A stretch of DNA of 63,253 nt, filler included, from Globobulimina sp. (taxonomy: Eukaryota), in assembly GCA_003354225.1 (NCBI GenBank). It is 38 parts of 38 records of this genome, joined end to end, with 100 filler letters (N's around TTAATTAATTAA, not from the genome) between each part and the next. Parts side by side here need not be neighbours in the genome. Positions count along the whole stretch, not along the records: positions 48,360 to 49,925 come from PIVH01014740.1; 37 more parts are not named here. One strand, written 5' to 3'. Each line of letters begins with the position of its first letter. The stretch's first letter is position 1. The notes below the pieces were generated by a model, which was given only the letters and a program-made list of their open reading frames with translations, did not search any database and was not told where the DNA came from. Made by a program: the position numbers and the translations under genes. Positions 1-63,253 of this stretch are shown in pieces.

Positions 1-1567
1 TTGGCTGCCAAACCACATAATCATACAAATTAAATTGTTTATTATTAATCTGATTATATGCTAATTGTTGATCTTTCTCGTGTTTTATTCTACGTCTTGT
101 GGCTTTATCGATAATTAATTTGTGGGTATTCTTCGCCCAACGCTTGAATCGTTTGTAATCGATGGAGCCATTTAATCTGAAATCGCTCGCATTCAATTTA
201 CTAAAATCCTTCAATCTCAGGTTCATCTCCAAACAATTTGTGTAGAAAGGAAAGAAAAACCGTAATTCATTCGGAGCGTAGCCAGTATGCGGACGTTTGA
301 TACTATTTTGACTAAATTGGATCGATGGCAAATAATCTTCGTACTTTGAATATTTCTTACTTCGTTCTAAAACTCTTAATTTATCATATAATGCACCAAT
401 GCCATAATGGTCATAATTATATTTATGAATACTGATAGATTTCGTTAATAATTTCATTTGAGTCTCGGCGGGATTCGTCCAAGGCGAATATTCCATCATT
501 TTCCCTACTTTAATACCAATGATATAGCAAAATACTCGGTTTATAATACCGGTGAAATATTTTCCATTGTCATTGCCTAACTTTCGGATAAATCCTAATT
601 CATAACACCATACAAATAACACTTTCTTGCATATTTCTAATGAGCGAGGTTTTACCTTTGATAATTTTAATAATCCATCCCATAAATCAAACATAACCAA
701 AATCATACCACCGTCATGCATCGGACCATACAAATCCATAAATACGAATTGATTCGGTCCCGTTACGTGATATGGGGACATCGGACCTTTGTCTTTGTTA
801 TATTTATCTTTGTGTTGCTTATCAACTAATTTGCAGAAACATCGCTTGACGTAAATGCATATATCTTCTTGAGAGTGCGGCCAATAATAATATTGTTTCA
901 TGTAATTGACTGTGGCTGTAACTCCGCGATGGTTTACTCCTTCAACGTGGCAATATTGCATCAATGGCACACGCAAATTGGGAGGGACTACGACTCGTTT
1001 TTCATGCAGTAATATTCCATCATCTCTCAAACTTAATTTTCCGGCATGATACGCATCAATATATAGCTTATCATAATATGTCGCCGGCTTCAGTGTATAC
1101 GACCTATCATTCAACTTTCTGATCACATTAATATAGACTCGATACTGCTCAGCCTTTAATATTTCGTATGGCGATCGTTTGGAGGCAGTAAATATGTTAT
1201 TTCTTAATGGTTTCAGGAGGTAATTCTTATTATTTTCCTTGACCATACGCTGAACGTCTTCATTGTTTAATAATTCATCCTTATTATCATAATTATCTAC
1301 ATCCATCGGGATATAGCCTTTATCTATGCGAGCATCCAACTTTTGTTCCTTCTCAATTCGCGAATTCTTAGCCTTGACATTTTCTGCAGTCTCAGCTGCT
1401 TTCTTCATCGCACGAGTCATTATTGGACATATCTCATTTACTGGCATAACTGGGAGGCGCTTGTCCAACATATTCCTGTTTTTATTGATAAATGGAACGG
1501 GGAGCAATGGAGCCTCTGCGTGCTTGGCGGCGAATTTTACGGTGTTCTGATGTACCGAACGGATGAC
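1..1567 (-). mobile_element. Ty3/Gypsy-like LTR retrotransposon pol fragment (linker + integrase), open at both ends
   Basis: Hand translation of the minus strand is stop-free (absent from the ORF track because it has no stop): MTRAMKK linker, RVVVPPNLR..CHVEGVNHRG..YYWP..RCFC zinc finger, FMDLYGP, GNDNGKYF, YSPWTNPAE, HTGYAPNEL. Confidence 0.88.
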
Positions 1568-1569
1568 AT

Positions 1570-1669
1570 NNNNNNNNNNNNNNNNNNNNNNNNNNNNNNN
1601 NNNNNNNNNNNNNTTAATTAATTAANNNNNNNNNNNNNNNNNNNNNNNNNNNNNNNNNNNNNNNNNNNN
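1570..1669. other. Artificial contig spacer (first of 37): N44-TTAATTAATTAA-N44
   Basis: Identical 100-nt block recurs every ~1668 nt; TTAATTAATTAA gives stops in all six frames; flanking contigs shrink from 1569 to 1566 bp. Confidence 0.99.
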
Positions 1670-1775
1670 TAGATATCACACCCTGCAATTGTATCTTCCT
1701 GCAAAACTATCATGAATTTGGATACACGGCAAAAGAATAGATTTTTAGTGAAAACTCAAGTTTGAGCAGTTAATA

Positions 1776-3192
1776 ATGGTGTTTTATTTAATTGGCTTAG
1801 GCTTAGGGTCTCCCGATGATATAACAGTAAAAGGATTAAATGCATTGAAAACATGTTCCTTTGTATTTTTAGAACATTACACTTCAATTTTATGCGATAC
1901 CACAACGGAAGAATTGGAAAATTATTATAACAAACAATTGAATGATAAAAAAATGAAAATAGTATTAGCTGATCGACTTATGGTTGAACAAAATTCCAAT
2001 AAAATACTAAATATTGACGGATGCATCCACAAAAACACCGCATTCTTAGTTGTTGGTGATCCATTTGCCGCGACCACGCACACAGATTTATTATTGCGTG
2101 CTGCCAAAAATCAAAACATTGAATGTGTTGTGATCCATAATGCATCGATCATGAATGCAGTCAGTTGTTGTGGTTTACAATTATATTCCTTTGGTGCCGC
2201 CGTATCCATTCCATTCTGGACAGAAACATGGAAACCACACTCATTTTACGACAAAATAAAAAAGAATAAAGATATTGGTCTGCACACCTTATGTTTGTTA
2301 GACATTAAAGTTAAAGAAATATCAGAAACGAATCTATTAAAAGGCATCAATAAATACGAAAAACCCAGATTTATGACCATACATATTTGCATTAAACAGT
2401 TGTTACAAATTGAAAAAGAGCAACATCAAAATGGTAAACTATTTTCAATCTGTTTTTGATAAATATTCACTCTGTTTTTTACTGCGATGATTGTACATAG
2501 TTTACGATGAAAATACAAAATGTGTGGGATTGGCGAGAATTGGATCGAAAACACAACACATTGTTTATGCAGCAATGAAAGAATTGTTAGTGGTTGATTT
2601 TGGTAAACCGTTGCATTCATTTGTTATTCCAGGGAATACACATTTTGTTGAAGAGGATGTATTAAAAATGTATGCGTTGCATAATGATAATGCATATGAT
2701 GAAAAAAAGGAGGAGCAAAAGAAGGAAAATATTAATAATAATAAAAATGAATGGATAGGCATTGATTTTAATGGAATTTGGCAGTTGGAAAGATCGGAGA
2801 ATTTGGATGATTACTTATTGAGTGAAGGTTGGTCCTCTGTAATGAGAAAAGCTGCATCAAAATCAAGTATTACCCAACAAATTATACAAAATGGCGATAA
2901 TATTAAGTTTAAAATATTTAGTAAGAACGGGAGTTATTCATATAATATGATAATAAATGGTGAATGTGTACGCTACAAAGATTTAAATGGTGATCAATGT
3001 GAATCGATTGCAAAATGGAGTGATAATAGGAAATATATTATGGAAACTATTTCAATAAAATCAAAATCAACTAATGTAGAAAGAGAATATACATCGATAG
3101 GAGGAATAGCGGAAAATAATACAAATGCAATGACCTTGAAATATATTAATCATAGAGGCAGTACTGTTGTACGCCATTTTATTAAACGATAA
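1776..3192 (+). CDS. DPH5: Diphthine methyl ester synthase with C-terminal FABP-like domain; exons 1776-2433 and 2501-3192
   Basis: FYLIGLGLG, DITVKGL, LVVGDPFAATTHTDL, HNASIMNAV, GLHTLCLLDIKVKE; 67-nt GT-AG intron 2434-2500 restores VYDENTKCVGLARIG..DFGKPLHS. Confidence 0.95.
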
Positions 3193-3338
3193 CAGCGATT
3201 ATAAGAAATTATTGTTTCCAATCCAATTAATTGACGCTNNNNNNNNNNNNNNNNNNNNNNNNNNNNNNNNNNNNNNNNNNNNTTAATTAATTAANNNNNN
3301 NNNNNNNNNNNNNNNNNNNNNNNNNNNNNNNNNNNNNN

Positions 3339-3929
3339 CAAGCCACCATTTTATTGGCTCGCAATGTGAAAACCAGAGGGCGATTAATCAAGAAATTCAT
3401 CAAGATCTCCAATCACTTATTAGCTTTGCGCAATTTTCAATCGCTCTGTGCTTTCCATGGCGCACTGTCATCGGTACCAATACATAAATTGAAACATGCG
3501 TGGAACTACGTGCCGGCGAAGCACATCGCGCGATTCGAGGAAATGAGAGTTATATTCAATACACGCAACAATATGGGCAATCTGCGCAAATTGCATCGAG
3601 AGGCTCATGCGCCGTTGGTGCCGTATACCGGCATATTCTTATCGGATTTGGTGAGCATTGAAGAGGGGAATACGAAGCACAAAGACGACGGAACTGTGAA
3701 TTTTGCAAAGTTGATGCGGTTATCCAATGCCATCGATAATATATTATTGTATCAAAGGACGCAGTATGAGATCCAGGACGACATTGCGGTGCAATCGCTG
3801 TTGATGCAAGATTTTAAAATCAATGCCAAATTGGACGCGGAGTATATCTATAAATTTTCGGCTGATGTGGCTCGAAAAGATCAACCTAAAAAACAAAAGA
3901 CGATGTTGTCTATATTTAGCTCAAAATAA
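3339..3929 (+). CDS. RasGEF (CDC25-type) catalytic domain, C-terminal part
   Basis: LRNFQSLCAFHGALSSVPIHKLKHAW, PLVPYTGIFLSDL, VNFAK. Confidence 0.92.
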   Translation, partial: QATILLARNVKTRGRLIKKFIKISNHLLALRNFQSLCAFHGALSSVPIHKLKHAWNYVPAKHIARFEEMRVIFNTRNNMGNLRKLHREAHAPLVPYTGIFLSDLVSIEEGNTKHKDDGTVNFAKLMRLSNAIDNILLYQRTQYEIQDDIAVQSLLMQDFKINAKLDAEYIYKFSADVARKDQPKKQKTMLSIFSSK

Positions 3930-5006
3930 TAGTCACTTTTTGCAATGTTGTAGTGTGTGGTGTGTATTTGTGTGTTTTTATATATATGTTATAATAATAA
4001 TAATTCTACGGTGCGCTGTTTGAAAAATTAGTATACTTTTTTTTTTAGTTTTTTTTTGTTTTTTGTTTTTTGTCATCCAAAAATAGTGTATTTTGTTTTG
4101 CTTATAATATAAATTAAAATTTTTTGGTTTTTCTATAACTTTTGTAAATTTGTCTGTCGTTTTTCTTTTGCAACTAATGTGTTTTTGGTAAATATTGTAT
4201 CATCAAATAGCATAAATGTAGATGTTTTTTGTTTGTGTTTTGATATTTATTGTTGTTTGTTGTCAACAATTTAACTTTAACTATGTTACTGATGATTAAT
4301 CTATTATTTATTTTTTGATTTTCAAAAAAATATAATATTACTTTTTTTTTGTTTAATTAAAGCGTTAAATTATTGTTGGAATTGTTCGATTTAAATAGCT
4401 TATTTTAAACCCATCAGATTCGTGAAAACCCAGATTGGTCAATATTGAATCAGAGAAAATCATCAAAATATCTGCATAAATAGGATATTTTTGAAGGGAT
4501 TTTTCAATTTTCCGATATCCGACACATTTGTTTTAATAATATTTATTTATCTCCTTCCTTTTTATTAACAACCATTTGATTTTTAAGCTCATTCTTTTTT
4601 CATGGTTTGATTTTTTGATTGTTTGATTTTATTTTTCATGCATTATCTTTCAACAATTTTTCTTTCTTATTACTTTTTATATATACATTTTTCTCTTTCC
4701 TTCTCACAGTGTTAGACTTTTTTTGTTTTGGTTTTTCATTTTTTTATCAAAACCATTTAACTTCAATACTTGTACAGTAACCTCACCTTAACAAATACCT
4801 AAATATATCCGAAAGGTACGGCCAAAGTATTAAATAAAAGAAAATGTTACAGACTACCAAATTGATTAAACCATTGCTTATGTTTCGCAACATCCTGCTT
4901 TGAAACNNNNNNNNNNNNNNNNNNNNNNNNNNNNNNNNNNNNNNNNNNNNTTAATTAATTAANNNNNNNNNNNNNNNNNNNNNNNNNNNNNNNNNNNNNN
5001 NNNNNN

Positions 5007-6217
5007 AAGCTTAAAGGATGGGAATGTGACGGAGTTGGATGTACGGAGGAAACCGGAAAACTATCATATGAGGAAATATATCATTGTGATTGCATTGAGG
5101 ATGGTTATGATTTATGTCAAAAATGCGGCACTGCAATTATGATGAATGCAAATCGAAAAAAGAGTTAAGCAAATTTGTGTTGTTTTTGTTTGTTTTTTTT
5201 TTTTGCTAAAATACTGTGATAAATAATAATAATAAGATGAGAATGCCATTGTTGATATGGATGATGGTGGATTATCAGTTTCGAGCGACGAAGATTCCGT
5301 GGATCCGGAACGTATACTTTTTGTTGATAGTGATAATAATAATAATATTAACAACAACTACAACAATAATAATAAGCCACAAAATATATTACAATCCACG
5401 AAATATACTGCATCCAATACGAAATCACAAAATAAAAATAGGTTTGATCTTAATCAGGGTTCGATTAACCATCACCATCACCACCACCATCACCACCACC
5501 ATCACCACCACACTCATCCACAAAATCAGTGATGTTTAACTATGTGATATAAAATATAATTTCATGTTATTGTATCTAAAATTTATACACAGAAACAACA
5601 ATAACGATATGAGCAGATTTGATATGGACAATGAACATAAGAGTTTAATTCAATTTATTTGTGTTGTTTTTATATATTAAATACTGTGATAATAATAACA
5701 ATACAATAATAAGATGGCAATGATGGCGGCAATGAGTTGGCGGCTCTTTATCAGGAACCGATGGAATGTTTGGCAGAGATTGGTATGGCTGAGGAGAATG
5801 TAAACAGTGTCGAGGCGGAAAGTGAGGAATTATTGCCATTGCAACCACGCCATCCTCCTTCGTTTGAGTATGTTTCTATATATTTTGCAGTGGCAACCAT
5901 TTATATTATAATAATAAATACGTAGAGAGCCGGAAGAACCGACAAATAATAATGTGATTGATGTTGAATGCGAGGAAAAGGATAAAAAAAATATTGATAA
6001 AAAAAAAAGAAAGCGAAAACGATGTGATTTGTATGAAAAAGGTAGTGATTCATTGGAAGAACCACCGAACAAAAGAAGGAGAGTTGATATCGATTATAAG
6101 GACTTGGGTAAAATATATTATTGTGATTGCAAAGATTGTGGCTATGATTTATGTGATCAATGTGCCACTGCAATTATGATGAATAAAAATAAATTTTCTT
6201 TTTCCGACAATTTATGA
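5007..6217 (+). CDS. Multi-exon low-complexity protein with two ZZ-like Cys motifs and a poly-His tract (5' partial)
   Basis: WECDGVGC..YHCDCIEDGYDLCQKCGTAIMMN at 5007-5160 and YYCDCKDCGYDLCDQCATAIMMN near 6115-6185; AT-rich GT-AG introns between; exon structure only approximate. Confidence 0.6.
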
Positions 6218-6674
6218 ATTAGTATATATTGTAATTATTAATAATGTAATGTTTGAATTATTTGTTGTTTTTTGATTGTTGACAATTTTCTTTTCTTTCT
6301 TTCTTTCTTTCTTAATTTTATTGTAAAATTATTTGTTTTTTTATTTTTTTCTGGGGGGTAAAAAAAGAAACACTTCATTTCCGAATGCAAGCAAAATAAT
6401 TAATTGTATTCAGAAAGAATATTCAATTTGATGCCAATGAACAAAAACAGGATGAAAGTCAAACAGTATAAAAATGATTGGTGTCAACAGTTGTAATAAT
6501 CTCATCCTTCCCAATCATATCATCAATGGCACGGTTAATATCTGCCACACTTTGCGATGGAATTAGTCTCAAAANNNNNNNNNNNNNNNNNNNNNNNNNN
6601 NNNNNNNNNNNNNNNNNNTTAATTAATTAANNNNNNNNNNNNNNNNNNNNNNNNNNNNNNNNNNNNNNNNNNNN

Positions 6675-7378
6675 TCCTCTTCAATAAAAATCAGTGGGCT
6701 GGCAAAAACATCCTTGCGATCCAATGAGTTGCTAAGCAGTGATTGCCTCAGGTAAGCCCTGATGCCACTAGGCACCTGTTCAAATAACGATAACTCATTA
6801 GATGTGCCTAATGAAATATAGTCCCCTGGCAGTAAAAACTCGCTAGCAACTTTTGGCACTATGGAAGGTGATGTAGAAGAAACAATGCTGGGCGTTAATG
6901 TTCCTGCATCCAGCCAAGAATAAAAATCGCTTTCATTTTTTACTAATTGTTCAATTTCTTTAAAAAGCTTTGGGTCCTGGCTGTCTAGATTTGTTTCATG
7001 CGCCAATAATCGTTGCAAAGAGTCAGCACTCTTCAAACTGGAATTTTTTGGTAAATGCTGAACGAGCAAACCAAGTATCGCATTGGAATGTAATGCAAAC
7101 TTGCGCAGCAACTCAATGGTATCTTGTGCCGCTCCAGGCTCTTTGACGATGCGGTCAATCTCACTAATAGGAAGGTCGATCATCGCAATATCCGGCTTAA
7201 TACTTGCCTTACCAGCCAAGATACCGGAGAGGTGTAAGAGTTGCTGATCGAGCCACACAGACATGAACTGAGGACGCAGTGAAGGCAGCAGCAATACCAC
7301 AGCAAGCACTACAACTACAGCTCTCAAACTCATAAGTCGGGACAGCAGGAACTTCAATACAAGCATCACTCTCAACAA
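6675..7378 (-). CDS. Bacterial-type membrane sensor N-terminus, possibly CHASE2-like (3' partial)
   Basis: Higher GC than neighbours, no introns, N-terminal hydrophobic helix then WLDQQL..PDIAMIDLP..EID, resembling CHASE2 starts. Confidence 0.45.
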
Positions 7379-7437
7379 AAGGTGGTCTTAAGGGCTTCTC
7401 TATTAATACTATAGACACATTCTATTTGCTGTGAGAT

Positions 7438-8242
7438 TCAGGGTAGACAGAAGGAGTATCGACTGCACCACAAAACAGCCGAAAAGAGTTGGAGGAGGTT
7501 AATATCAATGACTTGCAGACTTATTATGGTGCCAATTAATAACAATATTGTCCATAAAACAATATCTGTGAATCGCATTAAATATGGTGAGAGCTTAAAC
7601 CTTTCCTTTGAAAACAGCATGGATGACGCCACACTTTTATGTATTGTATACATATCACATTTAGATTTATATTTTTTAGAGTATACCATTATAATAATGT
7701 ATTTCCACACAATTTCACAAATTACAATGACAATGCCACCAAACATTGGCCCAAAAGTAACGGTGGTCGTCGCAAATCGTAATATACGCACAAAAGATTC
7801 AAATATTGCTCGTACTCGAAATAATAATGGAATACAATAATTTAACTGACTCTGCGGTGCGCTTGAAACTAAATCGCGTATTTGAGACCAGGCCGCATTA
7901 CAAAAACATATAAATGATATTATTGTGGATACAAATAATACATTCATATTAATATTCATATTCATACTCATATTTGTCATATTATTCATATTTTGAGACA
8001 TAACAAATATTTGTACAAATATATTTATTGATGATTGAAAGCATGATTTAATGAATGAATATCTTACCATATCATCAAGCATATTATTTAATAAATTGTA
8101 TTTACGTTTTTGTGTTAAAACTGAATTATCAAAATTGAAAACCATCATATTTGGATCTTCTTTTTGTTGCTCCATTCCAAACTTAGATAGTCCGTGCATA
8201 TGCCCCTTATAATTATAATTGCTGTCTATTTTTGCTAATTGT
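7438..8242 (-). CDS. Eukaryotic multi-pass membrane protein, XK-related-like (partial)
   Basis: KSCFQSSINIFVQIF, LFVSTIISF, IFESFVRIL; several hydrophobic segments; Asn/Met low-complexity loop. Confidence 0.5.
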
Positions 8243-8345
8243 NNNNNNNNNNNNNNNNNNNNNNNNNNNNNNNNNNNNNNNNNNNNTTAATTAATTAANN
8301 NNNNNNNNNNNNNNNNNNNNNNNNNNNNNNNNNNNNNNNNNNATA

Positions 8346-9910
8346 ATGGCTGAAGAAGAAAAATACGTTCGTCCAAACCAAATTGAGTTAACGACTGGAC
8401 AATATAAACGAACTCCAATTCACAGCAGACGATCGAAAGAAAAACAATCGAATCCTATATATGCGAAACCCATTCACTGTAAATTGGAGACTGATAATAA
8501 AATAATTGTCAGCAATAACGAGGATATTAATAATGAAGCAAGCAACAAACTGAGCATTAATATATATTGGCGCTACCGATCAGAGCTATTAATGAATAAT
8601 CGTTTGACCACATACAATATCGTTTTAATACCAATGTATTTGATATTTGTCATATTTACAATTTACAGTGGAATATTAATAAATGATGTATTGAACACAA
8701 ATAAAATGTCATATTTGGACAATCCAAACACTGCAATTTTTAGAAACAGTTAAATAATAAAAATATCCATCCCATATCCATCCATTTTTTGCATACATAT
8801 ATAGATATAACACAATCCGAAGTGGACGAAATAGAAAAATGCGGTGTTGAATTTGGAGATATTTATGGTTGGTTCGATGGCCGTTCTTTCCAATTCAATG
8901 AAGCAGATGAAGCCGAACAATGGTTTGATTATTCAATGTACGCAAATCATATTTATTCATCTTTCATTTCCAAATCGATAAAGTTGGGATTGTCTCGACA
9001 TAATAATGAGCATTTTTACATTTACGGAGATAAATTTGATAAAATAAATATGCCATCATTTTTAAGTTTAGATACAAATAATTATACAATAATTACCATC
9101 GCCAGATATAATGGCTATGCTAGAAATACAATATTTACATCCAATGATAGTGAATGGGTATTTGGTTTCCAATATAATCAAAGTAACATCATATATCATA
9201 ATGGTGCGCCATTAACAGATGCATCCACTGGTAATATGGCGGACAAATTGGACTCAGATTGGGTAATTAACGTTGATTCCAGACTACTATTTAGATCACA
9301 GAAACAAACATTTTATAACAACACAATTAACAATAATAACTCCTCAAAATATAATCACATGAACTGGGGGATAAATATCCTAAATAGTTCAGATTGGGCA
9401 GTGTCCACTGTTTTGCTCTTCAAACGGCAGTTGTTTTTATCAGAGATTGATTGCATTGAAAATGTTTTGATAAACAAAAACAAACTATCAACGAAAAACA
9501 ACCACAGCATTGAAGACGCACCGAACTTTCAACGGAAAATTCTGGAATGCGAGAGATGGAAACCAATGAAATATCGGTTCACCGATGACGGGCCATCAGC
9601 AACGATTATACGATGGTATGATGTAAGTAATGGTTTTACTAATAACATATTATATGATTTTGGCTATTATCAGAGTCTGATGGCATATCAGACAAATATT
9701 ATGGTTGATGAAAATATCAAAATTGGGATACACGGCAATTATCGTTATTTGTATGGGACAGTTAATGATATGATTAATATTTCAACCGTTAACCTTGAAG
9801 AGGTAGCATACCGTGGTGGTGAACGTTCAAATATTTTTGCTATATATTATGTTGCCCGGTACAATGGAAACCGCAGAGGTAGTATTTTAACAGATATTTC
9901 ATCTGATTTT
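8346..9910 (+). CDS. Type II membrane protein with tandem ConA/LamG-like domains; intron 8749-8804 (3' partial)
   Basis: One TM helix in exon 1; repeated unit W(F/Y)DxS..YxYG..D.IN..ARYNG..R..I twice; 56-nt phase-1 intron joins the two ORFs. Confidence 0.6.
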
Positions 9911-10261
9911 NNNNNNNNNNNNNNNNNNNNNNNNNNNNNNNNNNNNNNNNNNNNTTAATTAATTAANNNNNNNNNNNNNNNNNNNNNNNNNNNNNNNNNN
10001 NNNNNNNNNNAGAAAATAATTTAGAAATAATAAAATTTAATGGATTACGTCTTGATTTTTCATCACAAAAATATCTTCAATTTCATTTTGGATTTAATAA
10101 TAATTATTTTCATAAAAATACAAACCATACGGACTATCAACTATTGTTTGTTTAAATGACTTTAAAGCCGATATTGTGCTTATAACTATTTGTTATTTCT
10201 GTTACCTGAAACTTAGTGTTTTTTATAATCCGTCAAAATGTTTTTTTTAGTAAACAGTTAG

Positions 10262-11470
10262 ATGCAAGAAATTTTAACTTTAAATGTCGGAACGACTGGC
10301 TGTTTCTTAGGGAATGCATTTTATAAAGGTTTAGCTCAAGATATTGGCCTTACGGACGATGGGAGTTATAAATCGCGTATGCATTGGGATTCATATGATC
10401 ACATAATGCGAGATTCAGCAGATGTGTATTTCAATGCATATGAAGTAACAAACCCAACCAATATAAAAAACACTAAATGGTCACCAAGATCCATATTCAT
10501 CAACACAAACACATCCTTGTTAAATGCCATAAAATCATCGAATCTCTCATCATTATACAACAATTTTGAGCAACAATTTATAACACAAGACTTAGCCTCA
10601 AGCACTGCACAAAACACATTCGCCAACGCATATCATCATCAATTCAAGCAACTAAACGCAAACAATGCAATCACTGATAATATTCGTAAATATGTCGAGC
10701 AATGTGACAGATTGCAAGGTTTCCAGTTTCAAAATAATATCGGTGGTGGTTCCGGCAGTGGTATTACATCCAAAATATTGCAACATTTTGAAGCTGGATA
10801 TCCCAAGAAAATGGCCACATTGTTCTCAGTATTTCCCTCCACAAAATTGCAGGATTCAGCAATGGCAATGTCTCCATTCAATGCATATAACACTGTTTTA
10901 GGTATCAATCAATTATTGAATTATGACTGTCAAGTTATCCCATTCGACAACGACGCTGTTTACAGGATCTTAACCAAATGCTGCAAATATGACAATCTTT
11001 ACTATGTTGATCAGAATCAGAACAAATGTATATATTACAACCACTTCAATGATATCATAACTTATGGAATATTACAGTCGACGGTTCCGTTCAGATTCCC
11101 CTGCAAATTGAATGAAACAATGCGTAGAATGTCGATTAACTTAACACCTTTTCCAAGGCTTAAATTTTATATGTTATTTGTAGCTCCATTCTGGAATATG
11201 AGCAATTTCAACGGCGCTCAATTTAAAAATTGTATATATGCAGAAAAATATAGTTATAAATTGTTCCAAGCTTTCATGAATGCAATTGTACGTTCAGTGC
11301 ATTCACGCCATGTTCCTGTGGAAGTAATTAATATTTGTCAAGCATTTTACGCGAGTTATGACGATATTGAATGGAATGAAAAAGGATTGAATTATATGGG
11401 AGCTGCGAGGGTGACCGTTAAACTGACTGCATGTTACCTGATAGATCAGATATGGTGTTCAAACGGATGA
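10262..11470 (+). CDS. Highly divergent beta-like tubulin, C-terminus missing
   Basis: MQEI, WSPRSIF, EQCDRLQGFQ, GGGSGSG, FSVFPS, DNDAVY, RFPCKLN..NLTPFPRLKFY..AP. Confidence 0.88.
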   Translation: MQEILTLNVGTTGCFLGNAFYKGLAQDIGLTDDGSYKSRMHWDSYDHIMRDSADVYFNAYEVTNPTNIKNTKWSPRSIFINTNTSLLNAIKSSNLSSLYNNFEQQFITQDLASSTAQNTFANAYHHQFKQLNANNAITDNIRKYVEQCDRLQGFQFQNNIGGGSGSGITSKILQHFEAGYPKKMATLFSVFPSTKLQDSAMAMSPFNAYNTVLGINQLLNYDCQVIPFDNDAVYRILTKCCKYDNLYYVDQNQNKCIYYNHFNDIITYGILQSTVPFRFPCKLNETMRRMSINLTPFPRLKFYMLFVAPFWNMSNFNGAQFKNCIYAEKYSYKLFQAFMNAIVRSVHSRHVPVEVINICQAFYASYDDIEWNEKGLNYMGAARVTVKLTACYLIDQIWCSNG

Positions 11471-11679
11471 AATTTTGAATAGAAAAAGAAAGAATTTTGT
11501 GGTGATAACCACTACAAATAAAACAGGGAAAAGAAAATAAAAAATGGAAAAAATTGAAAAAGAGAACGGGAATTAAGTNNNNNNNNNNNNNNNNNNNNNN
11601 NNNNNNNNNNNNNNNNNNNNNNTTAATTAATTAANNNNNNNNNNNNNNNNNNNNNNNNNNNNNNNNNNNNNNNNNNNNC

Positions 11680-12999
11680 AAAGCTGGGGCAGGTACAATC
11701 CAGTCAATATTCAATGAAACAGAAAGCGGCACTCAACAATTGAGATTTATTAATGCGGCGCTTAAGAATGAATTGCAAAATGAAATATATTCAGCAACAC
11801 TTGGGAACAAAGCAAAATTGCAACACACATGGCATGAATTAAAAGGATGTCTGGAATCAGAATGTGCCAAAATAGATAAAAACAGAGATAATGTGATACC
11901 AATCATTGATATGAGCCGTTTGAATTGCAAATCATTGACAGATATCACATCCTCATTCATCGGCGATGTAGTTCGAGAAACGGGTGTTTTCATAGTAACC
12001 AATGTCATCGACGATTGGCTGATCACTGAATGGAAGGAAGAATTGCAAGAATATATAGATTTGAACACCAAAACAAATGGACACAAATTGTGCGGTTCGC
12101 CTGCTGACAATCCGCAGGTTTATGAGATTTATTGGAGCAAACCACAAATAAAAGCACGGCAACACCCAAATATGGTGAAAGCGATCTGTTTTGCAAATAA
12201 TTTGTGGTCATTTGATAAAAATAAATCCATCGATAACACAGTTGAGGTGCCACTGATGTACGCGGATAGACTGCGGATAAGACAGCCATTGGACGAATCC
12301 TTTGATTTTTTGGGAGCACACTTAGATTCCGGCTCTATCGAAAGATGGCAAGATGTGAATTATAGGGCATGTTATGAGGACATATTTGCATTAAATTGGA
12401 GGCAATATGATGGCTACGATGCGTCGCAAAGAATAAATGCTAAAATGGATTTGTATGAAACCGAGAATTGTTGCACGGCCTTCAGGGCATTCCAGGGCTG
12501 GTTGGCAATGACTGACATCGTGACAGGTAATGGGACATTGCGCGTATTGCCAAATTTGAAGGAAGCGACATCGTATTTGATGTTGAGGCCATTTGTTGAA
12601 GAAAATGGGGATTATTTACAGGATTGGAATTTTGCGGAAATATTTGGAGGATATGCTTTGAAATTGAAAGAGAAATACCATCAGATATTGATGGATGCCA
12701 TGGTGTCCATTCCGAGCGTGAATAGGGGTGATATGGTATTCTGGCATCCCGATATTATCCATGCCGTAGAAAAGAAGAATAAGTCGCCGACAGATGACAG
12801 CGCTGTCTTTTATATTCCAGCCTGTTTTGATTGTGATATAAATCGCAAATTTATGGACTTACAAAAAGAGACATTTTTAAATGGTTCTTCTCCGCCGGAT
12901 TTCCCTCAAACAAATTCTGAAATAGATTGGCAAAACAGAGCAACTATGAATGATTTAGATGTTTTGGGCAAATATATGATGCAGTTTAAAATCATGTAA
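11680..12999 (+). CDS. DUF1479 / Gig2 / YbiU-like 2OG-Fe(II) oxygenase (5' partial)
   Basis: PQVYEIYWSKPQIKARQHPNM, YADRLRIRQP, LGAHLDSGSIERW, FRAFQGWLA, GDMVFWHPDIIHAVE, PPDFP. Confidence 0.92.
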   Translation, partial: KAGAGTIQSIFNETESGTQQLRFINAALKNELQNEIYSATLGNKAKLQHTWHELKGCLESECAKIDKNRDNVIPIIDMSRLNCKSLTDITSSFIGDVVRETGVFIVTNVIDDWLITEWKEELQEYIDLNTKTNGHKLCGSPADNPQVYEIYWSKPQIKARQHPNMVKAICFANNLWSFDKNKSIDNTVEVPLMYADRLRIRQPLDESFDFLGAHLDSGSIERWQDVNYRACYEDIFALNWRQYDGYDASQRINAKMDLYETENCCTAFRAFQGWLAMTDIVTGNGTLRVLPNLKEATSYLMLRPFVEENGDYLQDWNFAEIFGGYALKLKEKYHQILMDAMVSIPSVNRGDMVFWHPDIIHAVEKKNKSPTDDSAVFYIPACFDCDINRKFMDLQKETFLNGSSPPDFPQTNSEIDWQNRATMNDLDVLGKYMMQFKIM

Positions 13000-13550
13000 A
13001 TATTATTTATTTGCAAATGAAGATGATCCTTTACATAATTTAAGTTGAACATATGCAGAATTTGTTGGAGTAAAGGATAGCATGGAACAGAGGATATAAG
13101 GAAAGTGCGCATAATTTGTTTCTTGTTGCCATTGATGTTTTTATTTCAACTGTAAAGTAACCCAAAACTTGTTAACAATCCATACAAAAAGCACTGCCTT
13201 GTCGGTGTTGACGCAAAGTCGCACAAAATAAGCAAAGCAAAAATGGNNNNNNNNNNNNNNNNNNNNNNNNNNNNNNNNNNNNNNNNNNNNTTAATTAATT
13301 AANNNNNNNNNNNNNNNNNNNNNNNNNNNNNNNNNNNNNNNNNNNNTTTGGGTTCCAAAAACAATAACTGGTGTAAAAGTATATATGCAAGCGAAAAAAA
13401 CGGCAGCCGGAATGGATCAACCGGTTTATTTGCGGGAGGACCACACGCCGAGGCGACGATAGATGACGTTGCGAATAGCGCAACGATCCAACATGCGGAA
13501 CGAACGCGTCCTGTTGTTTTGAAGTGGTAACTCACGGTTTGGTCACGTGA

Positions 13551-14768
13551 TCACGCAGGCTTGATCATGAAGGCGATGATCAGATCGCAGAATTTGGCTT
13601 CAAACAAATTGCAAAGTTAACCTATCATACAAAACAAGTCAATGCCGTGGCATGGAATGAAAACGGAGATGAATTGGTCACCTCCGGCGATGATAAAATG
13701 ATAGCAATCTGGACACAAGACACAAAATACGATTATTTATCCAATAGCAACAAGCCATCCTTTGGCGAAACAATGATATTTAGAGAGAAATGGTTGCCAT
13801 TAAAGAAAATCCGTGGACCATTGGCCGAAGTATCGGATATTAAATATATAAATAACAGCAAAGATATAATTGTGTCATCGTTAGATGGCAGCATTGCTTT
13901 TTATAATATTAAAAAACAGCAACATTTACACACGATTTCATTACATAAAAATATACAATTTGTTCAGGGAATATCTGCGGATTATACCTCCAATTTGTTA
14001 GCCATACAAACAAATACATCGTCAGCCAAAGTATATAGATTTATTAAAAAACACAAAAATAAGAAAAATAAACATCACCGATCGAATAGATACAATACGA
14101 CCCAATTTTGTTCATTATCGCATTATCCATTCTCTGTCAAAGAAGCACAGCAACAAAAAGTATATGATGCACAGTACAAACAGGAAAAAAAAGAAATGGA
14201 AAGAGTGGAAATGGAAAATAATAATAACAATACAAACAACAAAGCCACAAAAAAAGCAAAAACGAAAAAAAAAAGAATTTCAAAATGTCCATTATTTAAA
14301 CAAAACTTGCCAACAACCTCCAGACAACCGGATTGGTCCTCGGATGGGCTGTTATTAGCAATGGTTGCTGGTCAATCGAAGGATAAATCAAATAATTGTA
14401 TTCATGTATTTCATCGCTCAAATTTAACAAAAAAAGTAACGACCATTGTGTTGCCAGAGTCGAGTCATGCGACTTGTGTCAGATTTAATCCTTTAAAATT
14501 AAAAATAAATGGAGAGGATGTCGATAAAGGATCGATTGTTGATAAGTATGGGATTAAATATAAGATGTTGTTTGCGATAATCTGTGGATCGGAATTATTT
14601 ATATTTGATACATCGAAAAATAATGCGGTTTTTTACTGGAAAGATCAAGATACACAAAATTTCTTTGATATGGAATGGAGTTTTGATGGCAAAGCGTTAT
14701 TAATATCGGATTTTGAAGGATTTATAACACGGATATCTCTCAGAGATGAAGATGTGATCTCAATTTGA
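13551..14768 (+). CDS. WD40 histone chaperone, CAF-1 p60 (CHAF1B/Cac2)/HIRA-like (5' truncated)
   Basis: LTYHTKQVNAVAW, SGDD..IW, EKW..KKIRG, FVQG, WSSDGLLL, VRFNP, YKMLFAI, DMEWSFDG. Confidence 0.75.
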   Translation, partial: SRRLDHEGDDQIAEFGFKQIAKLTYHTKQVNAVAWNENGDELVTSGDDKMIAIWTQDTKYDYLSNSNKPSFGETMIFREKWLPLKKIRGPLAEVSDIKYINNSKDIIVSSLDGSIAFYNIKKQQHLHTISLHKNIQFVQGISADYTSNLLAIQTNTSSAKVYRFIKKHKNKKNKHHRSNRYNTTQFCSLSHYPFSVKEAQQQKVYDAQYKQEKKEMERVEMENNNNNTNNKATKKAKTKKKRISKCPLFKQNLPTTSRQPDWSSDGLLLAMVAGQSKDKSNNCIHVFHRSNLTKKVTTIVLPESSHATCVRFNPLKLKINGEDVDKGSIVDKYGIKYKMLFAIICGSELFIFDTSKNNAVFYWKDQDTQNFFDMEWSFDGKALLISDFEGFITRISLRDEDVISI

Positions 14769-15014
14769 TAATTACTTATTTCTATATTTTTTTATTTAAA
14801 GTAAGAGCGTACCGGTTTTATTTCATACTATCACTATACAGACACAGAATATATTTAATTATAGCGTTTCTGTGCTGTTTTCCCGATAGCTTTTAAGGAG
14901 TGATCATTTGCTCCNNNNNNNNNNNNNNNNNNNNNNNNNNNNNNNNNNNNNNNNNNNNTTAATTAATTAANNNNNNNNNNNNNNNNNNNNNNNNNNNNNN
15001 NNNNNNNNNNNNNN

Positions 15015-16582
15015 GACTCTTTAACAAATATGGTTTTATCTGCAATGGTTACTTCGGGATATGGTGTTTGTTTGCGCGGTTTAGTCTCATTAAAATTCAT
15101 ATGATCGCGATGACTGTTACCATGTATGCCTCTATAATCACTCCCCGCATCAGATGGTTCAGATGATCCCGGTGGATCGGGTGGATTTCCGGCTCTGCGA
15201 CGTTCCCTATGACTTGGTATTTGTGGGTTGTTGTTTGATTGTACTTTTTGTTTCTTTGGCAACTCATTTACACTACATGAATGACATTGTGATTGCGGAC
15301 GGCTGTGTCGATTTGACGCAGCGCCACGGTTGTCATATGCGTTTGATTGTGGCAACATATAATCATGACCCGCCAAGTCGATGGGGATCTGTTGACTATG
15401 TTGACTTGCGTTTTGAACACATCTATGCGAAGTAAACTCTTGACTCAATGGGGGTATGACAGGGGACTGATCGATCTGATCTACATGGAATGATTTTACC
15501 CCAATTTTACCTGTGTCCTTTACCAAAGGTGGTTGAGGAATCGGTGCCACAGTGCGAATCGATGTAGATGAATACTGAGTATCTTTAGATACATTTTGAC
15601 CGATTTGTGTTGGACCAATTTGACATTGAGGCTTCACATGTTGTTTAACAATAACATCTTTCTTACCCAATTGACTTGTGTCTTTGAAAACAGATTGGGG
15701 TGGAGGAATGTCCTGAAAAGAATGATGTGATTGTTTACTACTATTACTAATTCTTGATTGTGATCGACTTTTTGCTTGTGCATTATCCCATTCAATTTGT
15801 AGTATACGTGCCTCTATCTCTTTGTTATAATCAGTCAAAATATTTTGATTACTCAATAACACCGATTGATTCCGCGATAATTTGCCGACTTGTGACACTG
15901 CTACGTTTTTTTGTTTACGTAGTTCGCCAATTTTAGCATCTTTCTCAACTAATCGATCTTGATACAACCCTTCGAGATCGTTTTGCCCCAATGTGGTATT
16001 CTGTAAATCGGTTTGAGCCTGCGCATTGATTAGTTTTAACTTCGCATTTTCGTCACGCAAACGATCGGCTTCTTTTCGAGCGTCCGAATCGGTAGAAGTG
16101 CCTGCAGGTTGTTCTACATTTTGATTTGCTGAATGACTGCGCGCTGCAGCACTAGAACGACCGCCAAATAAACCCGAAAATGGATTGGCAAAGCTCATTT
16201 TAGACGACGTAGCTTTTGGTTTGCCTGGGCCCCCTGACGACGACAATAATATAAGTGTGGGGTCCAAGTCGACTGTTGGATTAGTTGGTGAATAATTTGA
16301 CGGTTCATCTGCCTTTTTGGCCGTATAAAAAGGTTGGGGTCCATCGACGATTGTATTATCCCCCGATTTAACCAAAGAATCCCCTTTTGGGGTTGTATTA
16401 TTCGATGTATTTTCGGCAAAAAGCGACGGCGCCAAAAGTACGTCATCTGGACTAATAACAACACTTTGCTTCACTACATTTTCGCTTTTAGACGCTTGGT
16501 CGTCGACCGAACTCGATAAATTTGGCGTTTCTTGTTCTAAATCACGATTTCCGGCTACTTTAGGTGCCCGTTTATTTCTTGA
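15015..16582 (-). CDS. Long low-complexity ORF with coiled coil, open across the contig; possibly a retroelement gag-like N-terminus
   Basis: Stop-free and intron-free; Ser/Gln/Pro-rich; NPPDPPGSS motif; no catalytic motif seen. Confidence 0.4.
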
Positions 16583-16682
16583 NNNNNNNNNNNNNNNNNN
16601 NNNNNNNNNNNNNNNNNNNNNNNNNNTTAATTAATTAANNNNNNNNNNNNNNNNNNNNNNNNNNNNNNNNNNNNNNNNNNNN

Positions 16683-17731
16683 ATAATTTGAAATCTTTCA
16701 AACATTAAGAAATTAAATTGAACAATTTCTGTAAAACAAAGCAAACATTCCATCGAAAATTCTTTCGCCAAATGTTGCATAAATAATTTATATGTCTTTG
16801 GGTTTGCTAATATTGTACCTAATTTATATGGAATTGACTGAGAATCCACACTATGCACAGCCGCGAATTGCAATTTTTGTTTCAATTCTTCCTTACGAAT
16901 TTTGCTTGGAAAATAAACAAATGATACTGCCGCAATGCTGGCGAATAAAGCAGTGCCACCAAAGTTGGTCATCATCATTGTTAAGACATGCGAACTAAAA
17001 TAGCCATACGTTACGGCAACAACTGTAAAAAACATGGCAGCAAACATCGCAATACACACTTTTCGAAGTTCTTCCCGCACAAAAAAATAATCGCGATACG
17101 GAGGGATCTTCCAACATAAAATTATAATCGCTGTCATAATAAAATTATGTGACATTGTGGAGACACCATGGCCAACGATGACATAATATGGGGTACCAAT
17201 GGTGCATTGATAAGCGGTGCAGGTTATTAATACGGCCACGATATAATATATAAGGACAATTTTTTTTGTATATGCAGATGAACCATAATCTTTTTTATGC
17301 GTTAACCAGAAATTATGTGCCACCAATGATGGATCCAAATGATATTTCCATGCACTATTTTGCTGTGACGAGGAATGTTTTAAATCGAAAAAAATATGCC
17401 AAAATCTCCACGCAATCGCTAAAAAACAGCCGATAGTGCCGATGGGATAAAACAATGTGTTTAGACGATCGAATATCATTTGTGTTTCCCCTTTAAATTG
17501 ATTAAGTTCAGCAAAAGCAATGCACATTATTGGTAATGTAATTGCGAACCAATAAAAAATACAAATTCCGGCAATTTTTAATATTTTGGGATGTCTTTTT
17601 TGAACGAGTATGGAATGAGACAATGCATTTAATTGAACATAACAGTATATAATATATGGTGCAATAATACAGCATAATATTTCTTCAATAATAACAACAG
17701 TTATACGCACTGAGTTGGGTACGTTAAGCAT
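16683..17731 (-). CDS. 7TM-RGS protein (3' partial)
   Basis: Seven hydrophobic segments, KRHP after TM1, DYFFVREEL, then RGS start LGTILANP..FMQHLAKEFSMECLLCF.EI..F. Confidence 0.88.
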
Positions 17732-18350
17732 TATAAACGTTTTTTGAACTTCAGTGGGAAGATTGCAAACGTTTTTTTTAAATGTTTATTTTTTCTGACG
17801 TTGAAAACTAAACCTGCCCTTAGATTCTTTTCATATTATATTAATGCAATGAAAAATCCTATAATTAAAAACTAAAAAGTAAAAGCGATCAAAAATATTT
17901 ATTTTTATTTTTGCGGAACACCATATCAAAACATAAGCAGGGACACCATGTTTTGCAATGACTCGCACCCTACACTTTTGTTTGAAAAAGACTGTTTTTT
18001 ACAAAATCATGTCATCGTTCCCTTTTGTTTCAGAACCTGAATGCAGTTGGTACACGTCCAGAATTGATGGTACAAGCTGGAAACAATCTTATTTTAACGA
18101 AAGGAGAAGAAAAGTTAATAAAAGAACAGTGTGCAAACTAGTATGATACAATATGAATTTTTATGTATAATTTTTAAAATAATGAAAAGTTAACGTATAA
18201 AAATGTGTTACTTTTTCATGCAAAAACAAGCCTAATCATACTGTTTTTTTNNNNNNNNNNNNNNNNNNNNNNNNNNNNNNNNNNNNNNNNNNNNTTAATT
18301 AATTAANNNNNNNNNNNNNNNNNNNNNNNNNNNNNNNNNNNNNNNNNNNN

Positions 18351-19267
18351 AATGCATGAATCAAATCGAAAAAGATCTCTGTCGATCGTTTAGGTGCAAA
18401 GACATGATTGTCAAATATAAGCATAAATTGCGAAGAATATTAATTGCATATTCTAACTTTAACCGTTCCATCCCATACACACAAGGCATGAATTACATCG
18501 CCGCATTTACTCTGAAACAATATTTTGAAAAAGCTCCAGCAATCAAGTTCGTAGAGGATGAGAGCGACAACAAAGTTGAAAATGAAATTATCACTGAATA
18601 CTGGTTGAACTGTATCGAGGAGCAAACTTTTTGGACATTTGCTGCGATAATGTCCAAAATTGGGACATTGTTTTGTCACGATCTAGGTTTGAATTTTATT
18701 TCTTATTGTTGATAAATGCTCATTTGACAACATTTGACAGTGGGCTTTCATAAATCGGTGGAATGCTTTACAAAAATTTTCAATTACCATGGCCCAAACG
18801 ATTTGGTGTGCCATTTAAATGCAGAAAATGTGTACGTGACTATATTTACTGTATGGTATCACACATTATTTACTCATCCCGCAATGAATGAAAATATGGG
18901 CAAACGCATTTGGGATATTTTCATTGTGGAACAAATGGATTTTTCCATCATTTTGAAGATATCATATTTGGTATTGATCCGACATAAAACCACTTTGTTG
19001 AAGAAGGATTTTATTGCCATTACAGAGTTTTGCAAATCGAGCCAATGCTTTGTTTTTGGTGGCAGTGACGATCACGAATTGATTTATAGAGCATCCAAGT
19101 TGCAGCTCAACGAATTGTATCTGAAACCTATAAGGAACTTAAGATACATTCAAGTGCTCGATTTGGAGCGCGATGATGTTGTGAATGATAGAAAGGAAAA
19201 AAATGGGAATAGCAATGGGATGTATTTGTATAATAAATTGTGGTCTTTTTTAAAATTTTATGGTTAA
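18351..19267 (+). CDS. TBC-domain Rab GAP; intron 18687-18740 (5' partial)
   Basis: QIEKDLCRS (R-finger), YTQGMNYIA (Q-finger), WYHTLF, RIWDIF. Confidence 0.92.
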
Positions 19268-19479
19268 AATAATCCAAATGAGCGAATATTGTATTAAACG
19301 TATACAAGAATATATAAATAATGTAAAATATTTACGTCTCTTGATTTGTAAGGTAATTCTTGAAATTTCCATTGTAATATTTAATATTTATAGCAACTGT
19401 TTCTCAAATTACATTTTGATGATCGGGTTATTATGTTTTTGCAGCTCAGATTTTTCTAGAAGCCAATAGCGAAGAAACA

Positions 19480-19918
19480 ATGGCTGACACAACACAACAA
19501 TTAATGCCAGAGTTCAATTCATGGATATCAGATTTAGAATTATCATCACCATCAATGTTAGAAACCAAAGTGGATGAAATTTGTAAGGGAGTTGAAGATC
19601 GGTTAAACCCCAAAAATGAAATAGAATACATTCGTGTAATGCAATCACATTTATTATTGGAAGTTTGGTCGCAAATTCGAATCTTTATCGCAGAGCAATA
19701 TCAAAAAAATGAATTCTTTTCCAATGCACAAATAACGAAATTAAATCACAATCAAAACAAAAACAATAATCCAAATCGAAGACATAAAAAAAATGTGAAA
19801 AAAACACCATTTATAAAACATACCTACACTGCATTCCTTACTATCAAACCACATCACAATTCTTATAATAATAACATACAAATTCCATGCCAATCCTATT
19901 TATTATTACTGTGGAAAA
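19480..19918 (+). CDS. Unknown eukaryotic protein (3' partial)
   Basis: ATG-initiated ORF open to contig end, Asn-rich like other host genes. Confidence 0.5.
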
Positions 19919-21344
19919 NNNNNNNNNNNNNNNNNNNNNNNNNNNNNNNNNNNNNNNNNNNNTTAATTAATTAANNNNNNNNNNNNNNNNNNNNNNNNNN
20001 NNNNNNNNNNNNNNNNNNGATATGGTATCAATTGAAGCCGATGGCAAATATTTTTGTAATGATGACTGCTTATTAAAGTACATTAAATCAACAATGATCC
20101 AGTGTTCCGATGGAAACGGTACTGCAGAATTTGTGCGAGAGAATGGTTCTCGTTTTGAAGGACAATGGTTTTGTAAAGTTCATTTTGAGGAATGTTGTGT
20201 GAATAGTACACAAATATGAGAGCTATCAATGTCTGTATTGTGTTTTGTTTGTGTAGATCGTGGTTTTAAGGTGATGTGAGCCAAGATAACATTTAGTTGT
20301 CTTGCTTTGCTTTGCATATTTTATTTAATATTATTGTGGCTCTTTCCATCCGTTCCGAGCCGCGCAAAAAAACATATTTTACGGCAAATGTTTGTCGATC
20401 AGTCGATTTGTTTGAATTGCGGCTGCCTCAGTGGACAGTGCATGAAGTTTATGATTATATTTGACAGAGTTTTTAAAAAATGAGTACTTTTCGGAGAGGC
20501 CTATTGAAAGAAACGCATTAAACGATATATTCCAAAAGATAACCACCTTCTGGTCGATAAGTTGTATACATTTTATTCAATTATCTGAGAAACGCTACTT
20601 CTGTTTGTATACGATACTTCTGAATTTTCCACAGTACTAACTTTTTTTGCCACGTGTACCTTGCCACCATCGCAGTTTAGTATAGTCCATGGAAAGAAAT
20701 AGAAACTGATTTAAATACGACATTTATATTATATGCATTCCACGTGCGATGTGATTACGATAACACTCAAAAATGATTACTAATTAACTAACCATTAAAA
20801 ACGATGATTGATATTAGTATCAAAATATTCGTATCATGCAAGAGAAATATATCACGCTACAACGCACATTCGCATTCATCAAATCATTCGCATTGATATC
20901 ATCCACGACATTTTCGACCGTAACTCGGTGCTATGATTGCTACCAAACAATCAATCGTAACTCAGGTGTCTATAGTTTGAAACTGAAAAAAAACACGCAT
21001 TTTTTCAGCATATCGGTTGGAACTGAAATAAGATAAATTATTCGGTTTCAAACTAAAAAACATGTAAAATTACACACATTAATGTATACAAAACATATGC
21101 ATCCGACATAAAATAACGACAACATATTTATTCACAACATGTGCATTGGCCTAAATACGTAATTTTTGAATGCTATCACATCCACAATGCAATGAATGCA
21201 TATAATATAATATAACATGGCTAAACATGCTTTGCATTATGTATATGCTTACAAATCAATACAGTTTGTCGTATAAAATCTGAGATTGTCCGTACGTCCG
21301 CTCTCAAAGTTTTCTTTTTCGTGAACAGGAACAGTGAATACGCG

Positions 21345-21586
21345 ATGGGCAATAAACAGTCAAAAGAAAACAAACAACGCTCAGTGCCACCAACACAAAC
21401 AAACAAACAAAACGATGATGCTTCAAAACCATTAATCGACTTTGATATTTTTTTAGAGAGCAAAACAAACGAAACGGATAATGAGAGTGATGAATGTCGG
21501 CAGAAAGCAAATGACTGCAAAGCAATAAAGCGAGTGATTGCGGGGTTGATTTATTATGAAATATTAAATGAGGACAGCAGCGGTCA
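21345..21586 (+). CDS. Unknown protein with probable N-myristoylation start (3' partial)
   Basis: MGNKQSK fits MGxxxS; open to contig end. Confidence 0.55.
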
Positions 21587-21686
21587 NNNNNNNNNNNNNN
21601 NNNNNNNNNNNNNNNNNNNNNNNNNNNNNNTTAATTAATTAANNNNNNNNNNNNNNNNNNNNNNNNNNNNNNNNNNNNNNNNNNNN

Positions 21687-23254
21687 AACTTATTATATAA
21701 TTTCTCAATTACTAAGCACCACTCATTTATTTAATATTATAGTCTTTATTTTGTATTAAATATCGAAGCAAAGCAGCTTGTAATTCTGCAGATTCATCAC
21801 TGCTGAAACTTACTCCTTTAATGTGCCACAAGCCAGTCATTATTCTCGTATGTGGCAAATATTTGTAATACCAATCCAACACTTTAAACACAGCTTGCAT
21901 TTGTTGGGAAGAATAATTAATCACAGAATGTTCATCAAAAAACCATTCCATATAGAAATTAATTCGAACACAACTGGGATTTATCTCTGTCACCAATTCC
22001 ATTGTCTGTGCAAAGTCCTTTTCATCCCACGGCAGCTTATCCGTACCATCTCCAAATCTATCCAATGGATATTGATTATATCCAATACATAAATTATTAA
22101 CTGTCAGTGGTAAATGCTCACATTGCATACAAGAAGAATCTTCATACTCACTCATATATTTATACTTATATTCATCATCAGTTATCCCATTATACCAATC
22201 ACTAAATACATCTAATAAAATCCTGCCATTTATTGCAATTTCATTAAAACAACCAGTGTGGACATAACATTTAAATAACCATAAACCATTGACATTATTT
22301 GACCAATTGCTGTGGAACAACGCTTTGATATCGTTTTCTAAATCAATGCTGTGTTGAATAATTTTATCAATATTTCTATCAACAACTTGATTATCAATTT
22401 GCCATCGATCCATCACTGAACCAACTACAAATAATGGTATATTGATATATTTAATGATATTTAATCCAAACATGCATTTATATCCTTCATTTTTAATGCA
22501 TTCTTCATTGATGGATAGTGACACATTCATTGTATCATAAATCCATTTCATAGCTTGTTTATATTGGCCGATTTCTGGAAATATTCCGCTGTCAATCAAG
22601 CCAACGATTTTATATTTGTGTTGCAGCTTATTTGTTTTATCTAAATCCTGTATTAATTTATTTATATTATCAATATGCAAATATACAGACAAACCACCAG
22701 CTGATTCGCCAGCTATTATGATATCACTGCTCATATTTAATCCTTTATTGTAATATAAATGTTTTATAAACGATTGTAATATACGATATCCTCTATAATA
22801 TAATTTTATTTTTTCTCCTTTGTTGTTTGTTACGCTTATTGGTTGTGATAAATCCGATGAATATGAACTGCCACAACAATATCTTAAAATTGCGGTATTC
22901 CAATTGCTTATTATTTGTTAAATACCCTTTTCCATTCCAATTCGTATCAATACTATTTGGAATCCATTTATTTTTATTTTTTGATCCCAATGATGTCAGT
23001 GATCGTTGATAACATGAGTCCAGTCCAGGAGCAATATCTACTTCGCCATTATTAGAGTGACACCATCCTCCACCTTCAAACCAAATCAGAAATTTATTTC
23101 TATTTAAATTAATGCCATCTGGAAAGTAATACACTGGAACTGACCCATCCAAGCATTTCGCACCTTCATTCTCAGCATAATTAGTTAATGGTATAATGTA
23201 AGCTGGTGATTCAATATCGTCAACAACTCTGTTAGCATGATGTTACTTGTGAAA
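21687..23254 (-). pseudogene. Pectin-acetylesterase/Notum-family hydrolase fused to a glycoside-hydrolase-like domain; frameshifted
   Basis: AKCLDGS..FEGGGWC..SLGS, frameshift at ~22901-22906, then NWN..RYCCGSS..LYYRG..AGESAGG..DSG..DRWQ..HT; second break at 21727. Confidence 0.78.
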
Positions 23255-23354
23255 NNNNNNNNNNNNNNNNNNNNNNNNNNNNNNNNNNNNNNNNNNNNTT
23301 AATTAATTAANNNNNNNNNNNNNNNNNNNNNNNNNNNNNNNNNNNNNNNNNNNN

Positions 23355-24921
23355 TTTTTTGTAATATTTGAGGATTTTTAAACTGCTGAAAATAATAAAT
23401 TCCAATTCCATCTTCCTCCAATTCCTCGTTGCAATTATCTCCAATTATCTCATTCCCTCCGCTTTCCAAAAAAATTGTTAATTCATTTAATTTCAATAAC
23501 AATTTATTTTGTACATCATTGACAATTGATTTTAGTTTTCCTGCATCGTATTCATAAAGTTGATATTTATGCATTTGGCGTTGTTCGGCCACCTTAATTT
23601 GATGACAATTTGGATGAGAATGCCACAAATAACTTAGTAAAATATGCAATATATCATCTGATAATATACAAACTAAACTATTACCACTACATTCAGCAGA
23701 ATGTAATGTATATAAAGTTTGATAAATTAAATAATTATTCGTATGTAAATACATAACATAACAATATTCAAAAATAAAATGAAATAAAAATTCCATTCCA
23801 TAAACTTGACCCATATTATTACAAATATGTTCGAATGAAACAGGATCTAACCAATGATCATAACTTTGCATAAATATTTGTGACATTTTATAATATCGAA
23901 TGACCAAATAAATCACAGCAATGTTAAACAAAACATCCAGGATCAACAATATATTAAACACCCATATTCTCCATAATAAGTATTCATTAATATTTGTGTT
24001 TGATACTGATGATACAATGTATATCCCCACATACAATACAATCATATAACTGAGCATAGTCAACACAAATATTTTAAAAAGCCATTTTAAGCGCAATGCT
24101 TTTGTAACAGCTGCATCATTCACAGTCAGTTTCAATTCATCGCATAATTTACAATTAAATAAACAATTTGAATATTTTTCATGTAACTCTTGAAATATTA
24201 ATATTTGCTCATTATTGTTTAAACCATTCATTACACGATCAATGAGACTCATATTTAATACGCGATGAGATAAATTTAATATTAATTGCTGATTATTATC
24301 GATTTTATTTGATGGATTTAACGGCTTCAATCTATCCAAAATAAAGTATGAAATATCAGCTTCCATCTGATTTGAATTACAATTCCCAATTAATTTATTA
24401 ATTGTATTGTTATGTTCATTGAGCCAATATATTAATCCTAAAATTAAAAGGTTTGGAGAGAGCAATGATAATATAAACAAACCAGCAACGCGCAATGATA
24501 TATAGATAGTATAATTAGTATTCCTTTCACGGTTAAACATAGAGAGATAAAATGCTGCACATAATGCAATAAAACCGTTTAAAATAAGTATGTAATAACC
24601 CTCCGGGGTCCACATATAAAACATAATGCGCCCGCTCCACATACACAAAGATAATATAAACAACCAAAAGAAATAACAACATATTGCAATACCAATAAGA
24701 GTGGTAATACAAATGCTTGATTTTAAAGATCGAAATTCTTTTAACATATTAGAAAAATTGATATATCCATAATTATAGTTTAACATTAATACATTATAAA
24801 GTACAGTAGTTGTTACATTATTAATTGTAGTTTTTGTCACTGTAATATAGGTTGAAGATGGTATAAATATTCGATTTAAATACATTCTTTTTATTTCTGC
24901 TTTTTCATAGAAACCCAATTC
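23355..24921 (-). CDS. Multi-pass membrane protein of unknown function (partial)
   Basis: About 520 stop-free codons, roughly six hydrophobic segments. Confidence 0.6.
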
Positions 24922-25021
24922 NNNNNNNNNNNNNNNNNNNNNNNNNNNNNNNNNNNNNNNNNNNNTTAATTAATTAANNNNNNNNNNNNNNNNNNNNNNN
25001 NNNNNNNNNNNNNNNNNNNNN

Positions 25022-25495
25022 TGGAAAATAGCCTGTAAATTAATTACAAATATGTTTTTTATGAGTGTCGGTGCAACAATGTTAATAATCATGGCTTGGT
25101 TTCCATATAACACCTTTTGGCTCATACACGCCACAGCCGCAGCATTTGGTATTTTAATTACTTTATTAGCTCAAGTCTTAGACACAATTTATTGGTATAA
25201 ATACATACATTTTAAAAAGTGTATCAATAAATCTTTTTATTGTTTAACGTTATATTCATTGGTGTGCTTATTGTCCTCCTTAACATTTTTTATTTTATGG
25301 ATGCATTCTGAATATGTATCATATGGCACTGACAATCATAAAAAAAAACGTAAACCATGGTGTGAATGGGTTGGTTTATTGTGTGCTGTCTTGGGATTTT
25401 TGACTCAAAGTGCTCACGGATTGACTATACATCAACATTTATACATCCGTCAAAACAAAGGTAAATTGTTAATAAATTCACAAAGATCGAAATAA
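25022..25495 (+). CDS. Frag1/DRAM/Sfk1-like membrane protein, C-terminal part
   Basis: IHATAA..G helix and CEW motif before the last TM helix. Confidence 0.6.
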   Translation, partial: WKIACKLITNMFFMSVGATMLIIMAWFPYNTFWLIHATAAAFGILITLLAQVLDTIYWYKYIHFKKCINKSFYCLTLYSLVCLLSSLTFFILWMHSEYVSYGTDNHKKKRKPWCEWVGLLCAVLGFLTQSAHGLTIHQHLYIRQNKGKLLINSQRSK

Positions 25496-25790
25496 TTCAA
25501 AATATTTACTAGCTTACATAAATATTACGTAATTGTATTTAACTTCAATGGAACCGTTGAACGCTCATATTTTTTGCCAGAATGCTAAATAGTATTTTTT
25601 TTTGAACTTGGTCTTACCCAAAAAAAACACAAAAAACCATCATCATCAGCCATCAACGTTCATCGTTCACTTGTTTCTATAGTTTGAACCCAGTGTATTA
25701 TCGTAAATTGATTTGATTTCAATCGTGTGGATTAAAACTATCGTAGTTTCCTCCCCAATTCAACATTGAATCAAACCATTATTAATAATA

Positions 25791-26588
25791 ATGAACTTTA
25801 CTTTACCATACAAATTCCAACAATCTGGACGCGTGGTTGTGATCCAACATTCCCATAATGGACATATACGCGTCTCACCCAACAACGTGAGCAGTGCAGA
25901 CGGCGGCGGCGGCACCGGACAGTTTGCCCGATGGAAGATACATTTATGTGGCGGTCATCACGTTCGTTTACAATCCTCCAAAACCGGCAAATATTTGCGA
26001 ATCTTTCGTAATGGCAAAGAGATCGATACGGCCGGCGGTACGGGTCCATTCACCAAATTTCGATTGCATTATCACAGCCGACCCAATGGTATTAAATTAG
26101 AATCGGATCGATTCCCCGGTCGGTATATCGCCGTAAAGCCGAATCGTAGCATGAAGATTGGCTCCGGTGGACATCATTGCAATTTATGGATAAAACGCGA
26201 AGGACAGCCCCAAGTCGTCAAAGTTGTACAACGGCCGCCAGTCATCGTACAGCAAGGTGGCGGAGGAGGGGGTGGCGCATTTAACGCGGCGTACATGTTT
26301 AGGAAAAATAACACCATCGTCATACGAAGTTAGGTCACGTACTTTCACTGTGAAACTGCCAAAATGACCGAAAATGTGTTTTTTATGCTGGGATATATAG
26401 GTAATTATGGCAAGCATTTGAGGGTATCGCCGGGTAACACGTATAACTGCGATGGCAATGGAGGTACGGGGAAATTTGCGCGATGGAAGGTGATGTTGGA
26501 CGGAATGGGTGTGGTTAAATTACAAAACACGCATTCTGGCAAATATTTACGTATTGACAACAGCGGCGCAGTCAATTGCGGCGGCAGT
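25791..26588 (+). CDS. Tandem beta-trefoil (fascin-like) repeat protein; intron 26329-26400 (3' partial)
   Basis: ~42-aa repeats VxLQS..GKYLRI..DGxGGTGxFARW; second trefoil starts after the 72-nt intron. Confidence 0.72.
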
Positions 26589-28111
26589 NNNNNNNNNNNN
26601 NNNNNNNNNNNNNNNNNNNNNNNNNNNNNNNNTTAATTAATTAANNNNNNNNNNNNNNNNNNNNNNNNNNNNNNNNNNNNNNNNNNNNATACCAATCACA
26701 TCAAACACATTTATCCGCATCGAATTTGATAAGATATACAACATCTGGACCTATATCTTAGTATATTTTGCACATAAAATAACTGTAAACACGCTGTACC
26801 ATCACAAAGACATCACAAACACGCAAAACATTTATAAAGCAATCCCAAATAACGTTATGCATCCATACAGTACTCACAAACCGCATTTATACAGCTATTA
26901 CAAGCATAACGTCATCAATGTTATGCACACACTCTGTACGCACACAATTTCGCTTCCTTCACACCAATACAATGATATCCACAGCAATATTTATATAGTA
27001 CAATAGTACAATGGTTTTGCTTTGTTTTTTATTTTATTTTTGTTTAAATCAAAATTGTACATTCGTCTTTGTTTTTTGCCGGAGACTTTGTTTGTTTTTC
27101 TATTGTTTCTATTATTTATTTGTATTGTTCTTGTTGCTAATTTGCTTTGTTTTTAAATCCGTGCTTAGTTTGTTTTTAATATATTTATACAATCTGCGTT
27201 GCTATGTTTTTGTTGTGTTTATTTTGCTATGTTTTGACTTATAATATTATGTTCAAAGTAATGTTCAAAGTAATGTTATTTACTATTGTTTGTTTTTTAT
27301 ATTACTGCATAATGATGGAATTTGAAGCAGCGGTGTGCCCGTGCCTTAAGTCATTATTGCAGTTTGTATTAATTGTCACTGGACAAGAACTACTTTAGTG
27401 TGTACTTTACTTGGTGATATATTTTTATTCACGTTTTTAGTAAAAAGTTTTCCATTTTTATCTTCAAAATTTCTGATTTTATTTATTTTTTTGTTTCTCG
27501 TGTTGTAGGAATTTTGTTTTAAGAGTTTATTTTGCTTTAAAAATACAGTGCACGGCCTCGAAAATACAGTGTATCGAACTATCCTATAATAAAAATACAG
27601 TGTCACCGGGCCACATTACACTGCCTTAGCTAGGAATGGACCGTATAAAATCTGGTATATTTGATGAGCAATGAAATGCGTTTCAGAATGTTATGATTAT
27701 AATACTTAATACGACGTCGAAATACATTCGCCAGTGTTGCATGGATTTATTCCCGATTTTTATCCTTCAGTAGGTTCATTATATTTGGATATCGATGGCT
27801 TTTCATCCTCGAATATCATCAGATTTTGTAAAATCCGTCTTATTCATTTTAAAGATGGTATGCTCGGCAGATATGCGCCAGGACAGATTGTGGGGATTGT
27901 TGGTGGCCAGATTCATATTACACTCAACAAAACATGCGCTGATTTGTAATCTCACTCAAGATCAATATCCAAATGCATTTCAAACAGGGTATGCAAGTAA
28001 TTTTATATTTGGGTCGATAGACCCTCATACCAGTGTTTTGAAAATTTTGAAATTTTTTGGGGTACTACTACTAGTACTAGTACTACTTTTTTTTAACATT
28101 TTTTTTTATCA

Positions 28112-28255
28112 GAATTTTGTACCAGAATTTCAGAAACGAATTTTGTACCTGAATTTCACAAACGAATTTTGTACCTGAATTTCACAAACGAATTTTGTAC
28201 ATGAATTTCAGAAACGAATTTTGTACATGAATTTCGGAAACGAATTTTGTACATG
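28112..28255. repeat. 26-bp minisatellite GAATTTTGTAC(C/A)TGAATTTCA(C/G)AAAC, ~5.5 copies to contig end
   Basis: Direct reading; each unit is two related 13-mers starting GAATTT. Confidence 0.95.
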
Positions 28256-28555
28256 NNNNNNNNNNNNNNNNNNNNNNNNNNNNNNNNNNNNNNNNNNNNT
28301 TAATTAATTAANNNNNNNNNNNNNNNNNNNNNNNNNNNNNNNNNNNNNNNNNNNNTTTCTAAGGGAAAAAACTGATTTTTTCCTGTTTAAAAACAGATTT
28401 TTCCGATAAAGCAAAAATGGCTTATGTAATGTTTGCATTGTCTTATATTTTTAATTTAAAAAAACATCTGACGATTAACATAACAAAATAAATGATTTCC
28501 ACAAAATAAACAACAAACATTTCGGTGTGGTTTTTTGTTCTCATCAAAACCGACC

Positions 28556-29922
28556 ATGTCCCACAAACGACATCGAGATGAAACATCTGAACAAGTCAAT
28601 ACTCATCACAAACGATTAAAAGACGATCACGGAGTTATTCAATCTTCTCAGCTTTCTCTTTTTTCCATCTCCATTTCCATTTCCATTTCCATTTCCATTT
28701 CAGTTTCAAATCAATTTAATTTAATTTTTATGTAAAATGAGCAATTTATAATAACACAAAAAAAGGTTCCGCATCGTGTAGATCCAATGCGATTTGATAA
28801 AAGTACACCGAATAATAACAATTGTGAAGGTTGGGTAGAAAATCAAACATTTGCATTTGGCAGTGATGGTGTATCAGTATCAATGCATCATGATCCATTT
28901 GCAATGCCTTTACCTGATGATGAGAATGAGAATGATAACAAAATGAAAATGGGTATCCATAATACAAACGATAACGATACAGAATTTGGATTATTATTGT
29001 ATGAGTTAGCATCATTAAATGTAGGTAATAACAGACATTCCCACGATAACAATAACAATAATCATAGCAATGGCAATGGCAATGTGGATGGGGGCAGTAA
29101 GGACAATGAGCAACAAACATGTCCAATATGTTCAGGTCGTATATCATTGGCAGAATTTCCCGACCATGTCCATACATGTTTAGATAGGATGGATGCCGGC
29201 GACAGAAATGATATGAGAACTCAACTTGAGAGAGATAGCGATTTTGCAGCCCGATATGCTTTGAATGTATGTAGTAGCTATTTGTATTTATATCGATATC
29301 GATATCCTTGCGCAATAATATAATATAATATAATATAATATAATATAATACATTGCATTGTGTTGTATATAGCATGGCTATGTGACAGATTATGGCATAA
29401 CATGTCCAATTTGTAATAAACAATGTCCGCTGGGAACAGGAATCAATGAGCATATAAATCAATGTATAGATGAACAAGAAGCAAAAATGGATGATGAGGA
29501 CGACGACGATGAAGATGATGACATAAATATTAATTCAAATAATAATAATAATAATAATGTAAATGTAAAGAAAGTAGCGCCATTAAGCAGGGAACAAATG
29601 ATTTCCTGCGCCTCTAAATTGATGACATTGCAACAAGGATCCCAGCAATTTGATAATATGTTGGATATGTTTGGTGCTTTAGGTTTTAATAAAGCAAATG
29701 TTAAATCTGTGTTAGACATTGAGAAGAAACAAAGTAATAATAATCATAATCATAAAATGAATCCAGAACAACAACAACAACAACAAGAAGAAGAAGAAGA
29801 AGAAGATAATACTACATTAAGTCCAATCGCTGAAGAAGATGTTGATTTATTCGGACAAATCAAGAACAAGAATAATAATAATAATAATTGTAATAATTTC
29901 GCAAATTCAAACGACATTAATC
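28556..29922 (+). CDS. Multi-exon protein with two UBZ (Rad18-type) zinc fingers and a UBA-like motif (3' partial)
   Basis: TCPICSG..PDHVHTCLD and TCPICNK..INEHINQCID; FGALGFNK; introns carry (TTTCCA)n and (AATAT)n. Confidence 0.72.
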
Positions 29923-30022
29923 NNNNNNNNNNNNNNNNNNNNNNNNNNNNNNNNNNNNNNNNNNNNTTAATTAATTAANNNNNNNNNNNNNNNNNNNNNN
30001 NNNNNNNNNNNNNNNNNNNNNN

Positions 30023-30450
30023 GAAAACATATTTGTTGGGATGAACAGAGTTAATATCGATACATGATGGAATATTATAGATAGGAAGATAAAATTTGGC
30101 AAATCGTTTGCTTTATAAACAAATTTATTTAAAATGAGCGTCAATGAGTCATTAATATCGTATGCAGCCTCCATTAACACGCCTTCACGAATGAAAAACA
30201 GTGAATTGGAATAAAAGCCGTATAATACGAATATGACCGTACACGAATGCTGTACCCCGGCACAGCAATACACTAAAAACTCTGCTTCTGTAATACTGGT
30301 CGTGATTGCTCTTTGATATGCTGCTGTTTTTGCAAATTTCTGTTTTACAGAATATGTAAGAAATTTAAATATATAGTGCCAAAGGATCGACTCAAATACG
30401 AGATGAACCATATTTCCTTCAATTGTTGCATTGTCAGCAATTAGGTCCAT
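30023..30450 (-). CDS. TLC (TRAM/LAG1/CLN8)-domain-like membrane protein (3' partial)
   Basis: VQH helix, AYDIND, IIFHH. Confidence 0.65.
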
Positions 30451-30502
30451 GGGACTAGTCAGTTGCTTACGAAAATCTTAATCCGAACATTTGAATTGAA
30501 CA

Positions 30503-31573
30503 ATGTCACAGCCGAAACCAACAATGCCCCAAATCAAAACCTCATTTGGTTTTACAAAACAGACAGACGACTCTAAGGATTTAGGAGTAAAATTAGTATT
30601 ATACGATTTTGATCAAACGATAACTTGTGATCATTTATATTACGAATTGGATGGAGGACAAGAAGATGAATTAAAAAAAATGTCAGACGATAAATTGTTG
30701 GATGTATTTGGCGGCGATGACCGCAAAGAACGTTTAATACAACATTTTGAACGCATTGAATCGAGCAATTGCGAGTTAGTCATACTCTCTTTTGGGTGGC
30801 AGCAAGTCATTAAAAATGCGCTGATACGCATGGGAATGTTTCGATTTTTCGATAAAAATACATCTATCATCGGTAAGGACTCTCAATTGCTGAAAATTGC
30901 AAATAACTCTAAAGCACAATGTATTTCTAAAATGAAATCTGACAAAAAGCTACGATCTGCGCAGGTATATTGCCATATATTTGAGGTCTGACACTCGCAA
31001 AATCGCATCCGCGCATACTCTATTTCTTAGATATTGTTTATCGACGATGACAATGTAAATATTCGCAGAGCAACGCGTTACTGTCAGGCAATATTAATTG
31101 ATCAACGCAAAGGTATGACATTGGAGCACATGGAGCAGATTGAAGGGAAATGTGGTGTTTGGAACTTGGAAGCAATCTCTTTGGATATAACTACACCGAA
31201 AACGGTGCAATCACAGATCTCAAAACATTATCCATCACAGCCACAGAACAATGGCAATGGGAATGGCAATAAGAAGAGGAACAAATTGGATAAGTATAAG
31301 ATAACATCGGTGCCGGATTGGTTTGGTGCTTTAAGCAACACCGAGACAGACACGCCGGTCATACAAATTGGAGGGGACCAAACACCGGTTTCTGAGTCTG
31401 GTGAGTACGAATTGAATGTGCCTCTGTTAAATAATGAGTTGGCGGACATAAATAATAAACAGAACAATGAATTGTCACTCAACAATTTCGACTCAACCGA
31501 TCTTTCTGACAATTATAATGAGAATGATGATGGGGGTAATAATCAAGAACAGAAACCTGAAATAAATAAATAA
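30503..31573 (+). CDS. HAD-superfamily phosphatase; intron 30965-31030
   Basis: Motif I VLYDFDQT, motif II ILS, Lys in SKAQC, motif IV ILFIDDD..N after splicing. Confidence 0.88.
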
Positions 31574-31733
31574 ATAAATAAATATTGCGNNNNNNNNNNN
31601 NNNNNNNNNNNNNNNNNNNNNNNNNNNNNNNNNTTAATTAATTAANNNNNNNNNNNNNNNNNNNNNNNNNNNNNNNNNNNNNNNNNNNNGTAAATTGAAA
31701 TTTCGAAAAAAAGTTTACATTGCAATTAAATAG

Positions 31734-33134
31734 TTAGAGAGCGGTACCACGTTCAAGATTTGCTCTGATTTCAGCCGTATATTTACCATAAGCTCTTTCC
31801 ACTTTTTTATTAAACACCATATTTCTTTTATTAATATACGATACGTCCGCATCTTGATAATACGTACGACGGCGTTGAAACTTTCCTCTTTTCGCAATCT
31901 GCTCATTCAATTCACTCACCATATTATCAATATCATCCTCATTAATCCCCTTCTCATTTTGTGCATAATCCAATGAATTGACATTGCATAACACCCTTGT
32001 GTTTGCAATATATCCCATCATCACTCCCTTATCATTGCTATTCTTTATCCGTTTATTATACGCCGTATACAACGTATCATCATTGAACACATTCCATCCA
32101 AACGGGGCTGTTTTCCTTTTCTTTTTCTCGCGTACATTTTGAGCATATTCAGCCGACTCATATAACAGAGACAGATTTGGATCGCGATATGTTTCAATCA
32201 GTTCGCGTTTGCGTTTCTTGCTTTTCTTGTCATATTTCTTTCGATTTTCCCTTGAAATGTCATAGTCGCTTTTATTGCTTTTTTCGTGCTGTTCAATAAT
32301 GGCCTTTTTATTCAATTTCCTGGCTTCATTTCGCTTCATTCGCAGCTCCCATAATTTGCTATTTATTTGCGGCGGTTGTTGTGCTTCCTTTGTCTGCTGT
32401 TCTTGTGCCAGTTTTTCCTCTTTTTCTTCTTCTTCTTCTTGCTCAATAACTGGCGTTGCAATTTCTTGTTGGTCAAATATTGTTTTTTCAATGTTTTTCC
32501 ATATTTTCATATCGCCGCATTCTGCGATTTTAACCGGGAATTTTGGTTTATTTGGGTTCGTTTTGTATTGTTTGACGGGCAAATTTTGGATGACATTCAC
32601 GACATTCATGCCAGAAATAACTTGTCCAAAAACAACGTGTTTATTATCCAAATGTTTTTGGGCCGAACAGGTTATAAAAAATTGCGACGAGTTTTGATTT
32701 GGTCCACAATTTGCCATTGATACCAAACCGGGTTTGTCATGTTTCAAAATAAAATTTTCATCCTGGAAGTTTTGGCCATAAATGGATTCTCAGCCGATGC
32801 CGCTTCCTTTCGTGATATCACCGCCCTGAATCATGAAATTACGGATAATTCGGTGAAATTTGCATCGTTTGTAACAAAGCAGTTTTGACCCATTCGATTT
32901 ACATTTGCCTTTGTCGCCTTGTTGCGTTGCGTTGTGTTGTGGTGTGGTGTAAGGATAATTGCATAGAGTTTAAATAGATGTCGATGACGCGTACGAACCT
33001 GTACATAAGTAGTAAAAATTTGAGCTTGTTTTCGGGACAATATCGTTAAATAATTCAATTACAATTCTTCCTATTGGTTCATCCGCCAACTCAATGTCGA
33101 GAAAAACGTGTTGTCTTTCTACTTTTTGTGACAT
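31734..33134 (-). CDS. SYF2: Cyclophilin-SYF2 fusion; intron 32918-32998; in-frame TGA at 32790-32792
   Basis: [59 protein letters not shown]-terminal [37 protein letters not shown]. Confidence 0.92.
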
Positions 33135-33356
33135 GATGTGATCGTGAAGTTCACATGAAAAAAATGTCGAAAATGACTGTACATATAATGGCAGCGTTAT
33201 TAACCGCACTTGCTTTAATATTACGCACAAATTCGGAGACAATATGGTTGGAAAGANNNNNNNNNNNNNNNNNNNNNNNNNNNNNNNNNNNNNNNNNNNN
33301 TTAATTAATTAANNNNNNNNNNNNNNNNNNNNNNNNNNNNNNNNNNNNNNNNNNNN

Positions 33357-34802
33357 ATGGAAACGCAGAAACACATGAATAGTATGTCGCGTTCAATTGC
33401 GACATTATTTTTGCTATTGTATATGACGCAAATCGCCAAACCACTTGACAATTTGCATAATTTGGATGTTGATAAATTTTTATCAAAAATTTTAAAACCA
33501 ATCGCGATGTGGATATCGGAGACCTCCTCGGCTGACATAGAGACTGTGCGCGTATTGTTGGAATTGTTGGAGCATAATGATACGGAGTATCAGCGTCAAG
33601 TATTGTGCATTTTGCATGGCATCTTATTGTGGATCGAGTGGAAAGAATCTGCGCTCTGTGAAATTGAATCGAATTTCTTTGACCGTATCACAGATTTGTT
33701 AGCCACAAGTTTGTGGAGAGAGGCCACCATGATTTTGGAAGTGGTGGTGAAATTCAATAACAATTCATCCGAGTCGCCATCATTATTATTCTCGCCGGAT
33801 GGAAATATCCTGGCTTCGCCAAGAAAAGGCGTGTTGAGTCTAGATAATATTCATGAAAATCAGAATGCAAATCATTACCAAAATAATACAAGTAATAAAA
33901 ATCGGCAATTAGCCATAGAATGTGCGGATCATAAGGGAGGATTCCAACCGTTTAAAGTGTCAAAGGATATGCCACCATTCAGTCCAAATAATGTCCGGAC
34001 CAAACAAATCCAACAAGACCGGCATACAAATCTTGGATTTCATAAATATGCGTCGGCGGACGCATCGCCTCAGCATTCAACCCCAAAAATGCAAAATAAA
34101 AATAGTAAAATCCAGAATAAAAGTGATGGTCAAAAAATGGTATCCGCTGCATTGGCGTCATGGCAATTGGTGGTCTCAGACAGCAGAAATGAGGAATGTT
34201 GTTCGCCATTGCCTCGTAATACAAAAATTGTTGCGGATTTATTACAAAAATCAAGTATCGCATTTAAAGCACACAAAGATGAATTAGATGCAAATAAAGA
34301 GAATCGAGAAAAAGCTACATTTTCTGCGCGAAGATCCTTGGATAAATTGTTAGCTCTCTCTGGCTTAAAAAAAGAAAAAGACGCCAATAGTGTGAATAAT
34401 AGTTTTTTAATTCGAAGCACGAACACACCGCCAAATAATAGAAAAATAAAACGAGATCTAAAGCATTTTAATAATGTGACTGTAGTGCCACCGTCGCGGA
34501 CTGATAGTATTGATTCGGAAAAAAAAGAAGATAATAATCCATATATTGATAAGAATCTAATCCAAGCCCAGCAGGAATATAATCCAATAAAAAATAAGCA
34601 ATTTGAAAAAGAACATAACGTAGTTATAAAGATCGAAAATGAAAATCAAGATATAAAGGAATTCAATACAAACCAATCAAATCAATCAAATAAATCAAAA
34701 AGAAGTAAATGGAATAAAGCTTTATCAAATGAACCAAAAGAAGCAAAAGAAGATAAAGAAAATGAAGGAATAAAAGAACAAAATAGCAATGTTTCTGAAT
34801 AA
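33357..34802 (+). CDS. Furry/MOR2-PAG1-like protein, C-terminal part
   Basis: LLELLE..YQRQVLCIL, LLATSLWREATMILEVVV, then disordered tail. Confidence 0.68.
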   Translation: METQKHMNSMSRSIATLFLLLYMTQIAKPLDNLHNLDVDKFLSKILKPIAMWISETSSADIETVRVLLELLEHNDTEYQRQVLCILHGILLWIEWKESALCEIESNFFDRITDLLATSLWREATMILEVVVKFNNNSSESPSLLFSPDGNILASPRKGVLSLDNIHENQNANHYQNNTSNKNRQLAIECADHKGGFQPFKVSKDMPPFSPNNVRTKQIQQDRHTNLGFHKYASADASPQHSTPKMQNKNSKIQNKSDGQKMVSAALASWQLVVSDSRNEECCSPLPRNTKIVADLLQKSSIAFKAHKDELDANKENREKATFSARRSLDKLLALSGLKKEKDANSVNNSFLIRSTNTPPNNRKIKRDLKHFNNVTVVPPSRTDSIDSEKKEDNNPYIDKNLIQAQQEYNPIKNKQFEKEHNVVIKIENENQDIKEFNTNQSNQSNKSKRSKWNKALSNEPKEAKEDKENEGIKEQNSNVSE

Positions 34803-35023
34803 CTATATGAGAAACAAAATTGATTGAAATTGTTTGTGTGTTTTTTTTTTGATTGATCGAAGATGATTCGATTTGTGACTTTTGTAATTGATCACTATTT
34901 AAATATATTAAAATGGGCTATAANNNNNNNNNNNNNNNNNNNNNNNNNNNNNNNNNNNNNNNNNNNNTTAATTAATTAANNNNNNNNNNNNNNNNNNNNN
35001 NNNNNNNNNNNNNNNNNNNNNNN

Positions 35024-35409
35024 TATCAGCAGTCAAAGCAGAGTTATTTAAATTCTACAATTCTTTTTTTTTTGTCTTTGTATAATATACACAAAAAAAA
35101 TACAAAAAAAAACAGAGATGTTATGACAACACGATCGAATTTAGCCACCGCAACGAAATCCGATTCATTGATTGACATTGCAATAGCTATGATGGAGAAA
35201 AATATAAGACATATGTATGTGTTTATTATTTCACATTTTAAATTATATATTTTAAATCATTTAGCCCCGTAATGAAAGGAGATAGCTGCGAAGGAATGTT
35301 ATCCATTAAGGATGTTGTTGGCGTAGTATTGACATTAGAAAGAAAAGAAAACGAAGACTTGCAAGATATCGTAACAGATTCATACAGTCACAAAACCCAA
35401 AAAAAATAA
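35024..35409 (+). CDS. CBS-domain protein, last exons
   Basis: Spliced DVMTT..MMEKNIRHIPVM..CEGMLSIKDVV. Confidence 0.82.
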
Positions 35410-35578
35410 ATAAAAAAATATAATTATTCTATTGTTATTATTGTGTGTTTATGAACCCTAAAAGAACAACACTGAACACTCGTACGATCAGCAACGCTGA
35501 ACAACAGCGTCTCGTAATACTGTATAATGATGCAGTTACCACAGAAAACCTTTGAGTAGACACTGAGCTCTGTATCTA

Positions 35579-36590
35579 ATGACGTATCGTAAGAAAAGGA
35601 ATAACTCCCATTCAAAGCCATTAACGTTATCAGATGGCACAGAGGTGTATGAAATATCAGAATCATTTAGTGTTAATTCATTGATCGATATATCATTTTC
35701 ACGAAGTCGGCCGGTGCGCAGTCGGCATCAGGCAGAATTACGTAGTTTAGATAGCCATATTGTTGAAGAAACAATAAACACGGAATTAGCTAAATTAAAT
35801 TACATTGGTTGTTCATTAACAGCACCGGATAATGAAATAAATAAAAGAATAAATGCATGTTTCAATGAGGAAGAGAACAAATTATATTTATATAAAGATG
35901 CAAAAAACAGAGAAAAGATAGACAGAGAAAGAGATAAATCACCATATATTTTATATAATAATTTGATACAACAATTATCAAATTTTGCAAATGATTTAAA
36001 ACAATATGGAGCTGCTGACAGTAATATCGATATCGATCCAATCGATAAATCAAATGTAAGATTGTTAAGTGTTGCTGTTCAAAATTTAAATAATAAATTA
36101 CGAACAATTGGTAAAAATGATAAATATCAAAATATTTTACAAAAAGATTACAAGCGTTATGATAATATAAATAATGCGTTAAATGAAAAAATAGAAAATA
36201 TCAGCAATGGTAATCCTGAAAATCTAATAAAAAAATTAGATAATAATAGTGATGATACTGCGCATAGTGATGATACGTGGTTTTTATATGAAAAAAATAA
36301 AAGAATTAAAACAATGGGGACCTCTGACTCTCAATTTTTAGACATTGAATCGAGAACATCCAAACTGGAGAACTGTATTGGTTTTGTAACAGATATGGTA
36401 TGTTTGTGATTTATGTGCTTTGTATGCATGGCCTGCGATAATGCGTGAAATAAATAAATAAATAAAAAGAAAAATCCATATCCAGACACGTTGCATGCAG
36501 TGGATTTATTGGAGTCTAGATTCGAATATGTTTTTGGTTCCTCATGGATTAACATCAAACAGCAAGCAAATAAGATGATGAATGATTTAA
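35579..36590 (+). CDS. Dynactin subunit 2 (dynamitin)-like (3' partial, one intron)
   Basis: N-terminal EVYE motif, coiled coils, DIESRTSKLENCIG. Confidence 0.6.
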
Positions 36591-36859
36591 NNNNNNNNNN
36601 NNNNNNNNNNNNNNNNNNNNNNNNNNNNNNNNNNTTAATTAATTAANNNNNNNNNNNNNNNNNNNNNNNNNNNNNNNNNNNNNNNNNNNNCGATGTTGGC
36701 TCCATGCTCGACATTTGGCATTTAATGTCGGGCATTTAATGTTACCATGCAGACAGTTTTGCGGAAAAGTTTTTAGACTGCCGCAAATCTGTTGCACAAC
36801 TACAAAAGCTCCACACTTATGTTCCGCAAAAAAGGTGCCCAAATTATACAATATTAAAT

Positions 36860-38257
36860 TTACAATCGTTGAAATCCCACGGGAATCTCAGGAGACACAT
36901 GAATTGCGCCAGCTTGTGTTCCATGGATTTCAATATTTTCACTTGATTTAAAATTAAAATTCATGATCAACGTACCAATAACCAGAAATATTTCATTTTT
37001 GGCCAATTTCTTTCCAGCACAATCCCTTCTACCCCGTCCAAATGTCATCAATCTGTCATTATATTTAAATTTACCATCATGATTCAACCAGTTTTCAATA
37101 CAAATCCTACCTTCAACGTTGACAAAATCTCGACTTTCTTTGTTCATAAAATCAATATTAAAATAAATCTCTTGGCCTGAATACAAAACATATTCGTTCC
37201 CATTCTCCATTTTCAACTGAATATCCTCATACAATTTTCGTGGCAGTGTATGATGTCCAACAGAGGACAAACGAAGCGATTCATGTACGAATGCACGAAA
37301 CAATGGCATATCATTAATTTTTCGTAAATCAAACAGTTTAATCTCACAACTATTACTATACCAATGAATGTCCATTAATTCCTTTCGTATATCTGCGATT
37401 AATTTCGGGTATTTACAGCAATATAACACAATAAATTCCATAGTGGCAGCGGTCGTATTCGTACCCGCTGTAAAGGTGTTAATGATATCCGCGTGCGCTT
37501 CAGAATATATACAGTTATTTTTCGAAACAGAAAGCAATAATTCATCCAAATATGTCAAGGGATTCTCTTTTTTTCATTAATTTTGCGATTAAATCTGATA
37601 AATTATCTCTTGTGTCCTCAAATGGTTTGGTTAAAAACTTAAAATAATTCAGAAAGGGTAACAATGTAAATAGCAATGTTTTGGGTACAGATTTTTCAAG
37701 ATTTTCCAAAGCATTATTCAGTTCGATATATTCATTTGAATTGAAATCAATCGAATGTCCAAAGTTGATGTGATACACTGTATTGAAAGCAATATATCTC
37801 AAAATACTGCGTAAATAAATATTTTTGGCTCCATTGTGACATTCTTTCGTAATGTAAGGTATGACTGTCTGTTTCATCGTTTGTTGACAGATATTATTCA
37901 GCACAGTTGAGGTACCCATTCGAATGAAGGCAGATTGAAATAATACACGTCTTTGTTTCCAGTCATTGATGAATGCCCATGGATAAGTACCATCACTTGC
38001 GCTGAACAGTTTAATGTTCCCTGTAGTCACTTCAGGTGGCATTGGTCGGTTGACTAACTGTTTACTGTGCGAGGTAAACAGTCGTTTTGTCAAAGAATAA
38101 TCTGATACCAATATAATACCAGTATTTAATGGCAATAAACAAATAGGACCATAATTCACTGCACATTTGTTGAAATATGAACGAAGTTTAAATCCTATTG
38201 AAAATAGTACACCAAATAGAGGCAACCCAATTGGTCCTGGTGCCATTTTATAATATA
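36860..38257 (-). pseudogene. Cytochrome P450 with one frameshift at ~37560
   Basis: PGPIGLPLFG, WKQRR, AGTNTT, ESLR, FGRGRRDCAG; two overlapping ORFs with no intron between. Confidence 0.88.
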
Positions 38258-38576
38258 NNNNNNNNNNNNNNNNNNNNNNNNNNNNNNNNNNNNNNNNNNN
38301 NTTAATTAATTAANNNNNNNNNNNNNNNNNNNNNNNNNNNNNNNNNNNNNNNNNNNNTTAAAATATGTATACAATATTCCAGGAAACGCTTTTTCGATAT
38401 TAAATAGTATCATAATTACGAGACCAATATCCTATAAAACCACGCTAGAGCTACAACAATGAGGAAAATGCAATGTAAAGGAAAGAAAAAAAAAGTATAA
38501 CTTTAATAATAGATTTAATTAATAAATAAACAAAATAACAAAGTACAAGAAAAAATTACAAATTGCATGACATGTT

Positions 38577-39924
38577 TTATCGAATATGCAATGGAATAGA
38601 ATATGTCTGTGGTACAAATGTCTGATTTATATGATTCGATTTCGGTGGGAATATATTCCATAATCTCAATGTTTCGTCCCCCGCCCCAGTAACAATAGTT
38701 TGTCCGTCCGGCGATGCCGCCAAATACAAGACGCGGTACGTATGTCCCGTCAGCGTCACAATCTTATCCATCGAGGGATACTTCCAAACCACAATCTGAT
38801 TCAAAGAGTATCCGTGTGTCGATACAATCTCATTCACATTCTTACTCCACAGCAAATTGCAAACTTGCGATCCCGTATCAATACATTCTATCGACTTCAA
38901 CATATTATTGTTATTTGAACTTGAGATGTTCCAAAACTTAATGCATCGATCCGCGGTCCCGCCGCCCGACGCAATTAAGCCGGACTGATGCGGCGACCAC
39001 GTAATGGCCTTCACCGCCGCCTTATGCTTGCCTGAACACAGTGGCTTATGTACATTGCGCATATCCCAAATCACCAACTTATTGTCATTGCCGCCCGAGG
39101 CCAAATATAACGAATCATGGCTCCATTCTAAACCGCAAACTTCTTGCTTATGATACAATAATTTAGAGACAACGTCGCAGCCTGGAATACGAATATCGCG
39201 CAAAAAAATATTCCGATCGCGCGAGCCGGTGCATAATATATTGTTGTCGCGCCACGAAATGGAACTGATTCTATGAGCATGTTTGCCTGCACTGCTCGTA
39301 CTGGCTGACGTGTACAACGACGATTTCGCAGTGTCGAAAATAAATAAGTACCCAGCGCCACTCCCAACGGCTAACAAATCACTTCGTTTATCACCATCGC
39401 CGCCATGGCCGCCGCCGTATTTCTTGCTCCATCCCACACTGCAAACCATATCGCAGCCATCGTCCATGTCCATGAATTCTGCGAAATTGTCCGAAAATAA
39501 CGCAGTCAAATCGACCAATTTGGTCACTTGCGAAGTATGCGCCGACCATAAATACACACATTCGCCCAATCCGACTGATAATATGTTACATGTACTGCTC
39601 CAATCTACGAGATTTAAGTAGAAATCGTCGGTTAATCGCGGGGCATCGAGCACTTTGAAGGGTGATTTTGCGATATTTCGAATGGATTTGATACTGCGAC
39701 TTAATTGCGATTGGCTGTATTGTTTAAGCGGTGTCATTGCAATGGTGTTATTTTCATTTTGTACGTTATTTTCTTCATCTTCGTCATTGATGTTGTACCG
39801 CAATGTGCGTTGTGGCGAGGATAGGAAATTGGTGGCGATATTACTTGTAATTGCACCGCATTCGCAGACACATTCGTTGCTGTTGTTGTTGTTCAAAATG
39901 TCACTGTCGTCCTCGGAAAACGCG
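38577..39924 (-). CDS. FZR1: APC/C activator Cdh1/Fizzy-related (5' partial)
   Basis: PFKVLDAP..DDFYLNLVDWS, HKQEVCGL, GGGTADR, TGHTYRVLYLA, terminal IR tail. Confidence 0.95.
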
Positions 39925-40024
39925 NNNNNNNNNNNNNNNNNNNNNNNNNNNNNNNNNNNNNNNNNNNNTTAATTAATTAANNNNNNNNNNNNNNNNNNNN
40001 NNNNNNNNNNNNNNNNNNNNNNNN

Positions 40025-40435
40025 CTCCGGTCCAACTGACTCCTGGTAATAATCACCTGACATAACCCCCACAAATACAGAAGTCTTTTTCTCCTGAAGG
40101 TCTTTAAGAGGAATGCCTGAGTTTTCAATACAATTCCAGGTCTCCTCCAATAACAGACGCTGCTGGGGATCCATATTCTTAGCCTCCTTAGGAGAGATGG
40201 CAAAGAAACGGTTATCAAACCGGTCAATTTTATCCAAAAGACCACACCATTTACTGATACTTTTATTCGGTGCATCAATATCGGAAGAATAATATTCGTT
40301 ACTATCCCAACGATCGGGGGTTATTTCCCGAATGGAGTTCAAACCGCCAACCAAATTATCCCAAAAAACATCGATATTTTCCGATCCCGGGAAAACACCA
40401 CTCATACCAATTACTGCAAATTTATAATGATTCAT
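40025..40435 (-). CDS. Bacterial modular type I PKS, N-terminal ketosynthase (3' partial)
   Basis: GGAG 6 nt before ATG; FAVIGMSGVFPG, FWDNL, RFDNRFFAISPKEAKNMDPQQRLLLE, TSVFVG. Confidence 0.92.
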
Positions 40436-40445
40436 CACTAACTCC

Positions 40446-41575
40446 ATCATTTGATATGGAGATATGGGATTTTGCCGATGATAGTACCTGTAACAATGTA
40501 GATCATTGTTATACAATGGGCGATGGGCCACCTTCAAAGAACGCAGAATGCGGTGCAGAATTTGTTACATCATACACAGGAACACCCAATGCAGCAAAGA
40601 TAGGTTGCAATGGCGGGTCCAATGGCGGTTCAAATGATACAGTTCTCGATGGTGAATATAACATATCAATCAATATTGATTGTAATTGGGTTTATGATTC
40701 TGAATGGATTCAAGTAATTGGTATTTGTGATGCAATGATACCTGATCCTACTGATCCAGATTCAATTTATGATTCTCAAATAGTATGTAATGGAACAGCT
40801 GTATCCAGAAACTATTATGCTTCAAATGATGGCAGTTGTTCAGGAGATATTGTCCATGAAGAATTTTTTACAGATAATCCAACATTATTTGATTGTTCAA
40901 TGGGAATTTGCGGAGAAAATAATTTTATTAAATTTAGACGATTTGATGCTTGTAATACATCAGTTGCTGGATTTTCTACAATGAATGTGGTGATAAATCA
41001 ATGTTTTCATGATATTGAAGATGGTACGGATTATTTCGTAACATGTGATTCCAATTTAGATGGCTTTAGGTATGGCTATGACACTGGTGGTATGTTATTT
41101 AATTTTCATATATTTTCAGAAACAGCAACAAAACAAAAATGCGTAACCCGAAGTTTAAAAAGAATTCGTGCATTTAAACTTTTATTCGATTAGTCAAATA
41201 AATATAGAGTGTAGATGGATAAAATCAATTAACTGAATTACAGACTTTGCTTTCAGTTCAGTTAAGTGCACGAATTCTAAAACATATTTATATATATATA
41301 AAGATCCTAAATGCAGTGCTTTGACTGCTGATATGGCGCATTATACGGATTTAAATACGGAATGTGAAATGCACGGCGATGAAGAAGCAAGTTATGAAGT
41401 ATTGGCTTGTTATGGTTCTGTCACTTCTGAATCACCAACAAAATCGCCAACTGATGTACCGACTGATGTACCGACTACAACCACTATCATAACCACTGGT
41501 AATGTAGCTGCGGCAAATCGTATTTCAGATTATATATTTTCAATAATTACGGTTGTTATTTGTGCCTTTAGTTAA
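40446..41575 (+). CDS. Cys-rich secreted, probably GPI-anchored host protein (5' lost at chimeric junction; one intron)
   Basis: Asp/Cys-rich ORF; last exon SPTKSPTDVPTDVPTTTT then terminal hydrophobic stretch. Confidence 0.62.
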
Positions 41576-41691
41576 TAAATTAAAAAAAAAGNNNNNNNNN
41601 NNNNNNNNNNNNNNNNNNNNNNNNNNNNNNNNNNNTTAATTAATTAANNNNNNNNNNNNNNNNNNNNNNNNNNNNNNNNNNNNNNNNNNNN

Positions 41692-42039
41692 CAATGTTTT
41701 ATTGGATTTTTTTGATATTTGTTGAATTAATTGTCTTGATAATAGATTAATAATATTAAAATCATCAACCAAACCAAGAATTGTGTTGCTATTAAACTGT
41801 ATTTTCCCTGTTAGATTACTTATGCTTGCAGACGATGATACAATTTGTCCAATGCGTCCTCGTTGTGTAATGATTATAAATATTTTATTTGTAAAATTTT
41901 GAATCACAAATTCAAATGATTTGTTTTTAATTTTACATGACAATTGTTTAATTATTGGGAATTCTTGATTTGGTTCCTTTACCGATGGGACGTTTTGTGC
42001 CTCCTTTTTAATATCCTCACTATCAATCAATAATGACAT
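41692..42039 (-). CDS. PSMG3: Proteasome assembly chaperone 3 (3' partial)
   Basis: FP..KQ, FTNKIFIIITQRGRIG, ILG, LLSRQL. Confidence 0.75.
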
Positions 42040-42112
42040 TACAATATAGCAAAAAACCTTTCTCTGTTTTCTTTTACTTTAAAACATGGCACTGCCGTGA
42101 TCTAAAAACACA

Positions 42113-43258
42113 ATGCAATTGCAACATAAAAACTCTTCTGATGGTATCGATCCCCAAACACCACTGAAAGCCAAAGATAAAAGAGTAACTTTTGCAGTTT
42201 CTGAAAACGAGGACACAAAAACAGAAGAACGATCAATACCATCCCTTACCGTTGAATTACAACAAATTATTCATAAAATGAATCATAATAATAATGACAT
42301 GGACGAAACTTCACCAACGCCATATGTTACGCCATTAACTCACAATAACAATGATACAATGCATAGTATGGTATATGATATACAACCAACCTTTCGACAC
42401 GCACCAACCATAAGAGCCAATGCATTGGAACTGCCCCCTCGGCATTTGCAGCCAGAAAAGATTGAATACGAAATAGCCATCACATATTTACGCGACGCAT
42501 TAAAAATCCGCCCACCCCAACGCAGAATACGCCAATTATTGGGCGAAAACACGAGGTTTAAGCCCTTGACTGCTTATCGCATAATGAAGTCATGGTTATG
42601 GTCTCGGTTCATTTACTTCCTAATTTGGTTCAATATGTTATTGGCAGTCTGGGAACCACCGCAGGAACATTTGGCTGTTGCGCAATACTGGACTTTACAG
42701 CGAGTGCGCATAATCATCATATTCCAAATAATATTCATAGTTTTCTACTCATTTGACATATATTTGAAGTTTTATTCGCATGATAAACGGGAAATTGGTC
42801 AATGGACTTATATTATTTCATTTTGCCTCTTGTATACATTTCTCATCTCCATTCTGACATATTTTTTCTACGACATACATGCCTGTCAATTATTATATCG
42901 CTCCTCACGAGTAATCCGGCCATTTTTTCTATTTTATAAATCGCGCGATTTGAAGAAATTGGCACGTTCAATATTGCGAGGAATACCTTCGTTGTTCGAA
43001 GTTGGCGCATTGATTATTTTATTTTTATTGTTGTTCAGTTTTACTGCATATTATTTATTTTATGAAGGGGCACAATTTACGAAGTTAGGACAGGATAATC
43101 CAAATTTTAAATCTTTCTCAGAAAGTGTATTCTCATTAGTTATCTTACAAACCACTGCAAACTTCCCTGATGTGATGATGCCATCCTATCACAAATCAGA
43201 ATGGACCGCTTTGTTCTTTTTTATATACAATGTTTTAGGTATTTATTTTTTAATGGCG
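42113..43258 (+). CDS. Two-pore channel (TPC) family, first domain (3' partial)
   Basis: S4 SRVIRPFF; pore LQTTANFPDVMMPSY; LFFFIY..LG.YFLM. Confidence 0.92.
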
Positions 43259-43358
43259 NNNNNNNNNNNNNNNNNNNNNNNNNNNNNNNNNNNNNNNNNN
43301 NNTTAATTAATTAANNNNNNNNNNNNNNNNNNNNNNNNNNNNNNNNNNNNNNNNNNNN

Positions 43359-44925
43359 GTGGAAGCCTTCATTTATATCAATATTAAATTTCTTTGTTGT
43401 ATTGAAATTATTCCAATTAATTGCATTTTTTAAATTATTTCTGATTTTATCATCCGTTTTAAATAATAATTCAATCTTTAAATCATTCCATAACAATTTT
43501 ACAATTTTATGAATACAAGAAAGGTATGCTGGCGCTATTAAATTATTGATACTGCGAATGCATAGACCTCCGAATCCTTTTCCAATTGCAAAAATTTGTT
43601 TTGTTTCATCATTGATTGGGATATTTACTGCGGATTTAAGTATTTTTTCATGTATTTGATCTGCTTTAATTATCCACTCATTATTTTCATCAATTACATA
43701 CTTACCAACCTCGTCAATGTCAGGTATATTGTCGTTACATCGTAGAAAATAATTTAAATTTTCAAATTTTTCACATGAATTTAATAATTTATATTTATAC
43801 CAATAGCTGTCAATAGAATTAATAATATCAATTTTATTATCCATTTTATCTAATTTCTTATTCATCATTTTATTATAATTACCTTTTCCGCGCTGAATTC
43901 CAAGCATTTCAAACTCACAGTTTTCTAAAATCTTAAATTTATAGTTTGTGAAATATTGATTGGTGGCGGTATTCAATTTATCCCTATTATGCGTCAAAAT
44001 AATCTCTGTTTTCTTATTATTGAATTTATTTCCATATTTTATACCTATTTTTTTCTTTAATAAATGATTAATAATACATTTACGAATTGTGTCGCCTTTG
44101 TTTGTATCGTCAATATAATTTAATTCGATTAGTAATTCAATTGAATAATTTACGTCGGCCGCCATCTGACCGACTAATTCCATGATGTCTCTCTCGTTTA
44201 CAATGACAATAATATTCGTCACCGTGTTGCCTTGATGTAGGCCGTCGGACATTTCTTGTATTTTATTATCAAAAATTACCTTCGTCGGGCAACTATAATT
44301 TACGTAGGCGATAGGATACAAATTTGGTGCTTTGTTGTTCAAATTTATGAGCGATGGTTTACGTAGAATTCGATTAAAAAAATTTGCCATATCATCCTTC
44401 ATCAAAATCTTAATATTGTCTAAGTCCGAATTGTTACAAAATAGCATATCGATAATTTCATCATTAATATATTCATCGTCACCAAAAGTATACTTTTCAT
44501 TATTTAATATATTTTTTATTTTGTTTTTTTTATTTGGTTCAATATTAATTGATTGACATAAATTGCTGCCATTCTCTTCAATCAATCGGTTAATTCTCTT
44601 TTTTTCAAAATATTGGTCGTTTTTTTGTGTTGCATAATCAATAAATTTGTCCATTGAATGTACAATTATACTCAATGCATTTTTTTTGTTCATTCCATAC
44701 TGATTTTTAAGTTGAACTGCCGCTACACTCTCAATCTCCGAATATACAGAATATGAATTTGCGATTCTAATCAATATTTTATTCAAAATCAACGGTCTAA
44801 GATCTAATGGGTCTTTCTTAGGAATTGGTATCCCGTTCGACGTCATGATATTTACGATCTGGAATTCTGTCACTTTGTTATTGCATATTCTTTCAATGTA
44901 CTTCAAAAACCATTTATTATATTCT
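43359..44925 (-). mobile_element. Non-LTR retrotransposon reverse transcriptase, CRE-like (partial)
   Basis: IPIPKK..LRPL, NQYG, DMANFFNRI.R, GLHQG, YIDD, N..KT, MLG, GGLCI, APAY. Confidence 0.85.
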
Positions 44926-45025
44926 NNNNNNNNNNNNNNNNNNNNNNNNNNNNNNNNNNNNNNNNNNNNTTAATTAATTAANNNNNNNNNNNNNNNNNNN
45001 NNNNNNNNNNNNNNNNNNNNNNNNN

Positions 45026-46592
45026 CATGGCTATATCTATATAACGCAGCAATTCTTTTTCTTTTTGTTTCTTCATTCATACAATCACCATAATATTCAT
45101 CTTTTGTGGTATAATGAAAATCCAATTCTTGCAAGACTTGTAATTATCTGATTCTGATTTATTATGGATGGAATAATTTGAATTGGAATTTGCATTTTGT
45201 ACTTTTTCAATCTGTGCAATGGCACTGTAATCATCATTGACTTTATACTCTGTAGAATCAAGCACATATTTTGTAATTGTAAATTTTGTCGCATATTTAA
45301 CCATTTTTGTATCTGTTATCGGTTTTATATAATCAATATCATTCACACTATAACCACATCCATCATGCCACAATGTATCAATTGTTGTCAATCCGTCACC
45401 ATTCAACCCATATTTATTAATTGCTTCATTCATAAATTTATGACAATGATTGATCCATTTTTTACATAACACTGCGTCGACTGGTTTATGGACTGTACCA
45501 AATGTTTGTATGCCTTCACACATTCCATCCTGTATATCCTTGTATAAATCACTTATTCCTCGGTTATATTTGGCATTTTTTTTTACATGTGCTTTAACAT
45601 AGCCATTGAATAATTCCATCATTTGATGTTGTGGTGTGTTTGGCGAATTATATATTACTTTGTGTCCTAACTCCATAAATAATTTAGTTGTTTTTCTGAT
45701 AAAAACATCTTTTTTATGATCTTTAAGTGCTATCCAACACAAAACCCATAATTCTTCTCTATTTGCTCCATTTGGTGCCCTAACCGACCATATATTGTGT
45801 TTGAATTTAATCGGATTTCCATTTTTTCGAACTACAGTATACTCAGTCACTCCATTATCCAATAAAAATTGTATAAGTCTCGGTTTGTTCGAATCCATAG
45901 CTGGATATTCATCCCTAGCATCATGCGTTGTTGCATTATCAATCCAAAAAATCAATTTCTTCCTTTCTCTGTCACTTGAATCCAACTCAACTGTTTTCTG
46001 TTCACTTCTTCCAATGCCACTATTATATTTGCTTTCAAATGATGGTATAATTTTATTCTTAACATATGAATGAAACACATCACTATTCATTTGACCATGA
46101 TAATCTCCTCTCGTTTTTTCACATACAAATATCAATTCCGATGATTTCACCACTTCATTCCATTTGATATTTTTCGTAGATACACGAGGTAGTCTTTTAT
46201 TTATTCCTTCAACTTCCTTTCCATCATCATTCACACCATTTAACAATCCGTCTCTAGTTGCACAGTGAGCAAACACACAGCGTTTTCCTCCTCTTTTCTT
46301 GTTGATTTGAGTTCGAGCTTGAGCACTATGTTCCTTGATTTTTTTGTAAACTTTACAATCTGTTTTATTTTTGCAAGAATGAATCCAGGAATAACCATTT
46401 TGAGTGAATAAATTTGCCCAAGATTCATCCTCATATCCAATAACATAATTTTCTTTTTCTTGCAATTGAAGTGCATGGCTATATCTATATAACGCAGCAA
46501 TTCTTTTTCTTTTTGTTTCTTCATTCATACAATCACCATAATATTCATCTTTTGTGGTATAATGAAAATCCAATTCTTGCAAGACTTGTAAT
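45026..46592 (-). mobile_element. IS630-Tc1-mariner transposase core (DD107E) on a terminally redundant contig
   Basis: YEDESW, GDYHGQMN, WIDNATTH, SPNTP..MMELFNGYVK; 45026-45144 identical to 46474-46592. Confidence 0.9.
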
Positions 46593-47231
46593 NNNNNNNN
46601 NNNNNNNNNNNNNNNNNNNNNNNNNNNNNNNNNNNNTTAATTAATTAANNNNNNNNNNNNNNNNNNNNNNNNNNNNNNNNNNNNNNNNNNNNCACGTTAG
46701 TCAGTTAAGTACATATGTTATAATGACTTCATTTTCGCAATGCAACACAATGCCAATTGAAAATGAAAACGTTTTAATAATAAATATTTTCTTTAGTAAC
46801 AAAAACAACAATTATTTAGTAAATGCAAGCAAAAAAAATTAAAATCAAAAAAACAACCAAAACGATATGAAATATAAACATTGTCCAAACACCAGAAACA
46901 TTAATATCCAAAAAAAACAAATTGAGAAAGTGCGTAAATGAACCAGAATATGTCTTGTCTGTAATTCTGTGTTCTAAATACTTACAAAAAAATAAAAATA
47001 ACAATTTTAAAACAAAAAAACAAAACATTGTGCTCTTTACATTCAGCATTGCTAAAATTCAAAGAAAACCTAAACGAGATAGAAGTTGAAAACAAGGAAA
47101 AGCAAAACAAAACAAAAAAGTATATATTTTATAAATAAATAGAGAGAGATAATAAGTAAGATCGATTTATATATATATATATTATTAAATTATTAAAAAT
47201 GTACAATATTAATTTAAGTATTTAATTTTAT

Positions 47232-48259
47232 TTATTGAACCAATTGATTGTCACCAAATAATCGCTCAGCTTCGGCTCTTTCTTGCTGGGAACATTTAAA
47301 TTGTTCTTTGGGAACACCAGTTAGACAGTGACCACATTTTCGAATTAATTGCTTTAAAACCCTGCCAAAATGAAGAGTATCACCGCCAATTCTTTCAAAT
47401 TTGACCAAGAAGCATTTCTTTTGTATATCCTCGAATATTCGCACCTGGATAGTGACCGGAGCGGGGAAATTATGCGTAGCTAAATGGGCCTCCATGCACG
47501 CATTCTTCAAATCGATATTGGCGGTGCCACCTAATTCAATCACCCTTTTTTGGATATATTGCAATACGTAACGCGGCGGAAAGGTCGTATAAATGTCTTT
47601 GAGTGTAACACATTCTTTTGGTGATAATTGCGGTGCAATGCATTTAATTTTTTCGTCAGAAAACCATAATTCTAAATATAAATCATCTTTATTATCTAAG
47701 TATTTTTTAAAGTTTACATTATTTTGAATTTGCGGCAAATTACATATTTGTTGAACAGTGTGATTAATAACAATGGTCCTTTTAGCTTTATCATACGATT
47801 TACATTCATCTTCAAAGACAGATAAAATATCAATTTTATCAATATCATTATAACGAAGGTACGCTTCATACACATCGACAACATCTCGCACAATATCGCC
47901 TTCCCAATATTCTTCTCTTCGGTTTGGGTCTTTTTCGGTTAAATCGCGTTCTAAATCTTCCTGCATTTCTCTCTCCACACTGGAAGCCATCCGATCCGCA
48001 TTCCATATCTTTATAAAGCGGGTTATGTCTCTCTTGATGGAGTCTTGTAATTGCTTTTGTTTCTCGCTGTCCTCTCTCCTTTTGATCTCCATCAAGCGAT
48101 GCAATTTTCGCAACTCAGACGCTAAGTCTTTGGCATTTAAACTCTCGCCGTTGAACCATTTGTGTTTTTTAATACCGCGAATCGATATTCTTTTATTAAA
48201 GTCGTACCACAACATTCGTGTAATCAAATCCTTGGCAGGTCCCGGTATGCCGCATCCTC
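47232..48259 (-). CDS. CAMK-like kinase C-terminus with KA1-like domain (5' partial)
   Basis: AKDLITRML..KRISI..IKKHKWF (subdomain XI); FLVKFERIGGDTLHF. Confidence 0.8.
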
Positions 48260-48359
48260 NNNNNNNNNNNNNNNNNNNNNNNNNNNNNNNNNNNNNNNNN
48301 NNNTTAATTAATTAANNNNNNNNNNNNNNNNNNNNNNNNNNNNNNNNNNNNNNNNNNNN

Positions 48360-49600
48360 ATTTCGATAAATATGACCGATTGCGGTTAGTAACAAATAAA
48401 AAACGTATTTGTAAAAACTATTTGCGAACCTGGTTCATTATTGATGCAGTAACCTGTATCCCATTTGAATTAATACCAAACGAACAGAATTATCATTATA
48501 TCAAAGCACTTCGCGTATTTAGATTCTTTCGTATTATTAAAATATTACGTTTTCTAAAGTTGCTGCGAACATTTGATGCGATGGTCAAACAATTTGTGAT
48601 CAGGGAAGTTCTGGTATTTATGAGATTATTTAAAATTATCTGCCAAATGTTATTGTTTGCTCATTTTGCAGGTATATGCATTTGATATGTTATGTTTTAT
48701 TATTATTTGTACGCATATATATGCAGCATGTTTGTGGTGGTTTGTTGGTTCTCAAACCTCTCCGTCGTGGGTGGATGAGAAGGGATTACGAGGCAACGAT
48801 GTTGATAATTTTAGCAAGTATTCATATTCATTTTACTGGGCTGTGGTCACTCTCTTTACCACAGGTTATGGCGACGTGGTCGCGACCAATATCACGGAGC
48901 AATGGATCTGCTCCGTCTGCATCCTTATCGGCACCTGTTTTTTTGCGTATTTTATAGGCACTTTGACTGTACTCATCACTGAAGGAGATAAGATAAAATC
49001 GTATCAATCTGATAAATTGGAAGAAGCACAATCTTTTTGTGAGAAAAAAAAATTACCCAAAGAATTATCACGGGCTATTCTGACACATATACGATATCAT
49101 TGTAGTTAAGTATTTTGTTAACACTTTGTAACTTAAACATTTTGTTAGCACTAGTTATGAAATAAGCAGCTTATAATTATGTGTTTGATGAAAATGAATT
49201 GCTAAGCATACTGCCGTCATATTTACAGCACGATATTCATGCTCATGTTGCAAAACAGTTTTTATTGCAATTGGAAATATTCCAAAATGAGTACATTTGT
49301 TTACCAGAATTTATCATTGGTTTAATTGCACTAAAAACGAAATCCATTTCTTGCAATCAATGGTTTAAATTATATGATTGTGGAGATATCGCAAAAGAAT
49401 TTTATATCCAAAGAACTGGCACTTCCACACTCTATAAAAAAGACCAAGTTGTTGATCACCTGTCTCGTGGCAGTGTTTGTGGCGAATATTCCGCAGTTTT
49501 GTTCAAAAAAAGACAATTAAAAGTTGAGTGTTCAACGTGGAGCGAATTTTATTCAATTTCTGTAGATGATATTGCCCAAATTTTAGCTTTATATCCTTAA
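48360..49600 (+). CDS. Cyclic-nucleotide-regulated K+ channel (EAG/HCN-like); introns 48672-48726 and 49105-49169; 3' truncated
   Basis: YLRTWFIID, S4 Arg/Lys repeats, TTGYGD filter, C-linker LP..L, CNBD GD..FYI..G..GE. Confidence 0.92.
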
Positions 49601-49632
49601 TCATAATTACTGTGACCGATTATTTTTTTTGC

Positions 49633-49760
49633 AACTAACGCAGAGTTGATCGATGGGAGACATGAAGCGGGTTATCTAGCCCATAAACCAATTCGCACTC
49701 CTTAAACTGTGACCCTCCGAAAAAGCGGCCTGCTGTCTCACATTCGATCCAATGACTTGT
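49633..49760 (-). mobile_element. Integron attC site, interrupted in R''
   Basis: Minus strand ACAAGTCA-TTGGATCGA-ATGTGAGACA...TGTCTCCCA-TCGATCAA-CTCTGC-GTTAGTT: paired L boxes with one extra G, R' starting GTT. Confidence 0.88.
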
Positions 49761-49925
49761 GTACGCCCGGCATGGGCGTGAACTAAAGGGGTTAAAGTCC
49801 CCTGTACGTGAACCCTGTTAATAAGAATGTTTGATATTAGCAGAAGTACTAGCCTAAGGCAAGGGCAAAATCGTGAGAGATTGTCTGAAGGAAGCATACG
49901 GCAAAACTGTGAGCCGACGAACAGA
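49761..49925 (+). ncRNA. Group IIC intron, 5' end (domain I)
   Basis: GTACGCCCGGCATGGGCG..AGGGGTTAAAGTCCCCT..TAGCCTAAGGCAAGGG..CGTGAG..TCTGAAGGAAGC..CGGCAAA matches class C intron starts; preceded by TTGT. Confidence 0.88.
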
Positions 49926-50304
49926 NNNNNNNNNNNNNNNNNNNNNNNNNNNNNNNNNNNNNNNNNNNNTTAATTAATTAANNNNNNNNNNNNNNNNNNN
50001 NNNNNNNNNNNNNNNNNNNNNNNNNACTTCATCTTTTACATTCTAAAGAAAAAGTGAACAGCGAACCTGTAGCTTCACATTGACCGGAAGGGTCGGCTCT
50101 TTTTTTTTATTTTTTTATTTTAGATACTTTGGGATCTCTTGCAAAGCAAGGCGAACAAAAGTTGTGAAGCGTGCACAGGGAACGCTGTAGGCCGCAGGGG
50201 AACTCAAGGACGTAATTCACACTGGGGTTGGTACACGCGAAAAAGCCATATTTGACGAAATTTTCAGCCGTTGCCTTGCTTTGTTGCCATCAAATGGAAA
50301 CAAA

Positions 50305-50423
50305 TGATAACAACAGGGCCCAGTGGACATTCTGTTAAATAGCCGTTGGAGACAAATCAACATTCATTAGTTGTTGTAAAGTTATCATGTCTGCAAACAT
50401 GCCACTGACCCAAAGCGCTATTA
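50305..50423 (+). mobile_element. Degenerate attC site (R' = GCTATTA)
   Basis: TGATAAC..CCCAGTGG-ACAT....ATG-CCACTGAC..GCTATTA, then an RBS and a gene. Confidence 0.62.
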
Positions 50424-50445
50424 AATAATAAAAAAGGAGATTACA

Positions 50446-50739
50446 ATGACAAAACCACTGACAATAATTGCCCGTATTGAGGCAAAGAAAAATAACGTTG
50501 ATTTAGTGAAATCTGAGTTACTAAAGCTAATTGAACCAACACGCAAGGAGCAAGGATGTTTACAATATGATTTACATCAAGACAATGAAAACCCTGCAAT
50601 TTTTATGTTTTATGAAAACTGGGAAAATCGAGAATTATGGCAAATCCATATGAATAATGAACACCTTAAAGCATATATGGACGCTACAGATGGTGCTGTC
50701 GAGAATTTCACCCTAAATGAAATGTCCCAAATAGATTAA
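50446..50739 (+). CDS. Antibiotic-biosynthesis/quinol monooxygenase (ABM) cassette gene
   Basis: AAGGAG RBS; PTRKEQGCLQYDLHQD..FMFYENW..H....H. Confidence 0.93.
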   Translation: MTKPLTIIARIEAKKNNVDLVKSELLKLIEPTRKEQGCLQYDLHQDNENPAIFMFYENWENRELWQIHMNNEHLKAYMDATDGAVENFTLNEMSQID

Positions 50740-50806
50740 GCCTAACCATGTACTGGAGAGGAATATCCTCGCTACACTCGAATATCCCTCAGTACGGACG
50801 TTAGGT
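50740..50806 (+). mobile_element. attC site (67 bp)
   Basis: R'' GCCTAAC directly after the stop; GTACTG(G)A pairs with TCAGTAC; R' GTTAGGT. Confidence 0.92.
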
Positions 50807-50875
50807 GTATCAATCAAATTCGACTTATCGACAAAGACTATCAGAATTGTGTATAGAGTAATTTAGGGGTGAAGT

Positions 50876-51313
50876 ATGTGGGAATTTAAACACGAAGAAA
50901 CAATCAATGCATCTGCGGAAGTGGTATTTGGCTTAATTAGTAATTTACCCAATTACCGGAATTGGAATCCCTTTCTAATTATCGCGATTGGTCAAGTTGA
51001 AATCGGAGGTGTCGTTTCTGGTAAATCGGTTTTAGGAAAATTTACAACTTCCTATCGACATAAGATTTTTGAGTATATTCCCAATAAAAGTCTATGTTGG
51101 CGTGACTTCGGCTTTCCTTCTTTGTTCGTTTGCGGCCAGCGTTCTCGTTACATTGAAACTCGAGATGGGAAAACACATTTCAAATGCCATTTAAAACTTT
51201 CAGGTCCATTTTCAGGTCTTATTAACTTAATATTCGGTGAAGGTCTTCGTAATGGTATTATGGCAGAAGCTAAAGCACTAAAAAAAGAGGCTGTGAAAAT
51301 TTCACAAAAATAA
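50876..51313 (+). CDS. SRPBCC-family cassette gene
   Basis: ETINASAEVVF..L.NY..WNPF; C-terminal ALKKEA helix. Confidence 0.88.
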   Translation: MWEFKHEETINASAEVVFGLISNLPNYRNWNPFLIIAIGQVEIGGVVSGKSVLGKFTTSYRHKIFEYIPNKSLCWRDFGFPSLFVCGQRSRYIETRDGKTHFKCHLKLSGPFSGLINLIFGEGLRNGIMAEAKALKKEAVKISQK

Positions 51314-51328
51314 ATCAATGTAAAATAC

Positions 51329-51392
51329 ACCTAACCACATGCTGCATTATGACAGCAGGGGTCCAGTCGGCCCCACAGCTCAACCGTTAACG
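51329..51392 (+). mobile_element. attC site (64 bp)
   Basis: R'' ACCTAAC; ATACACCTAAC (51325-51335) is the exact reverse complement of the cassette start GTTAGGTGTAT (50800-50810); R' GTTAACG; inner pairing imperfect. Confidence 0.78.
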
Positions 51393-51434
51393 CATTTAAT
51401 AAACTATATTGTAAGCGTCGAGAAAAAAATACCC

Positions 51435-51591
51435 ATGAAATTCATCCGACAATTTCTGTTCATATTCATTACTGTTACACTAATAGCCTCTTGCAGCAAT
51501 AGTGATCAAATCACTACACCTATTTCACCACCTGCAACAACAGGTTACAAAAGCCTCTTCATCGGCCACAGCTTTTTTAGACCTTTTGCCG
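51435..51591 (+). CDS. Lipoprotein cassette gene, possibly SGNH-like (3' partial)
   Basis: MKFIRQ-hydrophobic-IASC lipobox; LFIGHSF resembles SGNH block I. Confidence 0.65.
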
Positions 51592-51691
51592 NNNNNNNNN
51601 NNNNNNNNNNNNNNNNNNNNNNNNNNNNNNNNNNNTTAATTAATTAANNNNNNNNNNNNNNNNNNNNNNNNNNNNNNNNNNNNNNNNNNNN

Positions 51692-52232
51692 CATGATTGC
51701 TTAGACAGTAATTACCGAGCCATAAAGCATTTAATTGACGAAATTGTTTGTTTCGGATGTAAATATACTTATTAAATTCTATTGGATCTAATTGCAGAGC
51801 TTTTAATGTTGAAAATTGATTCAAATCACATTGTTTATATCTGACAAAATCTAATGACAATAATTTTGGCGGGGAATTCACTGCAACGTATATTTTGCGA
51901 TTACTTTTTGAAAAATTTAAATAATCGACAACCGCCAAATAGGAGGCACATTCTCCAATAATTTCTGATGGGATTGTATTCAATGAATATTCTAATTGTT
52001 CATCATCATTATTATTAATATCCTTTTTATTTGATTTATTTTTTTTTCTTGCATTTAAAATATTTTTTATTAAAGAAATAGTAATTGATAAATCATCATC
52101 ATGTTGTTTATTTTTGTTATATTTAATAAGAAAATGATTAAAAATAAAGGATACAATTTTATCCCCGTCAAATGTTTCAATCATTTGCTTTAATTGAGAT
52201 CCCAGCAAACGGAGTCTTATTAACGGTTCCAT
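51692..52232 (-). CDS. F-box-like/LRR protein (3' partial)
   Basis: LNTIPSEIIGECASYL..YLNFSKSNR; LKALQL, LNALWL. Confidence 0.68.
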
Positions 52233-52332
52233 TCAACTCTAGTGTGTGAATGTTCTCCTTGCACATAAATAATAAAATGACTGAAAAATGCAAGCATTTG
52301 AGAACATTTAAAGTTGGTGAATACCTCATTCA

Positions 52333-53257
52333 ATGTTAACTAAATGTATTATTGTTATGATTTCAAACATTTTATCAATCAGTACCTGCAGTAATATGAG
52401 GAAAGTGATAGGTTCAGATGATTTATTAAGTCACATCTATCAATGGTTACCATCCATTGAATTAGTAAACAGATATTTAAATCCTGAAAACATTCGTTTT
52501 AGAGAATTTGCAGAGTCTGTAATGAAACAAAGAGATTTAGAAACTGCAAATAACACATTACACTCACACGGTTACGCACGATTAATAAATGCATTTATGA
52601 GAGAAGAAAAACAAAACAACACAACTGCACACACGGCAAAAAGATTAAATTTTGATCAGAATTTCAAAAGGAAAATCAAAACCATATATTCAAACATGAT
52701 CTGTTCAATGATTGGAGAAAAAATAGAACGACGGTCTTTCGGTGTAAACACTTTAATTTTAAATAAGAAAACGTATTTAAATCAAGATGTATTGCACTAT
52801 TTGGAAATTGCTGACCACGCAATTAAAATTCCGGCCGGTGACCTTGAATTAAAAGGTAATAATTTAGAATCGTTACAAAAGTTTTCATTTGGTAGGATAA
52901 TTGGATATTTATCAGTGGCTGATAATAAGTTTAAAAGGTTAGACGATGAAACATTTGGTATGCCATTCGCTGTGAAGTTCGTAGATGTATCTTATAATCC
53001 AATTCAAGGAGTTATTGATTTCAATGCATGCAATTCTACTCTAACAATGACACAGTACTTTATGATGAAAGGATGCAAATATGTAACAAGACTTGTAAAC
53101 ATACCCAAAACATTACAATTTCTCCACATTGTTGATTCAGGGATTACATCGCCATATCAATTGGAATTTGAGGACGGGATTGGATTGCAATGTATTACAA
53201 CAAATCGGAATCAAACAGAACAATGGATAACGTTTTTCCATCTTTATAGCACAAAAG
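52333..53257 (+). CDS. LRR protein with F-box-like N-terminus (3' partial)
   Basis: DDLLSHIYQWLP; LELKGNNLESL, LSVADNKFKRL, VDVSYNPIQG. Confidence 0.68.
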
Positions 53258-53422
53258 NNNNNNNNNNNNNNNNNNNNNNNNNNNNNNNNNNNNNNNNNNN
53301 NTTAATTAATTAANNNNNNNNNNNNNNNNNNNNNNNNNNNNNNNNNNNNNNNNNNNNCAAGATAACTAATATTAGTTTAGTTTCTCAGGGCTTTTCACAA
53401 CGTTTATTTCCGTTATAAAAAT

Positions 53423-54126
53423 TTATTCGCATGAAAATATCTCGATTTCTAACACTTTAAAAGTACACTCGCCACCATTTAAATGACTAATTGTTGGAAT
53501 ACGATAAGTGGCTGCTCCGCCAGAGTTCGTTAGTGACAACCTATTTACATTACAATTTTGAGAGATATATAAATCCATAAATCCAAAAGCAAACATGTAT
53601 GGCGTATTAATTACAGAAGAATAAGCGACTGCTTTCTCTGAATCGCAAACATTAAAAATTTGAGGTTGATAATCTTTTGAGGATCGTATCAAAAATAAGA
53701 AGGCATCCTCGTCTCTTCCCCATCTACCAAATAAACCCGCATCTTTCCATGATAATGATGTGTATCCACCAAATACATTATTTGTATCACTTCTAACTAA
53801 GCATACATTCCTTCCCTTATGATCACATTTGTGATGAAACTGTTGGTTATTCCATCCATCTCTGCTGGCCCTATAAATCAACCTCAATTTATTTCCAGTA
53901 TTTTTACCTGACGATTCCATCAAATCAGCAAATATTTCCATTCAAAATCAATGAATCAATGACTGTATAATAATATTTGAAACAAATTTCCTTTACTTCT
54001 TTTGGAATGAATTGTTGATGAGATCCAATATACCCATCAACCAAGAGCTAAATAGCAATGATATGATTGAGCAGTTACAAAATATTTGTTTTGTGCAAGT
54101 GTAACTTTTAAACGTTGTCGAGACAT
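53423..54126 (-). CDS. TLDc-domain protein; intron 54048-54105; frameshift at ~53942
   Basis: MSRQRLK|LLVDGYIG..IDSLIL, frame change, then LIYRASRDG..FHHKCD..VFGGYT..AFLF..EIEIF. Confidence 0.88.
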
Positions 54127-54261
54127 CCTAGTTCTGTGCAACGACCAGTTCAAAGCACGTGGTTTTTTTTTTATTGCGGATTTACCAGTTATCCCAACTG
54201 CTGTGCAACTGTCAAGACAAGGAATAAAAAGTCAATATATGCAAATAGAAATATTGTAGAT

Positions 54262-54923
54262 TTATTTATTTTGTTTTAATTTGTTTGTAAATAATGTGTA
54301 GATCCATGCATTTTGTATTGAACAATATCTGGACACCGGATTAAATGAAATGAGTGATGATCGGAATGGATTTATTTTATATTGCTCGTCCATTCTTATA
54401 TTGGCTCCCATGATATCTTTCAAATGAACAAGTGCTGATTGTACCGTAGTGATTGAATACTCTGTAAAGACCGATGGCATTCCTTTCCTGTAAATATATT
54501 TCACCGCTTTTGCCCATATTTTGGGATATCCCTCAAATCCCGCATTTAAACCAAATACAATATCCGCCACTCGATGTTTTTTAGCCAATAATTGTTTGAT
54601 ATTATCTCTGTTATATTCACTGTTATACATAAATATTTTTAATGTATTCTGCGACGAAGGTATTTTATAAACAGTTTCGTTTTTCAGTTGATTTGATATC
54701 AAATTCGTATCCTCTCCATATCCAAACATAAATATATTTATATCATATCCTGGCAACAAACACAATAACTCGCAAAACAAATGTTTCATATCACACTCAA
54801 TTTCGGTTCCAACCAAATGAATATTAACTTCTTTATACCCATTCGCGTCCAAAATCGGTTTTAACTTCAAATACTTTGTTAAGCCATAATACATCGTCAG
54901 TACATAACTCATAAAATGCGAAA
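54262..54923 (-). CDS. MSS51/ZMYND15-like C-terminal domain (5' partial)
   Basis: SY.LT, IHLVG..E, ELL.LLP, D....NAGF..Y..W, P.VFTEYS, NPFRS. Confidence 0.78.
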
Positions 54924-55023
54924 NNNNNNNNNNNNNNNNNNNNNNNNNNNNNNNNNNNNNNNNNNNNTTAATTAATTAANNNNNNNNNNNNNNNNNNNNN
55001 NNNNNNNNNNNNNNNNNNNNNNN

Positions 55024-56356
55024 AAATTATCATTTTCATCTTTAAAATTACCAATTATTATTCGTGTCTCATTACATCCAGGATACATTTCAAGTATTTC
55101 TTGATCTTTATCAAAATAATTTGAATTAAATAATAATGGTTTCTCAATATATTGCGGAGGATTGGCATCATGAACAGATAAACATTGATTATAATCATTA
55201 TTCCCCCATAAATAAAAATTATTATTTGCTGTAGTAATAATATTATGATTTGCTCCACATTTAATATCAATAATTGTTTGCTTTTTTAATGTTTCATTTG
55301 GTTGTGGTAAATATAAATTTTTAGTTGAACCATTGCCACATTGATACTCATCATTCCATCCAAAACAATATATCTTATTTATTTATTAAAATATATTTGT
55401 AAAAATAAATAAACACAACACAAAAAGATCAAAACTTTCTTATTTAATGATAATAATATATTATGTCCACCACCACAACATATTTTACCAATTTTAATAT
55501 TGTTTTGAATTAAATATTGTATTCTTGTTGGTGAATATCTACTATTTCCATCTCCATGACCTAACCTACCATCAGCACCATTGCCCCATGACCAAACACC
55601 AAAATTATCATCAATTGCTAAGGTATGCTGCCATCCACAATATATATCCTTGAATTTTATTTTTATTTGAATTTCTTGAATATTTGTTGATGATTCAATA
55701 TCTTTACCTAATCCTAAACCATAATCATAACCAGCAACATATATTTTACCATTTGTGCTTAAAAATGTTGTATACCGCATTGCTGTTTCTACTTTTTGAA
55801 TAGATAATGATGTATTAATTGGTGTCCATTGATTATTATTTTCTGTATTTGTTTGTATACCAAATTGATTATTCTTATTCAATCCGACAGCATATAATTT
55901 ATTCTCATTTGAAATACAAAATGAATGTCTTGATCCGTTTGGTGCTGCAAATATATTTTTTATTTTCATATCTTTCATTTGATGCCATATATTAATATTA
56001 TTATAATGTCCAACACTTAATACACCCTCTTTATTATAACCACAACATTCATAGGTTTCATCATCAAATAAAATATATGCTGCTACACCCCAGCTATCAC
56101 CACAAGTGACAATATTTTGTATGTGTTTTTTAAATGTTTTTATTTTTGTTATTTTTTTAATAGCTTCATTTCCCCAATTCCCTTGTTGTCCATATGTGTT
56201 GTTACCAATAGAGTATAATACCAATATTTTATATATTGGGTAATGGAATGCATGAATGACACTAATAATATCTCTATGGATGTATTGGGAGCTAGATTTT
56301 CTAGCGTATCCACTTATTAATAATTTCGACCGTCTTTTCCTGACAGCATGGTTCAT
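55024..56356 (-). CDS. RCC1-repeat protein; intron 55374-55435 (3' partial)
   Basis: GNNTYGQQG, CGWQHTLAI..VWSWG.G..GRLGHG, CGGGHN; next exon IYCFGWN..QCG. Confidence 0.92.
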
Positions 56357-56766
56357 TTTTTGTTAAAGGGGGCAAAAACTTACTTGGGTTAAAGCATATC
56401 AACAATCATTGTTTAGTTTGGAGAATTAATATACATTCCATAAACTACTGCTGACAGAAACATCACTAATTTGGGAGCGAAGGCAGTGATAATTGGCAAT
56501 GCAATCAGATTGGAACAGGTAAATACTAAATATACAATGCCTATGGATATGGCACCAACATCTCCATTTTTACTGGTTGCAAATGAGGANNNNNNNNNNN
56601 NNNNNNNNNNNNNNNNNNNNNNNNNNNNNNNNNTTAATTAATTAANNNNNNNNNNNNNNNNNNNNNNNNNNNNNNNNNNNNNNNNNNNNTTTATTTGTTG
56701 GTGAAGCCAATGAACAAAGGTAAATAACAATATTTGGAACTAATATATATAAAATATATAGTTTCC

Positions 56767-58255
56767 TTAATCCAATATAATTGGAGATAGATTCAATAGG
56801 TCCACTTGGTATAGGTAGCTAAATCTTTTTGTTTCTTTTACGAATTGAAGAAGGTTTTTCCATATTCTAACTTGAGTCATCACATCTAGTTCTTTCTCAA
56901 TGTCTGGTGGTCTTCGGATTGTATATGGATAGAATAACTCGTTTAATCCAAATCTATTTCCATCACGAAATCCAGACCAAATATCATGAAAGGAGTCAAT
57001 CAATCTCTTTCGTTGATGTTTATATGCCGGGCATTTAATAAAGTAATGGTATATCGATTCAGTTTTATTCAAATTACATTGTTGGCATTCTGGGGATATT
57101 ATATTATTTTTATCGGTATCTTTATATTTGTGTTTAAATAGGAAGCCATTTAGTTCAATGTGGCCAGATATTATTCGATTTAGCATTGCTGCTTCATCTT
57201 TATTTAAGTATTTGATTATTTTATTCAGTTTATTATTGAGGGATGGGTTTGTTTTAAACATTTTATAGCTATCTTGGTGAGGTTTTGTGTTTCTATGTTT
57301 CCATTCTTCACTCCAATGAAAATAAATTTGTTTATGTAGTTGTGTTATTGTGGTATTGTATGATATTTGGCTGTATAATGTTTGGTCATATTTTGCATGT
57401 TTTGCTGTAAAATTTGCCAAACGATCGGCCTCATCATTAAAGATATTATTATTATGCGATTTTATTTTTATGAATGATATAAAAAGGGTTGGATTAATCA
57501 GCATTATTTGTGATAGTTTTACGTAGATATTTTCAATTAATATTTTTGTATCATGGTATTTCGGGAAATTCTGTCCATTTATAAATTGAAGCAGAGGTAA
57601 ATTATCAATATAGATTTTATAATGGATATGGGGATTATTTTTATTATTAATTATATGATTTAATACAATATGAACTGCTTCAATTTCAGCAGTTGTTATT
57701 GTTACTGGGATTTTAAAGTAATGGACTTTTTTAAATGGCGAACGATGGGAAGGTTGGGATGGAATGTATGCCGCTGCTCCTCCTTTGCCTGGATTTGGGT
57801 CACATGATCCATCTGTAAATGCAATGGTGATTTTGTTGTTGGAGGGTAAGGTTGGATTTGCCGGAGATAGTATTACATCAAAATTCGTTGGCAGAGACAT
57901 TAAATTATATGCAGGAGATGAGGTAACTTGGATTTTATTCATTGTATTAAAGTCCTGTGACAAAGCTTTAATTACAGTATTATTTTTGCAGTATTTGGCC
58001 GCTATTATTAGTGAGTTTTTATTTAGATTGACAAATGTATTTGGATTTTTTTTATTTGATTTTCTATATTTATGGGATTGTATGGTTTGTCTATAATGGT
58101 TTAATGCATTATAGGTTTTATTTAATGGATGATAAGAATTATTATAATAGACCCTGGCCATTTGTCGCATTGTTAAATAATGCGCTCTATGTTGGATTGG
58201 CTCTATTTTTAGGAGGAATTGGATAATATCCATTGGTGCATCTAACCGACATGGA
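56767..58255 (-). mobile_element. Non-LTR retrotransposon ORF2 3' end: RNase H plus CCHC knuckle
   Basis: AFTDGS, AEIEAV, IYIDN, IKSH..NDEADRLA; CQQC..ESIYHYFIKC. Confidence 0.9.
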
Positions 58256-58493
58256 NNNNNNNNNNNNNNNNNNNNNNNNNNNNNNNNNNNNNNNNNNNNT
58301 TAATTAATTAANNNNNNNNNNNNNNNNNNNNNNNNNNNNNNNNNNNNNNNNNNNNCTTATATGATTCCTGTTCTCATGGATTCTATACAAAAACTACAAA
58401 ACACAAAGTTAATTATCAATGTCCGTACAAGTCCGTGCAACTTTATTTAATTCAATATATATATATGAATAATATGATAGATCTACAGACAAA

Positions 58494-59921
58494 TTGATAA
58501 AAATTTTAATATCTGATGAAGAGCAACAAGTAATGAATAATATTGAATCCAATTTACAAATGTTAAATAAAATTGAGAAAGAAATGAATAAATTAAAAGT
58601 TATTTATCCAAAGAGTCAATCACGAATTGCAGAGGAGAAATATATGCAAATTGAGAATGTAAAATTAAAAATAACAAAAATATTCAATCAGTTATTAGTT
58701 GCACTTAATTTAAAAAAAGAGAATTTATTAAAAGAGGTTGAAAAAATTAAAAATAATGTCAATAAGAATGAGAATGAGGATGAAGATGAAAAAGAATCAA
58801 TTATTTTTGTTGAATCTGTTAACAGCATAAAAGAAACAAGAAATTATTTAAAACAAAAACATAAAATTTGTGATCAATTAACGAATAATAACAATAAACG
58901 AAAACAAAGAAAAAATAAAATAATTCAAATAGGGCGCGATGTAACGAATACTTTTAAAGAAAACCAACAATTATTAACGCAAAATAGTAATAATATTAAT
59001 AAATCAATCGAACAAAATGAATCAATGATAATTAATATTGATTTTGTAGTCAACAATAAAAAATATGATAAAATAACAAATAATATAAATCAAATTGGTA
59101 ATATTATTTATAAAACATTTCAAACCAAATCTGAACAAAATATGAATGGAAATGATGATGATATCGACGATGAAAAACAGGTTAAACAGTTAAAAGATGT
59201 AATTATCGCATTACAAAATGTAAAGAAATCAATGCAAACTGAGTTAGATAAAAAGGTAAAAAGAATAAATGGATTAGAAACAAATGCCACTGCGACATTA
59301 TTGTCATTAGAAAATATATTATTATTTGATGTGAATGATAAATATCGTTGGTATAAAACGGAAGAAAAAAAAGATGATAATTTTGTGATTGGGAAAATTA
59401 ATGATAATGATATTGCTTTTATTGATGGTTCACTTAAACGTAATATTTCAAATAATAAAATATCATTATCTCCCACAACAACAAATATGTCAGATATCTG
59501 TAAATATTTGCTGCAGTTTAAAATAATTTCAATGCAATCATTAGCACAAATATCGGTAACAGGTTTTGTTGATTTTAAAGGTTCCAAATTAGGATTGACA
59601 AATAATGAAAAAAACATTATCACAAAATATTTATCACAGACACTTAATAACAAATACTTATCAGATACATTATTATATGACGGAGCGAGGGATGGTTTTG
59701 GAGCATCACAATGGCATAATAAATGCGATAAAAATAATAATACTTTAACCATTGTTGAAACAGAATATAATCATATATTTGGATGTTTTGCTTCTGTTGC
59801 ATTTGATAAATCGCTTGATGGTCGTCAATCTGATCATAAATCATTTTTATGTTTAATTAGAACACAATTTAAAAATGCAGTATCATCAAAAATATGTCCT
59901 TTTACAAAGGGTGGTAAGGGA
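58494..59921 (+). CDS. Coiled-coil plus TLDc-domain protein (partial)
   Basis: Long heptad region, then LLYDGARDGF..WHNKCD..TLTIVETE..IFGCF..SFL. Confidence 0.85.
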
Positions 59922-60034
59922 NNNNNNNNNNNNNNNNNNNNNNNNNNNNNNNNNNNNNNNNNNNNTTAATTAATTAANNNNNNNNNNNNNNNNNNNNNNN
60001 NNNNNNNNNNNNNNNNNNNNNATATAGATACAAA

Positions 60035-61282
60035 ATGATATCTAATTTAACAAAACGGTTTAACGCAGTGGTTTTAAAGAAAGCACAATCACAACTAACA
60101 TCTACATCAAATAACGAATCCAAAGTTGAACACGAATATAAATATGAATCAATTGATCTCAATGATGAGAAACTAGTAAGAAAATGGTTTGATGACAACC
60201 ACAAACAAATTGATAAAACGTGTTTCGAAATAGACAAAATTGTAGGAACTGGAACGTTTGGCATTGTACGAATTGCAACTATCAATATAGGCGAACCTCC
60301 AAAACGTTATAAATCACCGAAAGCAAAATCAGCCATAGCAACGTCAAAAGATAATTGTTCATTAAAAGTAGCAGTTAAACAATTATCAAAAAAATCAATC
60401 TTAGAATATAAGCAATTGCCTCACATTGAAAACGAAAAGGCAATTTTATACCAAATCGATTGTCCATTTATTGTTTCACTGTATACACACTTCCAAGATA
60501 ACAAATATTGTTATTTAATATTAGAATATGCGATTGGTGGCGAATTATTTTCTATATTAAGAGAACGTAAATGTTTATCCATCGCGGACAGTAAGTTTTA
60601 TTCTGCAGAAATATATGTGGCCATTTCATATCTACATAATAAAAATATGATTTATCGCGACCTGAAACCCGAAAACATATTAATCGATAAATACGGACAT
60701 ATCAAGATGACAGATTTTGGATTTGCCAAACAGACAATAACAAATACGTACACATTATGCGGGACGCCCGAATATTTATCGCCAGAAATCATTTGCAATA
60801 AAGGACATAATAAATCATGTGATTGGTGGGCATTTGGGGTGTTAATTTATGAGATGATTGCGGGCTTTCCCCCCTTTTATACAAATGATGACGATATATT
60901 TAAGATATACAAAAAAATATTAAAGTCGCAATATTCGTTTGATTCTGATTTACATAGCAATCAGGAACCGAAATTTGATGAAATTACGAAAGAATTTGTG
61001 GCATCGTTATTAATTATTGATATACCACAAAGATTGGGATGTGGATTGCAGGGCGATGCAGAGATTAAATTCCATCCTTTTTATGATAGTGTTAATTGGC
61101 AGGATATACAAAATAAGAAAATTAAGCCGCCGATTATTCCACAAATTAATGACGACGATGATAGTCAAGATAATACCAAATATTTTGATGATTACGAATC
61201 TGAAGATGTGCAACAACAAATATTTGCGAATGATGAACAGGAATTAACTATTCAACAGCAGATGCAATTTGGTTCGTGGTGA
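60035..61282 (+). CDS. PKA catalytic subunit-like AGC kinase
   Basis: GTGTFG, VAVK, YRDLKPEN, DFGFAK, TYTLCGTPEYLSPE, FDDY, terminal FGSW. Confidence 0.93.
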   Translation: MISNLTKRFNAVVLKKAQSQLTSTSNNESKVEHEYKYESIDLNDEKLVRKWFDDNHKQIDKTCFEIDKIVGTGTFGIVRIATINIGEPPKRYKSPKAKSAIATSKDNCSLKVAVKQLSKKSILEYKQLPHIENEKAILYQIDCPFIVSLYTHFQDNKYCYLILEYAIGGELFSILRERKCLSIADSKFYSAEIYVAISYLHNKNMIYRDLKPENILIDKYGHIKMTDFGFAKQTITNTYTLCGTPEYLSPEIICNKGHNKSCDWWAFGVLIYEMIAGFPPFYTNDDDIFKIYKKILKSQYSFDSDLHSNQEPKFDEITKEFVASLLIIDIPQRLGCGLQGDAEIKFHPFYDSVNWQDIQNKKIKPPIIPQINDDDDSQDNTKYFDDYESEDVQQQIFANDEQELTIQQQMQFGSW

Positions 61283-61687
61283 ACACAACAAATGTTTTGT
61301 GAGATGACGAAGTTTAATTCCGTCCCACTCGTAATTAATGATTCGATATTGCTATAAAACCCTTTTAAATCATTCTATAAAACGTTGCTGCTACACTTTG
61401 ATATCCGTGCACTTCATAACTGAATAAACATAAACAAAAGACTTGAGAGCCAAAACTGCGTTGGACATGTTTTTGAATTAAAATAGTTTTGCATTTTCTC
61501 AAGCAAAAAATCAACCAACAGCTGGATGATTTTGTTGAGAGAGATTAAGTTAAAACTGGATCAGAGCAAAAAGTATGTGAATGAATTNNNNNNNNNNNNN
61601 NNNNNNNNNNNNNNNNNNNNNNNNNNNNNNNTTAATTAATTAANNNNNNNNNNNNNNNNNNNNNNNNNNNNNNNNNNNNNNNNNNNN

Positions 61688-63178
61688 CGGTTTGCGTTTA
61701 AATTTGATAGCTAATAAGTCACCGTCTTCAGCGGGCGCTTCCACCGCACCAATGATCTCCGCTAAGTTCTTGTCGATATTGCCTGCTGTATAGGGCCGGT
61801 ATGCATTGATTTTCTTGCCTGACACACCCATGACACGCGTACGGGTACCACACGCATTCAAAATCGCCTGTGTACTGCCTAACTTCTCCTCGTCATTATT
61901 CAAATAAGCCTCATCCCCCTCGTCATCATTCACGTAGATATTAACCTGAGAGTCGTACTTTTGTTCAACTTTCTCATCCACTGAGTGTTCCAGCTCTTTT
62001 TGAGTATAATAATATCCACCAAATATGTTATCCGTTTCATCCCACGAATCCGACTCCGAATCATCATTCTCAAACAGCGGCAAATCCGGGTATTCCAGCA
62101 CGAGATCTTCGTCATTTATATTGTCAAATTGCGACAGAATCTGCAACATTTTACTGACAAAATCGAGATGTTTGGTGGTAATGGTGGCGGTCACATGATT
62201 CAATTCTTGCCAGGCACATCGCAGCGACATGTCTGAATAACCCATTCTCTCCAATTGCTGCACACTGTCTTCGTTTCTGTTCAATGGCGGATAGCTATTA
62301 AAGCCAACTGTAATAGGTGCAGGCGTTCCGCGCACAATTTGTAATATCTGTAAATAGGATTCATTGTCAACCACTAAGTCCTCGATGCTATGCACATATA
62401 ATCCAATACACAAACCATCGCAAACATGCATATTATCCTCGCGTATATCTGCAATCCACGCATTCAGTTCATTTTCGCCACCATACAAAGTGCAGCCCAA
62501 CGGTTTGCGTTCAAACGTGATGACCAGCTCTGACAGTCGCAAGCGAGCTTGCCGCTCCTTTTCCCGCCTGGCCAATGCATCGCGTTTCCTCTGTTGCAAC
62601 TCTTGCAATTGATCTCTTAAATCCTTTTCGCGTTTCATTTGCCGCTGGAATTTGCTCATAGCTTTCTGCGGACTGCTCATAAAATTAAAATCATGGCCCG
62701 AATGACTGTAAGAACCCATTAGGTGCATATCCGGGGGATCCGCACCGATATTGCTATTATTACCATATTTGATGCCATTTGCTATCATTAGTGACGGCGA
62801 GGACTTATTCTCGTCAGTATCTACAACCTGCAATGCTTGCAATTCTACGATTTTCTTGCTGTCGGCAGCTTGCATTGCGATTTCAATTTGCTTTCGAATG
62901 ATTTCGTCATTTTGAGCATCCAATTCCTTCTCCAATTCAGCTTTGTTTTTTCGACGTGCGCGATGGTCGAAAAATAGAATGCGGAAAACAGTAAATGTGA
63001 TGGATGAAACTGAGACAATCATGCTCCATATCACCGCATTGGAGGATTCTGCAGCTAAGTTATATTCGCTTAACACGATCCAGAGCTGCAATGTAATGGA
63101 GGGGAAGGCCTCCAAGAACATTTCCCAGATTTTGATGGTTTTGTTACTGAGCAACATGACATATGAATGGTTGTCCAT
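61688..63178 (-). CDS. XK-related membrane segment, coiled coil and PDZ-like domain(s) (partial)
   Basis: EMFLEAFPSITLQL..SMIVSVSSI; ITFERKPLG..PITVGF; second AIKFKRKP at contig end. Confidence 0.62.
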
Positions 63179-63253
63179 ATCCCATGCTTGTATGCCATGC
63201 CATCGGCGACCTAAACCAATTAACGTCAGACTCTGAGCAATGTATTTATTTTT

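Follow-up and report, generated by a model that had tools for sequence, protein, structure and literature searches.

A group IIC-attC intron start in an integron attC site, joined to an ion-channel gene fragment on a contig of a Globobulimina assembly

We analysed a window of 63,253 nucleotides from a Globobulimina sp. assembly (GCA_003354225.1; 70.2 Mb in 48,370 contigs). The window is made of 38 unrelated contigs of 1566-1569 bases each, sorted by size and joined through N/linker/N spacers. Many of these pieces carry eukaryotic Pfam families (RasGEF, tubulin, CDC20, RCC1) and some are bacterial; two stretches with Integrase_H2C2 and RNase H domains (window 2-1567 and 56770-58254) are likely to be host retrotransposon pieces. 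Contig C14740 (PIVH01014740.1; 1566 bp, window 48360-49925) begins with part of a eukaryotic ion-channel gene, which has 33 matches within this assembly, and ends, in its last 293 bases, with an attC site and the start of a group II intron. Its features are the following:

48360-49594, + strand: fragment of a eukaryotic ion-channel gene of the cyclic-nucleotide-gated/K+ type (Pfam Ion_trans, Ion_trans_2, cNMP_binding)
about 48672-48726 and 49105-49169, + strand: two GT-AG introns of the ion-channel gene, skipped by the X1 and X3 contigs
49594/49595, no strand: probable chimeric junction of host gene and bacterial DNA, where X1 and X3 diverge; it makes a premature stop at 49598-49600
49595-49632, - strand: 38 bases between junction and attC, candidate leader and first codons of the next cassette (ATG at 49604-49602)
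49633-49760, top strand -, recombining bottom strand +: attC site, 128 of about 133 bases, from anatomy and homologues
49633-49639, + strand (bottom strand of attC): R', AACTAAC, from attC anatomy
49645-49651, + strand: L', GTTGATC, after a 5-base spacer from R'
49743 and 49750, + strand: extrahelical T and C, six bases apart (T-N6-C), the attC bulges
49746-49753, + strand: L'', GATCCAAT, followed by a 5-base spacer and the GT of R''
49757-49760, + strand: IBS1, TTGT, the 5' exon of the intron, including the first two bases of R'' (read directly in the sequence)
49761-49925, + strand: group IIC-attC intron, first 165 nt of domain I, from identity to copies and RF02001
49834-49862 (intron positions 74-102), - strand: predicted P1out-like promoter, TTGCCT-17-TAATAT, directed towards the next cassette through attC

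The attC hairpin of about 130 bp, cut within R'', that had been proposed for this stretch is borne out by its anatomy. R', L' and L'' stand at canonical spacing, the L box pairs in 7/7 positions (when the upstream 185 bases were shuffled, 12 of 5000 versions did as well), and the two extrahelical bases form a T-N6-C configuration, which is described as being excised by IntIs (PMC3053210). On the top strand, the core of R' reads GTTAGTT (49639-49633), with an exact GTT triplet and a 6/7 match to the consensus GTTRRRY. Only GT of R'' (49759-49760; AC on the top strand) is left before the intron, inside which the contig ends. Since the whole 136-nt stretch folds no better than its shuffles (z of -0.42 on the + strand and +0.50 on the - strand), it is the anatomy and the homologues, and not folding energy, that carry the attC call. 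Contig C14740 is too short, and probably chimeric besides, to display a cassette array or an intI around the site.

Two intron-free sister sites were found, one in a Thermodesulfovibrionia MAG (L126, 2405-2540; 91%, 106/117) and one on another contig of this assembly, C24324 (L002, 340-490; 75%), where it lies between two co-oriented ORFs. Both read TTGAT where R'' should give TTGTT, that is, ATC and not the R'' AAC on the top strand (GAT, compared to GT before the intron here). Because of this replacement, the two sites (n = 2) are without both the canonical R'' triplet and the intron target. Such GAT triplets, along with the insignificant folding energy, are what might be expected if C14740 carried an ordinary terminator-targeting class C intron inserted after a chance inverted repeat that is not an attC site at all. 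We consider this reading extremely unlikely in view of the canonical R'/L'/L'' spacing, the bulges and the full pairing of the L box. Moreover, a terminator-like site was looked for and none was found, the sister site on C24324 separates co-oriented ORFs, and the RT of a sister copy of the intron falls outside the Bacillota-dominated RT group described below.

Returning to the intron in its attC site, its sequence, GTACGCCCGGCATGGGCG, starts at 49761 directly after TTGT, aligns with class C 5' ends and is antisense to the cassettes, having been inserted at TTGT in R'' of the attC bottom strand. TTGT/T is also given as the target consensus of IIC-attC introns (PMC7923331). The original prediction of a class C intron in this position and orientation holds: two loci of a single Nitrospirae MAG, L139 (PIVU01000320.1) and L140 (PIVU01000264.1), are identical to the intron in 159/165 and 161/165 positions, respectively, and they contain the whole of domain I, matching RF02001 with 130.5 and 126.6 bits. 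The Infernal check by which the class was to be verified thus succeeded in the near-identical copies and stayed below threshold on the window itself, where nothing reaches the Rfam gathering score. On the truncated intron RF02001 obtains 31.7 bits (E 6e-4), just under its threshold of 32; this match crosses the N linker, so that only 49867-49925 counts. The 165-nt intron piece folds at z -1.95.

An environmental bacterium had been suggested as the source of the intron, and the near-identical copies in the Nitrospirae MAG and in metagenome contigs agree with this. A contig of metagenome X9 covers 49753-49915 with 2 differences and one of X10 covers 49760-49925 with 6, and neither runs into host DNA; a metagenome contig collection scanned for the intron and for attC gave 0 matches each. 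The donor of the bacterial DNA probably belonged to Nitrospirota or Desulfobacterota. We lean towards Nitrospirota, the phylum of the closest intron copies as well as of the closest attC, but this is a lean and not a result. The MAG with L139 and L140 encodes two integron integrases that exceed the TIGR02249 cut-off and showed no copy of this particular attC. The intron of C14740 is one more environmental IIC-attC intron, an ordinary one with nearly identical copies already present in public MAGs.

EBS1, the RT, domains V/VI and the 3' exon are absent from contig C14740, the end of which cuts the intron 38 nt before the EBS1 position, and were examined on relatives. In L139, an ACAA sequence occupies a hairpin loop at intron nt 203-206, and L140 has the same loop on a compensated stem. 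In both copies this candidate EBS1 would be complementary to TTGT, the target seen in C14740, where EBS1 itself is off the contig. A narrow pattern for this loop showed ACAA in the 6/20 attC-lineage rows that it parsed and left 14 unparsed, and ACAA also occurs in 2/9 other class C rows. Although L139 and L140 are nearly identical, their target sites differ: L139 lies behind TTGT in another attC-like site and carries an open 384-aa RT frame with YADD that is cut by the contig end, whereas L140 follows TGGT and jumps from the ORF start to domain V, having lost its RT. The 3' ends were caught in 14/17 complete relatives, and 15/15 are followed by T. The RT phylogeny can likewise be addressed only by proxy, as C14740 has no RT. 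A quick IQ-TREE analysis of 82 RTs, from which the duplicates L127 and L142 as well as identical proteins were excluded, puts the RT of L139 in a 23-row attC clade together with N. europaea and three clinical integron introns, whereas 57 rows, mostly Bacillota class C introns, form a separate group (SH-aLRT 95). Support for the attC clade is moderate (SH-aLRT 84, from a quick tree with no bootstrap or one-clade test).

Among known systems, N.e.I1, G.s.I1, the Geobacter sp. intron, S.ma.I2 and Sh.ba.I2 are described as class C introns that likewise lie after TTGT in the attC bottom strand, in antisense; Table 3 of PMC3001079 lists N. europaea among IIC-attC hosts. The RT of the N. europaea intron is 60% identical to that of L139 and is found in the same clade; this intron starts with GTGCG, whereas that of C14740, of which just 165 nt are present, starts with GTACG. 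G.s.I1 and S.ma.I2 are likened here by their published description and not by sequence, and locus L221 (1970 nt) resembles S.ma.I2, for which 1971 bp is given, in size alone. The plasmid integron introns share about 74% DNA identity with our sequence over the intron 5' end. One intron of this kind, L220, is located on an E. coli plasmid (NZ_KT982617.1) beside blaIMP-4 in a class 1 integron. It follows TTGT, starts with GTACG, has a T at the start of its 3' exon, matches RF02001, RF01998 and RF00029, and encodes an RT 60% identical to that of L139, but differs from the intron of C14740 in its attC and cassette. The blaIMP-4 arrangement is as described for Kl.pn.I3 (PMC5027574), with which L220 would, judging from that arrangement, be identical.

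The GTACG start had been singled out as a departure from GTGYG. It turns out not to be unusual, since we find it in at least 123 genome loci as well as in each of the three clinical introns examined. The loci were collected with a junction-spanning 22-mer from genome contigs, many of them of Desulfobacterota, and form a set selected by the motif itself. In addition, 344 plasmid records match the intron 5' end, 329 of them over at least 80% of its length. When attC-clade loci were taken by RT similarity, 10 had GTACG, N. europaea (two loci) had GTGCG and 2 were unparsed. Among the matches listed, 22/118 distinct flanks of motif loci have perfect 7/7 L boxes compared to 0.6 expected, and 35/118 score at least 6 compared to 6.0 expected in what is a crude fixed-spacing test; as the other 83/118 score lower, the test does not show all of them to be attC sites. 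Introns of the GTACG-starting branch occur widely across Desulfobacterota and Nitrospirota. When 43 aligned 5' ends (window 49761-49830 in our intron) were examined by mutual information, A3 of GTACG showed no compensating partner; the columns that emerged only follow lineage, and none is a complementary partner. There is an invariant AGC column, which we take to be epsilon-prime. With this column kept and A3 uncompensated, one pair would be non-canonical. Of the papers retrieved in a literature search on the GUACG start of group II introns, none, judged by titles and abstract starts, deals with this lineage. We do not claim it to be undescribed, and supplementary alignments of IIC-attC papers may already show it.

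The original prediction also placed the RT ORF beyond the contig end. We treat this as about an even bet, because full RTs were found behind 11/47 comparable 5' ends and none in this assembly. The survey covered, among the matches listed, 47 distinct 5' ends starting GTACG that are followed by 1.9 kb or more of sequence. Full RTs follow 11 of them, 13 are RT-less with a 3' end at 294-1190 nt (3' ends placed by BLAST and hence approximate), and for the remaining 23 no 3' end was found up to 3.1 kb. Short RT-less derivatives of IIC-attC introns are, in this sample, as common as full-length copies (13 vs 11 of 47). The short elements are L008, L014, L015, L018, L024, L049, L058, L060, L063, L071, L075, L079 and L080; L140 is also RT-less. 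The intron of C14740 may thus lack an RT too, being either an internally deleted derivative mobilised in trans or a dead 5' remnant. This would be a variant of the same element and not another kind of element, and we see its chances as evenly balanced. It would be in line with the makeup of the closest copy, L140, and with the 13 short elements and 23 open-ended 5' ends of the survey, whereas L139, almost as close, has its RT frame open. The intron DNA of L139 matches no contig of this assembly other than C14740, and no matching RT was found there; this absence counts for little because the assembly is so fragmented.

Other group II intron parts in the assembly were considered as well. The best RT match, at 37%, is on C8650 (L128), the only contig in the assembly with a PF08388 maturase match, and it belongs to another intron. 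Its RT identity is 34-37%, it sits on a long branch outside the class C rows, it matches RF02003 and not RF02001, and its 3' exon starts with G. The intron on C8650 is close to complete and belongs to another group II class; its RT ORF of 470 aa is open, and it matches RF02003 and RF00029. The other 67/68 RT matches are weak, with E of 2.6e-11 at best and no more than 36% identity. RF00029 has at least 3 matches in the assembly (57/2784 candidates scored). One of these, on contig C23366 (L255, 1010-1106, - strand), is the 97-nt tail of an attC-type intron, which ends in CCCAAT and is followed by TAGCC. This 3' end is 91% identical to L044/L055 and leads into the rest of an R'' site and two cassettes. 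It could belong to the intron of C14740, though nothing links the two. The 3' end on C4633 (L254, 3-77) was rejected as another type; there, the contig start holds domain V/VI from a third group II intron, followed by two bacterial ORFs.

As for the mechanism, published accounts of IIC-attC introns describe recognition of the folded attC bottom strand, with IBS1/EBS1 and IBS3/EBS3 contacts at TTGT/T, and endonuclease-independent reverse splicing that leads to insertion antisense to the cassettes (PMC7923331, PMC4424553). If the same applies here, intron RNA together with an RT/maturase lacking an endonuclease would have recognised the folded single-stranded bottom strand of attC, with EBS1 (ACAA) pairing to TTGT and EBS3 to the next T. 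The intron would have reverse-spliced into R'' and then been reverse-transcribed by an RT supplied either by this element or by a sibling in trans. As the insertion splits the R box, the site should no longer recombine. The candidate P1out might drive the downstream cassette. It has 8/12 consensus matches, below the scan threshold, and the promoter scan of the window gave 0 sites at threshold. For the intron of Geobacter sp., Table 3 of PMC3001079 gives a P1out (TTGCCT-17-TACGCT) at 74-102, which has the same position and the same -35 hexamer as our candidate. S.ma.I2 is described in that paper as blocking Pc transcription and supplying an outward promoter.

While the attC and intron reading in the original prediction stands, it overlooked the fusion, 38 bases from attC, to a truncated host gene. 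Contigs of runs X1 and X3, which come from two studies, lack both GT-AG introns and are therefore taken as transcripts. They match 49170-49594 with 1 and 0 differences, respectively, share beyond 49594 an identical run of 30 other letters that agrees with the continuation of paralogue L129, and give zero cover from 49632 onward. The ion-channel paralogues read on as LYYPKSAHSKW, whereas C14740 reads LYP followed by a stop. The GC content rises from 0.34 in the host part to 0.47-0.48 in attC and the intron. From the position of 49595-49632 directly after R' (top strand), we infer that these bases belong to the next gene cassette, as its leader and first codons; they have no match in host runs, in genomes G001 and G002 or elsewhere in this assembly. 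A host spliceosomal intron spanning 49595-49644, which does end in CTAAC..CAG, was rejected: 49595 has no GT donor, and the transcript continues with sequence absent from the contig.

Most likely, contig C14740 is a host-bacterium chimera that arose as an amplification, library or assembly artefact. Bacterial DNA would have been sequenced along with the eukaryote, 331 bases of it becoming joined to the channel gene at 49594/49595. Both sides of the joint have short sequences in common (TAT, CC, AATCA). According to PMC1855051, more than 70% of MDA chimera junctions have 2-21 nt complementarity; the common sequence here would fit template switching. We stop short of calling the artefact certain because the native continuation of the channel gene has 0 matches in this assembly. 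The alternative is that bacterial integron DNA truly inserted into, and truncated, one allele of the host nuclear channel gene. In its favour, the contig does join both sequences, the native continuation is missing from the assembly as searched, and the donor may live with the host, given the other integron parts in the assembly. Since IIC introns are described in PMC4424553 as bacterial only, such an insertion, if real and recent, would amount to a transfer observed as it happens, with the attC and class C intron start of an associated bacterium in a eukaryotic nuclear gene. Nonetheless, we find it very unlikely. The transcripts of two studies are intact past 49594, no contig among the runs compared bridges the joint, and the sequence does not return to that of the host. 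The intron shares 96-99% identity with bacterial and metagenome copies, the GC content departs from that of the host, and the short shared sequence at the joint would fit template switching. We consider it highly probable that C14740 carries the IIC-attC intron of an environmental bacterium, inserted in a cassette attC and chimerically joined to a host gene. As the assembly holds host-bacterium chimeric contigs, bacterial features adjoining eukaryotic genes in it are no evidence of transfer.

Besides the sister attC and the attC-type intron 3' end, this assembly contains an integron-integrase-like N-terminus on C25559 (L231, 695-1021), which is 37-41% identical to two IntIs of G001 and divergent from a cassette-like ORF; it remains below the cut-off because the sequence is cut off. 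The next piece of the window (50026-51591), adjacent to C14740 only by size sorting, is a bacterial contig of its own, which carries a cassette array:

50446-50738, strand not given: ABM monooxygenase (Pfam)
about 50741-50807, strand not given: attC-like hairpin (fold z -2.6)
50876-51313, strand not given: SRPBCC/polyketide-cyclase gene (Pfam)
about 51332-51391, strand not given: second, weaker attC candidate
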